Positions 1 to 64,000 of a stretch of 64,000 bases of DNA are shown here, in pieces. The stretch spans positions 6,993,731 through 7,057,730 of the forward strand of contig OZ199838.1 in the NCBI GenBank assembly GCA_964304625.1, read 5' to 3'. The stretch's first letter is position 1, and each line of letters opens with the position of its first letter. Below the pieces are notes generated by a model. It saw nothing but the letters and a program-made list of their open reading frames with translations. It had not been told where the DNA came from and searched no databases. The position numbers and the translations under genes are program-made. Origin of the DNA: Kudoa neothunni (taxonomy: Eukaryota > Animalia > Cnidaria).

Positions 1-1872
1 TAATGAAAACAATGGAGATCTATCTATGTTCTAATTTAATGACCACATTGGTCTATATTTTTTTCTGCAAAAATCATTTTATATTTCTGTTTATATAAGA
101 AATATAGTGAACCATATTTTTGTCTGGAATGCGTTATTTATACTCTTAGATGGCATTCATTGAGTTTTATATAACACCAATTTGTATCGCATTTGTCAGC
201 TGAGGGACAAATCTCGTTTATTTTTTTAGGTATTCTAATAAATATATGAATTTTTTATTTTTTTTATTTAGAGGTTTCTAAATTAATACAATATGTACAC
301 AAATACACACAAACTATATAATTAAACTCAGCAGTTCTTAGAAGAATTACCTTACTTCGATCCATGCGTTATTAAATATCAACTGTTCTCACCCAGTTGG
401 CCCATGAATTATTACACTAGAAATGAAATATTTTTAAATTATTAGGATAGAAAAATTAAACATAGGTCATAGCTAGGAAATAAGGAAATAGTTTTGAGAT
501 TTCCTTAAATTTTTGGAAAAATATTTGACTGTTAAATTTTAAAAATTCCTATAACCCTTAAAAAGATCATATGGGGCCATTATGCCAGTTTCATTGTCAG
601 GGTTTGTATCGGATTTATTTTACACAAATAAAAAGAGTTGCCATAATTGATTAGTTAATTGAATTTAATTCTATTAAAAGTGTAAATTCAGACCTATAAT
701 TATAGTCTTTTGCACCGCGATGCCCTAATTATTTTAAGGCAATGATTTTTCTTATTGATCCGTACAATCCAGAAAATTCCTCTTGGTCCGTGTAAATTTC
801 GTCTATTTATATTCACGTTTTTATTGGGTCATTACTTTGTGCTTGAAAAAAATATTCAAATGCTACTTTGTGATATTGAGTGCTTTGGGCAAGTTATAAA
901 TCAGGGCTTCCCCATTCATTCTAATTTCCGCACCCTCAAACATTTATGAGGACAACCCCACATATCATCACAAAAAAGAATTTATAAAACGTACTTATTT
1001 TTAGGCGGAGGAAATAATTATACTAAAATTAAATAAAGAGAAATAAATGCGGCCTACTTCTACTAGAAAATAAATGTAAATAGAGTAAATGCAAGTATTA
1101 AATTATATGTTTCGACTTTGTTCTTGTCTTTTTGGTAATAATAAGTCGAAACGAGACTCTGTATTGAATACAGACATGTATACATCATGAGTTATAAATT
1201 AGTTAGATATTTAATATTTCGGCGCAAAATATCAGACTCACGATTCACGCACGTGCGGCTATTGGATTTTGTAATTTTTTGTTTTAATTATAAATTTAAA
1301 AATTAAATGAGTAAAGTAAAAAGGTGACCATATATTTAATAAAAAGTGTTGGTTTTTATAATTTTTGATTGCAAACTGATTTTAACTTGAATTTTAAAAA
1401 TTTCATATAATTCAACAAAAATGTACAAAAAAAATTAATTTTGGATGCTAATTAAAGTTTAATTTTTTATTTTATTCATAGTTTTTAATACTACAATTTT
1501 TAAGAATTTGACCTAGTTTAAATATTTTTTACTTTACACCATTTTTGACTTTAATGGAAAGATCTGTTTACGAATGAAGAGTAATCACCTATCATTTCAA
1601 TTTAATATATTTATAAATAGAAAATAGTAGGTTGAGAATGTAAATTAATCTTCGATAAATTTCATTGAATGACTACAGTGGATGACGTGTAGTTCGCAAT
1701 TTGAGAAATGTTACAAAATTTATGTACACATAAGATTATAATAAGTTATTTATTTCTCAACTATTTTAAAACATTTATTTGACCATTAAGAATATAAATA
1801 AAATATTTATAAATTAACTCTCCGATGATTCGTGGGTAGAATCTACCCCAATGCGATTTTAAAATTCATATA

Positions 1873-3776
1873 CAGTCAAACCTCGATTATCCAGAAAATT
1901 TGGGACCAGCGATTTTCTTTCCGGATAGCGAGGTCATGGTTAATCGAACATAAACAATCTCTTGCGCGCGCGCGGTTTTTAAAATTTATACTTGAGGGAT
2001 TCTTAACTTGATTAACCCTCCCCGTACTGTGTGCGAAAAAAATTACGCGTGTGCCGATGGGATCCATTTGGGACCCCCTTTTAAATAGGCCTTAAACGCC
2101 ATCAATTATTACGAAATTAACACGATGTTATTTAAAGACATTTATAAGTATAAAAAATAAAATCTAACCCTCTCCGGTAGCTTAAAATGCAGATATGAGA
2201 CCAAGATGAACTTATTGCGTCAGACCAATGTGATGAAATCAACGCATACATTTCAGCATTAAAGGCTTCGAAGATGTCAAAAAAATAAATATCTAATTTA
2301 TCCGACTAGATGTTATAAAAAATTAATAGATGATGATCAAACACAGGCCCAACTAAGCGCTGTTCTGTAGAAATTATCGGACTGTTTCAGAAGTAGTAAG
2401 TGTAACGGCACATGCAGTTTGCTCTGAGATTTCATAGAAAGCAGTGTTTGAAAAACTCGCATCGTTCTAATTCCTTAAAAATTAAAATAAAAAAATTATA
2501 AAGGTGCACTGCTTGGTAATATATTTACGTTTTTAAATGCTACATTCCCTTACGGTTTTAAGAACTTTTTTTTATTTATTTGCAAATTTAAGAGTTAGTA
2601 TAATTAAATTAAAGAATTTAATTTGAGAAAACCTAAGTTGTTTAAATATTTCGGTATCCATACTTGCAAAACTGCTGGAACATACGTTTAACACTTCTAT
2701 ACGGATAATTCGTAGCACGTACACGTCGATATCAATAATTAATAAACATACGATGCCTTAACTATAATTATATACTCAATACAAATATTAATAACAATTA
2801 TTTGCCAAGTACTTTATACTCTATCAATTTACAATTTATATTTCACTGATTAAAAATTACGGAATACTCAGATGATACACAAAGATTCTAATAGTGATAT
2901 TGCATATAATGCATCATGGACCAATTTATTGTTGGTAAACATAGATTCTTTAGAGAAACAGAGGCCTACCAACCAAGAAACGCGATATGGATTAATCCTC
3001 GCTAATCTCCTATTAAGTCGAAATGTATATAAACCTTGCGTATGTATGGCTTTAAAATCAACTAAACAAAATTTATAAATATAAATAAGTAAAATAGATT
3101 AGTTTGCATATAATGGACCATTTTTCTTGAAATTCTATAGGAATAAATATTCGAATTATGAAATAAATATAATCTCTAGGGCGTATTTTTTAAATTAAAA
3201 AAAAATTATAATTTTTATATTTACTTTTTAACCTTATAGATGCTTTACTGGGACAGTTAAGAAGTCAATAGTTCAGTTTTAGAGTAACGTGAAAAATAAT
3301 GAAATTGGGGTCCTTAATGGACCCCGCTTCGGACAGGGAGGGTTAATAAGAAATTTTTTACTATTTATTAAGTAAAATATTTTAATTTCCGTTACTTAAA
3401 TTAAAAATGTTGACATATCATCTATTAACTAAGTATATGGAGACTTAAAGGAAAAACAATACATAATTATGACAGTTTTTACACAGCCAGAGAGGAATAA
3501 CCTATTTGTTTAAATAACCGATAATTAATTTTTTAAATATACATACAGTCATGTGTTCAGATATAGTACAAATTTACATAAGAACTGAATGCTTAACTTA
3601 AGTTTTAAAGGAAAATTTATGAATAAATAACCTAGGAATATTTTTGTTTTAAATATTGCATTGGTATATATGCTACATAGTACATGTCGTACGGTAATGG
3701 GTGCTACTTTTACCCGGAAATATGACCAAATAGTTCTTCCGGATAGCGAGATTCCCGGATAATCAAGGTTCGACTC
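1873..3776. mobile_element. Non-autonomous pogo/Tigger-like element nested in the piggyBac
   Basis: TA-flanked TIRs: cagtcaaacctcgattatcc at the left end and ggataatcaaggttcgactc at the right end. Subterminal repeat ttccggatagcgag lies near both ends. Confidence 0.75.
2016..3342. mobile_element. Non-autonomous piggyBac-type element nested in the Tigger-like element
   Basis: TTAA|ccctccc...gggaggg|TTAA ends. Subterminal palindromes gggatccatttgggacccc and ggggtccttaatggacccc. Confidence 0.8.
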
Positions 3777-4180
3777 TATCTCCTTATGTTTGAAATGTTG
3801 GCGTTTAAGATTCCATGCGTTCCGGTAACATACATTTATTTTTAATTTTAGACTAAAACATTTTTTAAATATTTCAAATTCAAAAATCCATTTCACGTTT
3901 ATCTTCTGAAGTACTTGGGGGTAGAAATTACCCCATTCATTTTTTTACGTTTAAAATAAAAAACTCTTAATTTTCATATATATATATAATGTTTTTATAA
4001 GCACAATTGAAATAAATTTACATATTTCACGCTAGGCAATTGTGGTTTAATCTGCTCCATTAATAATTCACTATAATCTGTATGTCGTAATTATATGTTA
4101 TGGTTAGACTCATCCAAGTAATTAAATATAGCTTTCAGCGCAAAAACATTAATTTTAGGGAATATTTATTTTGAACAATC

Positions 4181-5760
4181 TAAAAAACTGCTTGAAGAAT
4201 GTACCGGACAATAAAATTTGTAGCATTTAGAGCACCATATTGTGGTTTTTTATCCCTATTTCGAGGACAAAACTCACATCGTGCGCTTTTTATGCTTGCG
4301 GGTGGTTCCAGATGGGAAATGTTTGCCTTATTGAAGTTACTTTTGGCCGGTACATTGGTAGAATGTTTGGCCAACAACGGTTTATACAGTTGCTCTGTGA
4401 TCTCCTTTAGGAAGGTTTGTCTATTATTCGATTCACTAATATTTCTTTATACAATGCAAAAGCATTCACCAGCGACAAATCGACGATTCTAATGAATACG
4501 ACTAGGTGTCATCTCCTTGTAAATCGATGAACAGAAACCGATGCGAGCATCCTGTCGAAATTATCTATGCCGCCCTTAGTTTTATTATAATCCTATGTTA
4601 ATTGTGGTTTTAACTTAAGGTATTCTCCTGAAACAGAGTTATCATGCGTGTCAGAAATTAGAAGAATCACAGACTTGTCATTTTTGCCACATATGATAAC
4701 AGCATATATTTATCGTAAAACAAAAAAATGATGGAATAAAGAGGTCATTTTCTTGAAGTTTGAAGACAAGATGGTATCTCTTAATTCTTCTCATTGCTCC
4801 CAAAAAAGTCAACTTTCTTTCTAACAATTTATTCGCGAGAGACATCGATGAAAAGAAATTATCAGCGACAATATTACGGCCAGAATCAAACAAATGAATT
4901 GTAAGGTTGAGTACGATGTTTTCACCTACGTTAGTTTGTCTATTCGTCTCAGAATTATTCTTTCCCAAATAAACGCTGGCATTACAAACGTAATTGGCGA
5001 TTGGATCAACCAGTAGACAAAATTATATACCACATTTTGCCGACATCATGGGCATATAATGCCGGAAGGACCATCTTCCCCCAACGGAACCAATTGTTCA
5101 TCGACAGTAACATCCTCGTTCGGAGCAAAACATTTAGGTAGCAAGTCAACCCACTTCTCCCATATATCACGAATGGCACTGAATTGGTCCAACTTTCTAC
5201 GTTCTTCGCGTGTATCATAGTCATCTAAATGCGATGCTTGGGAAATATGTTTGAAGTGCCGAAGTGAAAGTAATCGCCGATAGATTTCTCTTCCTTCCTT
5301 CTGGATGAATAACGCACTTATAGGATCTTCTCTATATTTATGGGTGGCCATGAGGATTAACAATCCTAAATATCCCCTAATTTCTACCAAATCAAGATCG
5401 TACCATCGGTCGTCGGAATGATGCTTTCCAAACATATTTGTAAACAAAATGATATCGTCGCTGATTTCATCATTCAAAAATAATAAAAAACAGTCCAATA
5501 TGTTTTTTATTTTTATTTGAACATATGCAGTGGGTCAAGGGGTTGGATACATTTTATTCTCCGGACCTCTCTTTGTTGGACGAGACTTTAAAGTACTCCA
5601 TTGAATACCATCTTCTCTCGTAAGAACATCAATACCAACGTCGATTATTTTCATTTCGTCTGAAAATTCTTCATCTTCATAAGTGTGACCTCCACGCTCA
5701 CTTTCCGAAGAACAGAATTCATCGTACAAATCATCCGAGCCGCACATTGAAATCAACGTG
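4181..5760 (-). pseudogene. Frameshifted piggyBac (PGBD4-like) transposase
   Basis: ORF fragments carry VTVDEQLVP and GRNIVADNFFSS, plus the C-terminal Cys-rich RCEFCPRNRDKK. Several frameshifts and stops. Confidence 0.9.
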
Positions 5761-6688
5761 TGCGTGTGCGCCAACATGAACATACCACTTTATGGTGGGG
5801 TTTTAATTAAATCTGACAGCTGGAAATTTGTTAGATTCTAGTTTTGAAAACTTTGTAATATGTTTCGTATTTTAAACGAATAAAATAGTTGGGGTATTTT
5901 CTACCCCAAAGTACATTACACGTACATAGTTTTTATGATCATCATAGGGTTAATTATGTTTTTAATGGATTATTTTGTAGAGGCGTGAGGTTCGTAACTT
6001 TTCAGATGCGTTAAGATTTTTGTTTTCGATTGGTGGCGACAGGGGGGACAGAAATAAAAATTGAGTTAGGATATTAAAATAGAAATGAAATAATAAAGTT
6101 TTTGCAAAACCAGCCAAGGCGTGGATCGGAGCGGAAACAATATTGAAAATGATGCTAATATGAGTGATTTTATTGGTGATGGTAACTGTAATGGAGTTGA
6201 CAATTTTGGTAAATTTGACGAAAGAGAGCGAAAATTTATACCTTTCAAAATTGCTTTTCTCATTTTTCTGATTTAAGACATGAAATATTATTGTTTAATA
6301 TTTATAAACATATTCCGGATTCTGAACGAGAAGTAAACGATTTAATTGTCAGAAAACTTAAAAATATTACTATACTGAGTAATTTTCCCCAAATAACTTA
6401 TCATCGTAGTCGATTTATAGCATTGTCTCTTCCTAAGATCGCACGCGCAATCATAGAAATTAGAAACAACATCTGCTGACTATTGACGGAGTTGTCAACC
6501 TTGCCCGATATCGGACCAATCAGGTCAAAATTATAAGATTTTTCACCGAGTGTCCTATTTTGTCCAATTTTTACTCTTGTTTTTGAAAGACTAAATAATC
6601 CCGAAACAATGTTTCAAAGGCGGAAAGTTATTGCAAATTTACAAAAAATAGAATTTAGTCGTGGTTGATTTCATTACGAGAAATCTTC

Positions 6689-6717
6689 CCCAAGCAACGC
6701 TGGGCAGTTCGTGCTAG
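6689..6717 (+). mobile_element. Isolated Helitron-like 3' end (hairpin plus CTAG)
   Basis: cccaagcaacgctggg hairpin followed about 10 nt later by CTAG, similar to the 3' end at 11074-11100. No matching 5' end located. Confidence 0.4.
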
Positions 6718-7751
6718 CTTAAAAATATTAAGTTATCGTTTTTCTTTAAAAACAACTAGAATCGTTCAATCAATAATTCTCGGCGCCATTAATAAAAGTA
6801 GACTATAGATAAATTTTAGATAGACATCTTCTATTTGAGGAAGATCCGACAAAAATTAAATACAAAATACTAGATTACCAAACAAATTGAAATTAGCTTA
6901 TTAAAAAACAGTCCAGACATCTATTATTGATTGACAACTGTTCTAAAAAGACCTTAATATCTAAAAAAGTAATTTAACTACTCATGAATGTTGTTTTTAT
7001 AATTGAACCATTACCGATAGCGGAAACAAAGAATTTAACGATGCTTTATTAGGTTATGTTTAGTTCATAATTATTTTTAGATATTGAAAATATATTGTGG
7101 ATATAAATGCATTAAAAACAACTAATGACATAGTACTGCTAAAAGATTGGGAGAAAATTCACGATTACGGGTATGGTGACGTGAAAGAAAATATAGAGTG
7201 AGCCGTAAAATGTTAAGAAGCTTCAGATTTTAGTATTTTTAGAGACATTTTTCCCTAGAAACTCAATAAATACCATTAGAAAAACTTCATTATGAAAAAT
7301 CGGAGGTTATATTATCTTCGTATCCTCTTATTGATTATTTATTTAATATTAAAAAAAGAAAAAACTCGGGATAATATTTTTGTTAAAAAATATTTTTAAG
7401 GACGTATGTGCCAAACGGCATTCGCGGTGATTTTTACCGGGCAGGAAAATCTCAGGCCCTAATTTAATACGAAATAACGTGACCTTATTGTATTGTAATT
7501 TTTTAAGTCATCAGACAAAGCGCTTTTTAGATTTTGCAACTATACTATTCTGGGCTAATATTTCATTTATTTGATATGAACCCGGTGCTTTATTTCCTTT
7601 GACCGCTTACATCAAATCCGGTTATAAACGTGTTAATCCTGAAAACCGGCAGTTTAGTTGACTAAATTTATTAGCTTATTTTAACCAACCCACATTTAAT
7701 ATTCTTATATAATTCCTAATTATTTCTTAAATTCCATAATAAATGTTAATA

Positions 7752-8711
7752 CAGTAAGAAACCAATTTCACGTAATCCCCTCGGGACCAAGAAAAAAAGT
7801 GCGTAAAACCGGTCACGTCCAATTTCACGCACTTGCGTACGCAATTATTTCAGAAAAAATTGGCATGTAATAATGATTTAATTGCGTTTATAACGACTAG
7901 TTAACTATATATTAATTTTTAAACGATCTATGAAATACTCCCCTTGTTGCTATCGGTGGAATAAGGCAGTTTCGTCTACACTGTAAATAAAATTTTCAGA
8001 GTATCTTTTAAAAGATATTCTGATTTGATTGGTCTGCTCTGAAGTAGTTTCAAGCATAGCATTAGCAGATTAACTAATAAAATTTGATTTTTTAATGTTG
8101 GACCTTTTTTAAAACAACGAAAACCTCAACGAATTGCACATGAAGGTAAACCTTTTTCTTTGCCTAATTGATTTCTCTTGATGATTATCGTGACGACGCT
8201 TACTACAATCTTTTTGCTTCGTGTCAATCTAATCCACTCATATACATCTTCATCAACAGAATTAAATTGTCCTACATGCAAATAATTTCTATTTTTAGAT
8301 TCTACAAACATTCATAGATTTTGATTATTTTATTTTTCATCTCTAGGATGCCATTAGGAGTCGAGATAATAGATATTTTAAAATGTGATACAACGGCAGT
8401 TTTTGGGTCATTAGATTGAAGACTTTCATAATAATTAATAATATTGTACTCTTCGACAACAGATATAGTTTTGGAGTTTTTTGGCAATAAATATTGACCA
8501 AACTAAATAATAAACAAGACGTACTCCCAAAAAGTGCGTGAAAATGGCCAATCACGTGACTTTTAGTTACGTTATTTAGCAACTTTTTAAAATAATTTTT
8601 ATAAAAAATTTTTGATTGAAATATTATAAGAAACATATTATATAAACCATGACCAATCAATATGCTACCTAAATAGGTTTTTAAAAAGTGCGTTAAATTG
8701 GTTACTTACTG
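7752..8711 (-). mobile_element. Internally deleted pogo/Tigger transposon with CENP-B HTH remnant
   Basis: TA-flanked TIRs: cagtaagaaaccaatttcacg and cgttaaattggttacttactg. Minus-strand fragments MPKNSKTISVVEEYNIINYYE...ISTPNGIL and VDEDVYEWIRLTRSK resemble HTH_psq/HTH_Tnp_Tc5 regions. Confidence 0.85.
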
Positions 8712-9366
8712 TATATGAAATGTTAAAATGTAGTAGTAGTAGTAGTTTTCGCCCCTTATAAATAAGGGAATGTTATTGTGTTACATTGTTATTTTATATT
8801 TATCATTAATATTCTTGTTTTTGATTTAATTTCATTAGCTGATGCGAATAAAGACTAATCAATAAACAAGTTTCACACAAAATACTGCGTAAAAATAGTT
8901 AATCACGTAGGTTTTAATTCGTTTATTTTCTTATTTTAATTCTGATAGATTCCAAATCCACAAAACATTCTGAAATTAAAATAAAGCCACTGCTTATTTG
9001 ATATTTATGTTGTATTAAATTTTTTTAAAAAATGTGTAGATGTTATATGTAAAACTGGGTACTTACTGCAGCATGGAATCAAATATTATTTAATTCTCAT
9101 GTGGCGCAAAGCTATTGATAATATCAAAAAATAAAGTAACCTACCATTTAAAAAAAGTGAAGCAATAAAGAGATATTTAATATTATAAAACACTTGTAAC
9201 ATTACAATCGTCAAAACGATTATTATTTAATGAAATGGTTGCATTTTTTGATTATGTAAACTTTTTAGACACCTCATTTAAATAAATTCTGTCTAAGTCA
9301 AACCGTTAACTATCCTAATTTTAATTTTCAATTTATGTAGGAATAATTATTTCCTAATTATAGTAA

Positions 9367-11100
9367 TCTATCTACTATATATATATAGTTTTTGTGGTTA
9401 AAATGTAGAATAGTGGCCGTAATCCAAATCAGCGACACCGGACAAAAACGAACCTGTTGAATATTTTATTATTGAGTATTTATCAATGTGGCATCTCCAG
9501 TAGGGTAACTTTGGCAACAGCTATTTGTCGTCACAATAATAGTTGGTGTAATCTATTATATGTTGTATTCCTAGCTCCTCGCGATTATTTCAGCAGGATG
9601 TACCGCCAATTAAGCTGGTTCGAATAAAGCTCGCTTTATTTATTTTAAAATTTGATTGTGACAACCATGATTCTTTATCTATTGTTATATTTCATCCTTA
9701 GCAATTGCCTAGTATTAATTCTGTCTATAAGAAAAAAAATCTGTGTTTTATGCAAGTATTAGCTAATTAATTGTAGTAAATGCATAAAGTTAATATCAAC
9801 AAATATCACATTAATTTAATTTAAAATACATAGGATTAGTGTACGAACTAATTATAATATTTAATCCGTAGATGCGGCCACTATTCTACATTTTAACCGT
9901 TTTTGTCTGTCAGTGTGTGTTTGCAGCAGTACGTATGTGTCATGGAGAAACTTTTTTTAAACAGAACTTTTAGTTTGTATTTGAATGGATGAAACCATTA
10001 ATAAAAATCGTTTATATACTTAGAAGTACAAATATAATCAATACCGTAGTCAGAAGTAAGGAATTTCCTGGTCGTATACATCAATTACCAGATTAAAAGG
10101 TACCTTCATAGTATTGATGTTTGTATACTTCAGAGTGATACTCAGTTAGAATGAACTTTTACTCGCGATATACTAGGTAAATCCGTTAATTTTGGTATCG
10201 AATGTTTCAAAAATGTTACGTATGCCTGTTTATGATAACATCTTAAGTGAAAATTATGCTCCATTAGAATTCCTGAGATGTGAAAATTTCTTTTTATCAA
10301 ATATACCGATTGAGATTGATATTTTATTCGTCTTTTCGATAAATTTTTACCCATTTTTTGGTTTTCCTAAACTTTCTTTCAAAACCGTTGGCATAATTAA
10401 TTCGATAAGTTTCTATATTTCATGAGATAATTTAATTTTTATATTTTTGAATCAATAAGTATTTTTATTGAAAAGAAAGGTTTCATTTATATAAAAATCC
10501 GAAATTATGTTAAAATAGTGAATACGTAAGTTACCACTCACAACTTATTAAAACCTCATTAACATCCTTCATAAAATCGCAAAAAACGAGTAACAATATT
10601 TTTTTTGTTGACGCAACTTAGGTCGATTTTATTCTTTTCATCGTTTGTAGACTAATAATAAATTTTATAACTAGTAGGATTAATTTTTATCGTACGATTT
10701 TGAAAAGAACTGAAAGTCCTATTTGAGTTACTTAATGATTTTGCTTAATAAATAATTGAACTTTAATTGTTAATTAAATTGTTCATAAAATTAATGTCAT
10801 CATAGTTTTGGTCATAATTTGTAAAATAAACTTAAAAATACTCATTAATTTCCCTTAATACCTCTATTTATATTTGAATAGAAAGTGCGGGCATAATTTT
10901 GTTTTTCTAAATCATCACCTTGCAAAAATAATGACACGCTTTAAAATGCATCAATTAAATTAGAAAAATAAAATTTACAGGGTTTAACGTGCTAATTAGA
11001 TTAAATCTTCCGTAGAATTTCTCCATTCAAACATAAAACTAAAAGTTAAAATTTTCCATCACATAACATAGTACCAGGCAAAGCTGGACGTTAGCGCTAG
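9367..11100 (+). mobile_element. Non-autonomous Helitron-like element
   Basis: 5' end A|TCTATCTAC(TA)n...GTCTGTCAGTGTGTG. 3' hairpin ccaggcaaagctgg followed by CTAG|T. Related ends occur at 30298-32859. Confidence 0.7.
9396..9898. mobile_element. MITE, probably Merlin-type, inserted at the Helitron 5' end
   Basis: Perfect 24-bp TIR ggttaaaatgtagaatagtggccg. Perfect 8-bp TSD gtttttgt (9388-9395 and 9899-9906). A GG start with 8-bp TSD fits Merlin. Confidence 0.85.
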
Positions 11101-11169
11101 TATCAATATTATAATTATTATACGGAAATGAGACGAAAAGTAATATGTAAAAAATAAAGAAATTAATGG

Positions 11170-14100
11170 TTAGTTGACTTCGGTAAGGGATTTTTCCCTT
11201 AAAACAGGGAGATCTACCATATTAATAGTAATTTCTCCACACATTAAACATTGTTGAGTGATTTCGTCATCTAAATTCTGCAAGAAATAAGCACAAAGAT
11301 TTTATAAAGGATATACCTTCTTAGCTTTCAATACCACTGAGTTTTTTCTAGTGGGTCGACCTTTAGGTGTTGAGCTACCACTAGCATCCACAGTAAATTC
11401 TTTTTGGAATCTGGTCATAAGTTCTTCAAAACATCTATATAAAATAAAATATTAAGCAAGATTTAATAACGAAGTTTTGATCCGCATACTCATCGTTCTA
11501 ATAAACATTATATTTCACCATATCTTTATAATAATTACCATTTCAGAGCCAGGTGTGGATTGGGTTATTTCGTCTTGATTAATTTTTGATAAAAATAGAC
11601 GTGCCATTGATTTTTTTAACGTTATCCTCAATAACAGAACATATATTATAAATATTTTTAGAGATAGCTGATACCTCTTCTTCTCATCTACCCATTCATA
11701 ATACTTTAAAATAAGTGATCAATTTAATAATCACCTAACAATATACTTGTTTTATAAAGCAATCTTGATGATAGGAATGAGAACACGGAAATGCATAAAA
11801 AGGTCGTTGAAGAAGTAGCTCTTGACAGCTATTACATGTTTGATTTAGACTGACTGTGATATGTCTACATTGGTTAAATATCAATCATTACGATCAAGTC
11901 TATTACAACAAAAATTTATTAGGGTGTATACCTTTTTTGTAGATTTTGAGAAAAAAACTTCAACTGATGGGACATTTGCATGTAGTTCTATTCAAATTGA
12001 GGAGGTAGGTTGTCATGAGTAAAGTAGAATTTATTTCAAATTACATTCATCTGTTTGGATAAAGAATCAATCTCTTTATTGTAATCTTCCAGTGATTCAC
12101 AAATGGCGTCCTAAAATGGATAATATGTAAGCTTCGGTCATACGAATAAAAATAATATCTATGAAAAACACTCGAAATTGATCTATATAGGTGAAATCAT
12201 CGAAAAATTGGAGGATATCTTCAATCTTGAGTAGTTTGCTTTCTTTTAGAAATTCCATGCTTCTACAAAGTTATTTTATAGTTATAAAAATGCAATCTCA
12301 TAATTAAAACCACATATACGTTCCAATATCTTTACTGCCTACAAGGGTTTCTTCTGCTACATTCAACCATAATTTTTTCTTTAAATCATCATCTTCGGGT
12401 TTGTTTGCCATGATTTTCGCCAGGGGAATATCCCCAATCTTAGTGAAAAATAAAATAGTAAATTTAGGATTGATGCACTTCTACATAGTTATTTAATAAA
12501 TTATAGATATTTTACTAAAAGAACGGCAGATATATTAACCATTCTACAACTGATTTTAATTTCAAGCATGACAATTTTTTTGTCCCGAACAAAAACCATG
12601 ATCTTTTCAGTACCATATGAAAGCACTGAGCGGAAGAAATTGATCCAGATATCTCACAAAAAATTATAAAGATAAACTTACTTTTAATGCCAATTCAACT
12701 GCTTCATCATAAAGCATCATAGCAGACAATATTTGAACACAGCATCTGTGTATATCATGACTATGGCAGAGACTCAAGGCAAACTGGAGATCATAAAAGG
12801 GTCCCACCTAAACATAATTATCATGTCAGACAATCCTAATTCACCTAAATAATATAAGAATTAGTGACCAAATAATTTAACGCTACAAAAACTCCAAGAA
12901 GTTTAAACTGACATATTTAGAAAATTTTTTCAAATGAAACATATTTTAGGGTGCATAGAGAAATATTTCCCATATTTGAGGAGGAGGGATAAAATAAAAC
13001 AAATTTTTAAATCCATAATCCCAATGTGATTACAGTCGGTAATCGATTTTGCACACTTTTTCCGGACACTCCGTTGATCAATGTAGCGTTATTCGCTGAA
13101 AAATTAGAAATTTAGCGACAAGCGACGATAAAAATACAACAATATTAGAAGGAACGTGCAAAGTACTAAAATATTTCATAAATAAACATTAAGATAGTTG
13201 CTTTGAGACATTTCGACATATCGAATATAGCAATCGTAATGACCTCCTCAAGAAATAACTAAATTCTCTCTCTAATTTAAAAAAGTTTAGATCGTTTTCG
13301 ATCATTGTTAATATTGGAAATTGACTTGTATATGTCATAGCGGGTAAAAATATGACACGAACCAAAATTATTGATTTTTTTCCCGTCGTAGAATTTATAT
13401 TCGTTTATACTATTTTAATAAAAAAACATCAATTTTTCCTCTAACTCCAAAAAATGGGATACAGTAATGGATCCGCCGTACGTAATCGCCCTAGGGATGA
13501 GGAAATTGTAGGTACAATCCGGCCGGGACCGGTAGTACGTACTTTTGTGCGCAAGCATACACAAAATATTAAAACACAAAACTAACTGTCGACTTAAGTA
13601 TTAATGAAAAGACAAGAATTTTTGTTGTTTAAAATTACGACTTGAAAATGAATAAACATCTGGAATATAATCGGACATTAACTCCCACTTTTTTAAGCCA
13701 TTATGTTTAAAATAATTGCCAAGCTCTTCTAAATAAAATAAGGTCATCTCTGAAAAGTTAGATTTTTTATCAATAAAATCATCATCCGTTTCTGAATTAT
13801 TGGGGAGGGGCCGTCACCGCGCCGTTGTTATTTCTATGAATTAGAGAGGACATCATTATAAGCCACACTATTATATGTCTACATGTGTCTATGTTTATCC
13901 TTCATTTTTCAACTAGTTACCACATTGATGTAACTATAAAAACCTAACAATTGTTTAGTCGTGGTAAAAAAGAAAAAAAACGCTTAATTTAATCACGCGG
14001 TCAAAGCAAATAGGTACGTATGACCAATCTTCGCGTGACTTTTTAATCTTCGTTTTTCATACTAATTATGCTTATAAATCATTTAAAGCGAGTAATAATA

Positions 14101-17100
14101 ACATTAAACCATTTTAAATACGAGAGAACCTTTTAATATGTAAAATAACTAATGTAAGTGCGACCGGTCCATTACGGTATATAATTATTATGTGCATGCG
14201 AAAAAAAGTGTGTAAAATCGATTACCTACTGTATTATGTGGACTCGATGAATATCAGTATTTATTATGACATTTTTCCCATCAAAAAATTAAAGCTCATA
14301 ATTATCAATCTATTAATATAAATTTCTATAATATTTTACATATATACGAAAAAATAAAAATTAGGTTTAAAAATAAGGAAAAATTTAATATTATCTATGA
14401 CATTTTTTAAAGGTAAGTATTCCATAGATTGCTAAAATCTAATCCTCCAAATGTAGTATTTACATTTAATTGCATTCAGTTTTCAAAAGAAACCATAAAA
14501 AGAGCCAATGATAATCAAATTTAATTGATACAAACTATTTCATTTTTTATGCCAACTATAAATAAGATATTGAATTACCGTAGTATCTATGCGCATGCGC
14601 AGATATATATGGGGATTAAATTTATCTGCGGTGTTTATTCTATCGAGGAGAAAACATAAATTTCAACTTTATATAAAAATTGACAATTATATTCACAAAA
14701 TTTCCTACACAACATATTAAATCGGTACCTGCGACGTATTACGGTACAATAAATCAGTACCTAATATTCAATGATGTGCGCATGGTATGTTATAAAAAAA
14801 TTAAAAAAACCATCTATCCTAAAATATTAATTTCTAATTGTAATTAATTAGTTTACACATCCATAAAATAATTAACTAAGCATCTTTATTTAGGACTTTT
14901 AACGAGAAAATCTCGCTTTATATTCAAGATGCAGGAATATTATTTTTGAAATTAAAACCTGTGCCTTCCTTGCATGTGGATTCTTTTTTATAATTATAAC
15001 ATAATTATGAAAAATTTTGTGTGTGAATTGTTTCAACATCGTCCGTTACTCTACCCAATTATAATCAGAAATTAAATATTCATACGAATTATAACTTTTA
15101 TGATTAATATAAAAGTTTCCATTTACTAATTTTATATAATAAATCCTCGTATATCTGTATAATTTTTCATTAATAATTGAGTTTATATGAAAAGTTTTTA
15201 ACGGTTGATGTTTCAATCATTTCTAACATATTTAAATGTTGTTGAACTTTAGAATTAAACACATTTAAATTGTATTTTTTTAAAAGAATGTTAATGCTAG
15301 AAAACTTTCATATTTGGCCATCACATTATTAATCACATCTAGTCCTTCGGTTGGATGTTGAATCAGGCCATGGTTTTTTTATTGGTAAAAAAGCTGTTTT
15401 CAGCTATATAATGTTATGTTTCTTTTTATAAAGTCTGAATAAATCATAAGAAAAATTTTAATCGGTCTATTGGTAACGTTAAGTTGTTATTAGCATTTTT
15501 CATCATGAACACACACCCATATTTATGTACAAGATTAAAGCCAGGTGATTTAAATTATTAAAATGTACAAAAATAACCTTATCATCTTCATTGTTGCTAG
15601 TGATATAATTATAAAGAGCTGTGTAATCTTTGAGCGAGCAGTACAAAGTAATCAAGTGGTTATGGACATTTTTATCGTGAGAATTGAGAGTCTCGATGCA
15701 AAATTCGATGTAACGTACAACTTCCTTCATCTGTTACAAATGTATGAATGATGAATGAGAAATGTAGAATGAAATTTTTAATTACGATATAGGTGTATTT
15801 TTCAGAGTTAAAATATTTAATGGTATCTAAAATTCGACTAGGATCCAAGGAGCTTCTCATTTCCATCCAAATATTGACGATTTCTTTTGGGTTATGTCTT
15901 ATAAGGGAGTTTGAGTATTCATATATGATGGGTGGAGTTTTCTACATGTTGATTTAGGTAATTTGGTAACATTGAAAATGTTGAATATAATAATTTACGC
16001 ATTTGTTGAGAATATCAGTAGCCGATCTGTAATCTCCGATGTCGATAAAATGGCCCAGCACACATCTATAATCGTTCAGTTTATTAGCCAGCATAATGAA
16101 AAGGTGGTTATCGGTGCATTGCTCAAATATTTGGTAGAACAATGTTCGATACATTCGAATACAATTCTATAATATGACAGAAGATCAGGCCAAGAGTCAT
16201 GTTTCTGAATTATACAAGGTAATTTTTATTGGAGAACAAATATTCAACATATTCGTAGACTTCTTGCTTGATCACAGCGAAATTTTCAGACGCACTATTT
16301 ATTACCAGTTGGTTCAGATGGATTCTTATAAGCCAATTTAGTACTAGCACCATTTGGGTTGTATCCTATAACAAAAGTGGAATGAGATTGGATGATGATG
16401 ATGATGAAAAATAAAAAAGGCGATAATAAAATACATTTTGACCTAATCTAGCCAAAAATTGGTTCAAGTAAAATTGCAAAGGTTCTGTGTTTTCAAGTGA
16501 GAGGAACCTCAATGACGCTTCCTCAAAGTTATCTCTTTCCATTGCATATAACTTTGCAGCCTCAATATATCTATTCTTAATGTTTATCGAATGGATTATT
16601 TATTTGAAAACTTTTTGTTTTTGAAAAGCCAATCTGCTTCTCTTTTGTTTACAACTTTCAGGTAGGCAGAGTTTTCCTATTGGAATATTGTTAATGATAA
16701 GATTTGAAATAAAAATGTAATACTAACTTTGCAATGTATTTTTGCTTCAATAAACATTCCTTCGTTCATGTACGACCTCCAAATATTTCTATATAGTAAA
16801 GTTTGATGTTAGACATTATGATATTATTAAATGAACATAATGTGGATCTAGATTAAGTACCGCAAAACAACTAAGATCTAATAACATCATAAAAGGTGAA
16901 TAAAATAATTCATCAAATTTAGATCGATATGGTTATTAGTCAAAAATTTAAATTTTTATTTAACGTGAGATAAAATATTATGAATTTATTATTTTGATTA
17001 TAAACAAAAATACTATAGGCACGCGTGATAAATTAACACATACTTATTCTTTTATTTTCACTCACAATTTTTCAGGATTGAATCAAAATAAAAATCCTTT

Positions 17101-20100
17101 AATAACAAGACAAATAAAAATAGGGCTCATCTGTGAATTGGTCAATTACTTAAAATAAGAAAGACAAAGGTATCTTTCAAATTTCTCGAAAAATTCGTTT
17201 AAGTGTAGAAATAATTATCTATGTTCTTTTTGGCTACTGTTCACTTATGTCATACCATATCAACGCTTATTCAGATGAATATTACGCAAAAAACCATTAG
17301 CTTAATACTTACGAAAAAATATGATCAATAAATATTTGAATTAATGTTGTTTTATTTATTCGAATTAATAAAATACGGACTATATGTAACAAAGATAAAA
17401 TGGTAAACGCCGAAAAAACTGATAGCATTATATATGTTATTATAACCCTTTCAGATTCGAATATTATTATGTTATTAATTTGATATTAGTTTTAAACAGT
17501 AGTCGCTGGAAGCAACTGCGAAAGCGAAAATATAACGATTACAACATCATAAACTGTTATTTATTCGTGAATTAAAAAATAAGTTAAAGAAAGCTAATGA
17601 ATGAAATATATAAAAACGGTCGTAAAAATACATAGCTCTCACAAAATATTAACGATTATTCCAAGTAGAAGTAAATATGAGTTTAGAACGTTAACTTTGT
17701 TTTTATTATATCTATTATTTGAACAATTGTTTATGTATTTCTGATAATTTTTAATCAATATACTACTGTCATGGTGAAAAAATAAATGAATTTTTCTATC
17801 ACTTTTAGATAAAAAATATTGATTCTTATTTAATTTAGATATTAATTTAAAAAATAAACCATAAAGTATATTTTTTTGTAATATCTGATATAATAATGAA
17901 TAACCAAAATTTTCTGAAATTTATATTTTATAATTATGATAGTATTATAATTGAATTTTTATATTATAGGTGGAATTATTTGATAAATTAATATTTTCGT
18001 GTAAAATCATTCATTCTATTATCATAGAAATGAATTAAAAATATGAAATAATGAACAGCAAAATTATAAGTATTATTTTAATATATCTAAATTTTTATAC
18101 ATTTATAATTAATTCGGAAGAAAAATCTATCCTATTCTATTCACAATGTTCATGAAACGCACAATGACAAATATAATTGTGGATTAAAGTTATTTAAATG
18201 ATAGAAATCATATTATTTTCATTCTGAGCGCGTATATATAAATGATACCGATCTTCGTTTTCTGTGTTGCAAACAAAAACTCTATAGTCGGTAAAATACC
18301 AACATTTCTGGGTGTGACAGTCTTTTGTTACACCAACCGAACGACCATTCTAATTAACCAAACAAATAAGACCACCACACATTAAATATCTCATACAAAA
18401 GTTCCAAGAGTTTCATCCGAAACGACTAACATATTGATGAGACTAATCACTATCATCCTAATTGAAAGTTAGAAATAATAGGTTGAGTCACTGATTACCT
18501 CAATGGGTATAATATCAGACAGTGATAGTTGGTAGCTAGAATTGATATTATTTTATCATCACAATCCTTTGGAAGCCTATAAACAAAATCAATCCTGTAA
18601 TCTAGAAACAATAGAAAAATACGGTAAAACATGCGAAATAGTAGAGTTTGCTTTCATCAAATTGCAATCAATATTAAAATGGCCAAACACAACCCTGGAA
18701 CCTAGAGTAGATAGGATTCGATGCGAAAACAATATGGAAATAACCTGATTGCCAAAGAAATTTTAAGGGCAACTGTTTGCTATCGTAGATGATTTCCACA
18801 GCACCAGTATTTGAGTTGTTAGGGAACTCAATGAAACTGGGCTTTTCGTGGAAGTTTTCAAATAATAAATTTAGGAGAGGGCCACTTGTTGTTTTTCCAT
18901 CATTCATTGGTCCCAAAAATTGATAAAGACGTCTAATTGTAAAAAAGTTTTCAAAATAAATAAAAATAGCAGTGACTGATAAATGTGACTAAAACAAATT
19001 ATAACACATTGCGTCTATTTGTTGGGTTATATCAAAACAATCTGAGTGACTTATAGTTAATCGGTAAAAACACTAAAAAATCATTTTCAAATAAGAAATA
19101 ATTTAATCGTTGATTTACAAAAATTAAGTCAATAACATACCATCGAATTAATATTTTTAGTCTCATTCGAATTCATTTTACAATAAAATTGATAAAATTA
19201 TTCTAGACCAGGGGTAAATTTTAAACGACAAGAGGTAAATCAACTAACACCAAAATTTGATTGTGGTAATTTTCGCAAAATGGGGTTTGTGACGTACTTA
19301 AGGATGTCTAAGGAAATATATTATTCGGGGCCATTAGACTCAACATAAAGTAGGCAGAAATGCTTTAAATGTTTGTAAGAATAAATATTTAACAATTGCT
19401 TATAAAACTATTATCAGTCTCTTTTTAAGTCTCCTTTATCTTTTAGTGACGTAACAATAAAAATACTTAAAATGACTATTTACATGGTAAATAATATTTT
19501 GGTGTCACAAGTTTGGGCTATTTTTATCTATTTCAGGCATCTAAGAGCGTAGGGATGGACCGAAAATAATTTATGTTAGCAAAATCTAAAAAATGAAAGC
19601 TGTAGACAGCTTATGAGTAGAAGTTGATGGGATTAAAAATTGTCATTACACGTGAGTACATGCCTTTTAGAATTTACCCTGAAGACAACCTCGGCCATAG
19701 CTAAACCAATATAAACCTTCAAGTATATATGAATTTGGCTTCCAAGTTAAGGAAGTAAATTTAGATTTTTCAATAAGCCGAAGGGGTAACTGAAAAAACT
19801 GCGGAGAACCCCTGGTCTAGACTAATGTATTGATAGAGATAATTTTGATATATCGCATTTTTCGACATATAGGTTGAAATTTTTCTTAAATGCTGGACAG
19901 ATTTGTGAAATAATAACAAAAGTTAAAATGTCAACTAAGACAAGCAAAAAATAATATTTGATTATAAAATTAAACCTCATTCAATAATATCGCATTAAAC
20001 AGCTAATTCATCGAAATCCATTAAAATATGAGTAAATTGGCGCAGGATAAATGAATTAAAAATTAACCTTAAGTGTCATTACTTTGGAGTAGAAATCAAA

Positions 20101-21128
20101 CAATGAACAGTTCGGGTGCGAACACTCATCCAGCTGAAATAAACGGACTTTATCTCGGGGAACTCATCATCATCAACTTTGAAGAGCTAGAACGATTTGA
20201 ATTTAAGTTAAACTACAAGCAATGATTACATTGTACACTGGAGTTTCATCTTGGACGAGCTTTTTATTTTTAAACGGATTTGAATCAGCTGCAAAATTAA
20301 TGGAGGATTCAAACAATGATCCTAAATAACACTTTAGTTTGAATAAAGAAAGTTTTGAAACTGAACAAACAGTACATATAGTACATGTTAAAAAAATCAA
20401 AAAATTTATTTAATCACCTGTATTTGTTCCAAATAAAATGATATTGTTGTCATCATTTGCCAGTCTATTCTTGATCCAAACTAATGATGTTATAGAATAA
20501 CCCTATCAAAAAATCTTAAAGTAGGGCCTAAATCTCCATCTCCAAACATTACTTCCAAATGTGGCACATAACAATATGTAGCAGTTGTCAAATTAACAAA
20601 TATAGTTTTTGATGATTTTAAGGTGACCAACATCTTTTTGCATTTTGAATCCACAAAAATTTTATTGATGCTATTAGCCTCCAACTGCAGATCAATACCT
20701 AAGGATTGGATGTGTTAAACCAATCACCTACATCAAAAATACTTTCTATGATCATAATATTTTCAACTGATTTTACATCGTACACATAAATCATTCCTTG
20801 TGATAATGCCAACAGTAGTACATTATCATGAACATGAAACGACACAATTTTATTGCTGTGTCTATGAAGGAACAAAAATTAAATTTGGACAGTAAATTTT
20901 AATATTGAAAATAGTTGTTACTTGATAGTTGTTGGGATACGCTTGAAAAGATTTTCTGTGGAGTCCAAATCAAATTTTGATTGGACTGTATCGATATCTT
21001 CGTCCTAAATTTAAATAAAAGGTTTTTGAAACCTGGATTTATCTCTTAAAACCTACAATAACATTAGTACTGTCGGTGACAGCTGTATTCAGCCACGAGA
21101 ACTGGCTTTCATAATTGAATTCGCTCAT
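11170..21128 (-). CDS. VPS18: Vacuolar protein sorting 18 (HOPS/CORVET core subunit), multi-exon
   Basis: Spliced minus-strand peptides: KIFVDSKCKKMLV; RYIEAAKLYAM..NFEEASLRFL; HNHLITLY; LKIEDILQFFDDFTYIDQF; AICESLEDYNKEI. C-terminal RING-like CNSC..PFYAFPCSHSYHQDC...CLMCG. ATG at 21128, TAA at 11172-11170. Confidence 0.9.
13033..14231. mobile_element. Tigger/pogo-type MITE in a Vps18 intron
   Basis: TA-flanked TIRs: cagtcggtaatcgattttgcacact and agtgtgtaaaatcgattacctactg. A second, inverted copy lies at 30629-31272. Confidence 0.85.
13462..14177. mobile_element. Second TA-flanked MITE nested in the 13033-14231 element
   Basis: Ends ta|cagtaatggatccg and gaccggtccattacgg|ta. The segment is absent from the sister copy at 30629-31272. 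Confidence 0.75.
19209..19814. mobile_element. Non-autonomous hAT element in a Vps18 intron
   Basis: caggggt...acccctg termini. 8-bp TSD ttctagac/gtctagac matches the NTCTAGAN target preference of Charlie-type hATs. Confidence 0.8.
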
Positions 21129-21183
21129 TCGAAAAGTAGATTATGAATGGTTATAAGGCTGAGAAAATAATATTTTTTAGTGA

Positions 21184-21193
21184 GCGCACGCAA
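21184..21193. promoter_or_regulatory. Candidate promoter motif GCGCACGCAA between divergent Vps18 and paxillin
   Basis: Identical 10-mer lies next to the POLRMT ATG (54276-54285). A variant lies next to the Med31 ATG. Confidence 0.4.
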
Positions 21194-21689
21194 TTCCCAA
21201 TTGCTGTTGATAGGTTCGATTCAACTGTCCGTTCCAAATCGATGGATTATCTTATTAATACAGATAAGAGTATACATTCTGTGTAAAAGATAATTTTATA
21301 TAACAAAGATACAGCTGTGATGAATTTATCATTTTATCGAATATCAAACGATAAGATGAAAATATTTCGGCGAATATTTAAACACATAAAGACTATTTTA
21401 ATATTTTTTTACATTATCTAATGAGCTTATAGAATTAATAACACTGACTGTAATTTTGGGAGACATTTATTGTGGGCTTGGTGGGTTGATAAAATAAGTT
21501 TCTAAATGTTTTTGCATGTAGTAGAACTAACTATAAATTATGGATAAAGTTTTGTTATATACTCCACCAATATTGATCTAAATGTATTAATCTATTGGAA
21601 AAATTTATTCAACTGGCTCGCTAATATTGACGATCTATTTACAATCGTATAAATAGCTTTATCAAATTGGTTTCGGAAATTACGGCTCG

Positions 21690-24600
21690 ATGAAAGGTAT
21701 ATGCAAATCTTTGGCTATTTTTCATAAATTTATTTTTCGCATACCCCTTGTAGAAGGTATTGATGATGATGATCTTTTTAAATCTTTGGCCAGCATGACC
21801 AAAATGGATGGTGTAATTAATTAAAATTGGAATAGTTTTGGATTATTACTGTGTGTAGTTGGCCAACTTTGATCCCAATGTTAATTCAACATTGTTTGAT
21901 GTGGATAGTTTATTGGAGGAAGATGGATTTTCTGGAAATCGTATCAATGATTTGTCTGAACGTAGCGTATATCTGTTGTGATAGGGAGAAAGGCTTTACC
22001 TTCCTCATATGGATCAAGCGCTTCGGCTTCAAGGACGTCCCTCAGTAGTTCGAAGATAAGAAATTCAGGTTTAAGTTGGCTTGACTCAAGTAATTTTTCT
22101 TCCTTATTAACAGTCCTGTTTTTTAAGTTTAATTGCTATATGAATGACTAATAAATTGATGCAATAGTTCCCCGATTTAGTGGTCTAACTGCCTTTAATT
22201 ATCGTCCGATTTTTAAGAAAGTTCTAATACTTTTGCTTTACTTGTAAACTTTTCACGAAACAAGTTTGTTATGCAATATGAAAACAAATTACATTTTCTG
22301 GGGTACGAGTTTATTATCTTCTATCCACTCTTCCATGTCTAAAATTTCTATTTTAAGTATCAGTTTGATTTGGATTTGTTAATAAAATTTAAGACAGTTA
22401 GTAAGATTAACAATTCATCAAGTTATTATCTCAAAATTTTATTATAGTTTAAAATTCCACGTGATAAAACAGTAGAATTAACCGTCTGCCGATATTTTCA
22501 TCAGAATAATTGAAATAAGATATTTTTTTGAATTAAGCTTATTAACGAGAGTTTTTTATTGGTAATAAAAACACGTTACAAACGGTATTGTTTAAAAATA
22601 ATTAAAAATGCAAATTTTTGAAGTAACGACAAAGTCGAGTTCAGCGATGATTTTGCGTAATTACATTTACCCCACTTCTTTCTTGTTGGAACAGTGAGAA
22701 GTATAGTACATATTAAGAATTAAGAAAATTATCTTTAAAGCAATATAAGATTTCCTAGAAAAAATGATTAAATAATATAGTATATTGCAATGAATACACG
22801 GATAGGGTCGAATATTATGATATTAGTAGCATTTGTGTTTTTATGATTCGCATAGTTAAGCCGGAAGCTGTTGTAGACCTAAAATATTTTTTAAATTGTT
22901 GTTTGGATTTTTGAGAAATATAATTGGTGAAAATAATAAAGCTAACCGCAGAAATAGTATTATTTGATGAATTTTCGTGCTGGTTGTAAAAATTCTGAAC
23001 TCGTGTTAAACTTATTACCTGATGCTCATTCTAAAGTAAAATTTGAAGAATTAAATTCTTAATTCAGTTATATTAATTTTTGACAGGTGTTTACGATAAG
23101 AGTTTTTGATTATTTTATAAGATAATAACTTCGCATAGAATTAAGCATATTCTGCTTTGAAGAATCTATTTACGAAATTTTTTATTCCATAGAAGAAAGA
23201 ATTAAACTAACAAATTTGTTTAAATTTCACTCTCTTAATAAATTTGATAAATGTTGAGGTAAAATAATAAATTAAAATTTTTTTTATCAGAGTAATTTAT
23301 GTCGCGCACGCCTACTTGGGGAACACAGAGACCGACAAAGTATCTCGTACATATAGTCACTCTTACTTATCGCATATTCATCGGGGACGGAAAGAAGGCG
23401 TGGAATATAAAATGATGTCCATAATAAAAATTAATTGTTAATTATACGAAAAAGAAATTATTTCGTGCTATTTTTTAATAAATATACTTATACATTATTT
23501 AATATGTGCAAGGAAATACGTCCCCATTAAATATTAAATTCCATAGTCATTGTATAAAGCGTGTAATATTCGCAAGCGCAATAAACGGAATCTGTTTTAC
23601 ATAGGATAAAATTAATTAAAGAGGTTCAAAAATATGTGAATGGGTTTATAAGGAACGCATAAAGCAATGCGATCTTCATTAGGCTAAAATTCGATAATAT
23701 AATTTTAGAATGTATAAATTTTCGAATGTGCAAATTCGCAAATTGTCGATTTAGTAAAATTAAAACAATATTTTTGGAAAATGAAATAAGAGATTAGTGA
23801 AATAAGGCCACAACTGTAATACATTTTACTAACTAATTTCATGAACAAATATTCATATCTAATGAATCAGATATTCTTAGTTTAATTATTACACTGATTT
23901 TTAAAAATACTTCAGAACCTGTGTGGTTGATTTAAATAAACAATCTGTTGTTGGCTAAATTGCCCAAAAATGACGAAGTGTGATGGTTTTTGCGGATATA
24001 TTAAAATTGTAAGACTAGTGTGCACAATAACGATATGAATTCTAGAGTTTAACTCTTCAAATTTATATTTATTATCTTAATTGAGGAATTTATATAAATT
24101 TTGACTGCTAATGTGTCTAATTATGAAATAAAAAGTGTTAGGATGAGTAATTTTGTATCATTCGAATTTAAATGTATTAATGGCAGCTACAATTAATACT
24201 TATTTGAAATTAATTACTTTAATTAATAGAATAAGTTAATTTTTGTTAATTTAACAATATCATAAGTTGAGTAACAATATTGCAGGTGGGTTCAAAATTT
24301 GTAACACTATTCGTATGCAAAATAAGAATGATTGGCTGTTTTCCATTTTGTTAGATAAGCTTAATACACCCTATTATAGAAATCTACACTTTGCAATAAA
24401 AAAATAAAATGTGACACGGAAATTAAAATCTATTTAATAGAACCAAGTTATTTTAATATGGCTTTATCTGACTTATTTCATTTTTTGTTTTGAGAGGTTT
24501 TAATATTTTATCAAATAAGTTTTTAATTAATTAAGAAATATTTAATTCTTAAGCTCAAATTTCCTTATTAATATGTATATATATTTGTTTATATAGGTGG

Positions 24601-26428
24601 CCTCGGGAATAAAAATAAAAAAGAAGGTAATTTGGTTAAAACTTTATTATTATAATTTTATCACGTTAAATGTCTCAGCCTCTTCAAAGAAAACCAAGAC
24701 ACGTATGCAAATAAATTTGTTATTCATCAATTGATCAATATATATTTAGCTGCGTCAAAAACTACAAATAAAAATCTACAAACTATCGGCGAGAATGTGA
24801 AATCTAAACCTAAAGTTGATATAAAACCTGCCGTAACACCACAAGCAAAAACTGAAAAAGCACCTCCGAAAAGTGAATTCGCGTCCAATCTCGATGATAT
24901 TCTTGGCGAGATGGATGAACTTACCAACACAAAGCTGCCTCAAAACTACGATTCTGAAACTGATTCTATATCCAATATGTTCGGCGGCGAAGATGAGCAA
25001 CCCGAACCTGATGATAATTTCAATGTTGACGAAGATGAGATTGATAATATAGAAGCTGCCCTTGATGATTTAAAATTAGACGATGAGATTACCGCACCCA
25101 TCGTGGAATCTCTTATTTGTAGAGCTTGCGGAGAAACTATCACCTCAGGTCCTGCTTGCAGAATCGCCAAGGGGGTTTATCATTTAGAACATTTTGCATG
25201 TGTTGAATGTGACGGAAATTTGCTCAACAAACCTTTTTATGAAAGACTCGACAAACTCTATTGTATTAACGATTATATAAAAAAATTCGCCCACCTATGT
25301 GAAGTCTGCAAGGACCCAGTTGTAAACGTATTTGTTAAATTTGTTCGATTAAATTCTTTACTTTTAAAATTTTTGATATGTACAAAATTATTAAATTCTA
25401 ATAGCAAAAGCCTGGTTCCATGTTGTAAACTATCAACTGCTAAGCGGGTCCGTGGGTCCCACGGATAATGGCAAGCTTTAGACTCATCTTATTCAGTTAT
25501 TAATGAATATTTAAATCATAATATACAAAAACAATGAAACAGAGAGGATTATAAATTAAAGTGGCTCGAAACTTTGTTTATGCGATTGTTCATAAACCGA
25601 ACTAGTGTGGCGATAAAAATATTAAAGGAGATAAAAATGTTGAACTTTTGTTAAAAAGGTAAGCTTGTGGAGCTTGCCGTTGGTCCTTTGGCATATATGA
25701 GCTGGTTCAACTTTATATTTTTGTTAACGTAACACTCCTCTTGTAATATTTCTTATATCAATTAATACAACTATTCTAACTAGAAACCATGGTTTTTGTT
25801 AAATGACTGTACACAATTATATCTATAATTAATAATATAGATGAATACATAATATTAAAAATGAATTGAATTTATTTTAGGATATAATTCTCTCATTGGG
25901 ACTATATTATCACATGGAACATTTCAAATGCAGAATATGTGATGGAGTGATTGGAGATAAACCATATCACCTGGTAAACAAGGTGCAGCACTGTGTTCAG
26001 TGTTTCGAACAATTGTATTCAAAAACATGTGAATTATGCCAACAACCCATATCTGGAAACCATGTTAGTGTGAAGGGAAAATTTTGGCATAGCGATTGTT
26101 TTAAATGTGTCGTAAGTTGATCATTAATATATCAAATCATAAATTTCATTATTGATAGACTTGCGAAGGGAAGCTTGAAAATGGCTCCTTCCAATTGTAC
26201 CAAAACAAACTCTATTGTGTTAACGACTATCACAGACTTCAAGGGACAATATGCTTAACCTGTAATCAACCCATTATCGGAAGATGCGTCCAGTCCAAAG
26301 GAAGATACTACCACGCCGAACATTTTGTATGTAATCTGTGCAAGACACCACTTGCATCAAAAGCCTACAAGATTCTCAATGATAGAGAATACTGTACCAA
26401 CTGCTTTGATATCAGCTACACAGAATAA
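21690..26428 (+). CDS. Paxillin/leupaxin-family focal adhesion protein (LD motifs plus four LIM domains), multi-exon
   Basis: LD-like motifs DVDSLLEE, NLDDILGEM and IEAALDDL. Four tandem C-terminal LIM domains (for example CRAC...YHLEHFACVEC...YCINDY and YHAEHFVCNLC...YCTNCF). GT-AG introns. The 5' exon assignment is less certain. Confidence 0.85.
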
Positions 26429-26601
26429 AAACTACTCCTACCACTGCACACTTTTTAATGGTTGTACGGTCTACGCCACATAATTGCTAAAACACACAAT
26501 ATAATAGTTTTTTTAGAATGTTCTAATATATAAAAATTTATGAGTTTATTTTTCCTCGATGGCTCTTTAGACATTTATTCACATTGCAAATAAGTGTTTT
26601 G

Positions 26602-27112
26602 TTATAGATGATCGTTTCCCAGAGGTTTATCTCGTACATTTTTTGTCCATTGAGATAATAATTGCTTTTCCAGTTTTATTACAAATTCTTGGTTTTTTAA
26701 TTCCTTCCTAAATTCTTCTGACTGTAATAAATCTAGCATATTCAATCCGAGAGGGTATCTAATTAGATGAAAGTATTAATATAGGAAAAACTCATTAAAA
26801 AACTAAATTTGAGTCCAATGCTCAAAATATTAGATTATTATTTGATCCTACATGATAAAACGTTTGTATTCTGGAGTTTTCCAATAGAGAAGATATTTTA
26901 AATAGTTGATAAAAGTGTCTTGTTCAAAGTATCCATTAAGTGCAATATCTAGATAGAATGCATTTGAAAACGTGCAAGTGAATGGATTTTTGAAGAAATT
27001 TTTTACCATGTAGGTAATGCGGGTTTCCAAGACATTGTATATATTCTAATTCGAGTTCGAATCTGGTTTTTTCGTCAATATCACCTTCGGTCGCATCAGT
27101 TTCATCAAACAT
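26602..27112 (-). CDS. MED31: Mediator subunit 31 (Soh1), 3 exons
   Basis: RFELELEYIQCLGNPHYL | GYFEQDTFINYLKYLLYWKTPEYKRFI | YPLGLNMLDLLQSEEFRKEL is the Med31 signature. Intron phases are consistent. Confidence 0.95.
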
Positions 27113-27124
27113 CCTAAAATTTGG

Positions 27125-27137
27125 GCGCACTGCGCAA
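27125..27137. promoter_or_regulatory. Candidate promoter motif variant GCGCACTGCGCAA
   Basis: Lies 12 bp upstream of the Med31 ATG in a divergent intergenic region. Resembles the motifs at 21184 and 54276. Confidence 0.35.
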
Positions 27138-27967
27138 ACTAGAATCAATGACGATTTTTCTATTCAGATAATATTAAAACTTTATTTAAAATAACTATGA
27201 ATTCGGAAATGTTTTTAATTGTTTTGCCTCTGATTTTTTATTCATTAGCATAAGCATAACTAATTTAGCGCTTGTATGACGGTAGCTTACGAACCTTTAG
27301 CTAGCTATTTAAGTCACTGATCTTGATAGTATATAAATAAGGTTTAAACTTGCGAACATCACGGAAGGGTTCGACGAAAGTCAGCTGTTTGCAGACTTAC
27401 TTTTATCCCGTTCAACAGAATTAGGATGAAGGCGGAATACAAAAATAATTTGTATGATTTTATTGAGAAGGTGGTTATTGAAATGGATCATAATATTCAA
27501 GTAAGTGTATTTTAGCCAATAATTGTTCAAAATCACCCATAAAATTCTAAGTGTACATTTAACGTTTATATAAGTGTATTTTATACTGTTTAAAATTTAT
27601 TTTTTAATAGGAAATGAATTAAAGATTTTTGGAGTAATGGCCGTGATCTTAAGGTCTTTGTGTTAAAATTATGATATGAAATACATGATATAATATTCTC
27701 TGGATTCATTTTTAATCCAGAAGCGCTAAAAAAATGAATAAATATACATTCTCTCTAGAATCTTATATAAATAATGACAATAAATGCTATTTGGTATTAT
27801 ATTTATTTACCATCTTTTAGCTTAACCACTAGATGGTAAATAATTTTTAATTACTCTAACTGTAAATATAAGATCAAAAAGTGACCATTAGTTTCACGAT
27901 AGTTCATCTACTGGCAGGAACTTTTAAATTGAATAGCCCAGGACACTGTAAAAACAAGATACTTTCG

Positions 27968-30207
27968 ATGGGCCTTCCATATCGTATTTTAACAAAGTAA
28001 AAAATATTATTAAATAAAAAAATATTTTTTATCATTAAGGAGAAAAACAAAATTCGTTTTATTTGGAATAATCTTTACAGTTATTACATTATTTATCGTA
28101 AGACGTATAAAAGTTAAAATAATGGTACAATTTTCCAATGACAAAATATCCCCAAATAATTTTAATGTATTCATTCAAAATATATATTTTTTCAAATTTA
28201 ATCATTCTTCAGACTTTAAATGCAAAATACTGCCCAAATTCGTTTGTTTTATCCTTAAATTCCACAATACTGATTAATTCTAAATTTACACACCAATTTC
28301 TGGTTATGATCTCAATAAATAAATTGACCAAAAAGGTGACATTAGAAAGAGCTTTTAATATTGCCGAGTGGTACGAACACGAAGAAGAGCTGATCACAAT
28401 ATTTAACAGCTTCCCACCAAACAGGATAGTGGTGATAGTTTCAAAAGTATATCTATTTATTATAATTTCATATGAATGTTCAATTTGTAGAAATACCAAA
28501 TCACCCGCTTCTCTAAGAATCTCAATAAATACCTGAAATCTATCGGCAGTAAAGTCGACAAAAATCATGCACCCAATAGTTGGATATTTGTGCATGATGT
28601 AGACAGTGGATCTGTGGTGGAAAAAGAGAATACTTTATTAACATTTAAACTGTCAAAAATAAGTTGCATAGAACTTGAATATCATTTCAGTTATGCGATT
28701 TCTACCGCCCTATTAGATCCATCAGAACATTGTTCATCATGGCCAAACACCCCATCCTACAAACGCAGAACTGAATTTTGTATCAACCACGATTCTTATA
28801 ATCAATATTGTGACTGTAATTATTTTGAAGTATTTACGTTCATTTAATAAATTCGTAGGTGGTAAGCATCTTCCAATTGATTTTTCATACAAGCCGTTGT
28901 TTTCTGGTATTAATGAAACTTTTGACGAAACGCTAATCAATACTCCGATTATTATAATGGCGTCAAAGAGACCATACTATCTCATCTTATGTTTACAGTC
29001 TCTTCTTTCCAATAGAGGATTATATCCAGGAAATGTGCATGTATCTATTGATGGTAATTACAGTGCGACAATTGATGTTGCAAAATTATTCGGTGTCAAA
29101 TACACAATCCATGTGAATATTTGTGCTGGAACCTGTGCTGTTAAAAATGTACAGAATAATTACTCATTAATTATACCTAACATAAATTTATAGCATTATC
29201 GCGAATCACTTGAGATGTCATTCAGTAGCTATCCGCAAGCGAGTGAAATTATTATTTTGGAAGAAGATTTGGAGGTCGCACCTGATTTTATGCTTTTCAT
29301 GGCTGAAACTATACCTTATCTCAGACGTGACGCAAGTATATACTGCGTATCAGCGTGGAATGATCAAGTATATTGTAAAAATTTTGTAATACATATTAAA
29401 CAAACTATTTTAGTCTTATCTCTGGACGTTGGGTGATCCTACCGGGATTTTTAAAACCGATTTCATGCCAGGGTTAGGCTGGGCTCTATTGAGAAGTATC
29501 TACGAGCAGGATCTTAAACCCTATTGGTCGAAAAATGTGCTTAGTTATGACTGGGATTATTGGGTTAGAGACAACAGAAGGAGGAAAAATAGAGATTGTA
29601 TTGTCCCAGATATATCAAGAACATTTCATACTGGTCTAAGGGGAAACACCATGTATCCAGGCTTATTTCGCAATCATTTTTCCCCCAGACCCAAATACCC
29701 TTACTATGTAAAACAATTCAACACTTCATGGCTCCAAGATAGTTCCTATGACGATTTTTTAACATCCCTCATTAAGTAGATACGATTTAAGGCGATTTGT
29801 TGATATTTTTCTAGATTGGGTGAGATCGCGAGTAACTACAATAACATTATAGAGGATTTTGATACAAGTTACTCAAACTATCTACACGGATCGATGTATG
29901 CCAGTCCAAACCTGAAAATTGGTTATAGCTATAAAGAGTTGATTAATAGAACTACAGTAATGTTCATCAACACTGATATATCCATAGCCCATTCTTGGAA
30001 CAGACTAACCACGTATACGTTGATTTGGGTTATACCTTTAATATTGAGTATAGTCGATTTAAGTTGTGGAAGTTGGATGTAAGAGATTTTTTCCACGGAA
30101 CTACTAGGCTTTGGTTCAATAATCATCATTACATCCTTGTAATGTATCCGAAATCAAAATATTCATCATTCAAACCGGAAAACCTTACTCCTTTACCATT
30201 GATTTAA
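27968..30207 (+). CDS. POMGnT1-like GT13 beta-1,2-N-acetylglucosaminyltransferase, copy 1, multi-exon
   Basis: Type II membrane anchor (KFVLFGIIFTVITLFIVRR) and stem motif WPNTPSYKRRTEFC..YCDC. Catalytic motifs IIILEEDLEVAPDF, YCVSAWNDQ, MPGLGW, DWDYWVR and CIVPDISRTFH. All introns are short. Confidence 0.9.
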
Positions 30208-30628
30208 ATTTTAATATATGTTGTGTTTCATTTTGTTGGCATTTAATTAATATATTAATACAATATGATAATAGTATAAATATTATTTATCGTAATACTA
30301 ACGAAAAATGCCATGCTTTGCCTGATAGTATCAACATTTTGTATTGAGAAAACTCTTGAAAATTATTTAAAAAGTATAATGGTATTTTCAGTTAGCCCTA
30401 GAAAGGATTAAGCTAAATTTTTGTAAGTATTATATTTTTAACAATTGTGATCAATGAAATTAAAATTAATATCATTTTTGGAGATCATAAAAATTGCAAA
30501 AACTATGTAGCTAGAAGATAACTTAAAAAATTACATTTTTGGCTAAAATTAAAACCACTTTACCCGGTATAAACTATAATACTCTCTTGATTACAACACA
30601 ATTACACAGCTCCTAAATAATTTAAACA

Positions 30629-31272
30629 CAGTAGGTAACCTATTTTACATGCTTTTTTGCGCATGTACATAATTATATATCCTCTTTTTGGGAATTTAGA
30701 AGAAAAATTGATGTTTCTTATATTGACATAGCATCAACGAATATAAATTCTACAAAAGACAAAAAAATCAATAATTTTGGTTCGTGTCATATTTGACCCG
30801 CTATGACGTATACAAATCAATTTCCAATTCTAACAATGATCGGAAACGATCTAAACTTTTTTAAATTAGAGATAAAATTTAGTTATTTGTTCGAAACGGT
30901 CATTTAGGACTGATATATTTGATATGTTGAAATGTCTCACAGTAATTACCTTAACGTTTATTTATGGAAGATTTTCAAAATATTTTATTATTTTGCGTTT
31001 ACCTTCTAATATTGTTGTATTTTTATCTTCGCTTATCGCTAAATTTCTAATTTGTATGTGAATAATGCTACATTGACCAACAGAGTGCCTGGAAAAAAGT
31101 GTGCAAAATCGAGAGGTCACGTGATTTGGGCACGCATTTTACACCATTTACAGTCTATTATTTGAACCAAAATTACCGTTATGTTTAATATATTTGTTTA
31201 TATAAACATAAGAAATATTTAGAGTTATAATTAAATAAATCCACAAAAGTGCGCACAATCGATTACCGACTG
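30629..31272. mobile_element. Tigger/pogo-type MITE, inverted sister copy of 13033-14231
   Basis: Extended reverse-complement similarity (for example ggaaacgatctaaacttttttaaattagaga versus 13270-13300) and the same TIRs. Confidence 0.85.
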
Positions 31273-31868
31273 TATTAAGATAAAGTCGAAAATTTTTATT
31301 TAATTTAATTGTTGAAAGTTCAATTTGAGGTACTGCTTCAACTAAATCTAACAACAGAGTCCTAATATTAGAAAACCTTAATCTACCTATTTATAACACA
31401 CATCATCAATTAAGCAATAATTAAGCAAATTAAAACCATTAATAGAATTTTCAAAGTGCACTTCTCAAGTCACGCCTATTAATAAGTTCACGTATAAGAA
31501 GTTTATTTGAGCTCACCTTATAAACAACATTCCTTAATTATTTATGCAGAAAGATGATAACATCAAATTAATATTTGATTTTAACATGAAAGGAGAATGT
31601 TAAGTTCAGCTATCACCCTTATATAAGCTATTTTTATCCTATTGCTGTAATTTTATAATCCGTTTAACAAATTTAAACCCAATATAATCTGTTTCCTGAA
31701 TAATTTTAGAGCTTTTGATGATGTAATAAAAATTTGAAGAATTTTCTGAACATCATAAAATATTAAAAGTTTCATAAATATCTCTCTATATTTGAAAAAT
31801 TTTATCGTACATACGTACTTGTGGACACACACACACAGGCAGACAGACAAATAAAAGATGTTATATAT

Positions 31869-32845
31869 CAGGAGTGACCAAACCGTGGCTCTTGATAATA
31901 TTTTTTTTGAGTTGAATTCTTTTTAATTCGACCAATGCATTAATTTCGAAAAATACAAAGTTTAAACTATTTAATCAAGTGAAGGAATGAATTCTTTAAT
32001 TGTAAACTAGATAATATCTTTAATTAGAAGACATCATTTCAAACTACCATATAGTTTCAATATTTGATGCAAACTAGAAATATTACTAATTTTATTAGGA
32101 AATAGAAATAGAATTAGTGTTTATCCATTACCAAAGTGAAAGATAACGAAAGAATAAAACATGCATTAAAGCTTTAAAGACGAGTCCTAATTCCAACTCA
32201 CCAAGCGAATTTTGGAATTACGTTCCAGAAACTAAATATTCAAAATTAAAAGAAATTAGCCTCAATCTTGTTTCTTTCTCTGGAACAACTTATTGCTGTC
32301 TGTTTATTTATTCAACGATGAAGTTTGTAAAATAGAGGCATCGCGGATCTCTCCCTCACAATAAACATCTGACGATAATAATTCGTACAGCGTCAACAAC
32401 ATACGAACCGATTACCGTCAGCTCATTGATAACATGGAAACATAAAAAACTTGTGTTATTACTTTATTCGTAATTATTTTATTTTTTTGTCAGACTATCA
32501 TACATGATTAAATATGGTAAATATTTTATTATTTTTATGACTTCTTTCATAGTTAAAAAGTTTCTTGGATCATTAACTACTAATTTACTTTTTTGGAAAA
32601 ACCATCATAAATTATACCTGTAAAATTTGCATGTAAGTTTTCCAGTGATTGACTGAATAAGAAAAAATTAAAAAACCTTTATTTATAATTCTACATCATT
32701 TTTTCTTAATATTTATCAAAAATTTCGCAAAAATGTAAGTATTAAATAAGTAAGGGTATATAAATGATTTTAATGCTTCGTGACTCCTGAAAACTTGGGA
32801 AACCTTAAAGTTGGCTCCCGATATGGACAATTCTGGCTATCCCTG
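31869..32845 (+). mobile_element. Deleted hAT (Charlie-like) element with a dimerisation-domain remnant
   Basis: caggagtgaccaaac...tctggctatccctg termini and 8-bp TSD ttatatat/gtatatat. The peptide EFWNYVPETKYSKLKEISLNLVSFSGTTYCC..YSTMKFVK at about 32207-32335 resembles the hATC domain. Confidence 0.8.
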
Positions 32846-33731
32846 GTATATATATTAGATGACAGTTGATCGATATTAGTGGACTTGTGGTATCGTTATC
32901 AAGAAGGTTGTTTCTAACTCTAACAAAATATACTATTAAAAATTTTCAAATATGGATATTTTACATGCTTTTAATAACCTTTAAAACTTTGGAATAAATA
33001 AATAGTTTAATAAAAATATAGTTTCTTTCGATAAAAAAGGGGTAAGCTTAATCCGTGCATTGACTCGAACACCATAGTTAAGGAGATTTCGCAAATTATT
33101 GACCTCCACCAGATAGATATTTCTTTATCCAATTAATTTATTAATATATAGTTTATTTAAAGAAATATAATAGAAAAAAAAAGATCTAATTGTGTATTTT
33201 CGTCGATTAAATATTTGGTTTGGTTAATGCGAAGATTAATGAATGTGTACTTCACATGATATATATTATCGTATTGAAAATATAATATCTAAAATCGTTG
33301 CATTTTTTAACATCATGATTCTAATTATTTAAAAGATGACTATATGTAAAATTGGAAGAATAGTTTATCGTTGCACGCTGAATAAACTTTATACTTAAAT
33401 TAAGGTATATAATATAGGTGATATATACAGTGTGATTCAGCACCACCTGTATAATTAGGTGGAAAAACTGGGGTTTATCATTTCTAAAATAATATTAATA
33501 TACGTTATTCACTATATATAAATATTTTGTTGCTTGGTGCATTATTTTCTAGCAATAAGGCCAAAATATATCACAATTTATTTTCTCCTTATCATAATTT
33601 TGTAAGATACCGATGGATTATAGTTAGTAAATCCTTGATTAACTTTGGCCTAGATACAACGAAAGTGTAGGATACATTGTGCTTACGAAAGGCTGCTTAC
33701 CGTCGAAAATTTCTCGCGTGATATACACAAA

Positions 33732-36700
33732 ATGAGTGTAAACACTTTTCAATTTCGTCCTTTAAAGGGGTAAATTAGTTATAAATTGTAATTGATAAAT
33801 TTTATAATTTTAGCACTAAAAGGAAATTTCTCATTCTCATATCAATATTTGCAACTATCATGTTAATCAGGCGAGTCGTGTATTACGAGCACGTAACAAA
33901 ACATTACCAAGAAAAATTCTCACAGATTCATCCATATCTCTACAGTGTATATATTTTCGTGTTGAATTGGATTAATTAAATATTTCTATAGATCATTAAG
34001 GTAAAATTTTGTGAAAATTCACTTATTTTATCACTGAATTCGAAAGTTTTAATAAATTCAATATTTAAACGTCAATTTGTCATCATGATTGCAATAAATA
34101 AACTAACACAAAAAGTGACATTCGAACGGGATTTTAATATTGCCTCTTGGTATGAACATGAAGAAGAGCTAATCCAAATATTAAACAGCTTCCCCAAAAA
34201 TAGGATAGTGGTGATAGTTTCGGCGGTAAAATCGTATTGTTAATATAGTCTACCAATTTTAATGTGTAGAAATACCAAATGACTCGTTTCTCTGAGAACC
34301 TACGTAAACGACTGAAATATATTGGTAGTAAAGTTGACAAAAATCGTCCACCAAATAGTTGGATATTTATGTATGATGCAGACAATGCCTCTGTCGTCGA
34401 AAAGGAGAATAATGTTTCAATATTTAAAAGTTCGAAAATGAATTGCATAAAACTTGAATACTCCTTTAACCATTCGATTTTTACCGCACTGTTAGAAACA
34501 TCAAAACATTGCGTATCATGGCCGAATACTCCATCCTACTTGCGTAGAACTGAATTTTGTATCAAATACGATTCCTACAATCAATATTGTAACTGTAATT
34601 ATTATTAAATGACTTCTTCTAATTAAAAAATTTGTAGGTAATAATCATCTCCCAATTGATTTTTCATACAAACCATTGATTTCTGATACTAATGAAACCA
34701 TTGACAAAATATTAATCAACACACCAATCGTTATAATGGCTTCAAATAGACCGTACTATCTCATCTTGTGCTTACAATCTCTTCTTTCCATCAGAGGCTT
34801 ATATCTCAGAAATGTTCATGTGTCCATTGATGATAATCACGATACAACAGTTGATGTTGTAAAATTGTTCAACCTTAAATATACTATCCATACAAAAACT
34901 TGCACCGGCATATGCGCTGTTACAAAAGTAATGAACGAACACTCCCAATTGAATTTATCTGAAATTTTTAGCATTATCGTGATATATTTGAGTTAGCATT
35001 TAAGAGCTATTCGAACGCTAATGAGATTATTATTTTGGAAGACGATTTGGAGGTCGCACCTGATTTTGTGCTTTTCATGGCTGAAACTATACCTTATCTC
35101 AGACGTGACGTAAGTATATACTGTGTATCAGCGTGGAATGATCAAGTATATCGTAAAAATTTTGTAATACATATTAAACAAACTATTTTAGTCTTATCTC
35201 TGGACGTTGGGTGATCCTACCGGGATTTTTAAAACCGACTTTATGCCGGGGTTAGGTTGGGCTTTGTTGAGAAGTATTTACGAGCAGGATCTTAAACCCT
35301 ATTTGTCGAAAAATATGCCAAAACAAGACTGGGACTATTGGATGAGAGATAATAATCAGAGAAAAAACAGGGAATGTATTGTCCCAGATATCTCGAGAAC
35401 ATACCATGCTGGACTGAGAGGTAACTCTATGACTCCCAGTTGGTTTCGCACTCATTTTGCCACGAGGCCCAAATATCCTTACTATGTAAAACATTTCAAC
35501 ACTTCATGGCTTCAAGATAGTTCCTATGACGAGTTTCTGACTTCCCTCATTAGGTAGGTATGATTTAGGCACTGGCTATTCTTACGGATCCGTATAATCC
35601 CTCCTTTGGCACAAGCTATTCTTACGGTAAAGAATATCTTCTAGATTAGCTAAGGTATTATAGAACTAATTTCACTAAGGCGTAACCCTATTTTTTATCT
35701 CCTCGTTTATAGAAAATAAATTAAGTTATTCTTTTATTAAAAATTTCGGATAAGTATGAGCCTTTAAGGATCCTTTGTTTGTTGAATTAACTTAAAATGA
35801 ACCTGTTCATGAATATAATAGCGGGTAAAACACGCTTTAAAGGATAAAAAGACATTTTCTATACTATCAATAATTTCAGAGGTTTCAGTCATGAACCATG
35901 TGCATCATGTGTTCTAGCCTGCCAAAGTAGCCTTGTCTAATACATACGAATCATCGTTTGCAATTCTGCAACGCTGTTGAGTTTTAAATAAATTTCAAAA
36001 TATATTTATTGGTTTTCATTTAAGATTGATAGATTTACCCTATAATAAATTTAGAAGATATGTTTACATCTTCTAATTCCAGAATTTTGAGAGTATGAGA
36101 CTATTTTTTATCTAGGCGTGTGACTTTGAATCAAAATTTTACGATTAAAATTTTAAAATAGTGGAATTTCTTAAAATAAACTTTTTTGAGAGGCAGAGGC
36201 TATTGCTACGGATCCGTGTAATCCGCACGTGGGGGTTGTCTATTGCTACGGGAAGGAATAACTCCAAATCTAGGAATCCTTTTAAAATTTGAGATTCACA
36301 TTTGTGATTAATGATTTCTGGGCTAACATAATTAACATTTTTAAAGAAAAATACATCATTGAAAAATACGACATTATTTTAAGGAATTTGGGGTTAAAAA
36401 TAGTCTTAGTTCACCTTTTTAACGTTTAATAAAATTAATAAACAAAAATGTTTCTCTAAAGATAGATAATGAGAAAAATACTCAAAGGAACTAAACAATT
36501 TTGACTTATGCTAATATGAGCGTGTGACAACGAACGTTTTTAATTTGGTGGTAACGGCTCACTTACTTTAAGTGGGAAACATATTTACATAATTTGAAAA
36601 TTTAAAACAGTTAGGAAGTGAATTATTAGTTTATGCAAATTCTTAGAGAAAAACTATTAAGGGCTTGAATTAACAATATTGTATTAGGCTGATTATGGTG

Positions 36701-39700
36701 CAATTTTCGTGTTCAACGAAGACTGTGTTATATAAATGAAAAGTTGGTATTTTAACAATATGAAATATTATTTTTTCATGGGTTTTCTATATCTAATAAA
36801 ACAATGATTGTTAGCCTAGTTCTTTTAGGTCGTTTTATTCCTTTAATTTTCGTTGGAAATAATAACGCTAACTAATAGTTGTTAACTATTTAATGATTTT
36901 ATTTTCGAATATCAGTTGTTATTTTATACTATCTTGTGCTAACTTCCTTTTAAAATATTTGTATTAGATGAATATAAAAATAAAAAAATGGTTATTTGAA
37001 AAGAAAATTCTAAACATTTCTTTACCTTAATATCTTCTCAGTAACAACGATACATAATTTTTCATTCAAAATAGGGAAGCATCCTAAAATTTGCTCAAAA
37101 TAGCCATTAATGGCTACTTGATTTTGTTCATACAAAATGCATGCATAAATTACGCGAACTTCTCAAATAGAATTGATGGCAGCAGATAAATACAAGGGTA
37201 CACTAATATGAATAAACATTGTGGGATTTATTCCAAATATTTGAATTAACAATCAACGTGAGTTAAAAAGTTTATATATTTCATCCATTAGCAATAATTT
37301 TCGGAAAAATTAAAGAGTTCGTTGCATTAGTTGATCACCAAAGAATAATCAAATTACAACAATATTGTCGTTTTTATCAATATGTTGGTCATTCTCCTTG
37401 TTTTCACATCGTGTAGGGACTTTATTGTGATATTATTACCCTTTTCGCAGTATAGCATTTTTATACACTTTTTATTAACCCCAAGTGATATTAATTCAAA
37501 AAAATATGATCATCTTGGATATTGAGTTTTCGTTGATTGGGTTGAAATTTGTATATCGAAGTATTACAAGGATGATTATTTATCTCATGTAAGGATTTAA
37601 TTTCCAAAAATTTCCATATCGTCGTTAACTCTAAAATTAATGCTGGAGGGGCAGTCATCTCTGCATATTAAAGGTTTTTGTTTTCATTGAACTCTCCTTA
37701 AGTATAAATGGCGTAAGAAGAATACAAACATTCTTGCGTAGATTATTTAAGTTTCATTAAAATATTTTAGGATTTTAGATTGGGAATTTTGTATTTTCCG
37801 TAATTTCCTCATTTTTAATTTGCAGAAAAAGATGTTTATAACTATTAATATGACTTTTATAATGAGTTATGTAAGTCAACTTTCAATCCAGGAGAGGATC
37901 CCATCGTACAAGTAACGATACGGTGACATCTCAGATTCCCCCACAGGTATGCTGTAACAATGGATACGAAAACGTACCCCTTTCTATTGTGGACATTAAT
38001 CTCAGATAACTTATTAGAGTACAAGTTAAGTTTTTTAACAAATTATTGTGTTATTAAATCTGGCAATTTTCTGTATTTGTAGCAATAACATTTAAGGAGA
38101 TATTTAAAACGCTCACCGCTATTTAAATGCAAACAGTAAGTTTTTATGTTGACTTTTAACTATAAAATTAAACATTACTTTAAATATATTTACATTAAAA
38201 GATTTACTGAATTCACTACATAGAATGCTCTAATCGTTTTCCATGAATAGCGTTAATTTTAATATTCTTTTAGATGAATAATAATAATTGAGATATAAAT
38301 ATAATCTATAAATTAAATATATATGACAAATACAATTCTTTCATTTCATAATAACATGGTTAAGCATATTGTAACAGATTACATTAGCTTCACTAGATAA
38401 AACATCTTGTATACAATCAGAGGTAGTGAGGTGAACATTTTTATAAATAAAATACAATATCCGTATTTGGTTTTTTAGTTAAAGAAATCTTTATTGGTAA
38501 AAAATTAAGATATTTACTTAACATTACTTAGAACATAACATAAAACACGAAATTTATAGCTACAATATTAGAGATTTCAATAGCTCAAATTTTCTCTAAA
38601 ACCACTAATTACGTTTGGCCAAAAATCATTAATTACAAATGTGAATTCAACTTTTAACTGGGTTCTTAGACTGAAGTTATTCCCTCCCCCACATGCGAAT
38701 TATACGGAACCCTAGCAATAGCCAAGTGCCTTTTTGAGATGGCGCTCGAAAAGGTTTACTCTGTATAAACCACATTAATTTATAATGAAAAAAATTTATC
38801 TACCTTGATAATCAACGCATAAATTTGATAAAGAAATGGTGAAATTAAAAAGGGTCCCATTTCGATATTTTAATAGGATGCTAAAAAATTTGTCCCTATG
38901 TTTTGAATATTAATGTTATTTTCAGTAGAATATAGCGGCAACTTATGGGATCCCGCCTAGAAGAAATCACAAATAAATCGAGTTGTCATAAATAATCACG
39001 ATAAGAAAAGAAAATCTTAATTTGATAGCAATAATTCACTTATCCACATATATTTTAACATTAATAATTATTTTTGTGAAGTGCGAGTCTATCGAAAATA
39101 CACTTAGAGAATGATGCCTATAAGTTGCTCTTGAGATAAGATTGTTATTCAAATATTTTAAATTTAAAAACTTATTGATTACTGATCAGAATTTTTTGCC
39201 AGATAACGAATCTACAAATAAGATTTTTAGTTAATTTATTATATACAATAGGTAATCTATTTTCCATACTAACCGATTTACGTACTTTTTCTTCTCTTTT
39301 ATTTAATTATCAAAGTTAACACTATTTCTGTAAATTAATAAAATTTATGTTATGTAATTAAAATTAAGAATTACAGAAAAAAGAAATTTATAAATGAGTT
39401 TTTTTACAAAAATGGGGTTTATCGATTTTACGTAACTTTTCGGCACAACCCCTAAATTTTCAACATCATTGGCTTTAATTACATCCATGATAACACTGTA
39501 AATCACTTACACATGAAAAATTTATTATTTTTACATTATTTGTAAATTTGCGAATATAAACGGTAAATATTTTACATTTAGCAATTTGATCTTATTCCTA
39601 TTTCTGTTTTAAAAACCCCTAAACAAGAATATCGAATTGATTTACTCGTGCCAACTAAATTTAAATTAATTCAAAAGAGATATTCCGGAGAAGAGATAAA

Positions 39701-42700
39701 ACAATAATTTTTATGTTATAGTTAATAATTGATTAATGGCATCAAAGTCAAGAAAAATGATTTATTACGAACGATTAAATATGTAAAAAAAATAGTAAAA
39801 ACGTTCAATTCAAAAACATTTAAGGCTTTCAAGAGGCTTTACGGTTATGAGTTGTGTCTTTATTTTATAATGATTCGTTTTCTTGGGCAGCCATTGGCGC
39901 ATTCAAGGCTTACCAGAGTTGGCAAAGCATATTGAGTGATATCGCTGCAATATTTTCTACCGGCCTTTATGGTATAATTTGTATAAAAATATATTATTCT
40001 CTCAACAAAACAATGTCAAATTATTTTAATATACACAAATTATCTAAGGTAAACTTTAGCTTACGTCTGGAATCCAATTCGCAACTAGAAATGGGATACA
40101 AAATGATTTATTAGCTAATTTTATATGTCCATTTAGTGAGTTGTTCAGAACGTCCTTACATTCGTCATCACAAGAATTAACAATTGTTTACGACAATAAA
40201 ATTTTATCCATTCAATTCAAGTAAAATAAGAAAGCAGGCGTAATGGATGAAACATTAAAAGTATACTTGATTTGTCAAAGTAGTAATTTAAACAATAATG
40301 TTAACAATTTTATGTATATTCCGGTACCCCAACTTTTAATCATGAAACCAAATTATATAGCATCAATCTCGTATTTTTCAAAAAATTTGGCACGCTACCT
40401 ATAATCTATGAATAAACAAATAATTTATTTATCAAAGTTCAACTACAAAAATATTTAAGTTAATAATCACATTATTGAAAGTGATAACACTGTAAATACA
40501 TTGCCACCAGATTTTCTTAATATTATTTTAAAAATATAAAAATCTTGGTTCAAAATATCAAAATTAAAAGCGATTAATTCTATTAAAATATTTGGTTTCA
40601 TTCGATTAAATGAATCCCATGTAATATCAATCATTGGTGCTAAAAAATCTAAATTCGCTTCTGAAATTATTGAAACTACGATGATTGTGGCTATTTATTT
40701 CGGAAGATTGTAATTATCCCCCTTCCCGATGGGTGTATACTACGGATCAGACGATGAAAATATTATGAATTAAGAAACGGAATCCAAACACGCGGTTTTT
40801 TAGGAAACCTTAAGTTTCTTAATTATCCTAAAGAATTTATGAATAATACAGAGTCACATTTAATAGATGAATTAACAAAAAATTAAACAAAAGTTGTAAA
40901 TAATACTTTCAAGTATTTTACTCTATTAAACATCAAAATCTTTCTAAAATAATAATTGTGAGCGTTATTATATTATTTCAATGCAAAATATTTTTTTGTT
41001 TGCGCGAGTTTCAAAAAATTACGTATAATCGATCTGTGATGCATTTTCAGTTACTTATTCTGTTCCCAAGAGGATTACAGAAAATCGAGTACGTATTGTA
41101 TAAGCAGGACAAATTTGAATATACCTCAGTGTCTGAAATTCCAAAATATAACCCCGTCAAAAGAATTCTCGAGTGCCAAATGTTAGAAATCGAAAAATCA
41201 TGCCTACTCGGATATTTAAAAAACTGAGATTTCTAACCATCATTCTTTGGTTTAAATTTTCCATCAAAATTTAATGCATTAGAAGGTAAGAGAACAAACA
41301 TTATTGAACATCCAAAAATAAGTAAAATATGTTTTCCAAATAGTTAAAAAATATAACATTTAAAATATACCTATTATTATTATTCAAGTATGAATTAGTT
41401 TAAATATAGCCTCGTAAAATATTTGATACATATTTGTTATTGGATGACCTATGAGATGCAATAACCATATACATATGTCAACACATTACACGAAAAGAAT
41501 ATATAATTTTGAATAAGTTTAAAAAAATTCATAACGATTTCTTTTATTTAAACGAACTACAGTGGGCGATGGTTAATTCGCAGTTTTGCTTTCTCATACA
41601 GAATTCATTGCTTGTCGGTCACATTATCTAAGTTGGCATTCACAAACTTAATTGGGATGGGTTTTTACGCCCGAAAAATAATTTTACGATCAAAATTCAA
41701 TAAAATATTGAAATTTAAACACATTGTTGGGTAATACGCACCCTCTTCTCTGAAATTGATCCTAAAGTCATGTACAGAAACTATTTGATTTGTATGTGTG
41801 GTTGACAAAAACCTTCATGATATGCTTATAATAAACGAAAAATACGATTTAATAAAATATTTGGAGTTAATATCAGAAAAATAAAAGTCACACCATTAAA
41901 AATTTTGTTGTTTTTTATTAATTTTTGATAGTATCCTCTCCAAGAAATTGAAGAATATGGAATTAGATGTAAGTGGAGCCGTAAATATTAAACAACCTAA
42001 CGAACGATGAATTCGACAAAAAAAATCAACGAATGTGTTACTTGAATATGGTCAAATATCTTAGAATTGTTCATCATAAATTATTTTTAAACATCATGAA
42101 ATTGTGAAGACAATTGTGTAAACCGCCCAAGGTGTTAGTTGTGGTTGGTTTAAAGTTTTAAAAACAGTTTAATCTGCGTAAATGTAAACTATATTGTGAT
42201 CCAAAAATCGTTGATAAATGTATGTTGAAAAATAACTTTGAAAAATTATTAACTCGAGATGGGCTTCAATTATAACTAAGGCATAAATCATGATTCAATT
42301 TTGATGTAATTTTTTACATAGAAGATAATAAAATTGAAGGAAGAGATCTTTGGATCCAACATGACGATTTTTAAATATTCAAACATTATTCGAATGTCAC
42401 TTTCGGAATTTGTGAACATCGAAACAAAGATGATGAAAAATAAAAAAATTGCTCTAGTTATCCCTGAGACGCTATTGCATGTTATCTAGAAACAGGTGAC
42501 AAACAAATAATTAAATATCAAAAATCTTTTAAATGACTCAAATACAATCGAACCTGGATATTGCGTAATTTTCGGGGAATGGGGAAAAATTACGCAATAC
42601 AGCAGGGGCTCCCAACTGGGGGTGCGAACTTTGGTTTCAGGTGGTGCGAGATACGATAAAAATTGAAAATAAATTTTAAGTCAGTTACACCTTATCGTAT

Positions 42701-45069
42701 GCAAAGGGGTGCGAATTTCTATTTGTCAAAAAATAGGGGTGTGAGTCCAATTTTAGCTGGGAAGCGTTGCAATACAGGGTATTAGCGCAAGCGCGTTACG
42801 TACAAAAAACAATAATTTATTGGGGTTCAAAGTAACTGGTAATTTCAATTTAATTGCGCCATTTTCGGATAATTTTAGATATGAACTCCATAACTGTGTT
42901 TTGAAAATAATGCTGCCGAGTTTTCTAACATAAAAATTTCCTGATTAAATTAATCGATCGTTTGAGTTCCGCAGTTGACACAAGCGCTTCATCTTTTATA
43001 AAAGTTGGATCGAAATTTTCTTGAAATTTATCAACTTTATACGCTTCAGGTAAAGCTATTGATTCCTCACTTATTTTTCCCTCTTCTTCAATATTGTTAG
43101 TTTCGTCATATTTTTATTTAAAAATTTAAGTTGAGAAAGAATTAAATAGTATGACGAAATTTTCAATATTATTTTCAGAAAAATCTTAAGATAAGTTTTC
43201 ATTATCTATTAATTCATCTTTAGGTTGGTATATTGTAGTATCAGAGTACAATGTTCAAAAATTCTAGATTTTCTAAATCACTATTAAATTATCTATATTT
43301 ATTACGTTACACTCTTCGTATCGTAGTGAAATTTTTGGGAATTTTACCAAAAAATTCATCATAGTTCGATTATTCACATTGTTGGTTTCACCATGAAATT
43401 TTTTTAAAATTAATTCCAAATTTATTTTTAAATTCGACGAACCAACCGTTACTATCGGTGAATTTGTCAATACCTATGGATTTAGCGATACTTTTTGTCT
43501 TTTCAACAATTATGTAAGCAGGAACAACCTTTTTTCATTTCGCATTTTAATTATTCATCTATAGAATAAATTAACTAACCCCGTGCACTTGTCTTCTTTT
43601 ATTTTTTTTTTTGAAGCCGAAATAATAGAATTAATAATATCATATTGAGAAGCTAAAATTCTATCAATTGTAGAATGCCTTGAATATATGTTATATTGGG
43701 ATTAGATAATTTTATATTATTATAAGGCTTGGGACGTTTAAAAATCATTACTTTTTCTCCTCTGAATAATTCAATCGAATTATAGTATTCGATTATTTCA
43801 GTTTTTTCAGCCACTGTTCTCTAATTCCTTGCCATTTCTGTTTTGCAGAATTCGAAAAGAAGATTAATTGAGGATTAGACTGAACGAAATGTTACGTTGT
43901 AGCGAGATTTTAGTTTTTACGGGCTATCTTAAATGTATACTTCTTTAGTAAAACATTTTTATCTTTGTTTGCTCAAATAACATTAATTTAAATAATTCTG
44001 AAGCAAAGTTTTGATAAAAAATTTGAAATACCCTTTATATTTTAATAAACTTGTGAAATTACGTAATATCTAGGTTCGACTGTATATAAAATGTTATTTA
44101 ACAAAAATGGTTGTATTTATTTCTAAAAGTAGGCTTAAAGTTAGAAAAATTATTTAACATTACATGGAGTATAAGAACAAAGTAAAAATAACCGATTTTT
44201 GCCAAATTAAAATATTCCAATAATAATCAAAGAATAATTGAATTTTGAGAATACGTATGCGCCATAAAAGTACATATTATCCAGAACATCATATCTGTTA
44301 AGTGAGCATCGGGGAAATCATGTGCAACTCAAAATCAACCAACAAATAGAGTACGAATAAAAAATTTTTACCGTAGAATAAAAATTCCATCCAGTATTAT
44401 TTTTAAAAATAGGTTTATACAGAGGCGAAATTAAAGAACCAGCTACGATAAAACGCCCAGACTCACCAGTGAATTTTAAGAAACAGCTAACTTTATAAAA
44501 TCTTATTTTCGATAAATAAAAAAGAGCTTTACATATTAATAGAATCAGTTTTGTAATATCTTAGCGATTCTAGGAAATATCCTTTACCGTAAGAATAACC
44601 TGTGCCGAAGGAGGGATTAAACGGATCCGTACGAATAACCGCTGCCATGTAAGACAAATTTTGTTATATTTTTCTAGATTGGCTAAGAAAGCAAGCAATT
44701 ATGACAACATTATAGATTCTTTTGATAAGAGCTATTCAAATTATCGACATGGGTCAATGTATGCCAGCCCCAAGTTGCAAAATGGTTACAATTTTACGGA
44801 ATTAGTTAATATAACGACAGTTTTGTTTATAAATACAAAAGTGTCTATAAAATATAGTTGGGATATATTAACTACGTATGTGTTGATTGGGTTTCTTAAT
44901 TTATATTATGAATAGACGATTCAAGTTGTGGAAGTTGGACATACGAGGTTTTTTCCACGGAACAACGAGACTTTGGTTCAATAACCGCCATTATATTCTC
45001 GTAATGTATCCGGTATCAAAATATTCGTCATTGAAACCAGAAAACATTCTCCCACTCCCACCGATTTGA
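33732..45069 (+). CDS. POMGnT1-like GT13 glycosyltransferase, copy 2, multi-exon with one 9.1-kb intron
   Basis: Same exon structure and motifs as copy 1, with IIILEDDLEVAPDF. ATG at 33732, then membrane segment KFLILISIFATIMLIRR. The last two exons at 44678-45069 match copy 1 at 29815-30207. Confidence 0.88.
36192..38730 (-). mobile_element. Decayed Mutator-like element (MULE) nested in the larger related element
   Basis: TIRs longer than 100 bp starting GGCA. Perfect 9-bp TSD tttttgaga (36183-36191 and 38731-38739). The minus-strand remnant LLMDEIYKLFNSR*LLIQIFGINP at about 37220-37295 resembles the first-Asp region of the MULE DDE domain. Confidence 0.8.
42545..44082. mobile_element. pogo/Tigger-like element nested in the MULE-like element
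   Basis: TA-flanked TIRs: caatcgaacctggatattgcgtaattt and aaattacgtaatatctaggttcgactg. Confidence 0.8.
42603..42769. mobile_element. 167-bp hAT MITE nested in the Tigger-like element
   Basis: Termini caggggctcccaact and agctgggaagcgttg. Perfect 8-bp TSD caatacag (42595-42602 and 42770-42777). Internal ggtgcga repeats. Confidence 0.8.
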
Positions 45070-46227
45070 TTTAGTTGTTGATTTGTGCATTTGTTTTACT
45101 TATTTCATCGGGTTGTAACACATTTGTTTTTGTCGCTATTTAAGCACTAATGAATGGTATGATTTATAATAATGACTGTGAATATTATAAAAGAGGAAGA
45201 AACGAGATATATATTTTGTACGTTCAAATTTTCGCATGTAAGTCTATAAAATACTTAAATAAGTATTAAAATATGTGGAAAAATACCCAACCATGGATTC
45301 CAGTTCTTTGTCTTGAGATATATTTATAAAAATTGATAGTGTTTCTTTGTGTATTATTTCTATAGTTGATGTCTTTAACCCTCTAAGATCATAAAAACGA
45401 CTTACCTCCAACGATCATTTGGGGTCGAATCGACCCCACATTTTTATTTTATTTTCCGTTACTAAAAAATATTTTCTTTCGGATTATAAAATATGTAAAA
45501 AATCTATCGAGGAAGTTTTGAGTAAATTAAAGTTTATTAACCCATTGATCTTCGATAATCCGTAAATGTACGGATTCAGACAACTTCGCTACATATCGTT
45601 AATATTACATACTGGGGAAACGGCGGCTACATTGTGAAATGAGATCCATCTATACAAACTAATTTTATGATGCTAGTTATTACAATTTTAGCGAAATTTT
45701 CTAAAATTAAAACAAACAATAAAGGTAGCTTTATGACTTGGTGCACTCGAAAAAATAACGCATTCGAACGTTCAACCATAACATAAGACTACCTACGTAA
45801 TATATTATTTCGCTTGGTTTATCTTTATTCAATTTTGAAACACTTAATGAAACGTCTAACTAACTGGTCAAAGCAAAAATGGCGATTATACAATCCGCAA
45901 ATAACAACAATCAAGCGTTGATTTTACTCTCAACGTCGTATGGATTATTGAGCGCGACGGAGAGTTCAAAAAAAAATTTTCCGCGCTTGTTGTTGATGTA
46001 GATCTTTTTGTACGATTCTGAAATGACCCGTATTTGCCAATAAATGAATTATCGTATATGCTCAGATCGTAGTCATCAGTTTCTTGAGAGATCCTATATT
46101 ATAACATCCTCATATTCACCACCAGAAGACTAATCGTATGGAATAAAAAATTAAATTTAGAATTCACGGATGTTATCCTGATACTAAATTATTACTTAAG
46201 GAAAAAAATATTTTATATTATCCAATG

Positions 46228-46415
46228 CAGTGGTGGGCAAAGTGCGGCCCGCGGACGAGTTTAGAAGGCTGAAAAATTGCGCGAGCATACACTATTTTCA
46301 CAAGGCACCGGCTGTTACCTATTATTACGGGAGGGAATAACTCCAAATCTAAGAACCCAGTTAAAATTTTAAATTCACATTTGTAATTAATGATTTTTGG
46401 CCTAACATAATTATT
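46228..46415 (+). repeat. Orphan hAT terminus followed by an orphan MULE TIR fragment
   Basis: cagtggtgggcaaagtgcggcccgcgg (hAT-like end) at 46228. ggcac...gggaataactccaaatctaagaacccagttaaaattttaaattcacatttgtaattaatg from 46304 matches the TIRs of 36192-38730. Confidence 0.65.
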
Positions 46416-46954
46416 TTGAAGAACATTTGAGCTATTGAAATTTCTGATATTGTGACTATAAATTTCGTGTTTTATGTTTTCTATGAGTAATGTTAAATAA
46501 ATATTTTAATTTTTCACTAATAAAGGTTTCTATAAATAAAAAAACAAAATACCAGACACTGTGTTTTATGTATAAACACGTCCACCCTATTACCTCTGAT
46601 TGTACCTAATACGTTAAATTTTTCGAATGTTTGGGGTCCAATGGATCCCAACCCAAATTCTGAGAAATCTACTACTTGTTCAATAAGTTTTATTTAGTGA
46701 AATATGGCTTTATTCTTCCGATATGTTACGAAGAAAAAAAAAGGTTTGATAATTTAAAAAGAACTCCCAAAATATTTTTTAGAAACCTAGCTGTTTTGGG
46801 GTCCAGGCAGACCCCAGGTTTTTATTTCATTAAAACACGTATAAAATCGTATAGAATTAAATACTGCATTATTAGAAAATTTGGTCGAGTGGATATTGAT
46901 ACAAACATGATTTTATGGCCGTCGACCATCTCTGGTAATCAGCGATCCCAGCCG

Positions 46955-48490
46955 ATGCACAAAATGGATAACTTATTTATTGAATTTCCATCAAGTGAAG
47001 AATCAAATTGCAGTGAAATAGACGATAATGTAGAAGATAATTTTCCCTCTACTAATTGTGAAAGCGCTGATGAGTTTGAGTCGATTGATATGTACAAGGA
47101 TAAAAACAATGTTGTATGATCTCCTGATATTCCCTCAAATATCAAAACAACAAAAGAACATATTTTAAATAAGGCCTCAGGTGTTACCGCATTCTCCTCG
47201 TCAGGAATCTGTTTCATAATAGATTGTTTTTCGTTATTTTTTGATGACGAATTGTATAAAATCATTATTGCTAATACAAACAAATTTGGGTCCTTCCATC
47301 ACAGACATAAATGGAACGAACAAACTTTAGTTGAAATGAAAGCGTACATGGGAATTCTTGTATAAGTGTGTGATTTTAAATCCAAGATGGAATCCCTCAA
47401 ACAATTGTGGAACTTGAATAAAGGACGAGATATTCTTAGAAAGATTTAAACAAATTAATAGATGTATTCACTTTAATGATTTTGAGACTAGGACCGTACG
47501 GCTTGAAAATGATAAGTTTTGTCCAATAACTGATATCTTTAATAAATGGAGAAGCATTCTTCCAATGTGTTTAACCCCCTCCGAAAGTCTTAGTATCGAT
47601 GAGCAGCTGGTAGCATTTCGTGGTAGGTTCCCATTTAAACAGTATATGTCATCTGAGCCTGCAGTTTATGGCAAAGTTTTTTCTATTAACTTATCCACAC
47701 ACCAATTATACCCATAATATTTCCATCTATCTGGGTAAAACTACTAATGAGGTTAATAAGAATGTGGGAGAAAAGGTTGTCTTAGAGTTGTCGTCATATC
47801 TAAAAGGATCTGATAGAAATATAATACGCGATAATTTCTTTACGTCGATCGGATTGGCTGACAAACTTCTTGATCTTGGATTAACAATGCTTGGAACTCT
47901 TCGTCACAATAAAATGGAAATTCCGCCGATTATGAAGCCGAACAAAATGAGGGAAGTCTAGTTCGATTTTTGTTTATCACAAGAAAAAGATAATGTTATC
48001 CTATGTGCCAAAAAAGAACAGGGATATCATTTTGTTGGCTTTTTCATCAAACAATGTTAAGTTGCATCCGGATCATACTAAAAAACCTGAGGTTATACTT
48101 TATTATAACAAAACCAAAGATGGCGTAAACACGGTGGATCGTATTCTATCTATCTCGAGTGTAAAATGATATATAAAAATATGGCCGATGCTAATTTTTT
48201 ACAATATGATTGACTTAAGTTTGGTCAAATCGTTTTACTTGTATGAAATTATATTTAATAAGCCTAACTTCTCGAGAACCAAATATCTAGAAGAGTTAGC
48301 TGATTTATTAGTGAAACCTTTTCTCAATGATGATCTTACTATTTCGAATAATGAAAGCTTCATTTCTAAAGCTAAAAAGGCGTAAACTATGTATGCGAGA
48401 TTCGGATAGAAAAACAAAATCAATGTGTTTTTGATGTTCAAAATATTGTTGCAACAGTCACTCTGACATTATTTGTTGCAACTGCGTAAT
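46955..48490 (+). pseudogene. Frameshifted piggyBac (PGBD4-like) transposase
   Basis: Fragments SIDEQLVAFRGRFPFKQY, RNIIRDNFFTSIGLADKLL, YNKTKDGV and WPMLIFYNMID. Multiple stops. Confidence 0.9.
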
Positions 48491-49099
48491 AAAATACGAA
48501 AATTGGTTATTCATCTGATATTAGGTATTGTTTTATTTATCACTGGACTTGTTCCTTCTAACATCAGAATATTTTAATTAATTCAATGATATGAAGTTAG
48601 ACTATATTTATATTGATAAGAGGTTATATATTTCAATTAATGGATTTATCACCCATCTTAAAAATTATATCTTAAAGACATTGTTAATTTTTTATTCTAC
48701 TAAAAAATTATAAATGATGTAATAATTTGTAATATACAATAATGGAAAATATAATATTAGTATCCTGCATTTTAAACATTATAACAGGTCTGAGATACCT
48801 CAAATCATAAAATAATGCACAGAATAATTTAAATTTGTGGTTTGGGATGTAGTTATCCAATTTTAATCAAACTTAAAATCTAAATGGAGCTAACTATTTA
48901 CTCGAGTTGGATCAGCAATCTTCGCATTAACGTCTTTGTTCATTTCCTCTCTATCTAGTCGATAAATTTATTTTTTAATTCAAACAAGAATATTCTATAG
49001 TTTCATCTTTAAAAACATGAACGAAAATAAGTAGGGTCTTCCTGGACCTCAAAACGGCTGGGCGTATAGTCGATTTTAGCATTCTCGGAGGGTTAAACC

Positions 49100-49400
49100 C
49101 TTTAAACCTTCCACTGTTAAAATGATCGCTATTATTGTTAGAATCTTTTTGAATGAATTTCTCGTCATTGTAACGATATTATCAGTGCAAATGAACCACC
49201 ATTCACACTTACTAAAAATATCCATTTATAGATTTTGTTCTCAACATCATGATTGAGGTCTGATTTAAAGTTTTTCGATAATTTATCAAAGGTCCTAAAC
49301 CTCCTAATTTAACAATTACATCTCACATTAGAATCCCATTCAATGTTGACATTCTTTTTCAGGCCATATTTACCCGTAGTCATTTTTTTAAATTTCTTAA
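49100..49400 (-). pseudogene. Tigger/CENP-B HTH transposase remnant
   Basis: Minus-strand fragments MSTLNGIL and HDVENKIYKWIF resemble those of the 7752-8711 element. Confidence 0.4.
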
Positions 49401-50268
49401 CTCGTCTACTGAATCTTAACATTGAATTATCTTATATTTCTCAGAAAAGCTTTGGTAATTTCGCGGTTAAATAAAATCTATTTAACCGCGATAGTGCACG
49501 AAGCATGCAAAGTGTACTTTCAGGTACAATTCCATTACGTAAGATCTATATTTTTTATTTATATCATAATTAAGGGTATTCCCTTTATTATAAGTAAGAA
49601 TTAGAAAATTCAAATTTAGTTTTGTGTAAAAAAATGGAGATTACGTACGAGCCCTGTTGCATTGTATACCAAAAAATTATATTAACTAAACATTATATTT
49701 TCACAAGATAATTTATAGTCAAATTCCTATTTCACATATTGAGCTACGAATAAATTAATTTTTTCAGTTTGGAAAGTATACCATCATTATATAGAACTCG
49801 TAAACTCACTTTTTGGTCAAATAGTTTTGCAACAAAATAGTGTCAATGAATGTAAGTAAAAAATTTGGCAAAATATATGAAGAATAAGGACATTCAAAAG
49901 TTTTTGTAAATTAACGAGAGATTACACATGGGAGCGATTTTTCTCGAAATTAGAGTTACTTAAAATTACGAAATAATTTGTTGAGACTGGATTTTCACCC
50001 TTCGTGTTTATATTTTTTATTAAAAAGAATCATAAAATAAGGAAATGCGCGAAAGAGTGTCTATAAATTGCCACAGACTCCATAATAACCAAAAATTAAT
50101 ACATTTCAAATTTTATGTAAAATTTAGTTTGTTAAACATAAAGTGAAGTATAAAATATAAGTGAAATACATGCCATATTTCTGGAAAAATATCGTCGAAG
50201 ATATCCATTTCCTTTGATAACATAAAAATTATTTGTTTTTGATATTCGAATACATTAAAAAAACTTCC

Positions 50269-50354
50269 TGTTAATGCCACCATAAACGCTCATTTTATAA
50301 ACTACTGAAACACGTAACTATGCATATGGATTAAAGTATATCTAGAACTTAACA
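50269..50354 (-). repeat. 3' LTR (86 bp)
   Basis: Direct repeat of 54098-54183 with TG...CA ends, adjacent to the PPT. Confidence 0.95.
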
Positions 50355-50366
50355 CTTTTCCCCTTC
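50355..50366 (-). other. Polypurine tract
   Basis: GAAGGGGAAAAG on the minus strand immediately before the 3' LTR. Confidence 0.9.
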
Positions 50367-50378
50367 AATTTTTTGGCT

Positions 50379-53300
50379 TTATAGGTTGATAAAAGGATCC
50401 AATAATTTCTCATTCCTAGCCTTGTATGGTTTCATTTTATCAAAATTTGTGACGAATTGCTTTCCATTTTTTTCGAGGCGATAAGTAGAATTTGTTATTC
50501 TCTGCTTCACTGTATACGGCCCGTCGAAAAATGGATCGAGTTTATTTTTCCTGACTGGAATTTGGACCCATACCATTTCCCCAGGTTTGTAAGGATTTCC
50601 ATAGGCTTTCTTGTTGTATCGGTTTTTCGTTTTTTCCAGTGACAGCTCCATATTCTCTTTTGCCAAATTGTATGCCATCGTAAGATTTGATTTTAAATTT
50701 TTTACATAACCGTCAAGCGTTTGCAAGGTACTTCCAGTTTCAAAAACAATTTCGATCGCCGATTTAACCTCTCGTCCCATCATAAGGAAATTTGGAGAAT
50801 ACTTCGAAGAACTATGAGGCGCCGAACGATACGCCATCATAACCAACGGTAGCAAAGAATCCCATTCCGCATGTCGATCAACAACCTTGCTTAACATATC
50901 AATTATGGTACGATTCAGTCTCTCTACCATGCCGTCTGACTTAGGATTGTATGGGCATGTACGCGTCTTTCTTATTCCAAGCAGTTCACATGTTTGCTTA
51001 AAAATTGCAGACTCAAAATTGCTCCCTTGGTCGCTGTGAAGTGTATGAGGAAGTCCAAATCTACTAAACACATGCTTTACCAGTTTTTGTGATATCGTCA
51101 TGGTTTCTTGGTTTTTGATGGCAAACGCTTCTGCCCATTTAGTGAAGTAATCCTGAATAACTACAATATAGCGATTCCCATTATTAGTCACTCGGAGCGG
51201 TCCAACAACATCAATAGCTACTCTTTGCATAGGATAGCTACACACTTCCGTATTCAACTCAGAAACAAATTTTTTTGTTTGTCGATTCCTCGCAGCGCAC
51301 TTTGGACACGATTCACACCAATTCTTCACATCCTTCTTTTGAAATGGCCAGTAAAAATTTCGAGATACGAATTCATTCACTTTGTTGTGCCCCAAGTGTC
51401 CCGAAGTACTGCTATCATGAGCAATTTTCAAAACTTCTTTTTTCAGTCTGTCTGGTACAATCAATCTAAGTCTAGTCTCCATTGTGGTGTCGTTTCTGAA
51501 AACTCGATAGAGTATATCATTTTCGATTTTCAACATTGATCTCAACTTCCATAAAATTCTAATTTGGTCGCTCCGCTCTTTTGGTTCCACAAGAGGCATT
51601 CTATTCGTCTTCATCCAACCAATAATTTGGGATACATTTGGATCAGCCATCTGAACTCTTCGAATCAGCTCGTCAGGGAACCCCTTTACTTCGACCGCAT
51701 TGCAATTCTTTGGATTCGGAATTCGAGACAATGCATCGGCGTTCGCATGATCTTTCCCTGGTCTGTGGATTACCTCAAATTCGTACTCCGCCAAAATCTC
51801 CAACCATCTTGCAACTTGTCCTTCTGGGTTTCTGAAAGACAACAACCATTTTAAGGCGTTATGGTCGATACGAATTATGAATTTCTTTCCAGCAAGATAA
51901 TTCTTAAAAAATTTCACAAAATGCACCAGAGCCAACAATTCTTTCCGGGTCGCACAATAATTTCTTTCTCTTTGAAGTAAATTGCGACTTCCAAATGATA
52001 TTACCTTCTCTGTACCATTTATCATTTGAGACAGTACACCACCAATTGCAAGGTTACTAGCGTCTGTATCCAAAATGAATGTCTTTTCCCAATCTGGGTT
52101 GGTTAAGACCGTTGGAGACGTGATTTCCTTCTTGATTGTATTGAAGCTGATCTCACAGTCAATAGACCAGTTCCAGGGAACATCCTTTTTGAGCAATTCA
52201 TAAAGAGGGGCAGAAATTTCAGAAAATTTTTTTACAAATCTGCGATAGTAGTTGGCAAGTCCTAGGAATTTTTGAACATCCTTAACATTATTGGGAGTTG
52301 GCCACTCATTGATAACTTGAGTTTTAGACGGATCAGGGGTTATCCCCTTTTCACCAATGACGTGACCAAGAAAGTGGACCTCCTTCTTATAGAATACTGA
52401 TTTGTTTTCGTTAATTTTCAATTTTTTATCTCCCAAAACCTTCAATATCTTCTTGACGTCATCGATATGTTGATTATAGTTTTTACTAAATATTATAACG
52501 TCATCAAGATAGACCAAACATATCTTCCCAATAAAATTCTTCAAAACCGAGTTCATCATGCGTTGAAACGTGGCCGGTGCATTGCAAAGTCCGAAGGGCA
52601 TACGTTTGAATTGGTATATCTCATCAGTACCATAGAATGCTGTTTTTTCCTTATCATTTTCATCAATCAGCACCTGATGGTAGCCATCTTTGAGATCCAG
52701 AACTGAGAAGTACCTTGAACCTCCCAACATATCAAAGATATCATCTATTCTAGGCAATGGATAGGAATCCTTAATCGTTATTGCATTTAGCTTTCGGTAA
52801 TCCACACAGAGCCTAAACTTCCCGGATTTCTTTGGGACAATAACCGCATTCGAAGCCCATTCTGAGCACGACTTTTCAATAACATCATTTTCAACGAGTT
52901 CTCTAATCAACTCGTTCATTATATTTCGCTTGTGAAATGGAATTCTACGTCTTTGGTCTCTTATCGGCACTCTTGTCCCAGTATCAATATAATGATAAAT
53001 TGGCTTCTCAATTTCATCATCCTTCTTGGTGGAAATATTCGCAACCATTAAAGACTCAGAGTTAGCTTTCAATTCCAGCGTCTTTTCTCCAATTTTCACA
53101 GTCAATCCAAGTCTGTTCATCACATCGACTCCAATGATACAATCGTGTATGACATTTTCTATTACATAAAACTTATGGTTTATGCTTTTCCCTTCAACAT
53201 TTATAGGTAACACAGTAATACCCTTAACTTCCATTTCTCCACCACATGCAGATATAACTTTTTCATGGGTGATTTTAATGTGTTGCTGACCCAACAATAG

Positions 53301-54122
53301 AAATAGTTTGTGGTTTATAATACTAAGTTGCGAACCAGTGTCAAATAACGCACCCACCACAATGTTTTTAATTTGTAATTTCAGAAAAAATAGAGAGGCG
53401 TATTTAGAATTACTACACTTGGTCAAATAACAATGTTTTTTTATATGTCCAAGTTTCCCACATCCATAGCATTTAACAGGGGTTTTGATTTTAAATTTGC
53501 TTTCCAATGCATCCAGCCTTTCCAATATCATATCCTCTTTGTTCTTCCTACCAACTGCAAGAACTTCAGGAATCGGTACTTCTGATACACTCACCATTGT
53601 ATTGTTCGCCACAAACTCCAACTTCCTAGCTAGAGTAAGAGCATCTTCGAAAGATACCGGATCCTTAATCATCAAGTTTTTCTGAATTTCTTTACTCCTC
53701 ACACCATGGATGAATTGATTCTTCATCATCTTGTTGATTTGATCCATAGAAACTCCAGTGAGGGTCACAGCCGCTTTTCTACGCAACTCTTCTGCGTATT
53801 CGATAACGTTCATATTATCGGTTTGGACGCACTCGAAGAATTCTCGCTGAGAGATATAGCCATCCTTAATGGAGCCAAATCTACTAAGCAAGAATTGTTT
53901 CATTCCATTATAATCAGATGTCATTGTCCATCCAGACTCTGTCACTATCTTAAATACTATTGGTGACAATGACACTAGTAGTTCCAATGAATGCTTTTCT
54001 GGTGGAATATTTCGATGAACTAACAATAATTCAAATCGAGCACACCATGCCTCTGCATTTTTCCCATCAAACGGTTCGACAGTAGCTACTGCGCCAATGT
54101 TAATGCCACCATAAACGCTCAT
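50379..54122 (-). CDS. Gag-Pol polyprotein, 1247 aa (Gag-CCHC-PR-RT-RNase H-IN)
   Basis: Zinc knuckle CYGCGKLGHIKKHC. Protease LFDTGSQ. RT MPFGLCNAP and YLDD. RNase H TDAS and ADALSR. Integrase HHCC, DDE (IDVVGP, SDQGSNF, GMVER) and GPY. Integrase-last order indicates Ty3/Gypsy. Confidence 0.97.
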   Translation of the reverse strand: MSVYGGINIGAVATVEPFDGKNAEAWCARFELLLVHRNIPPEKHSLELLVSLSPIVFKIVTESGWTMTSDYNGMKQFLLSRFGSIKDGYISQREFFECVQTDNMNVIEYAEELRRKAAVTLTGVSMDQINKMMKNQFIHGVRSKEIQKNLMIKDPVSFEDALTLARKLEFVANNTMVSVSEVPIPEVLAVGRKNKEDMILERLDALESKFKIKTPVKCYGCGKLGHIKKHCYLTKCSNSKYASLFFLKLQIKNIVVGALFDTGSQLSIINHKLFLLLGQQHIKITHEKVISACGGEMEVKGITVLPINVEGKSINHKFYVIENVIHDCIIGVDVMNRLGLTVKIGEKTLELKANSESLMVANISTKKDDEIEKPIYHYIDTGTRVPIRDQRRRIPFHKRNIMNELIRELVENDVIEKSCSEWASNAVIVPKKSGKFRLCVDYRKLNAITIKDSYPLPRIDDIFDMLGGSRYFSVLDLKDGYHQVLIDENDKEKTAFYGTDEIYQFKRMPFGLCNAPATFQRMMNSVLKNFIGKICLVYLDDVIIFSKNYNQHIDDVKKILKVLGDKKLKINENKSVFYKKEVHFLGHVIGEKGITPDPSKTQVINEWPTPNNVKDVQKFLGLANYYRRFVKKFSEISAPLYELLKKDVPWNWSIDCEISFNTIKKEITSPTVLTNPDWEKTFILDTDASNLAIGGVLSQMINGTEKVISFGSRNLLQRERNYCATRKELLALVHFVKFFKNYLAGKKFIIRIDHNALKWLLSFRNPEGQVARWLEILAEYEFEVIHRPGKDHANADALSRIPNPKNCNAVEVKGFPDELIRRVQMADPNVSQIIGWMKTNRMPLVEPKERSDQIRILWKLRSMLKIENDILYRVFRNDTTMETRLRLIVPDRLKKEVLKIAHDSSTSGHLGHNKVNEFVSRNFYWPFQKKDVKNWCESCPKCAARNRQTKKFVSELNTEVCSYPMQRVAIDVVGPLRVTNNGNRYIVVIQDYFTKWAEAFAIKNQETMTISQKLVKHVFSRFGLPHTLHSDQGSNFESAIFKQTCELLGIRKTRTCPYNPKSDGMVERLNRTIIDMLSKVVDRHAEWDSLLPLVMMAYRSAPHSSSKYSPNFLMMGREVKSAIEIVFETGSTLQTLDGYVKNLKSNLTMAYNLAKENMELSLEKTKNRYNKKAYGNPYKPGEMVWVQIPVRKNKLDPFFDGPYTVKQRITNSTYRLEKNGKQFVTNFDKMKPYKARNEKLLDPFINL
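54086..54096 (-). other. Primer-binding site, inside the gag coding sequence
   Basis: TGGCGCAGTAG one base after the 5' LTR. TGG pairs with the tRNA CCA end. A Ser-type tRNA is the best guess and is unverified. Confidence 0.75.
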
Positions 54123-54183
54123 TTTATAAACTACTGAAACACGTGACTATGCATATGGATTAAAGTATATCTAGAACTTAACA
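54098..54183 (-). repeat. 5' LTR (86 bp), contains the gag-pol ATG
   Basis: Direct repeat of 50269-50354. The ATG at 54122-54120 lies inside it. Confidence 0.95.
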
Positions 54184-54275
54184 CTTCCCAAAATAATTTT
54201 GTCCCAAATGTCGCTCGTAATTTTAAGTATTTTTATTTAAACTTAATACTTTTGCTTTGATACTTCCCACGCGTT

Positions 54276-54285
54276 GCGCACGCAA
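54276..54285. promoter_or_regulatory. Candidate promoter motif GCGCACGCAA between the Gypsy 5' LTR and POLRMT
   Basis: 11 bp upstream of the POLRMT ATG, identical to 21184-21193, and part of the quasi-palindrome ttgcgcacgcaa. Confidence 0.4.
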
Positions 54286-54296
54286 CTAAACCCTCT

Positions 54297-57200
54297 ATGA
54301 GAAAATTTTCATGCGTTGCTAGAATTCCACAAAACTTTTGTCTCTATAGGAATTTATGTGATTTTTCGAATGTAAAAAGAGCAGAAAAAATCGTTCTGCC
54401 GAATGTTAAATCATCTTTCAATAGCAGTAGCTTTCACGAGCTTAATTCTTTTGTTTTGAGTAAAATTTAGAGGTTTTGAGCACTGGGGAATGGTTAGATT
54501 TGGAGAATATTAATTTATCGTTTGTATCGAGCAGTGAGTTACATGCGGATAATTCAGATCATCAAATCCGCCCAAATTACGTGTATATTGATGAATTAGA
54601 AATTAACGCTCGATTAAAGATTCCATTGTGCAACAATAAAGTGATTGCAAATTATGTCAATTTATTATTTTATTTTTTCATAAGATTATCAAAGTTTTAT
54701 CGTATTTGAGGATATTATGGCTCAATAATAAAATTGATCTTATCGAAGAAAATGTGGTGAGATATATGCTGGTAGTGCTATATCAGAAAAGTCGGTTTCT
54801 GAATGATCCAATATTGTTAAAAAAATTGTTACTTGAGAATCAAGATCTCCTTAACCACAACGGTAACGACAGTACAATTTCTGTGTTGAATTTGGTGCAA
54901 CCGAAAAATCTTCTTCACACACTATCAGATGTGATCGATTGTTGAAAACTTTATTTTTAATGTCATTTTATAGTTTCTGGCTTTGGATTGGAATGGAAAA
55001 CGCAGATTCACTCCAAGTGCTAGCCAGTATGTTGATTTATTGGTTAAAAGATTGGCAGCAATCAATAAATTATGCGACAACGAAAAATTAACAACCTCTC
55101 CAATTATTGATAATATTCCTGAAATTGGCCAAAAATACTATGATAAGTATTGGTTTTCACCCTGCAAAACTACCATATCTTCAGATATTGAACAACTATA
55201 CAAGACTCAATTTGATACAGAAAAAAACTGTATTGATTGACTTACTTAATGCCAAAACGAAAGATAACTTTTATTTTTGTTAATAGATATGGTCAGTATT
55301 CCTATATGGAATAATACTAGAGATGAAGCGTCAAATGCAGCTTCTCCTGATGGGGTTGGTGTTGATAAAGATGATAATTTATATGAAAATCTGCTAAAAG
55401 ATATCACCAACCATCTAGCTCGATCTTTGATAGAATCCAGAAGTAATGTTTTCCAACAATTTTTAATATCGCCCTTTATTTGAGTACATTTATATTATGT
55501 TTTTTGTAATTTTTTAAGTTATCAGACATATACAATTTAAATATTTTCTTATAATTAAAAATGATATTTATTATTAAAAATAATATGGTTATTAGATGAT
55601 TGGAAAAGTCATGCTAAATCATATTATTCTTCATTTTCCGACGCTTTTGATGTCGATGATATCAAACACATTAGTGATTGCACTGTGAAGAGTCTATTTA
55701 TGATGGCGGGCCGATCATTCAATATTATACCCAAATCACATTTCGTTAAATGTATTAAAGGTATAATTCAGCACCGTATAAATTTTAAATGGAATGAAAA
55801 ATTGTTTTGCCATCAACATGTATGTGTACATGCTTGTGAATGTGTAAGCTGTAATTTTTGTAATTAGATGCAGTCAGTCCAATTTCACCTATACGACACT
55901 ATGTACAAACATCCCAAGCTGTGGTATCATCCCAGAGTGATCGCTAAAAATTATATGCTTGATCGTTGGGACTGCATTCCATTTGATCAATCCGAGTTAT
56001 GTTTTGACTCAATGTGTTTCACCAAGGTGACCATTCTTTACTCTCATATATCTCTTAATATGTCATTTTAGTTTGCATTGAAAACCTATGAGCAGCTTAT
56101 TGTCGTGTTGTCAATAAAATTTCCTAACCCTTATTTCTATGTTTCCAATAATAGCTTAACAATCCGCCGGGGGAAAGAATTTATTGACCTAGTGGATAAG
56201 TATCAAAAATATTTGTATTTTCCATATTATAAAGTGCCCATGTTGGTACCCCCAAAACCATTTATTGGTTCATACAGTGGAGGTTATCTGACCAATTTCA
56301 GCAGCTTTATCAATAGCACTGAGAATATTGGTACTGCCAAGTTGTGTTTTGAGAGAGCAAGGGGCGATAAATTATCTATTGTGCTTGATTCCTTAAATGC
56401 TTCTGCTTTTAACGAGCTTCGAATAAACGATTTCGTTCTCGATACTTTGATCTCGTTCGCCAATGATAACGCTGAATATCACAATCTAAATTGGCTGCAA
56501 CAAATGATCCAAATAAATACTTCTACTAAATCTGGTATGTTCTTTTTGCTGAGATGTATCACTTTCAAAGAGCGGGGTTGAGAAGATTTATTAGGGAACA
56601 TTTGGTATTATTTTAGCATACGCTTAATCATTTTTTTAAATCTACGAATTTAACTATAAATTTAATTTGGCCGTATAATAATTGGAGATTAATATTTTTT
56701 AAGATATTTATGTTAATTCTAATAAATTTTATATTTATTAAATAAATATAAAACCTGACGAATCGTTATCGTTTTCCCTGTTTTTTATCTCTAGCACCGA
56801 TTATTTATGTACTTCAGAATATTTTTATTATTTTTAAAATAATTTTCTTTTATCATAAGGAATAGAATATATTTCTCAGTCATAATTTAATTGATGATAA
56901 GAGTGAATGAGAAGAAATATTTTATAAAAATTTGGAAATCTTGTTTTTATAGTTGATTTATAAAAATAATTAAGCGAAGTTCAGTTAAATTATAAATCAT
57001 ATTGCACTTTTAAAATTGGAGCTTATTTGTGAACAACATGTAATTTTTTAAATTTTCATTGATTTTATATGATCTTTTTTTGACCAAAAATTTGGGTTAT
57101 GCCTGAGTTAAATGCCAACTATTAAATTGTAAGAAGGAATTAGTTAATCATATTTATCAATTATAAGGTCTCAAACATCATTTTGGGAGGCTAAAATTAT

Positions 57201-60124
57201 CGGAAATTCAGATTAACATAGAATTAAATGTCTAACAATTTAATTTTAAAGTAATACGACTTCAATGTAAACCTAGGTCGTTTTTGTCCTTTGAAAAATT
57301 AGAAATGCGGAATCGTTATTTTGATGCAGTAATAACCTGATTAAATTATTTATATTGTTTTTTGAAATTATGATTTGAATATGTTTGTATTAAAAAAAGT
57401 AATTAATCACATTTAAATGAAAATTTATTTGATACAAATTGCCTTCCGTTAGTATTCTGGCCAAGATATTTACGTGCTTGATAAATATCTATTCGAGTTA
57501 ATATAACTTGGTTATTTAGAATTATTTTTAAAATATTTGGAGAAAATATGAGGTGACCAAATTAAATAAAAAATATAAAACTGGAAGGATGATAATATTA
57601 ATTTTAATAAAAAGAAACTGTTGAAATTTGGAAAATATAAATTTAAATTACTCTATGAAATATTCTTCTCTTTTTATTGTGAACAAAGTAAAATTAGAAA
57701 GTTTACTTAAAAAAACTTGATTGAAAAATTCAAATAAATGGAAAATGCTCATGTCTAAAATAGTACCTCTTCCAATATCGCGCCTCTTCTGAGATTTGAT
57801 CGTTTGAGTGAAATTAAAAATTTTTTTATTGAATTTATATTTTATCGCTAACTTTGATAACATAATAATAGATGGGGGTGCTGGGACGTCGTCAACAATG
57901 GGAAATCATTACCTTCGAAATATCGTTTCTTTGGGTTGTTATCTCCGGAACAAAACCATATGGTTACCACAATACATGGATTTTCGTGGCCGTTTTTATC
58001 CCCAACCTAATATAATTTCTCATTACGGTGGTGATCTTGAAAGGTCGCTATTGATTTTTGCAAAAAAGAAACTTGTGGGCCCACAAGGTCTTAAACAATT
58101 AAAGATTTATTTTTCTACTCTTATTCATGGCTCTCAACTGCTAACCGAAGATGAACATCTCAAATTCACTGATTCCTGCGTGAACACTATCAAAGAAACA
58201 GCGGAGAATCCCAAGAAAAATCTGTGGTGGGTAAAACAAGACAAAATTTTCCAAATTCTTGCCGTGTGCAATGAAATCTACCAAACATTAAACAATATTG
58301 ACAGCTACATGTCAGGGTTTCCTATTTATATCGATGCAACTTGTAGTTCGTTCCAACATGTGGCAGCTCTCACTCGGGATCCAAAATTAGCTGAGTAATG
58401 TCAATAACCGGTTTGCACTACCCCTTATATTTATTTTGATTGTGTTTTAGGCTGACTAATTTGTGTGGTGGTTCTAATCGACAAGATCTATATATTGAGT
58501 TCTGTAAAATGCTCGGTAACTATCATCCCGGTAATTTTAATATTCCTGCTCCAGTTTAATTCTTAAGCGTCTGAACGCAATTTTTCTTATACTCTTTAAA
58601 TTCAACTTTGGTAATTGCCCTCTTTTTGGAAAAGTTCCCCGGGAACACGTACCATTTAAATAAAGTCATTTTTATTTCAGTCTAATTTTGCTGTATAATG
58701 AATTACTAATTGTCTCATTCTTTTGTATTGATAGCGCGTTATATTCAATTTACTTTTGTTATAATATGAATTGACTTGTTCATATGGCGTATTTATTTTA
58801 AAATTATAGAAACCACAATGAAGGATTTATATTTTCTAATATATTTTGTGTATGTTTATTTTTTTAATCATTATTTTATTATGTTAGATTTTTTATTACG
58901 CATTAATTAATTTTATCACTCCACCAAAAATAACGTATAGAATCTATTGTTGCTAATATTTTTAATTTAAATAAATCTTATTCTTAGAAAGATTGATTTT
59001 TATTATTTATTTAATTAATTAATTTTTGTTATTAGTCCATTATTGGAATTACTTTGAGTATTCCAAAAATTGTTGTTTCTTCCGACTCACATTTCTTGTG
59101 TTTCTTATTGATAAAGTCGATTGTATTAGTTTAATCTTAAATGATTTCTAATAAAATAATACGCTCATTTATTTAATGTTAAATCAACTCGTGTTATTTC
59201 TTGTCTCATTGTCGCAGAAATTACCAACCTAAAGTCAATTCTATGATCTAACACTTCTGTATAGTCATTTTTTAATCTCCTCAATATATTAATGTATTTA
59301 TTAAATGTTGCATCTTTGTTTGTACTATAAATAATCTGATGTAGCTTTCTCGAATCATTAAAAACAATAAAATTTCGATCACATTAAGAACTGACAGCCC
59401 ATGTTGATAGTGTTCATGGAAATAAAAATGACAAATTTCTTGTAAATAAATATATATCCAAGTTCAATTGACAATAAAATTTAAAATTGAATTTTCTGTC
59501 ACATTTTAAATTTGTTATTTTATTTTTTCAATAATTTCAAATGCATTATTTATCGCTAGGACAAATCATATCTCAGATTTAATTCAAAAGAATGTTTAAC
59601 GATAAACGTACAATATGTAATAGCGCGATAATCATTTTTAATAGTGTATACATTATTTCTTAAAATAATTTCGATTTGTGGTTTCTGTTTTGGTTACATT
59701 TAAAAATAATGGTTTAGATCTCGTCGTGGATAGAAAACTTTCAAAATTATGTCTTATAACATTTCTCTATGGAAACACAAACCTTGCTAGACACAGCCGC
59801 CATAAGTTTGCTATTATCAATACCCAAGGATCAATAACTTTGTATAACGAATCTATTAGACACACTATGTTTACAGAATTCCCATCAATCAAAAATTTAT
59901 ATGTGAGATTTAACTGTTTATTGTATGTGGATAGTTATGATTGGCTTTTTATAAAGATATGGACAAACGATATATGCCGCCGATTCAAAAAACTGGATAA
60001 ACTGATACATTGGGACACCCCCTTCAATATTCCCATATGCTTGTTTGACCGTGAGTACACCAAGATAACTCTATTCTCCAATTACTTTTTCACCGTTGTG
60101 TATCCAAAATACTTCGATGTTACG
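54297..60124 (+). CDS. POLRMT: Mitochondrial T7-type single-subunit RNA polymerase, at least 11 exons, 3' end not found in the window
   Basis: Basic presequence-like N-terminus MRKFSCVARIPQNFCLYR. Phase-consistent GT-AG introns. Motifs MDFRGRFYP, GDLERSLLIF, motif A PIYIDATCSSFQHVAALTRD, QDLY, motif B RKLSKLCLITFLYG, and WDTP. Motif C was not found. Confidence 0.88.
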
Positions 60125-60599
60125 GTATCTTAATTACTATGTACTTATAATAGGAAATGTCTATCATCGTATATAAATTTAAGCCTGTTCTTGTAATTTT
60201 TAAATCATAATTGTTTTTTAATTTTGTATGGATTATAAATGATCAACTATAATAGATTTTTAAATATAAAATTTTAATCGCTTTAAGAATTGGGGGCTTT
60301 TATGGTTTAAAAATAGTGTTGGCCCCTATTTATTGAATCATTATTAATTTCTACAGATCCAACGAGCTTTTTCTAGAATGATAATAATTTTTTATCCATG
60401 AATAAGTTAATTCAGTATTTCATGATAAAAATGTAATTTGTCTAAACTAAAATGAAAGATGACTTAAAATTATCTAAATTTCTAATTATTAATCTTTTCC
60501 GAGTTAAGACAGCGAGTGAAATAGGACTCGGAGTGATTTCGATAATTTTGACCGTTCGGAAATGAATTTATTGGGTTCATTTATAGTTGCTTTAAACAG

Positions 60600-60880
60600 A
60601 TCTTTTTGATTGGAGGTTTTTGTTCATGACATTTTACTTTAATGGATAGAAACATTCTTTAAATGGATTTGAAAACGGACTGTATGGTGTTAAGAACAAG
60701 AGTTTGTGGCCACTTTCTTCAGTTTACCACTTGATCAAATCGGTTTTGTGGAGCCGTACATCATCCATTATTAGAAGTGAATTTTAAATATCATGGACGT
60801 TGAGGCCAAACAATAATTTCTTCTTGAATAATGAGAAAATATCTGGGTTGGCTGATCGGTTCTCCAGATGGGAAGGCCAA
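60600..60880 (-). pseudogene. IS630/Tc1-type DDE transposase remnant
   Basis: Minus-strand LIMDDVRLHK...SGHKLLFLTPYSPFSNPFKECF matches the DN..H...LPPYSPDLNPIE pattern and contains stops. Confidence 0.75.
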
Positions 60881-61329
60881 AATTTTTAGACGATATCGTT
60901 GCAATCAAGGTTACATTTATTGCCGAATAATTTTGAGCATAAGGTTTGTTTTTATCTCAATGCATGATCTCCCCAATGATTTTCTCATTGGTAAAGAAAA
61001 CCCAGATTCATCAATCTAAGTGATGATGGGGTTTACAATGAAGATCAAATGTAACATAACTATAAAATATAAATAAAATTCCAACTGGATTTATAGTCAT
61101 CTTTTTCTTTTTAATGTCACTTACGGAGAATTTTCTGTCATTAGAACAAGTGATATTTTTCAATAAAATATTAAATATCTAGTTCATTAACAAATCATAT
61201 ATGATTACAAATTTATTTAATTTGGTCTAAACCAGTGTTTTCCAACGTGGGGCGTATACCCACCCATTACCCATCATCCAGTATATAAAGAAATTAAGTT
61301 TATTGCTAATATTTTGAATTGAATTTATC

Positions 61330-62117
61330 ATGTGAATATAACATACTGTTTCAATTATGCCAATGATATTTATCTTTTTAAAAAGAACTTTTGATAATTG
61401 AAACTTATTTCCATATTTTGAGTGGAACCATTCTTCCTGTAAATAGCTCTCAAATCTGGAATTACTTACCTCTTTTTTAATTCTCAATATTTTATGTTTC
61501 AAATGTCTCCTACAGGATTCTATTGTATTCGAATGCATACCGTTATATCAGAAGCCTAATGAATGATTAACAATAATATGATTGTAATTGGATTCATTCA
61601 ATTTTGGATGGTCCTTCCATTCGCTTCCGTAGATCTTAGTACCGTTGATGACTTCCTTTTGAAATGTAGGAAGTAATGTTTCCTTATTTCATCTTTTACC
61701 ATAGAGTATCTGATCACGTTAAGTTGTCTTTTTCCGTTGCTATCAACAGAAGACAGGTGTTGGCAAAAGACCCACAGACCGTCGATCCCATCATCGCATT
61801 TTTCCTGATACAAAGAAAGGGCTAATTAGTTTTTTGAAATTAAGATTGAAAACATTTGTGCACATGCCCTCCTTGAATATTTCTTTATTATTAGGTAGAT
61901 ATTCATTAATATAGCTATTTAACTAAAAAGTGACCTAGTTAAACTTTTCACATGTTATACTGGACACAGCGGCGGTGTGAGACAAAAGTTCCTCATTTAC
62001 AGAGCACTTCCATTTATCTCCCTTAAGACGTCGGCCCCTGTTACTTTTTCGTTTCCCGTGAAGTAAGCTTTCGTCGATTTTAACTACAACTTTTTCACCC
62101 CAAATAGTTTCCTATCC
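61330..62117 (-). pseudogene. Merlin (IS1595/ISXO2-like) transposase remnant, cut by a piggyBac
   Basis: Minus-strand fragments VVKIDESLLHGKRKSNRGRR, GLWVF, IVNHS, HSNTIES and SYLQEEWF are Merlin motifs. Frameshifted. Confidence 0.85.
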
Positions 62118-62121
62118 TTAA

Positions 62122-64000
62122 CCCTTTCATGCGAAATGTCCACCCTAGTACCAACAAAATTAAACATCCCATAAAAATGCACGTTAAATTTATTTAGATA
62201 ATTTATTGAATTATAGAATTTTATAAAAGTTAATTGTTTGTTTTCAGTAATGGTCGATTATGTAAACTAAGAGATCTAGCATTTATAGTAAGTTTAATAG
62301 TAATCCTTACATAAAATCAACAAGGAATACAAGAAATTCACATTTATACACATGCAGCCAATTTTTTCCTATCAAAAAAAAATTAAAATTACGAAACGTT
62401 AAAACGTTGTTTAATGCGCTATATTTCATAAGATATATAGCAACCTATCAAAAGATAATGACTGCTCAACACGTGGGTACTAGGATGGACATTTGACATT
62501 CGTGGATCTCCGGATTTCTAATACATGGATCACGATTTGGTTTTTAAATGTTCAACAGAGGGAAATACGACAACTAAAATTGTGGTAATTTCTGATGCCG
62601 ATATTTCTGATCCAGAAGAATACGTTTAAGATTTTGGAACACAGAATCTCGAACGAAGGGTGCTTGAAGCGTACACCGAAAATAATCAAGATTCAGACTG
62701 TTCTGATGAGGAAGTTGTACCAACCTTTAAGTGGAATGTAAGTGAAACCTTTGCAAATATGCCAAATAATTCGGAGACTGTAGATATTGTTTTTAGTGAA
62801 GTTACCGATAGATTATATCAACTTCTTTTTCAATGAAGATCTGATTCTGTTAATTATTGAACAAACAAATTTATATTCGGTTCAGCAAAATTCTAGTTTT
62901 CAAGTTGGTAAAGAAGATAAAAAGTTGATAGGAACGTTGATTATCATGGGAGTTGTTAAAATACCGAGATATCGTTGCTATTGGTCTAAAACTCTAAATT
63001 ACCTACCTGTTTCTGAGTTTATGTCGAGAACCCACTTCGAAGGTATTTCAAAATATTTACACTTCACTGATAATTCAAAAATTATCACAAGTCCGAATTC
63101 TTCAGAATATGATAAATTTGCAAAGATTCGACCGGTTTTGGATTCGATTAGAACAAATTGTTTGAAAGTTGAATGTGGACGAAAGAATTCAATTGACAAA
63201 CAAATTATTCCATTCAAAGGTGGGTGTAAAGCGAAACAATATGCTCCGAATAAACCGACGAAATGGGGATTTTAAATGTTCGTGAGGTGTGGAGTTAAGG
63301 GACTAGTGCAGGATTTTTATCTGATGATGCGAAAAAACCTGATGTGGTTAAAGTTGTGCGAGAGTTTTCCCTTGTCCAAAACATATTTTGTCAACTTCGA
63401 CAACTGGTTTACATCCATTCCCTTTCAAATTTTATTAAAAAAAGGAGCATTTACTCGGGGGAACCATTCGCAAGAATAGAGCAAAGGGATGTCCATTACA
63501 GAATCAGACTGATTTGAAAACTCAGGGGCATTCGAGAGTGTGCACGACTCTAATAATAATATTTCCATAAAGCGTTGGTTTGATGGATCTGTTGTAACTC
63601 TCTCATCTACCCATTCTTCAAACCAACCGATTAAAATGGCGAAAAGATTTGACCGCTCCAAAAAATCATGATTGACATTCCGTGTCCTGCAGATGTAGAC
63701 GAATATAACCAAAATATGGGAGAAGTGGACCTTTCAGATATGTTGATGTCGCTCTACATAACGAAACATAAATGTAAGAAATATAACATGCGAATTTTCT
63801 TCTGCACCCTCAGTACATGTATTATAAATGCGTGATTATTACACACACGAAAATGAAATATTCAAAAAATTTCTAAGAGAGATAGACTGGACTTGATGAA
63901 TTTTTCATTGAAAATAAGCGAAAGTCTTCGTTATTACCAAATAGCAAGTGCTCCCAAAAAACGTGGTAGACCGTCTCTTAATAATTCTTTGGAAAAAATT
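62122..64000 (+). mobile_element. Decayed piggyBac (PGBD3-like) running off the window end
   Basis: TTAA|ccctt start. Internal inverted repeat aatgtccaccctagtacc versus ggtactaggatggacatt at about 62477. Transposase fragments KIRPVLD, SIDKQIIPFKG..KQYAPNKPTKWGF, FDNWFTS and YNQNMGEVD with frameshifts. Confidence 0.9.

What the first reader, a model, noticed from the sequence alone, without database searches (positions are those of the whole stretch)
50269..54183. Minimal intact Gypsy retrotransposon: 86-bp LTRs, about 96% coding, start codon inside the LTR, PBS translated
Seen: the element is 3915 bp, of which 3744 bp is one ORF. The ATG is at position 62 of the 86-bp 5' LTR, so the first codons (MSVYGGIN) are LTR sequence and the PBS encodes IGAV. 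Only 24 bp, including the PPT, separate the stop from the 3' LTR. The gag-like segment VEPFDG..W..RFE follows at once and the next Met is about 66 codons later, which supports the LTR ATG. Known: autonomous Gypsy elements usually have LTRs of hundreds of bp and an internal leader after the PBS, although very short LTRs occur in Mag-type elements and TRIM/SMART derivatives. Inference: U5, the integrase att end and the PBS are all dual-coding, and at most 61 bp remain for U3, R and the 5' UTR. This is close to a minimal autonomous LTR element.
Basis: partly seen in the sequence, partly recalled or inferred. Interest (0 to 1): 0.85.

Follow-up and report, generated by a model that had tools for sequence, protein, structure and literature searches.

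The report
Ultra-compact Gypsy retrotransposon, 86-bp LTRs
This is a real, apparently intact 3.9-kb jumping gene of the Gypsy type in a myxozoan fish parasite, with repeat ends of only 86 bases and a protein-coding frame that starts inside the repeat and reads through the primer-binding site; several related families in this genome and a few outside contigs share the layout, which suggests how small a retrovirus-like element can get.

Summary
A minus-strand LTR retrotransposon lies at window 50269-54183. It has 86-bp LTRs (85/86 identical), TG..CA ends and a 5-bp target duplication. One 1247-aa gag-PR-RT-RNaseH-IN frame starts at LTR position 62. The PBS is translated, and 24 nt including the PPT precede the 3' LTR. 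The genome holds a second intact copy, two decayed or deleted copies and about 18 further LTR matches outside two-LTR elements. All of these are about 86 bp; the four I could read are solo LTRs, three with a 5-bp duplication. The short LTR is therefore the working LTR, not a deletion product.

The in-LTR ATG is not peculiar to this family. Four other families in this genome (LTRs 99-173 bp) and an outside relative (190 bp) keep an in-frame ATG 19-28 nt before the LTR end and read through the PBS. The primer is tRNA-Ser(AGA): 9 nt match here, 11-13 nt in sister families, 18 nt in a distant relative.

Nearest non-myxozoan relatives are conventional, for example 6.2 kb with 779-bp LTRs. Precedents exist (Ty1's PBS lies in GAG; Mag-lineage elements are small), so I call it a new variant of a known kind.

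No RNA evidence was obtainable, so the transcript and translation starts are inferred. Three first-stage notes flag similar compact Gypsy elements elsewhere in this genome.

The parts
50264..50268 (.). Target-site duplication (CTTCC on + strand), 3' side of the element
   Evidence: Identical 5-mer at both flanks
50269..50354 (-). 3' LTR, 86 bp, TG..CA ends
   Evidence: Direct repeat 85/86 identical to 54098-54183
50355..50378 (-). 24-nt non-coding spacer between the stop codon and the 3' LTR. Its last 12 nt (50355-50366) are the polypurine tract GAAGGGGAAAAG
   Evidence: Sequence read directly. A PPT of the same type abuts the 3' LTR in sister families
50379..54122 (-). Single gag-pol ORF, 1247 aa plus stop
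53598..54074 (-). Gag capsid-like helical domain (aa 17-175)
   Evidence: AlphaFold model is helical over residues 23-175. Best Foldseek matches are dArc1, PNMA2, MOAP1, PEG10, Ty3, MLV and HIV capsids, with weak E-values (1e-3 and above) but a consistent fold class. The gag profile finds 2490 homologues
53430..53471 (-). CCHC zinc knuckle (aa 218-231, CYGCGKLGHIKKHC)
   Evidence: Motif in the translation
53100..53393 (-). Aspartic protease (aa 244-341, DTG at 261)
   Evidence: Pfam Asp_protease_2, RVP and related families
52356..52838 (-). Reverse transcriptase (aa 429-589, YLDD at 538)
   Evidence: Pfam RVT_1, E 3e-38
51783..52169 (-). RNase H (aa 652-780)
   Evidence: Pfam RT_RNaseH and RT_RNaseH_2
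50943..51458 (-). Integrase: H2C2 zinc domain (aa 889-947) and catalytic core (aa 964-1060)
   Evidence: Pfam Integrase_H2C2, E 6e-18; rve, E 1e-14
54088..54096 (-). Primer-binding site TGGCGCAGT, one nt after the 5' LTR, inside the ORF (codons I-G-A-V). It is complementary to the 3' end plus CCA of tRNA-Ser(AGA)
   Evidence: 9-nt match to the tRNA-Ser(AGA) gene at L061, the best of 38 tRNAs. The same PBS matches over 11-13 nt in sister families and 18 nt in L088
54098..54183 (-). 5' LTR, 86 bp. It contains the start codon at 54120-54122 (LTR positions 62-64)
54184..54188 (.). Target-site duplication (CTTCC), 5' side of the element

Best explanation
The stretch is an autonomous, recently active Ty3/Gypsy LTR retrotransposon. 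Its features resemble the Mag lineage. It belongs to an extremely compacted lineage found in this myxozoan (Kudoa-type) genome and in a few outside contigs.

Shown:
- complete LTR-PBS-gag-PR-RT-RH-IN-PPT-LTR anatomy;
- 86-bp LTRs that are the unit actually integrated;
- a conserved in-frame ATG inside the 5' LTR;
- a PBS matching tRNA-Ser(AGA) that lies in the reading frame.

Inferred mechanism:
- Transcription starts within the first ~60 nt of the 5' LTR. My guess is near the CA at LTR 48-49, about 30 nt after a TATA-like stretch at positions 11-20. That would leave U3 of at most ~48 nt and a leader of ~13 nt.
- Translation of one gag-pol polyprotein starts at the AUG at LTR position 62. It reads through the rest of R/U5, the integrase-recognised LTR end and the PBS. 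The first ~13 residues form a disordered tail in front of the capsid domain.
- The polyprotein is cut by its own protease, with no frameshift needed.
- tRNA-Ser(AGA) primes minus-strand synthesis one nt downstream of the LTR.
- The PPT abutting the 3' LTR primes the plus strand.
- Polyadenylation must occur inside the 86-bp 3' LTR downstream of the start site, so R is a few tens of nt at most and may include the start codon.
- Because so little room is left for a promoter, activating sequences may lie downstream in the coding region. My recollection is that Ty1 works this way.
For: - Anatomy and domains.
- Copies: a second intact copy with identical LTRs and its own 5-bp duplication (L002), a decayed copy (L003) and a deletion derivative (L004/L005).
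- LTRs genome-wide: 26 LTR matches, nearly all about 86 bp. Solo LTRs L026 and L028 have perfect 5-bp duplications and L030 has a 4-of-5 match.
- DNA-run depth: flank ~7, interior ~21, LTR bin ~93.
- In-LTR ATG: conserved in frame in families A/B (LTR 118 bp), C (99 bp), D/I/J (166-167 bp), E (173 bp), ours (86 bp) and outside relative L081 (190 bp). It lies 19-28 nt before the LTR end. A/B have a stop directly before it and D/I/J have one a codon further up.
- Gag conservation: 43-46% identical from residue ~17 onward, while the next Met in this element is residue 67.
- Purine at -3 of the ATG in 5 of 6 lineages, read from the sequences.
- PBS: matches tRNA-Ser(AGA) at L061 over 9, 11, 13 or 18 nt depending on the family.
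- Tree: the nine genome rows plus P0001 form one group (SH-like support 100, long stem) apart from 48 other hits.
- Gag model: residues 1-13 disordered, capsid-like fold after that.
- Precedent for a PBS inside GAG: Ty1 (PMC4974528).
Against: - No transcript, translation-start or protein evidence. Three metatranscriptome runs labelled with the same species gave zero reads on the element and its flanks, which is no test.
- The PBS match in this family is only 9 nt before a mismatch.
- The two intact copies differ at 8 synonymous and 14 non-synonymous sites. This does not by itself show selection on the protein.
- The TATA-like and initiator assignments are pattern reading only. A possible relative with a 66-nt LTR (L091) would not fit a TATA-plus-30 model.
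- Mag-lineage membership was not tested against reference sequences.
Confidence: 0.78

Rival explanations
1. The in-LTR ATG is fortuitous. Gag translation starts at a downstream AUG (M67) or at a non-AUG codon, and the LTR end and PBS are an ordinary untranslated leader that happens to be open.
For: No RNA or protein data exist. The region is short, so an open frame of 8-12 codons is not rare by chance. Family A/B has a second Met just after the PBS.
Against: - An in-frame ATG with no intervening stop sits in the same 19-28-nt window in six diverged lineages.
- Conserved gag residues F18, D19, G20, W26 and F30 lie between the PBS and M67, so a start at M67 would delete conserved capsid sequence.
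- The frame is kept through the LTR end although the upstream codons differ in number and sequence.
Confidence: 0.12
2. The element is a shortened, non-autonomous or dead derivative of a conventional Gypsy element with longer LTRs. It is either immobile or moved only by a full-size master.
For: Sister families have longer LTRs (99-190 bp). The closest non-myxozoan relatives are 6 kb with LTRs of hundreds of bp.
Against: - Both intact copies encode every domain in one open frame.
- LTRs are identical or differ at 1 nt.
- Near-identical solo LTRs of exactly 86 bp are flanked by their own 5-bp duplications.
- A whole-genome search found no copy of this family with a longer LTR.
- All relatives in the clade are compact as well.
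Confidence: 0.05
3. The element depends on host transcription. With so little U3 it has no promoter of its own and is expressed only by read-through, or from downstream internal sequences alone, so the LTR serves only as an integration and strand-transfer module.
For: Only 61 nt precede the ATG. A possible relative has only 38 nt (L091). By my recollection Ty1 uses activating sequences inside its coding region.
Against: Replication of an LTR element needs a start site inside the 5' LTR and a poly(A) site downstream of it in the 3' LTR to create R, so pure read-through transcripts would not regenerate LTRs. Families D, E and L089 carry a canonical TATATAAA box 45-60 nt upstream of their ATG.
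Confidence: 0.05

Closest known systems
Mag lineage of Ty3/Gypsy (Bombyx mag; Mag-like elements of mosquitoes, fishes and cnidarians)
   Same: - Small size, short LTRs, frequent single gag-pol ORF.
- PBS for tRNA-Ser or tRNA-Leu and 5-bp target duplications. The Culex table lists 4078-5310-bp intact elements with LTRs of 139-211 bp (PMC3286476).
- Fish Mag elements of about 4.7-4.8 kb with fused gag-pol (PMC11117352).
- The Mag cluster is reported to span cnidarians (PMC2774666).
- From memory, Bombyx mag has 77-bp LTRs. I could not retrieve that paper.
   Different: This element is shorter (3915 bp) than any listed there. Its start codon is inside the LTR and its PBS is coding, features those papers do not report. 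Membership was not tested against reference sequences.
Ty1 of Saccharomyces cerevisiae (Ty1/Copia, Pseudoviridae)
   Same: The PBS lies inside the GAG reading frame (PMC4974528). From my own knowledge, the GAG start codon is in the 5' LTR and promoter elements extend into the coding region.
   Different: Ty1 is in a different superfamily, with IN before RT. It is 5.9 kb with 334-bp LTRs, two ORFs joined by a frameshift, and a tRNA-iMet primer.
Nearest non-myxozoan relatives by pol (arthropod and mollusc elements, e.g. Pieris locus L082)
   Same: 36-44% identical pol, TGTTA..TAACA LTR ends, and a PPT of the same type. In L082 gag already starts only 27 nt after the LTR, directly behind the PBS, so there is almost no internal leader.
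   Different: L082 is 6215 bp with 779-bp LTRs and a separate gag ORF. Its ATG is downstream of the PBS, not in the LTR.
TRIM / SMART miniature LTR elements
   Same: Very short LTRs.
   Different: Those are non-coding and non-autonomous. This element encodes the full machinery.

Membership tests
LTR retrotransposon, Ty3/Gypsy (Metaviridae) order of domains | Paired LTRs with TG..CA ends flanked by a short target-site duplication | tested here: met
   86-bp LTRs, 85/86 identical, TGTTAA..TTAACA, 5-bp duplication
LTR retrotransposon, Ty3/Gypsy (Metaviridae) order of domains | tRNA-complementary PBS next to the 5' LTR and a PPT next to the 3' LTR | tested here: met
   TGGCGCAGT lies 1 nt after the LTR and matches tRNA-Ser(AGA)+CCA over 9 nt here and 11-18 nt in relatives. 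The PPT GAAGGGGAAAAG abuts the 3' LTR
LTR retrotransposon, Ty3/Gypsy (Metaviridae) order of domains | Pol order PR-RT-RNaseH-IN (IN after RT) | tested here: met
   Pfam positions 244-341, 429-589, 652-780 and 889-1060
LTR retrotransposon, Ty3/Gypsy (Metaviridae) order of domains | Gag with a retroviral-type capsid fold and a CCHC knuckle | tested here: met
   Model of moderate confidence (pLDDT 67.6). Top structural matches are all Arc, PNMA, Ty3 or retroviral capsids at weak E-values. CCHC at aa 218-231
Mag lineage | Groups with Mag reference elements in an RT/pol phylogeny | not testable with these tools
   No GyDB or Repbase reference sequences were available. The tree contains only unnamed database hits
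Mag lineage | Structural habit: small element, short LTRs, single gag-pol ORF, tRNA-Ser/Leu PBS, 5-bp duplication | tested here: met
   3915 bp, 86-bp LTRs, one ORF, tRNA-Ser PBS, 5-bp duplication, compared with the table in PMC3286476
Chromoviruses | Chromodomain at the integrase C-terminus | tested here: not met
   No chromodomain hit. The C-terminus gives only weak SH3_Tf2-1 and Integrase_p58_C hits
TRIM/SMART non-autonomous elements | No coding capacity | tested here: not met
   Full 1247-aa polyprotein
Ty1/Copia | IN precedes RT | tested here: not met
   IN follows RT-RNaseH. The resemblance to Ty1 lies only in the layout of the start codon and PBS

The most novel reading that the evidence does not exclude
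This myxozoan clade contains the smallest autonomous LTR retroelements yet described: about 3.9 kb, LTRs of 86 bp or less, and about 96% coding. In them U3 has shrunk to a bare core promoter of under 50 nt, R contains the start codon, and the U5 end, the integrase recognition site and the tRNA primer site are all read as protein. If so, nearly every cis-acting signal of a retrovirus-like genome can be overlaid on coding sequence, and promoter strength must come from inside the coding region.
Probability: 0.35. Interest if true: 0.7.

Novelty: new variant of a known kind. Interest (0 to 1): 0.55.

Why it matters
It sets a practical lower bound on the non-coding sequence an autonomous retrovirus-like element needs. 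Here that is 61 nt ahead of the start codon and 24 nt after the stop, with the LTR end and the primer-binding site doing double duty as codons.

It shows that genome compaction in a parasitic animal extends to its own mobile elements. It also gives a natural series of LTRs (about 190, 173, 167, 118, 99 and 86 bp) in which the shrinking of U3, R and U5 can be studied.

There is a practical warning too. Common LTR finders are, as I recall, often run with a 100-bp minimum LTR length and would then miss these families, so LTR content in myxozoan and other compact genomes may be undercounted.

Tried and rejected
- **RNA evidence.** The only RNA raw-read runs offered (X5-X7) laid no read on the element or its flanks, so expression, start site and poly(A) site could not be mapped.
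- **More genomic copies.** Families E, F and G were seen at their 5' ends only.
- **A longer tRNA match.** A search for a tRNA matching more than 9 nt of this family's PBS found no tRNA.
- **RNA folding.** Folding of the LTR/PBS region was no better than shuffles, z = 0.49.
- **Promoter scan.** The bacterial-type promoter/terminator scan is irrelevant for a eukaryote.
- **Compact outside relatives.** Short outside contigs with long ORFs (P0007, P0105, P0082) were checked as possible compact relatives. They are truncated fragments of conventional elements with an upstream gag frame.
- **Gag word search.** A word-based search of the gag part found only P0001. The exhaustive profile search was needed to reach further.
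- **Literature.** Searches for the Bombyx mag LTR length, the 'shortest LTR' and a start codon within an LTR gave nothing usable.
- **Careful tree.** A careful maximum-likelihood tree did not finish in time, so the tree reported is FastTree only.
- **Selection.** dN/dS between the two intact copies is uninformative, with 22 coding differences.
Full report
**1. What is there**

On the minus strand of the window, 50269-54183 is a complete LTR retrotransposon.

- The two LTRs (50269-50354 and 54098-54183) are 86 bp and differ at one base. They begin TGTTAA and end TTAACA.
- The same 5-mer (CTTCC on the + strand) flanks both ends.
- One open frame runs from 54122 to 50379 (1247 codons plus stop).
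- Pfam finds protease (aa 244-341), reverse transcriptase (429-589, E 3e-38), RNase H (652-780), integrase zinc domain (889-947) and integrase core (964-1060). This is the Ty3/Gypsy order.
- The catalytic motifs DTG, YLDD, DTDAS and the integrase D,D,E are readable in the translation.
- The first 240 residues are gag. A model built on five natural sequences is helical from residue 23 to 175, and residues 1-13 are disordered.
- Its best structural matches are all Arc, PNMA, MOAP1, PEG10, Ty3, MLV and HIV capsids. The E-values are weak (1e-3 and above) but the fold class is consistent.
- A CCHC knuckle sits at aa 218-231.
- A profile of this gag finds 2490 homologues in the representative library.

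**2.

- The ATG is LTR position 62. The nearest in-frame stop upstream is at LTR 35-37.
- The last LTR bases, the single spacer base and the PBS are read as N-I-G-A-V.
- The next Met is residue 67.
- 24 nt, ending in the polypurine tract GAAGGGGAAAAG, separate the stop from the 3' LTR.
- The coding share is 3744 of 3915 nt, or 95.6%.

All claims are confirmed.

**3. The 86-bp LTR is the functional unit**

The genome is about 40 Mb in four contigs. Earlier notes of this scan take it for the myxozoan Kudoa neothunni, and I did not test that.

Copies of the element:
- L002 is a second full copy, 99% identical, with identical LTRs, an intact frame and its own duplication (ATTGA).
- L003 is a decayed copy, 95% identical with many stops.
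- L004/L005 is an internal-deletion derivative.

A search with the LTR alone gives 26 matches:
- 8 belong to those four elements.
- About 11 are near-identical LTRs outside any two-LTR element.
- About 7 are 76-83% identical.
- Nearly all span the same ~86 bases.

Only four of these other LTRs could be read; they are solo LTRs. Two have perfect 5-bp duplications and one has a 4-of-5 match.

Contigs of a public DNA run cover the flanks at depth ~7, the interior at ~21 and the LTR bin at ~93. That run may be the sample from which the assembly was made.

The two intact copies differ at 23 positions, of which 8 are synonymous and 14 non-synonymous. This fits recent insertion but says little about selection.

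**4. The layout is shared by a clade**

The 65-69% DNA matches are other families. I could delimit LTRs in four of them from overlapping loci.

| Family | LTR length |
|---|---|
| A/B | 118 bp |
| C | 99 bp |
| D/I/J | 166-167 bp |
| E (one LTR seen) | 173 bp |

- In every one an ATG in the gag frame lies 19-25 nt before the LTR end. The frame runs through ..AACA, one base and TGGCGCAGTG.. into a conserved F-D-G ... W ... F-D-L gag motif.
- In A/B a stop codon directly precedes that ATG. In D/I/J one lies a codon further up. No other AUG start is available there.
- The best outside protein hit (P0001, 55% identity, from an ENA assembly) sits on a circularly permuted 3.9-kb contig. That contig shows a 190-bp LTR, an ATG 28 nt before its end, and a stop codon that abuts the 3' LTR.
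- More distant gag relatives from another ENA assembly carry the same T-I-G-A-V signature (L087, L088).
- A FastTree of pol places the nine genome rows plus P0001 in one group (support 100, long stem), apart from 48 arthropod, mollusc and metagenomic hits. A more careful tree did not finish.

**5. The primer**

Of the 38 tRNA genes recovered, only tRNA-Ser(AGA) (L061, C1:15103267-15103348) matches the PBS well.

| Element | Length of match to tRNA-Ser(AGA)+CCA |
|---|---|
| This family | 9 nt |
| A/B and E | 11 nt |
| D/I/J | 13 nt |
| L088 | 18 nt, all within its ORF |

tRNA-Ser is also the commonest primer of Mag-lineage elements in Culex (PMC3286476).

**6. Outgroups are conventional**

- The Pieris locus L082 is 6215 bp with 779-bp LTRs and separate gag and pol frames.
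- Its gag ATG lies only 27 nt after the LTR, right behind the PBS.
- So the lack of an internal leader may be older than the myxozoan clade. The step taken in that clade was to move the start upstream across the PBS into the LTR and to shrink the LTR.
- The spider locus L083 is a tandem of 5.9-kb units.

**7. How it probably works**

This section is inference.

- For LTRs to be regenerated, the RNA must start inside the 5' LTR and end inside the 3' LTR downstream of that start.
- Since the ATG at 62 has to be on the mRNA, the start lies in positions 1-61.
- Families D, E and L089 have a canonical TATATAAA box 45-60 nt upstream of their ATG.
- This element has a TATA-like stretch at positions 11-20 and a CA at 48-49. 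That suggests a U3 of about 48 nt, a leader of about 13 nt and an R+U5 of about 38 nt that contains the first eight codons.
- I could not test any of this. The RNA runs offered gave no reads, and folding shows no special structure.

**8. Relation to what is known**

- A PBS inside GAG is established for Ty1 (PMC4974528).
- Small size, short LTRs, a single frame, a tRNA-Ser PBS and 5-bp duplications are the habit of the Mag lineage. In the Culex table the smallest intact element is 4078 bp with 139/143-bp LTRs (PMC3286476). In Tetraodontiformes they are about 4.7-4.8 kb with fused gag-pol (PMC11117352).
- The Mag cluster is said to span cnidarians (PMC2774666).
- A recent preprint notes that Gypsy/DIRS1 is the only retroelement group retained in Myxozoa, but it gives no anatomy (10.64898/2026.02.11.705288).
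- I found no description of a Gypsy element with the start codon in the LTR, and none this small.
- I therefore rate it a new variant of a known kind. I did not test Mag membership against references.

**9. Scan context and limits**

- Three first-stage notes on other pieces of this genome flag similar compact Gypsy elements. They report LTRs of 82 and 100 bp and frames running LTR to LTR. The scan has therefore met this design before on other DNA. Those notes had no follow-up shown.
- I built no consensus and repaired no frame.

Noticed in passing
L091:1-140 (Logan SRR31175925): A diverged relative whose contig begins at TGTTACG and reaches ..ATAACA after only 66 nt. An in-frame ATG sits at nt 39 and the frame reads through A-TGGCGC. 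This may be a 66-bp LTR, shorter than any in this genome. Only one LTR is seen and the copy has a frameshift.
   Followed up: partly
L088:100-260 (ENA ERZ795007): A distant gag relative in which a full 18-nt tRNA-Ser(AGA) PBS lies inside the ORF (..PTIGAVSRIL..). The ATG is about 50 nt upstream of the inferred LTR end. This suggests the coding PBS is old in this lineage.
   Followed up: partly
window 54081-54090 (-): A 10-nt perfect palindrome, AGTAGCTACT, starts where the tRNA match of the PBS ends. It is absent from sister families and could be a dimerisation or hairpin motif, or chance.
   Followed up: no
L015+L025, L016+L023 (families I/J): The frames of 1126-1129 aa end about 400 nt before the 3' LTR, although the elements are about 4.1 kb. 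The integrase C-terminus may be in another frame or lost. In L081 the stop abuts the LTR.
   Followed up: no
window 5046-5498 (-) and 62787-63275 (+): Two ORF fragments matching the piggyBac-type transposase family DDE_Tnp_1_7 (E 9e-19 and 4e-29).
   Followed up: no
window 56078-56581 and 57808-58398 (+): ORF pieces matching the N-terminal and catalytic domains of a single-subunit (mitochondrial-type) RNA polymerase, about 1.9 kb from the element. Probably exons of the host POLRMT gene.
   Followed up: no
window 24731-25468 (+): An ORF with a LIM domain (E 3e-12), probably a host gene.
   Followed up: no
L029, L003, L004: One solo LTR, the decayed copy and the deletion derivative lack matching 5-bp flanks. 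This suggests recombination between insertions or old age.
   Followed up: no
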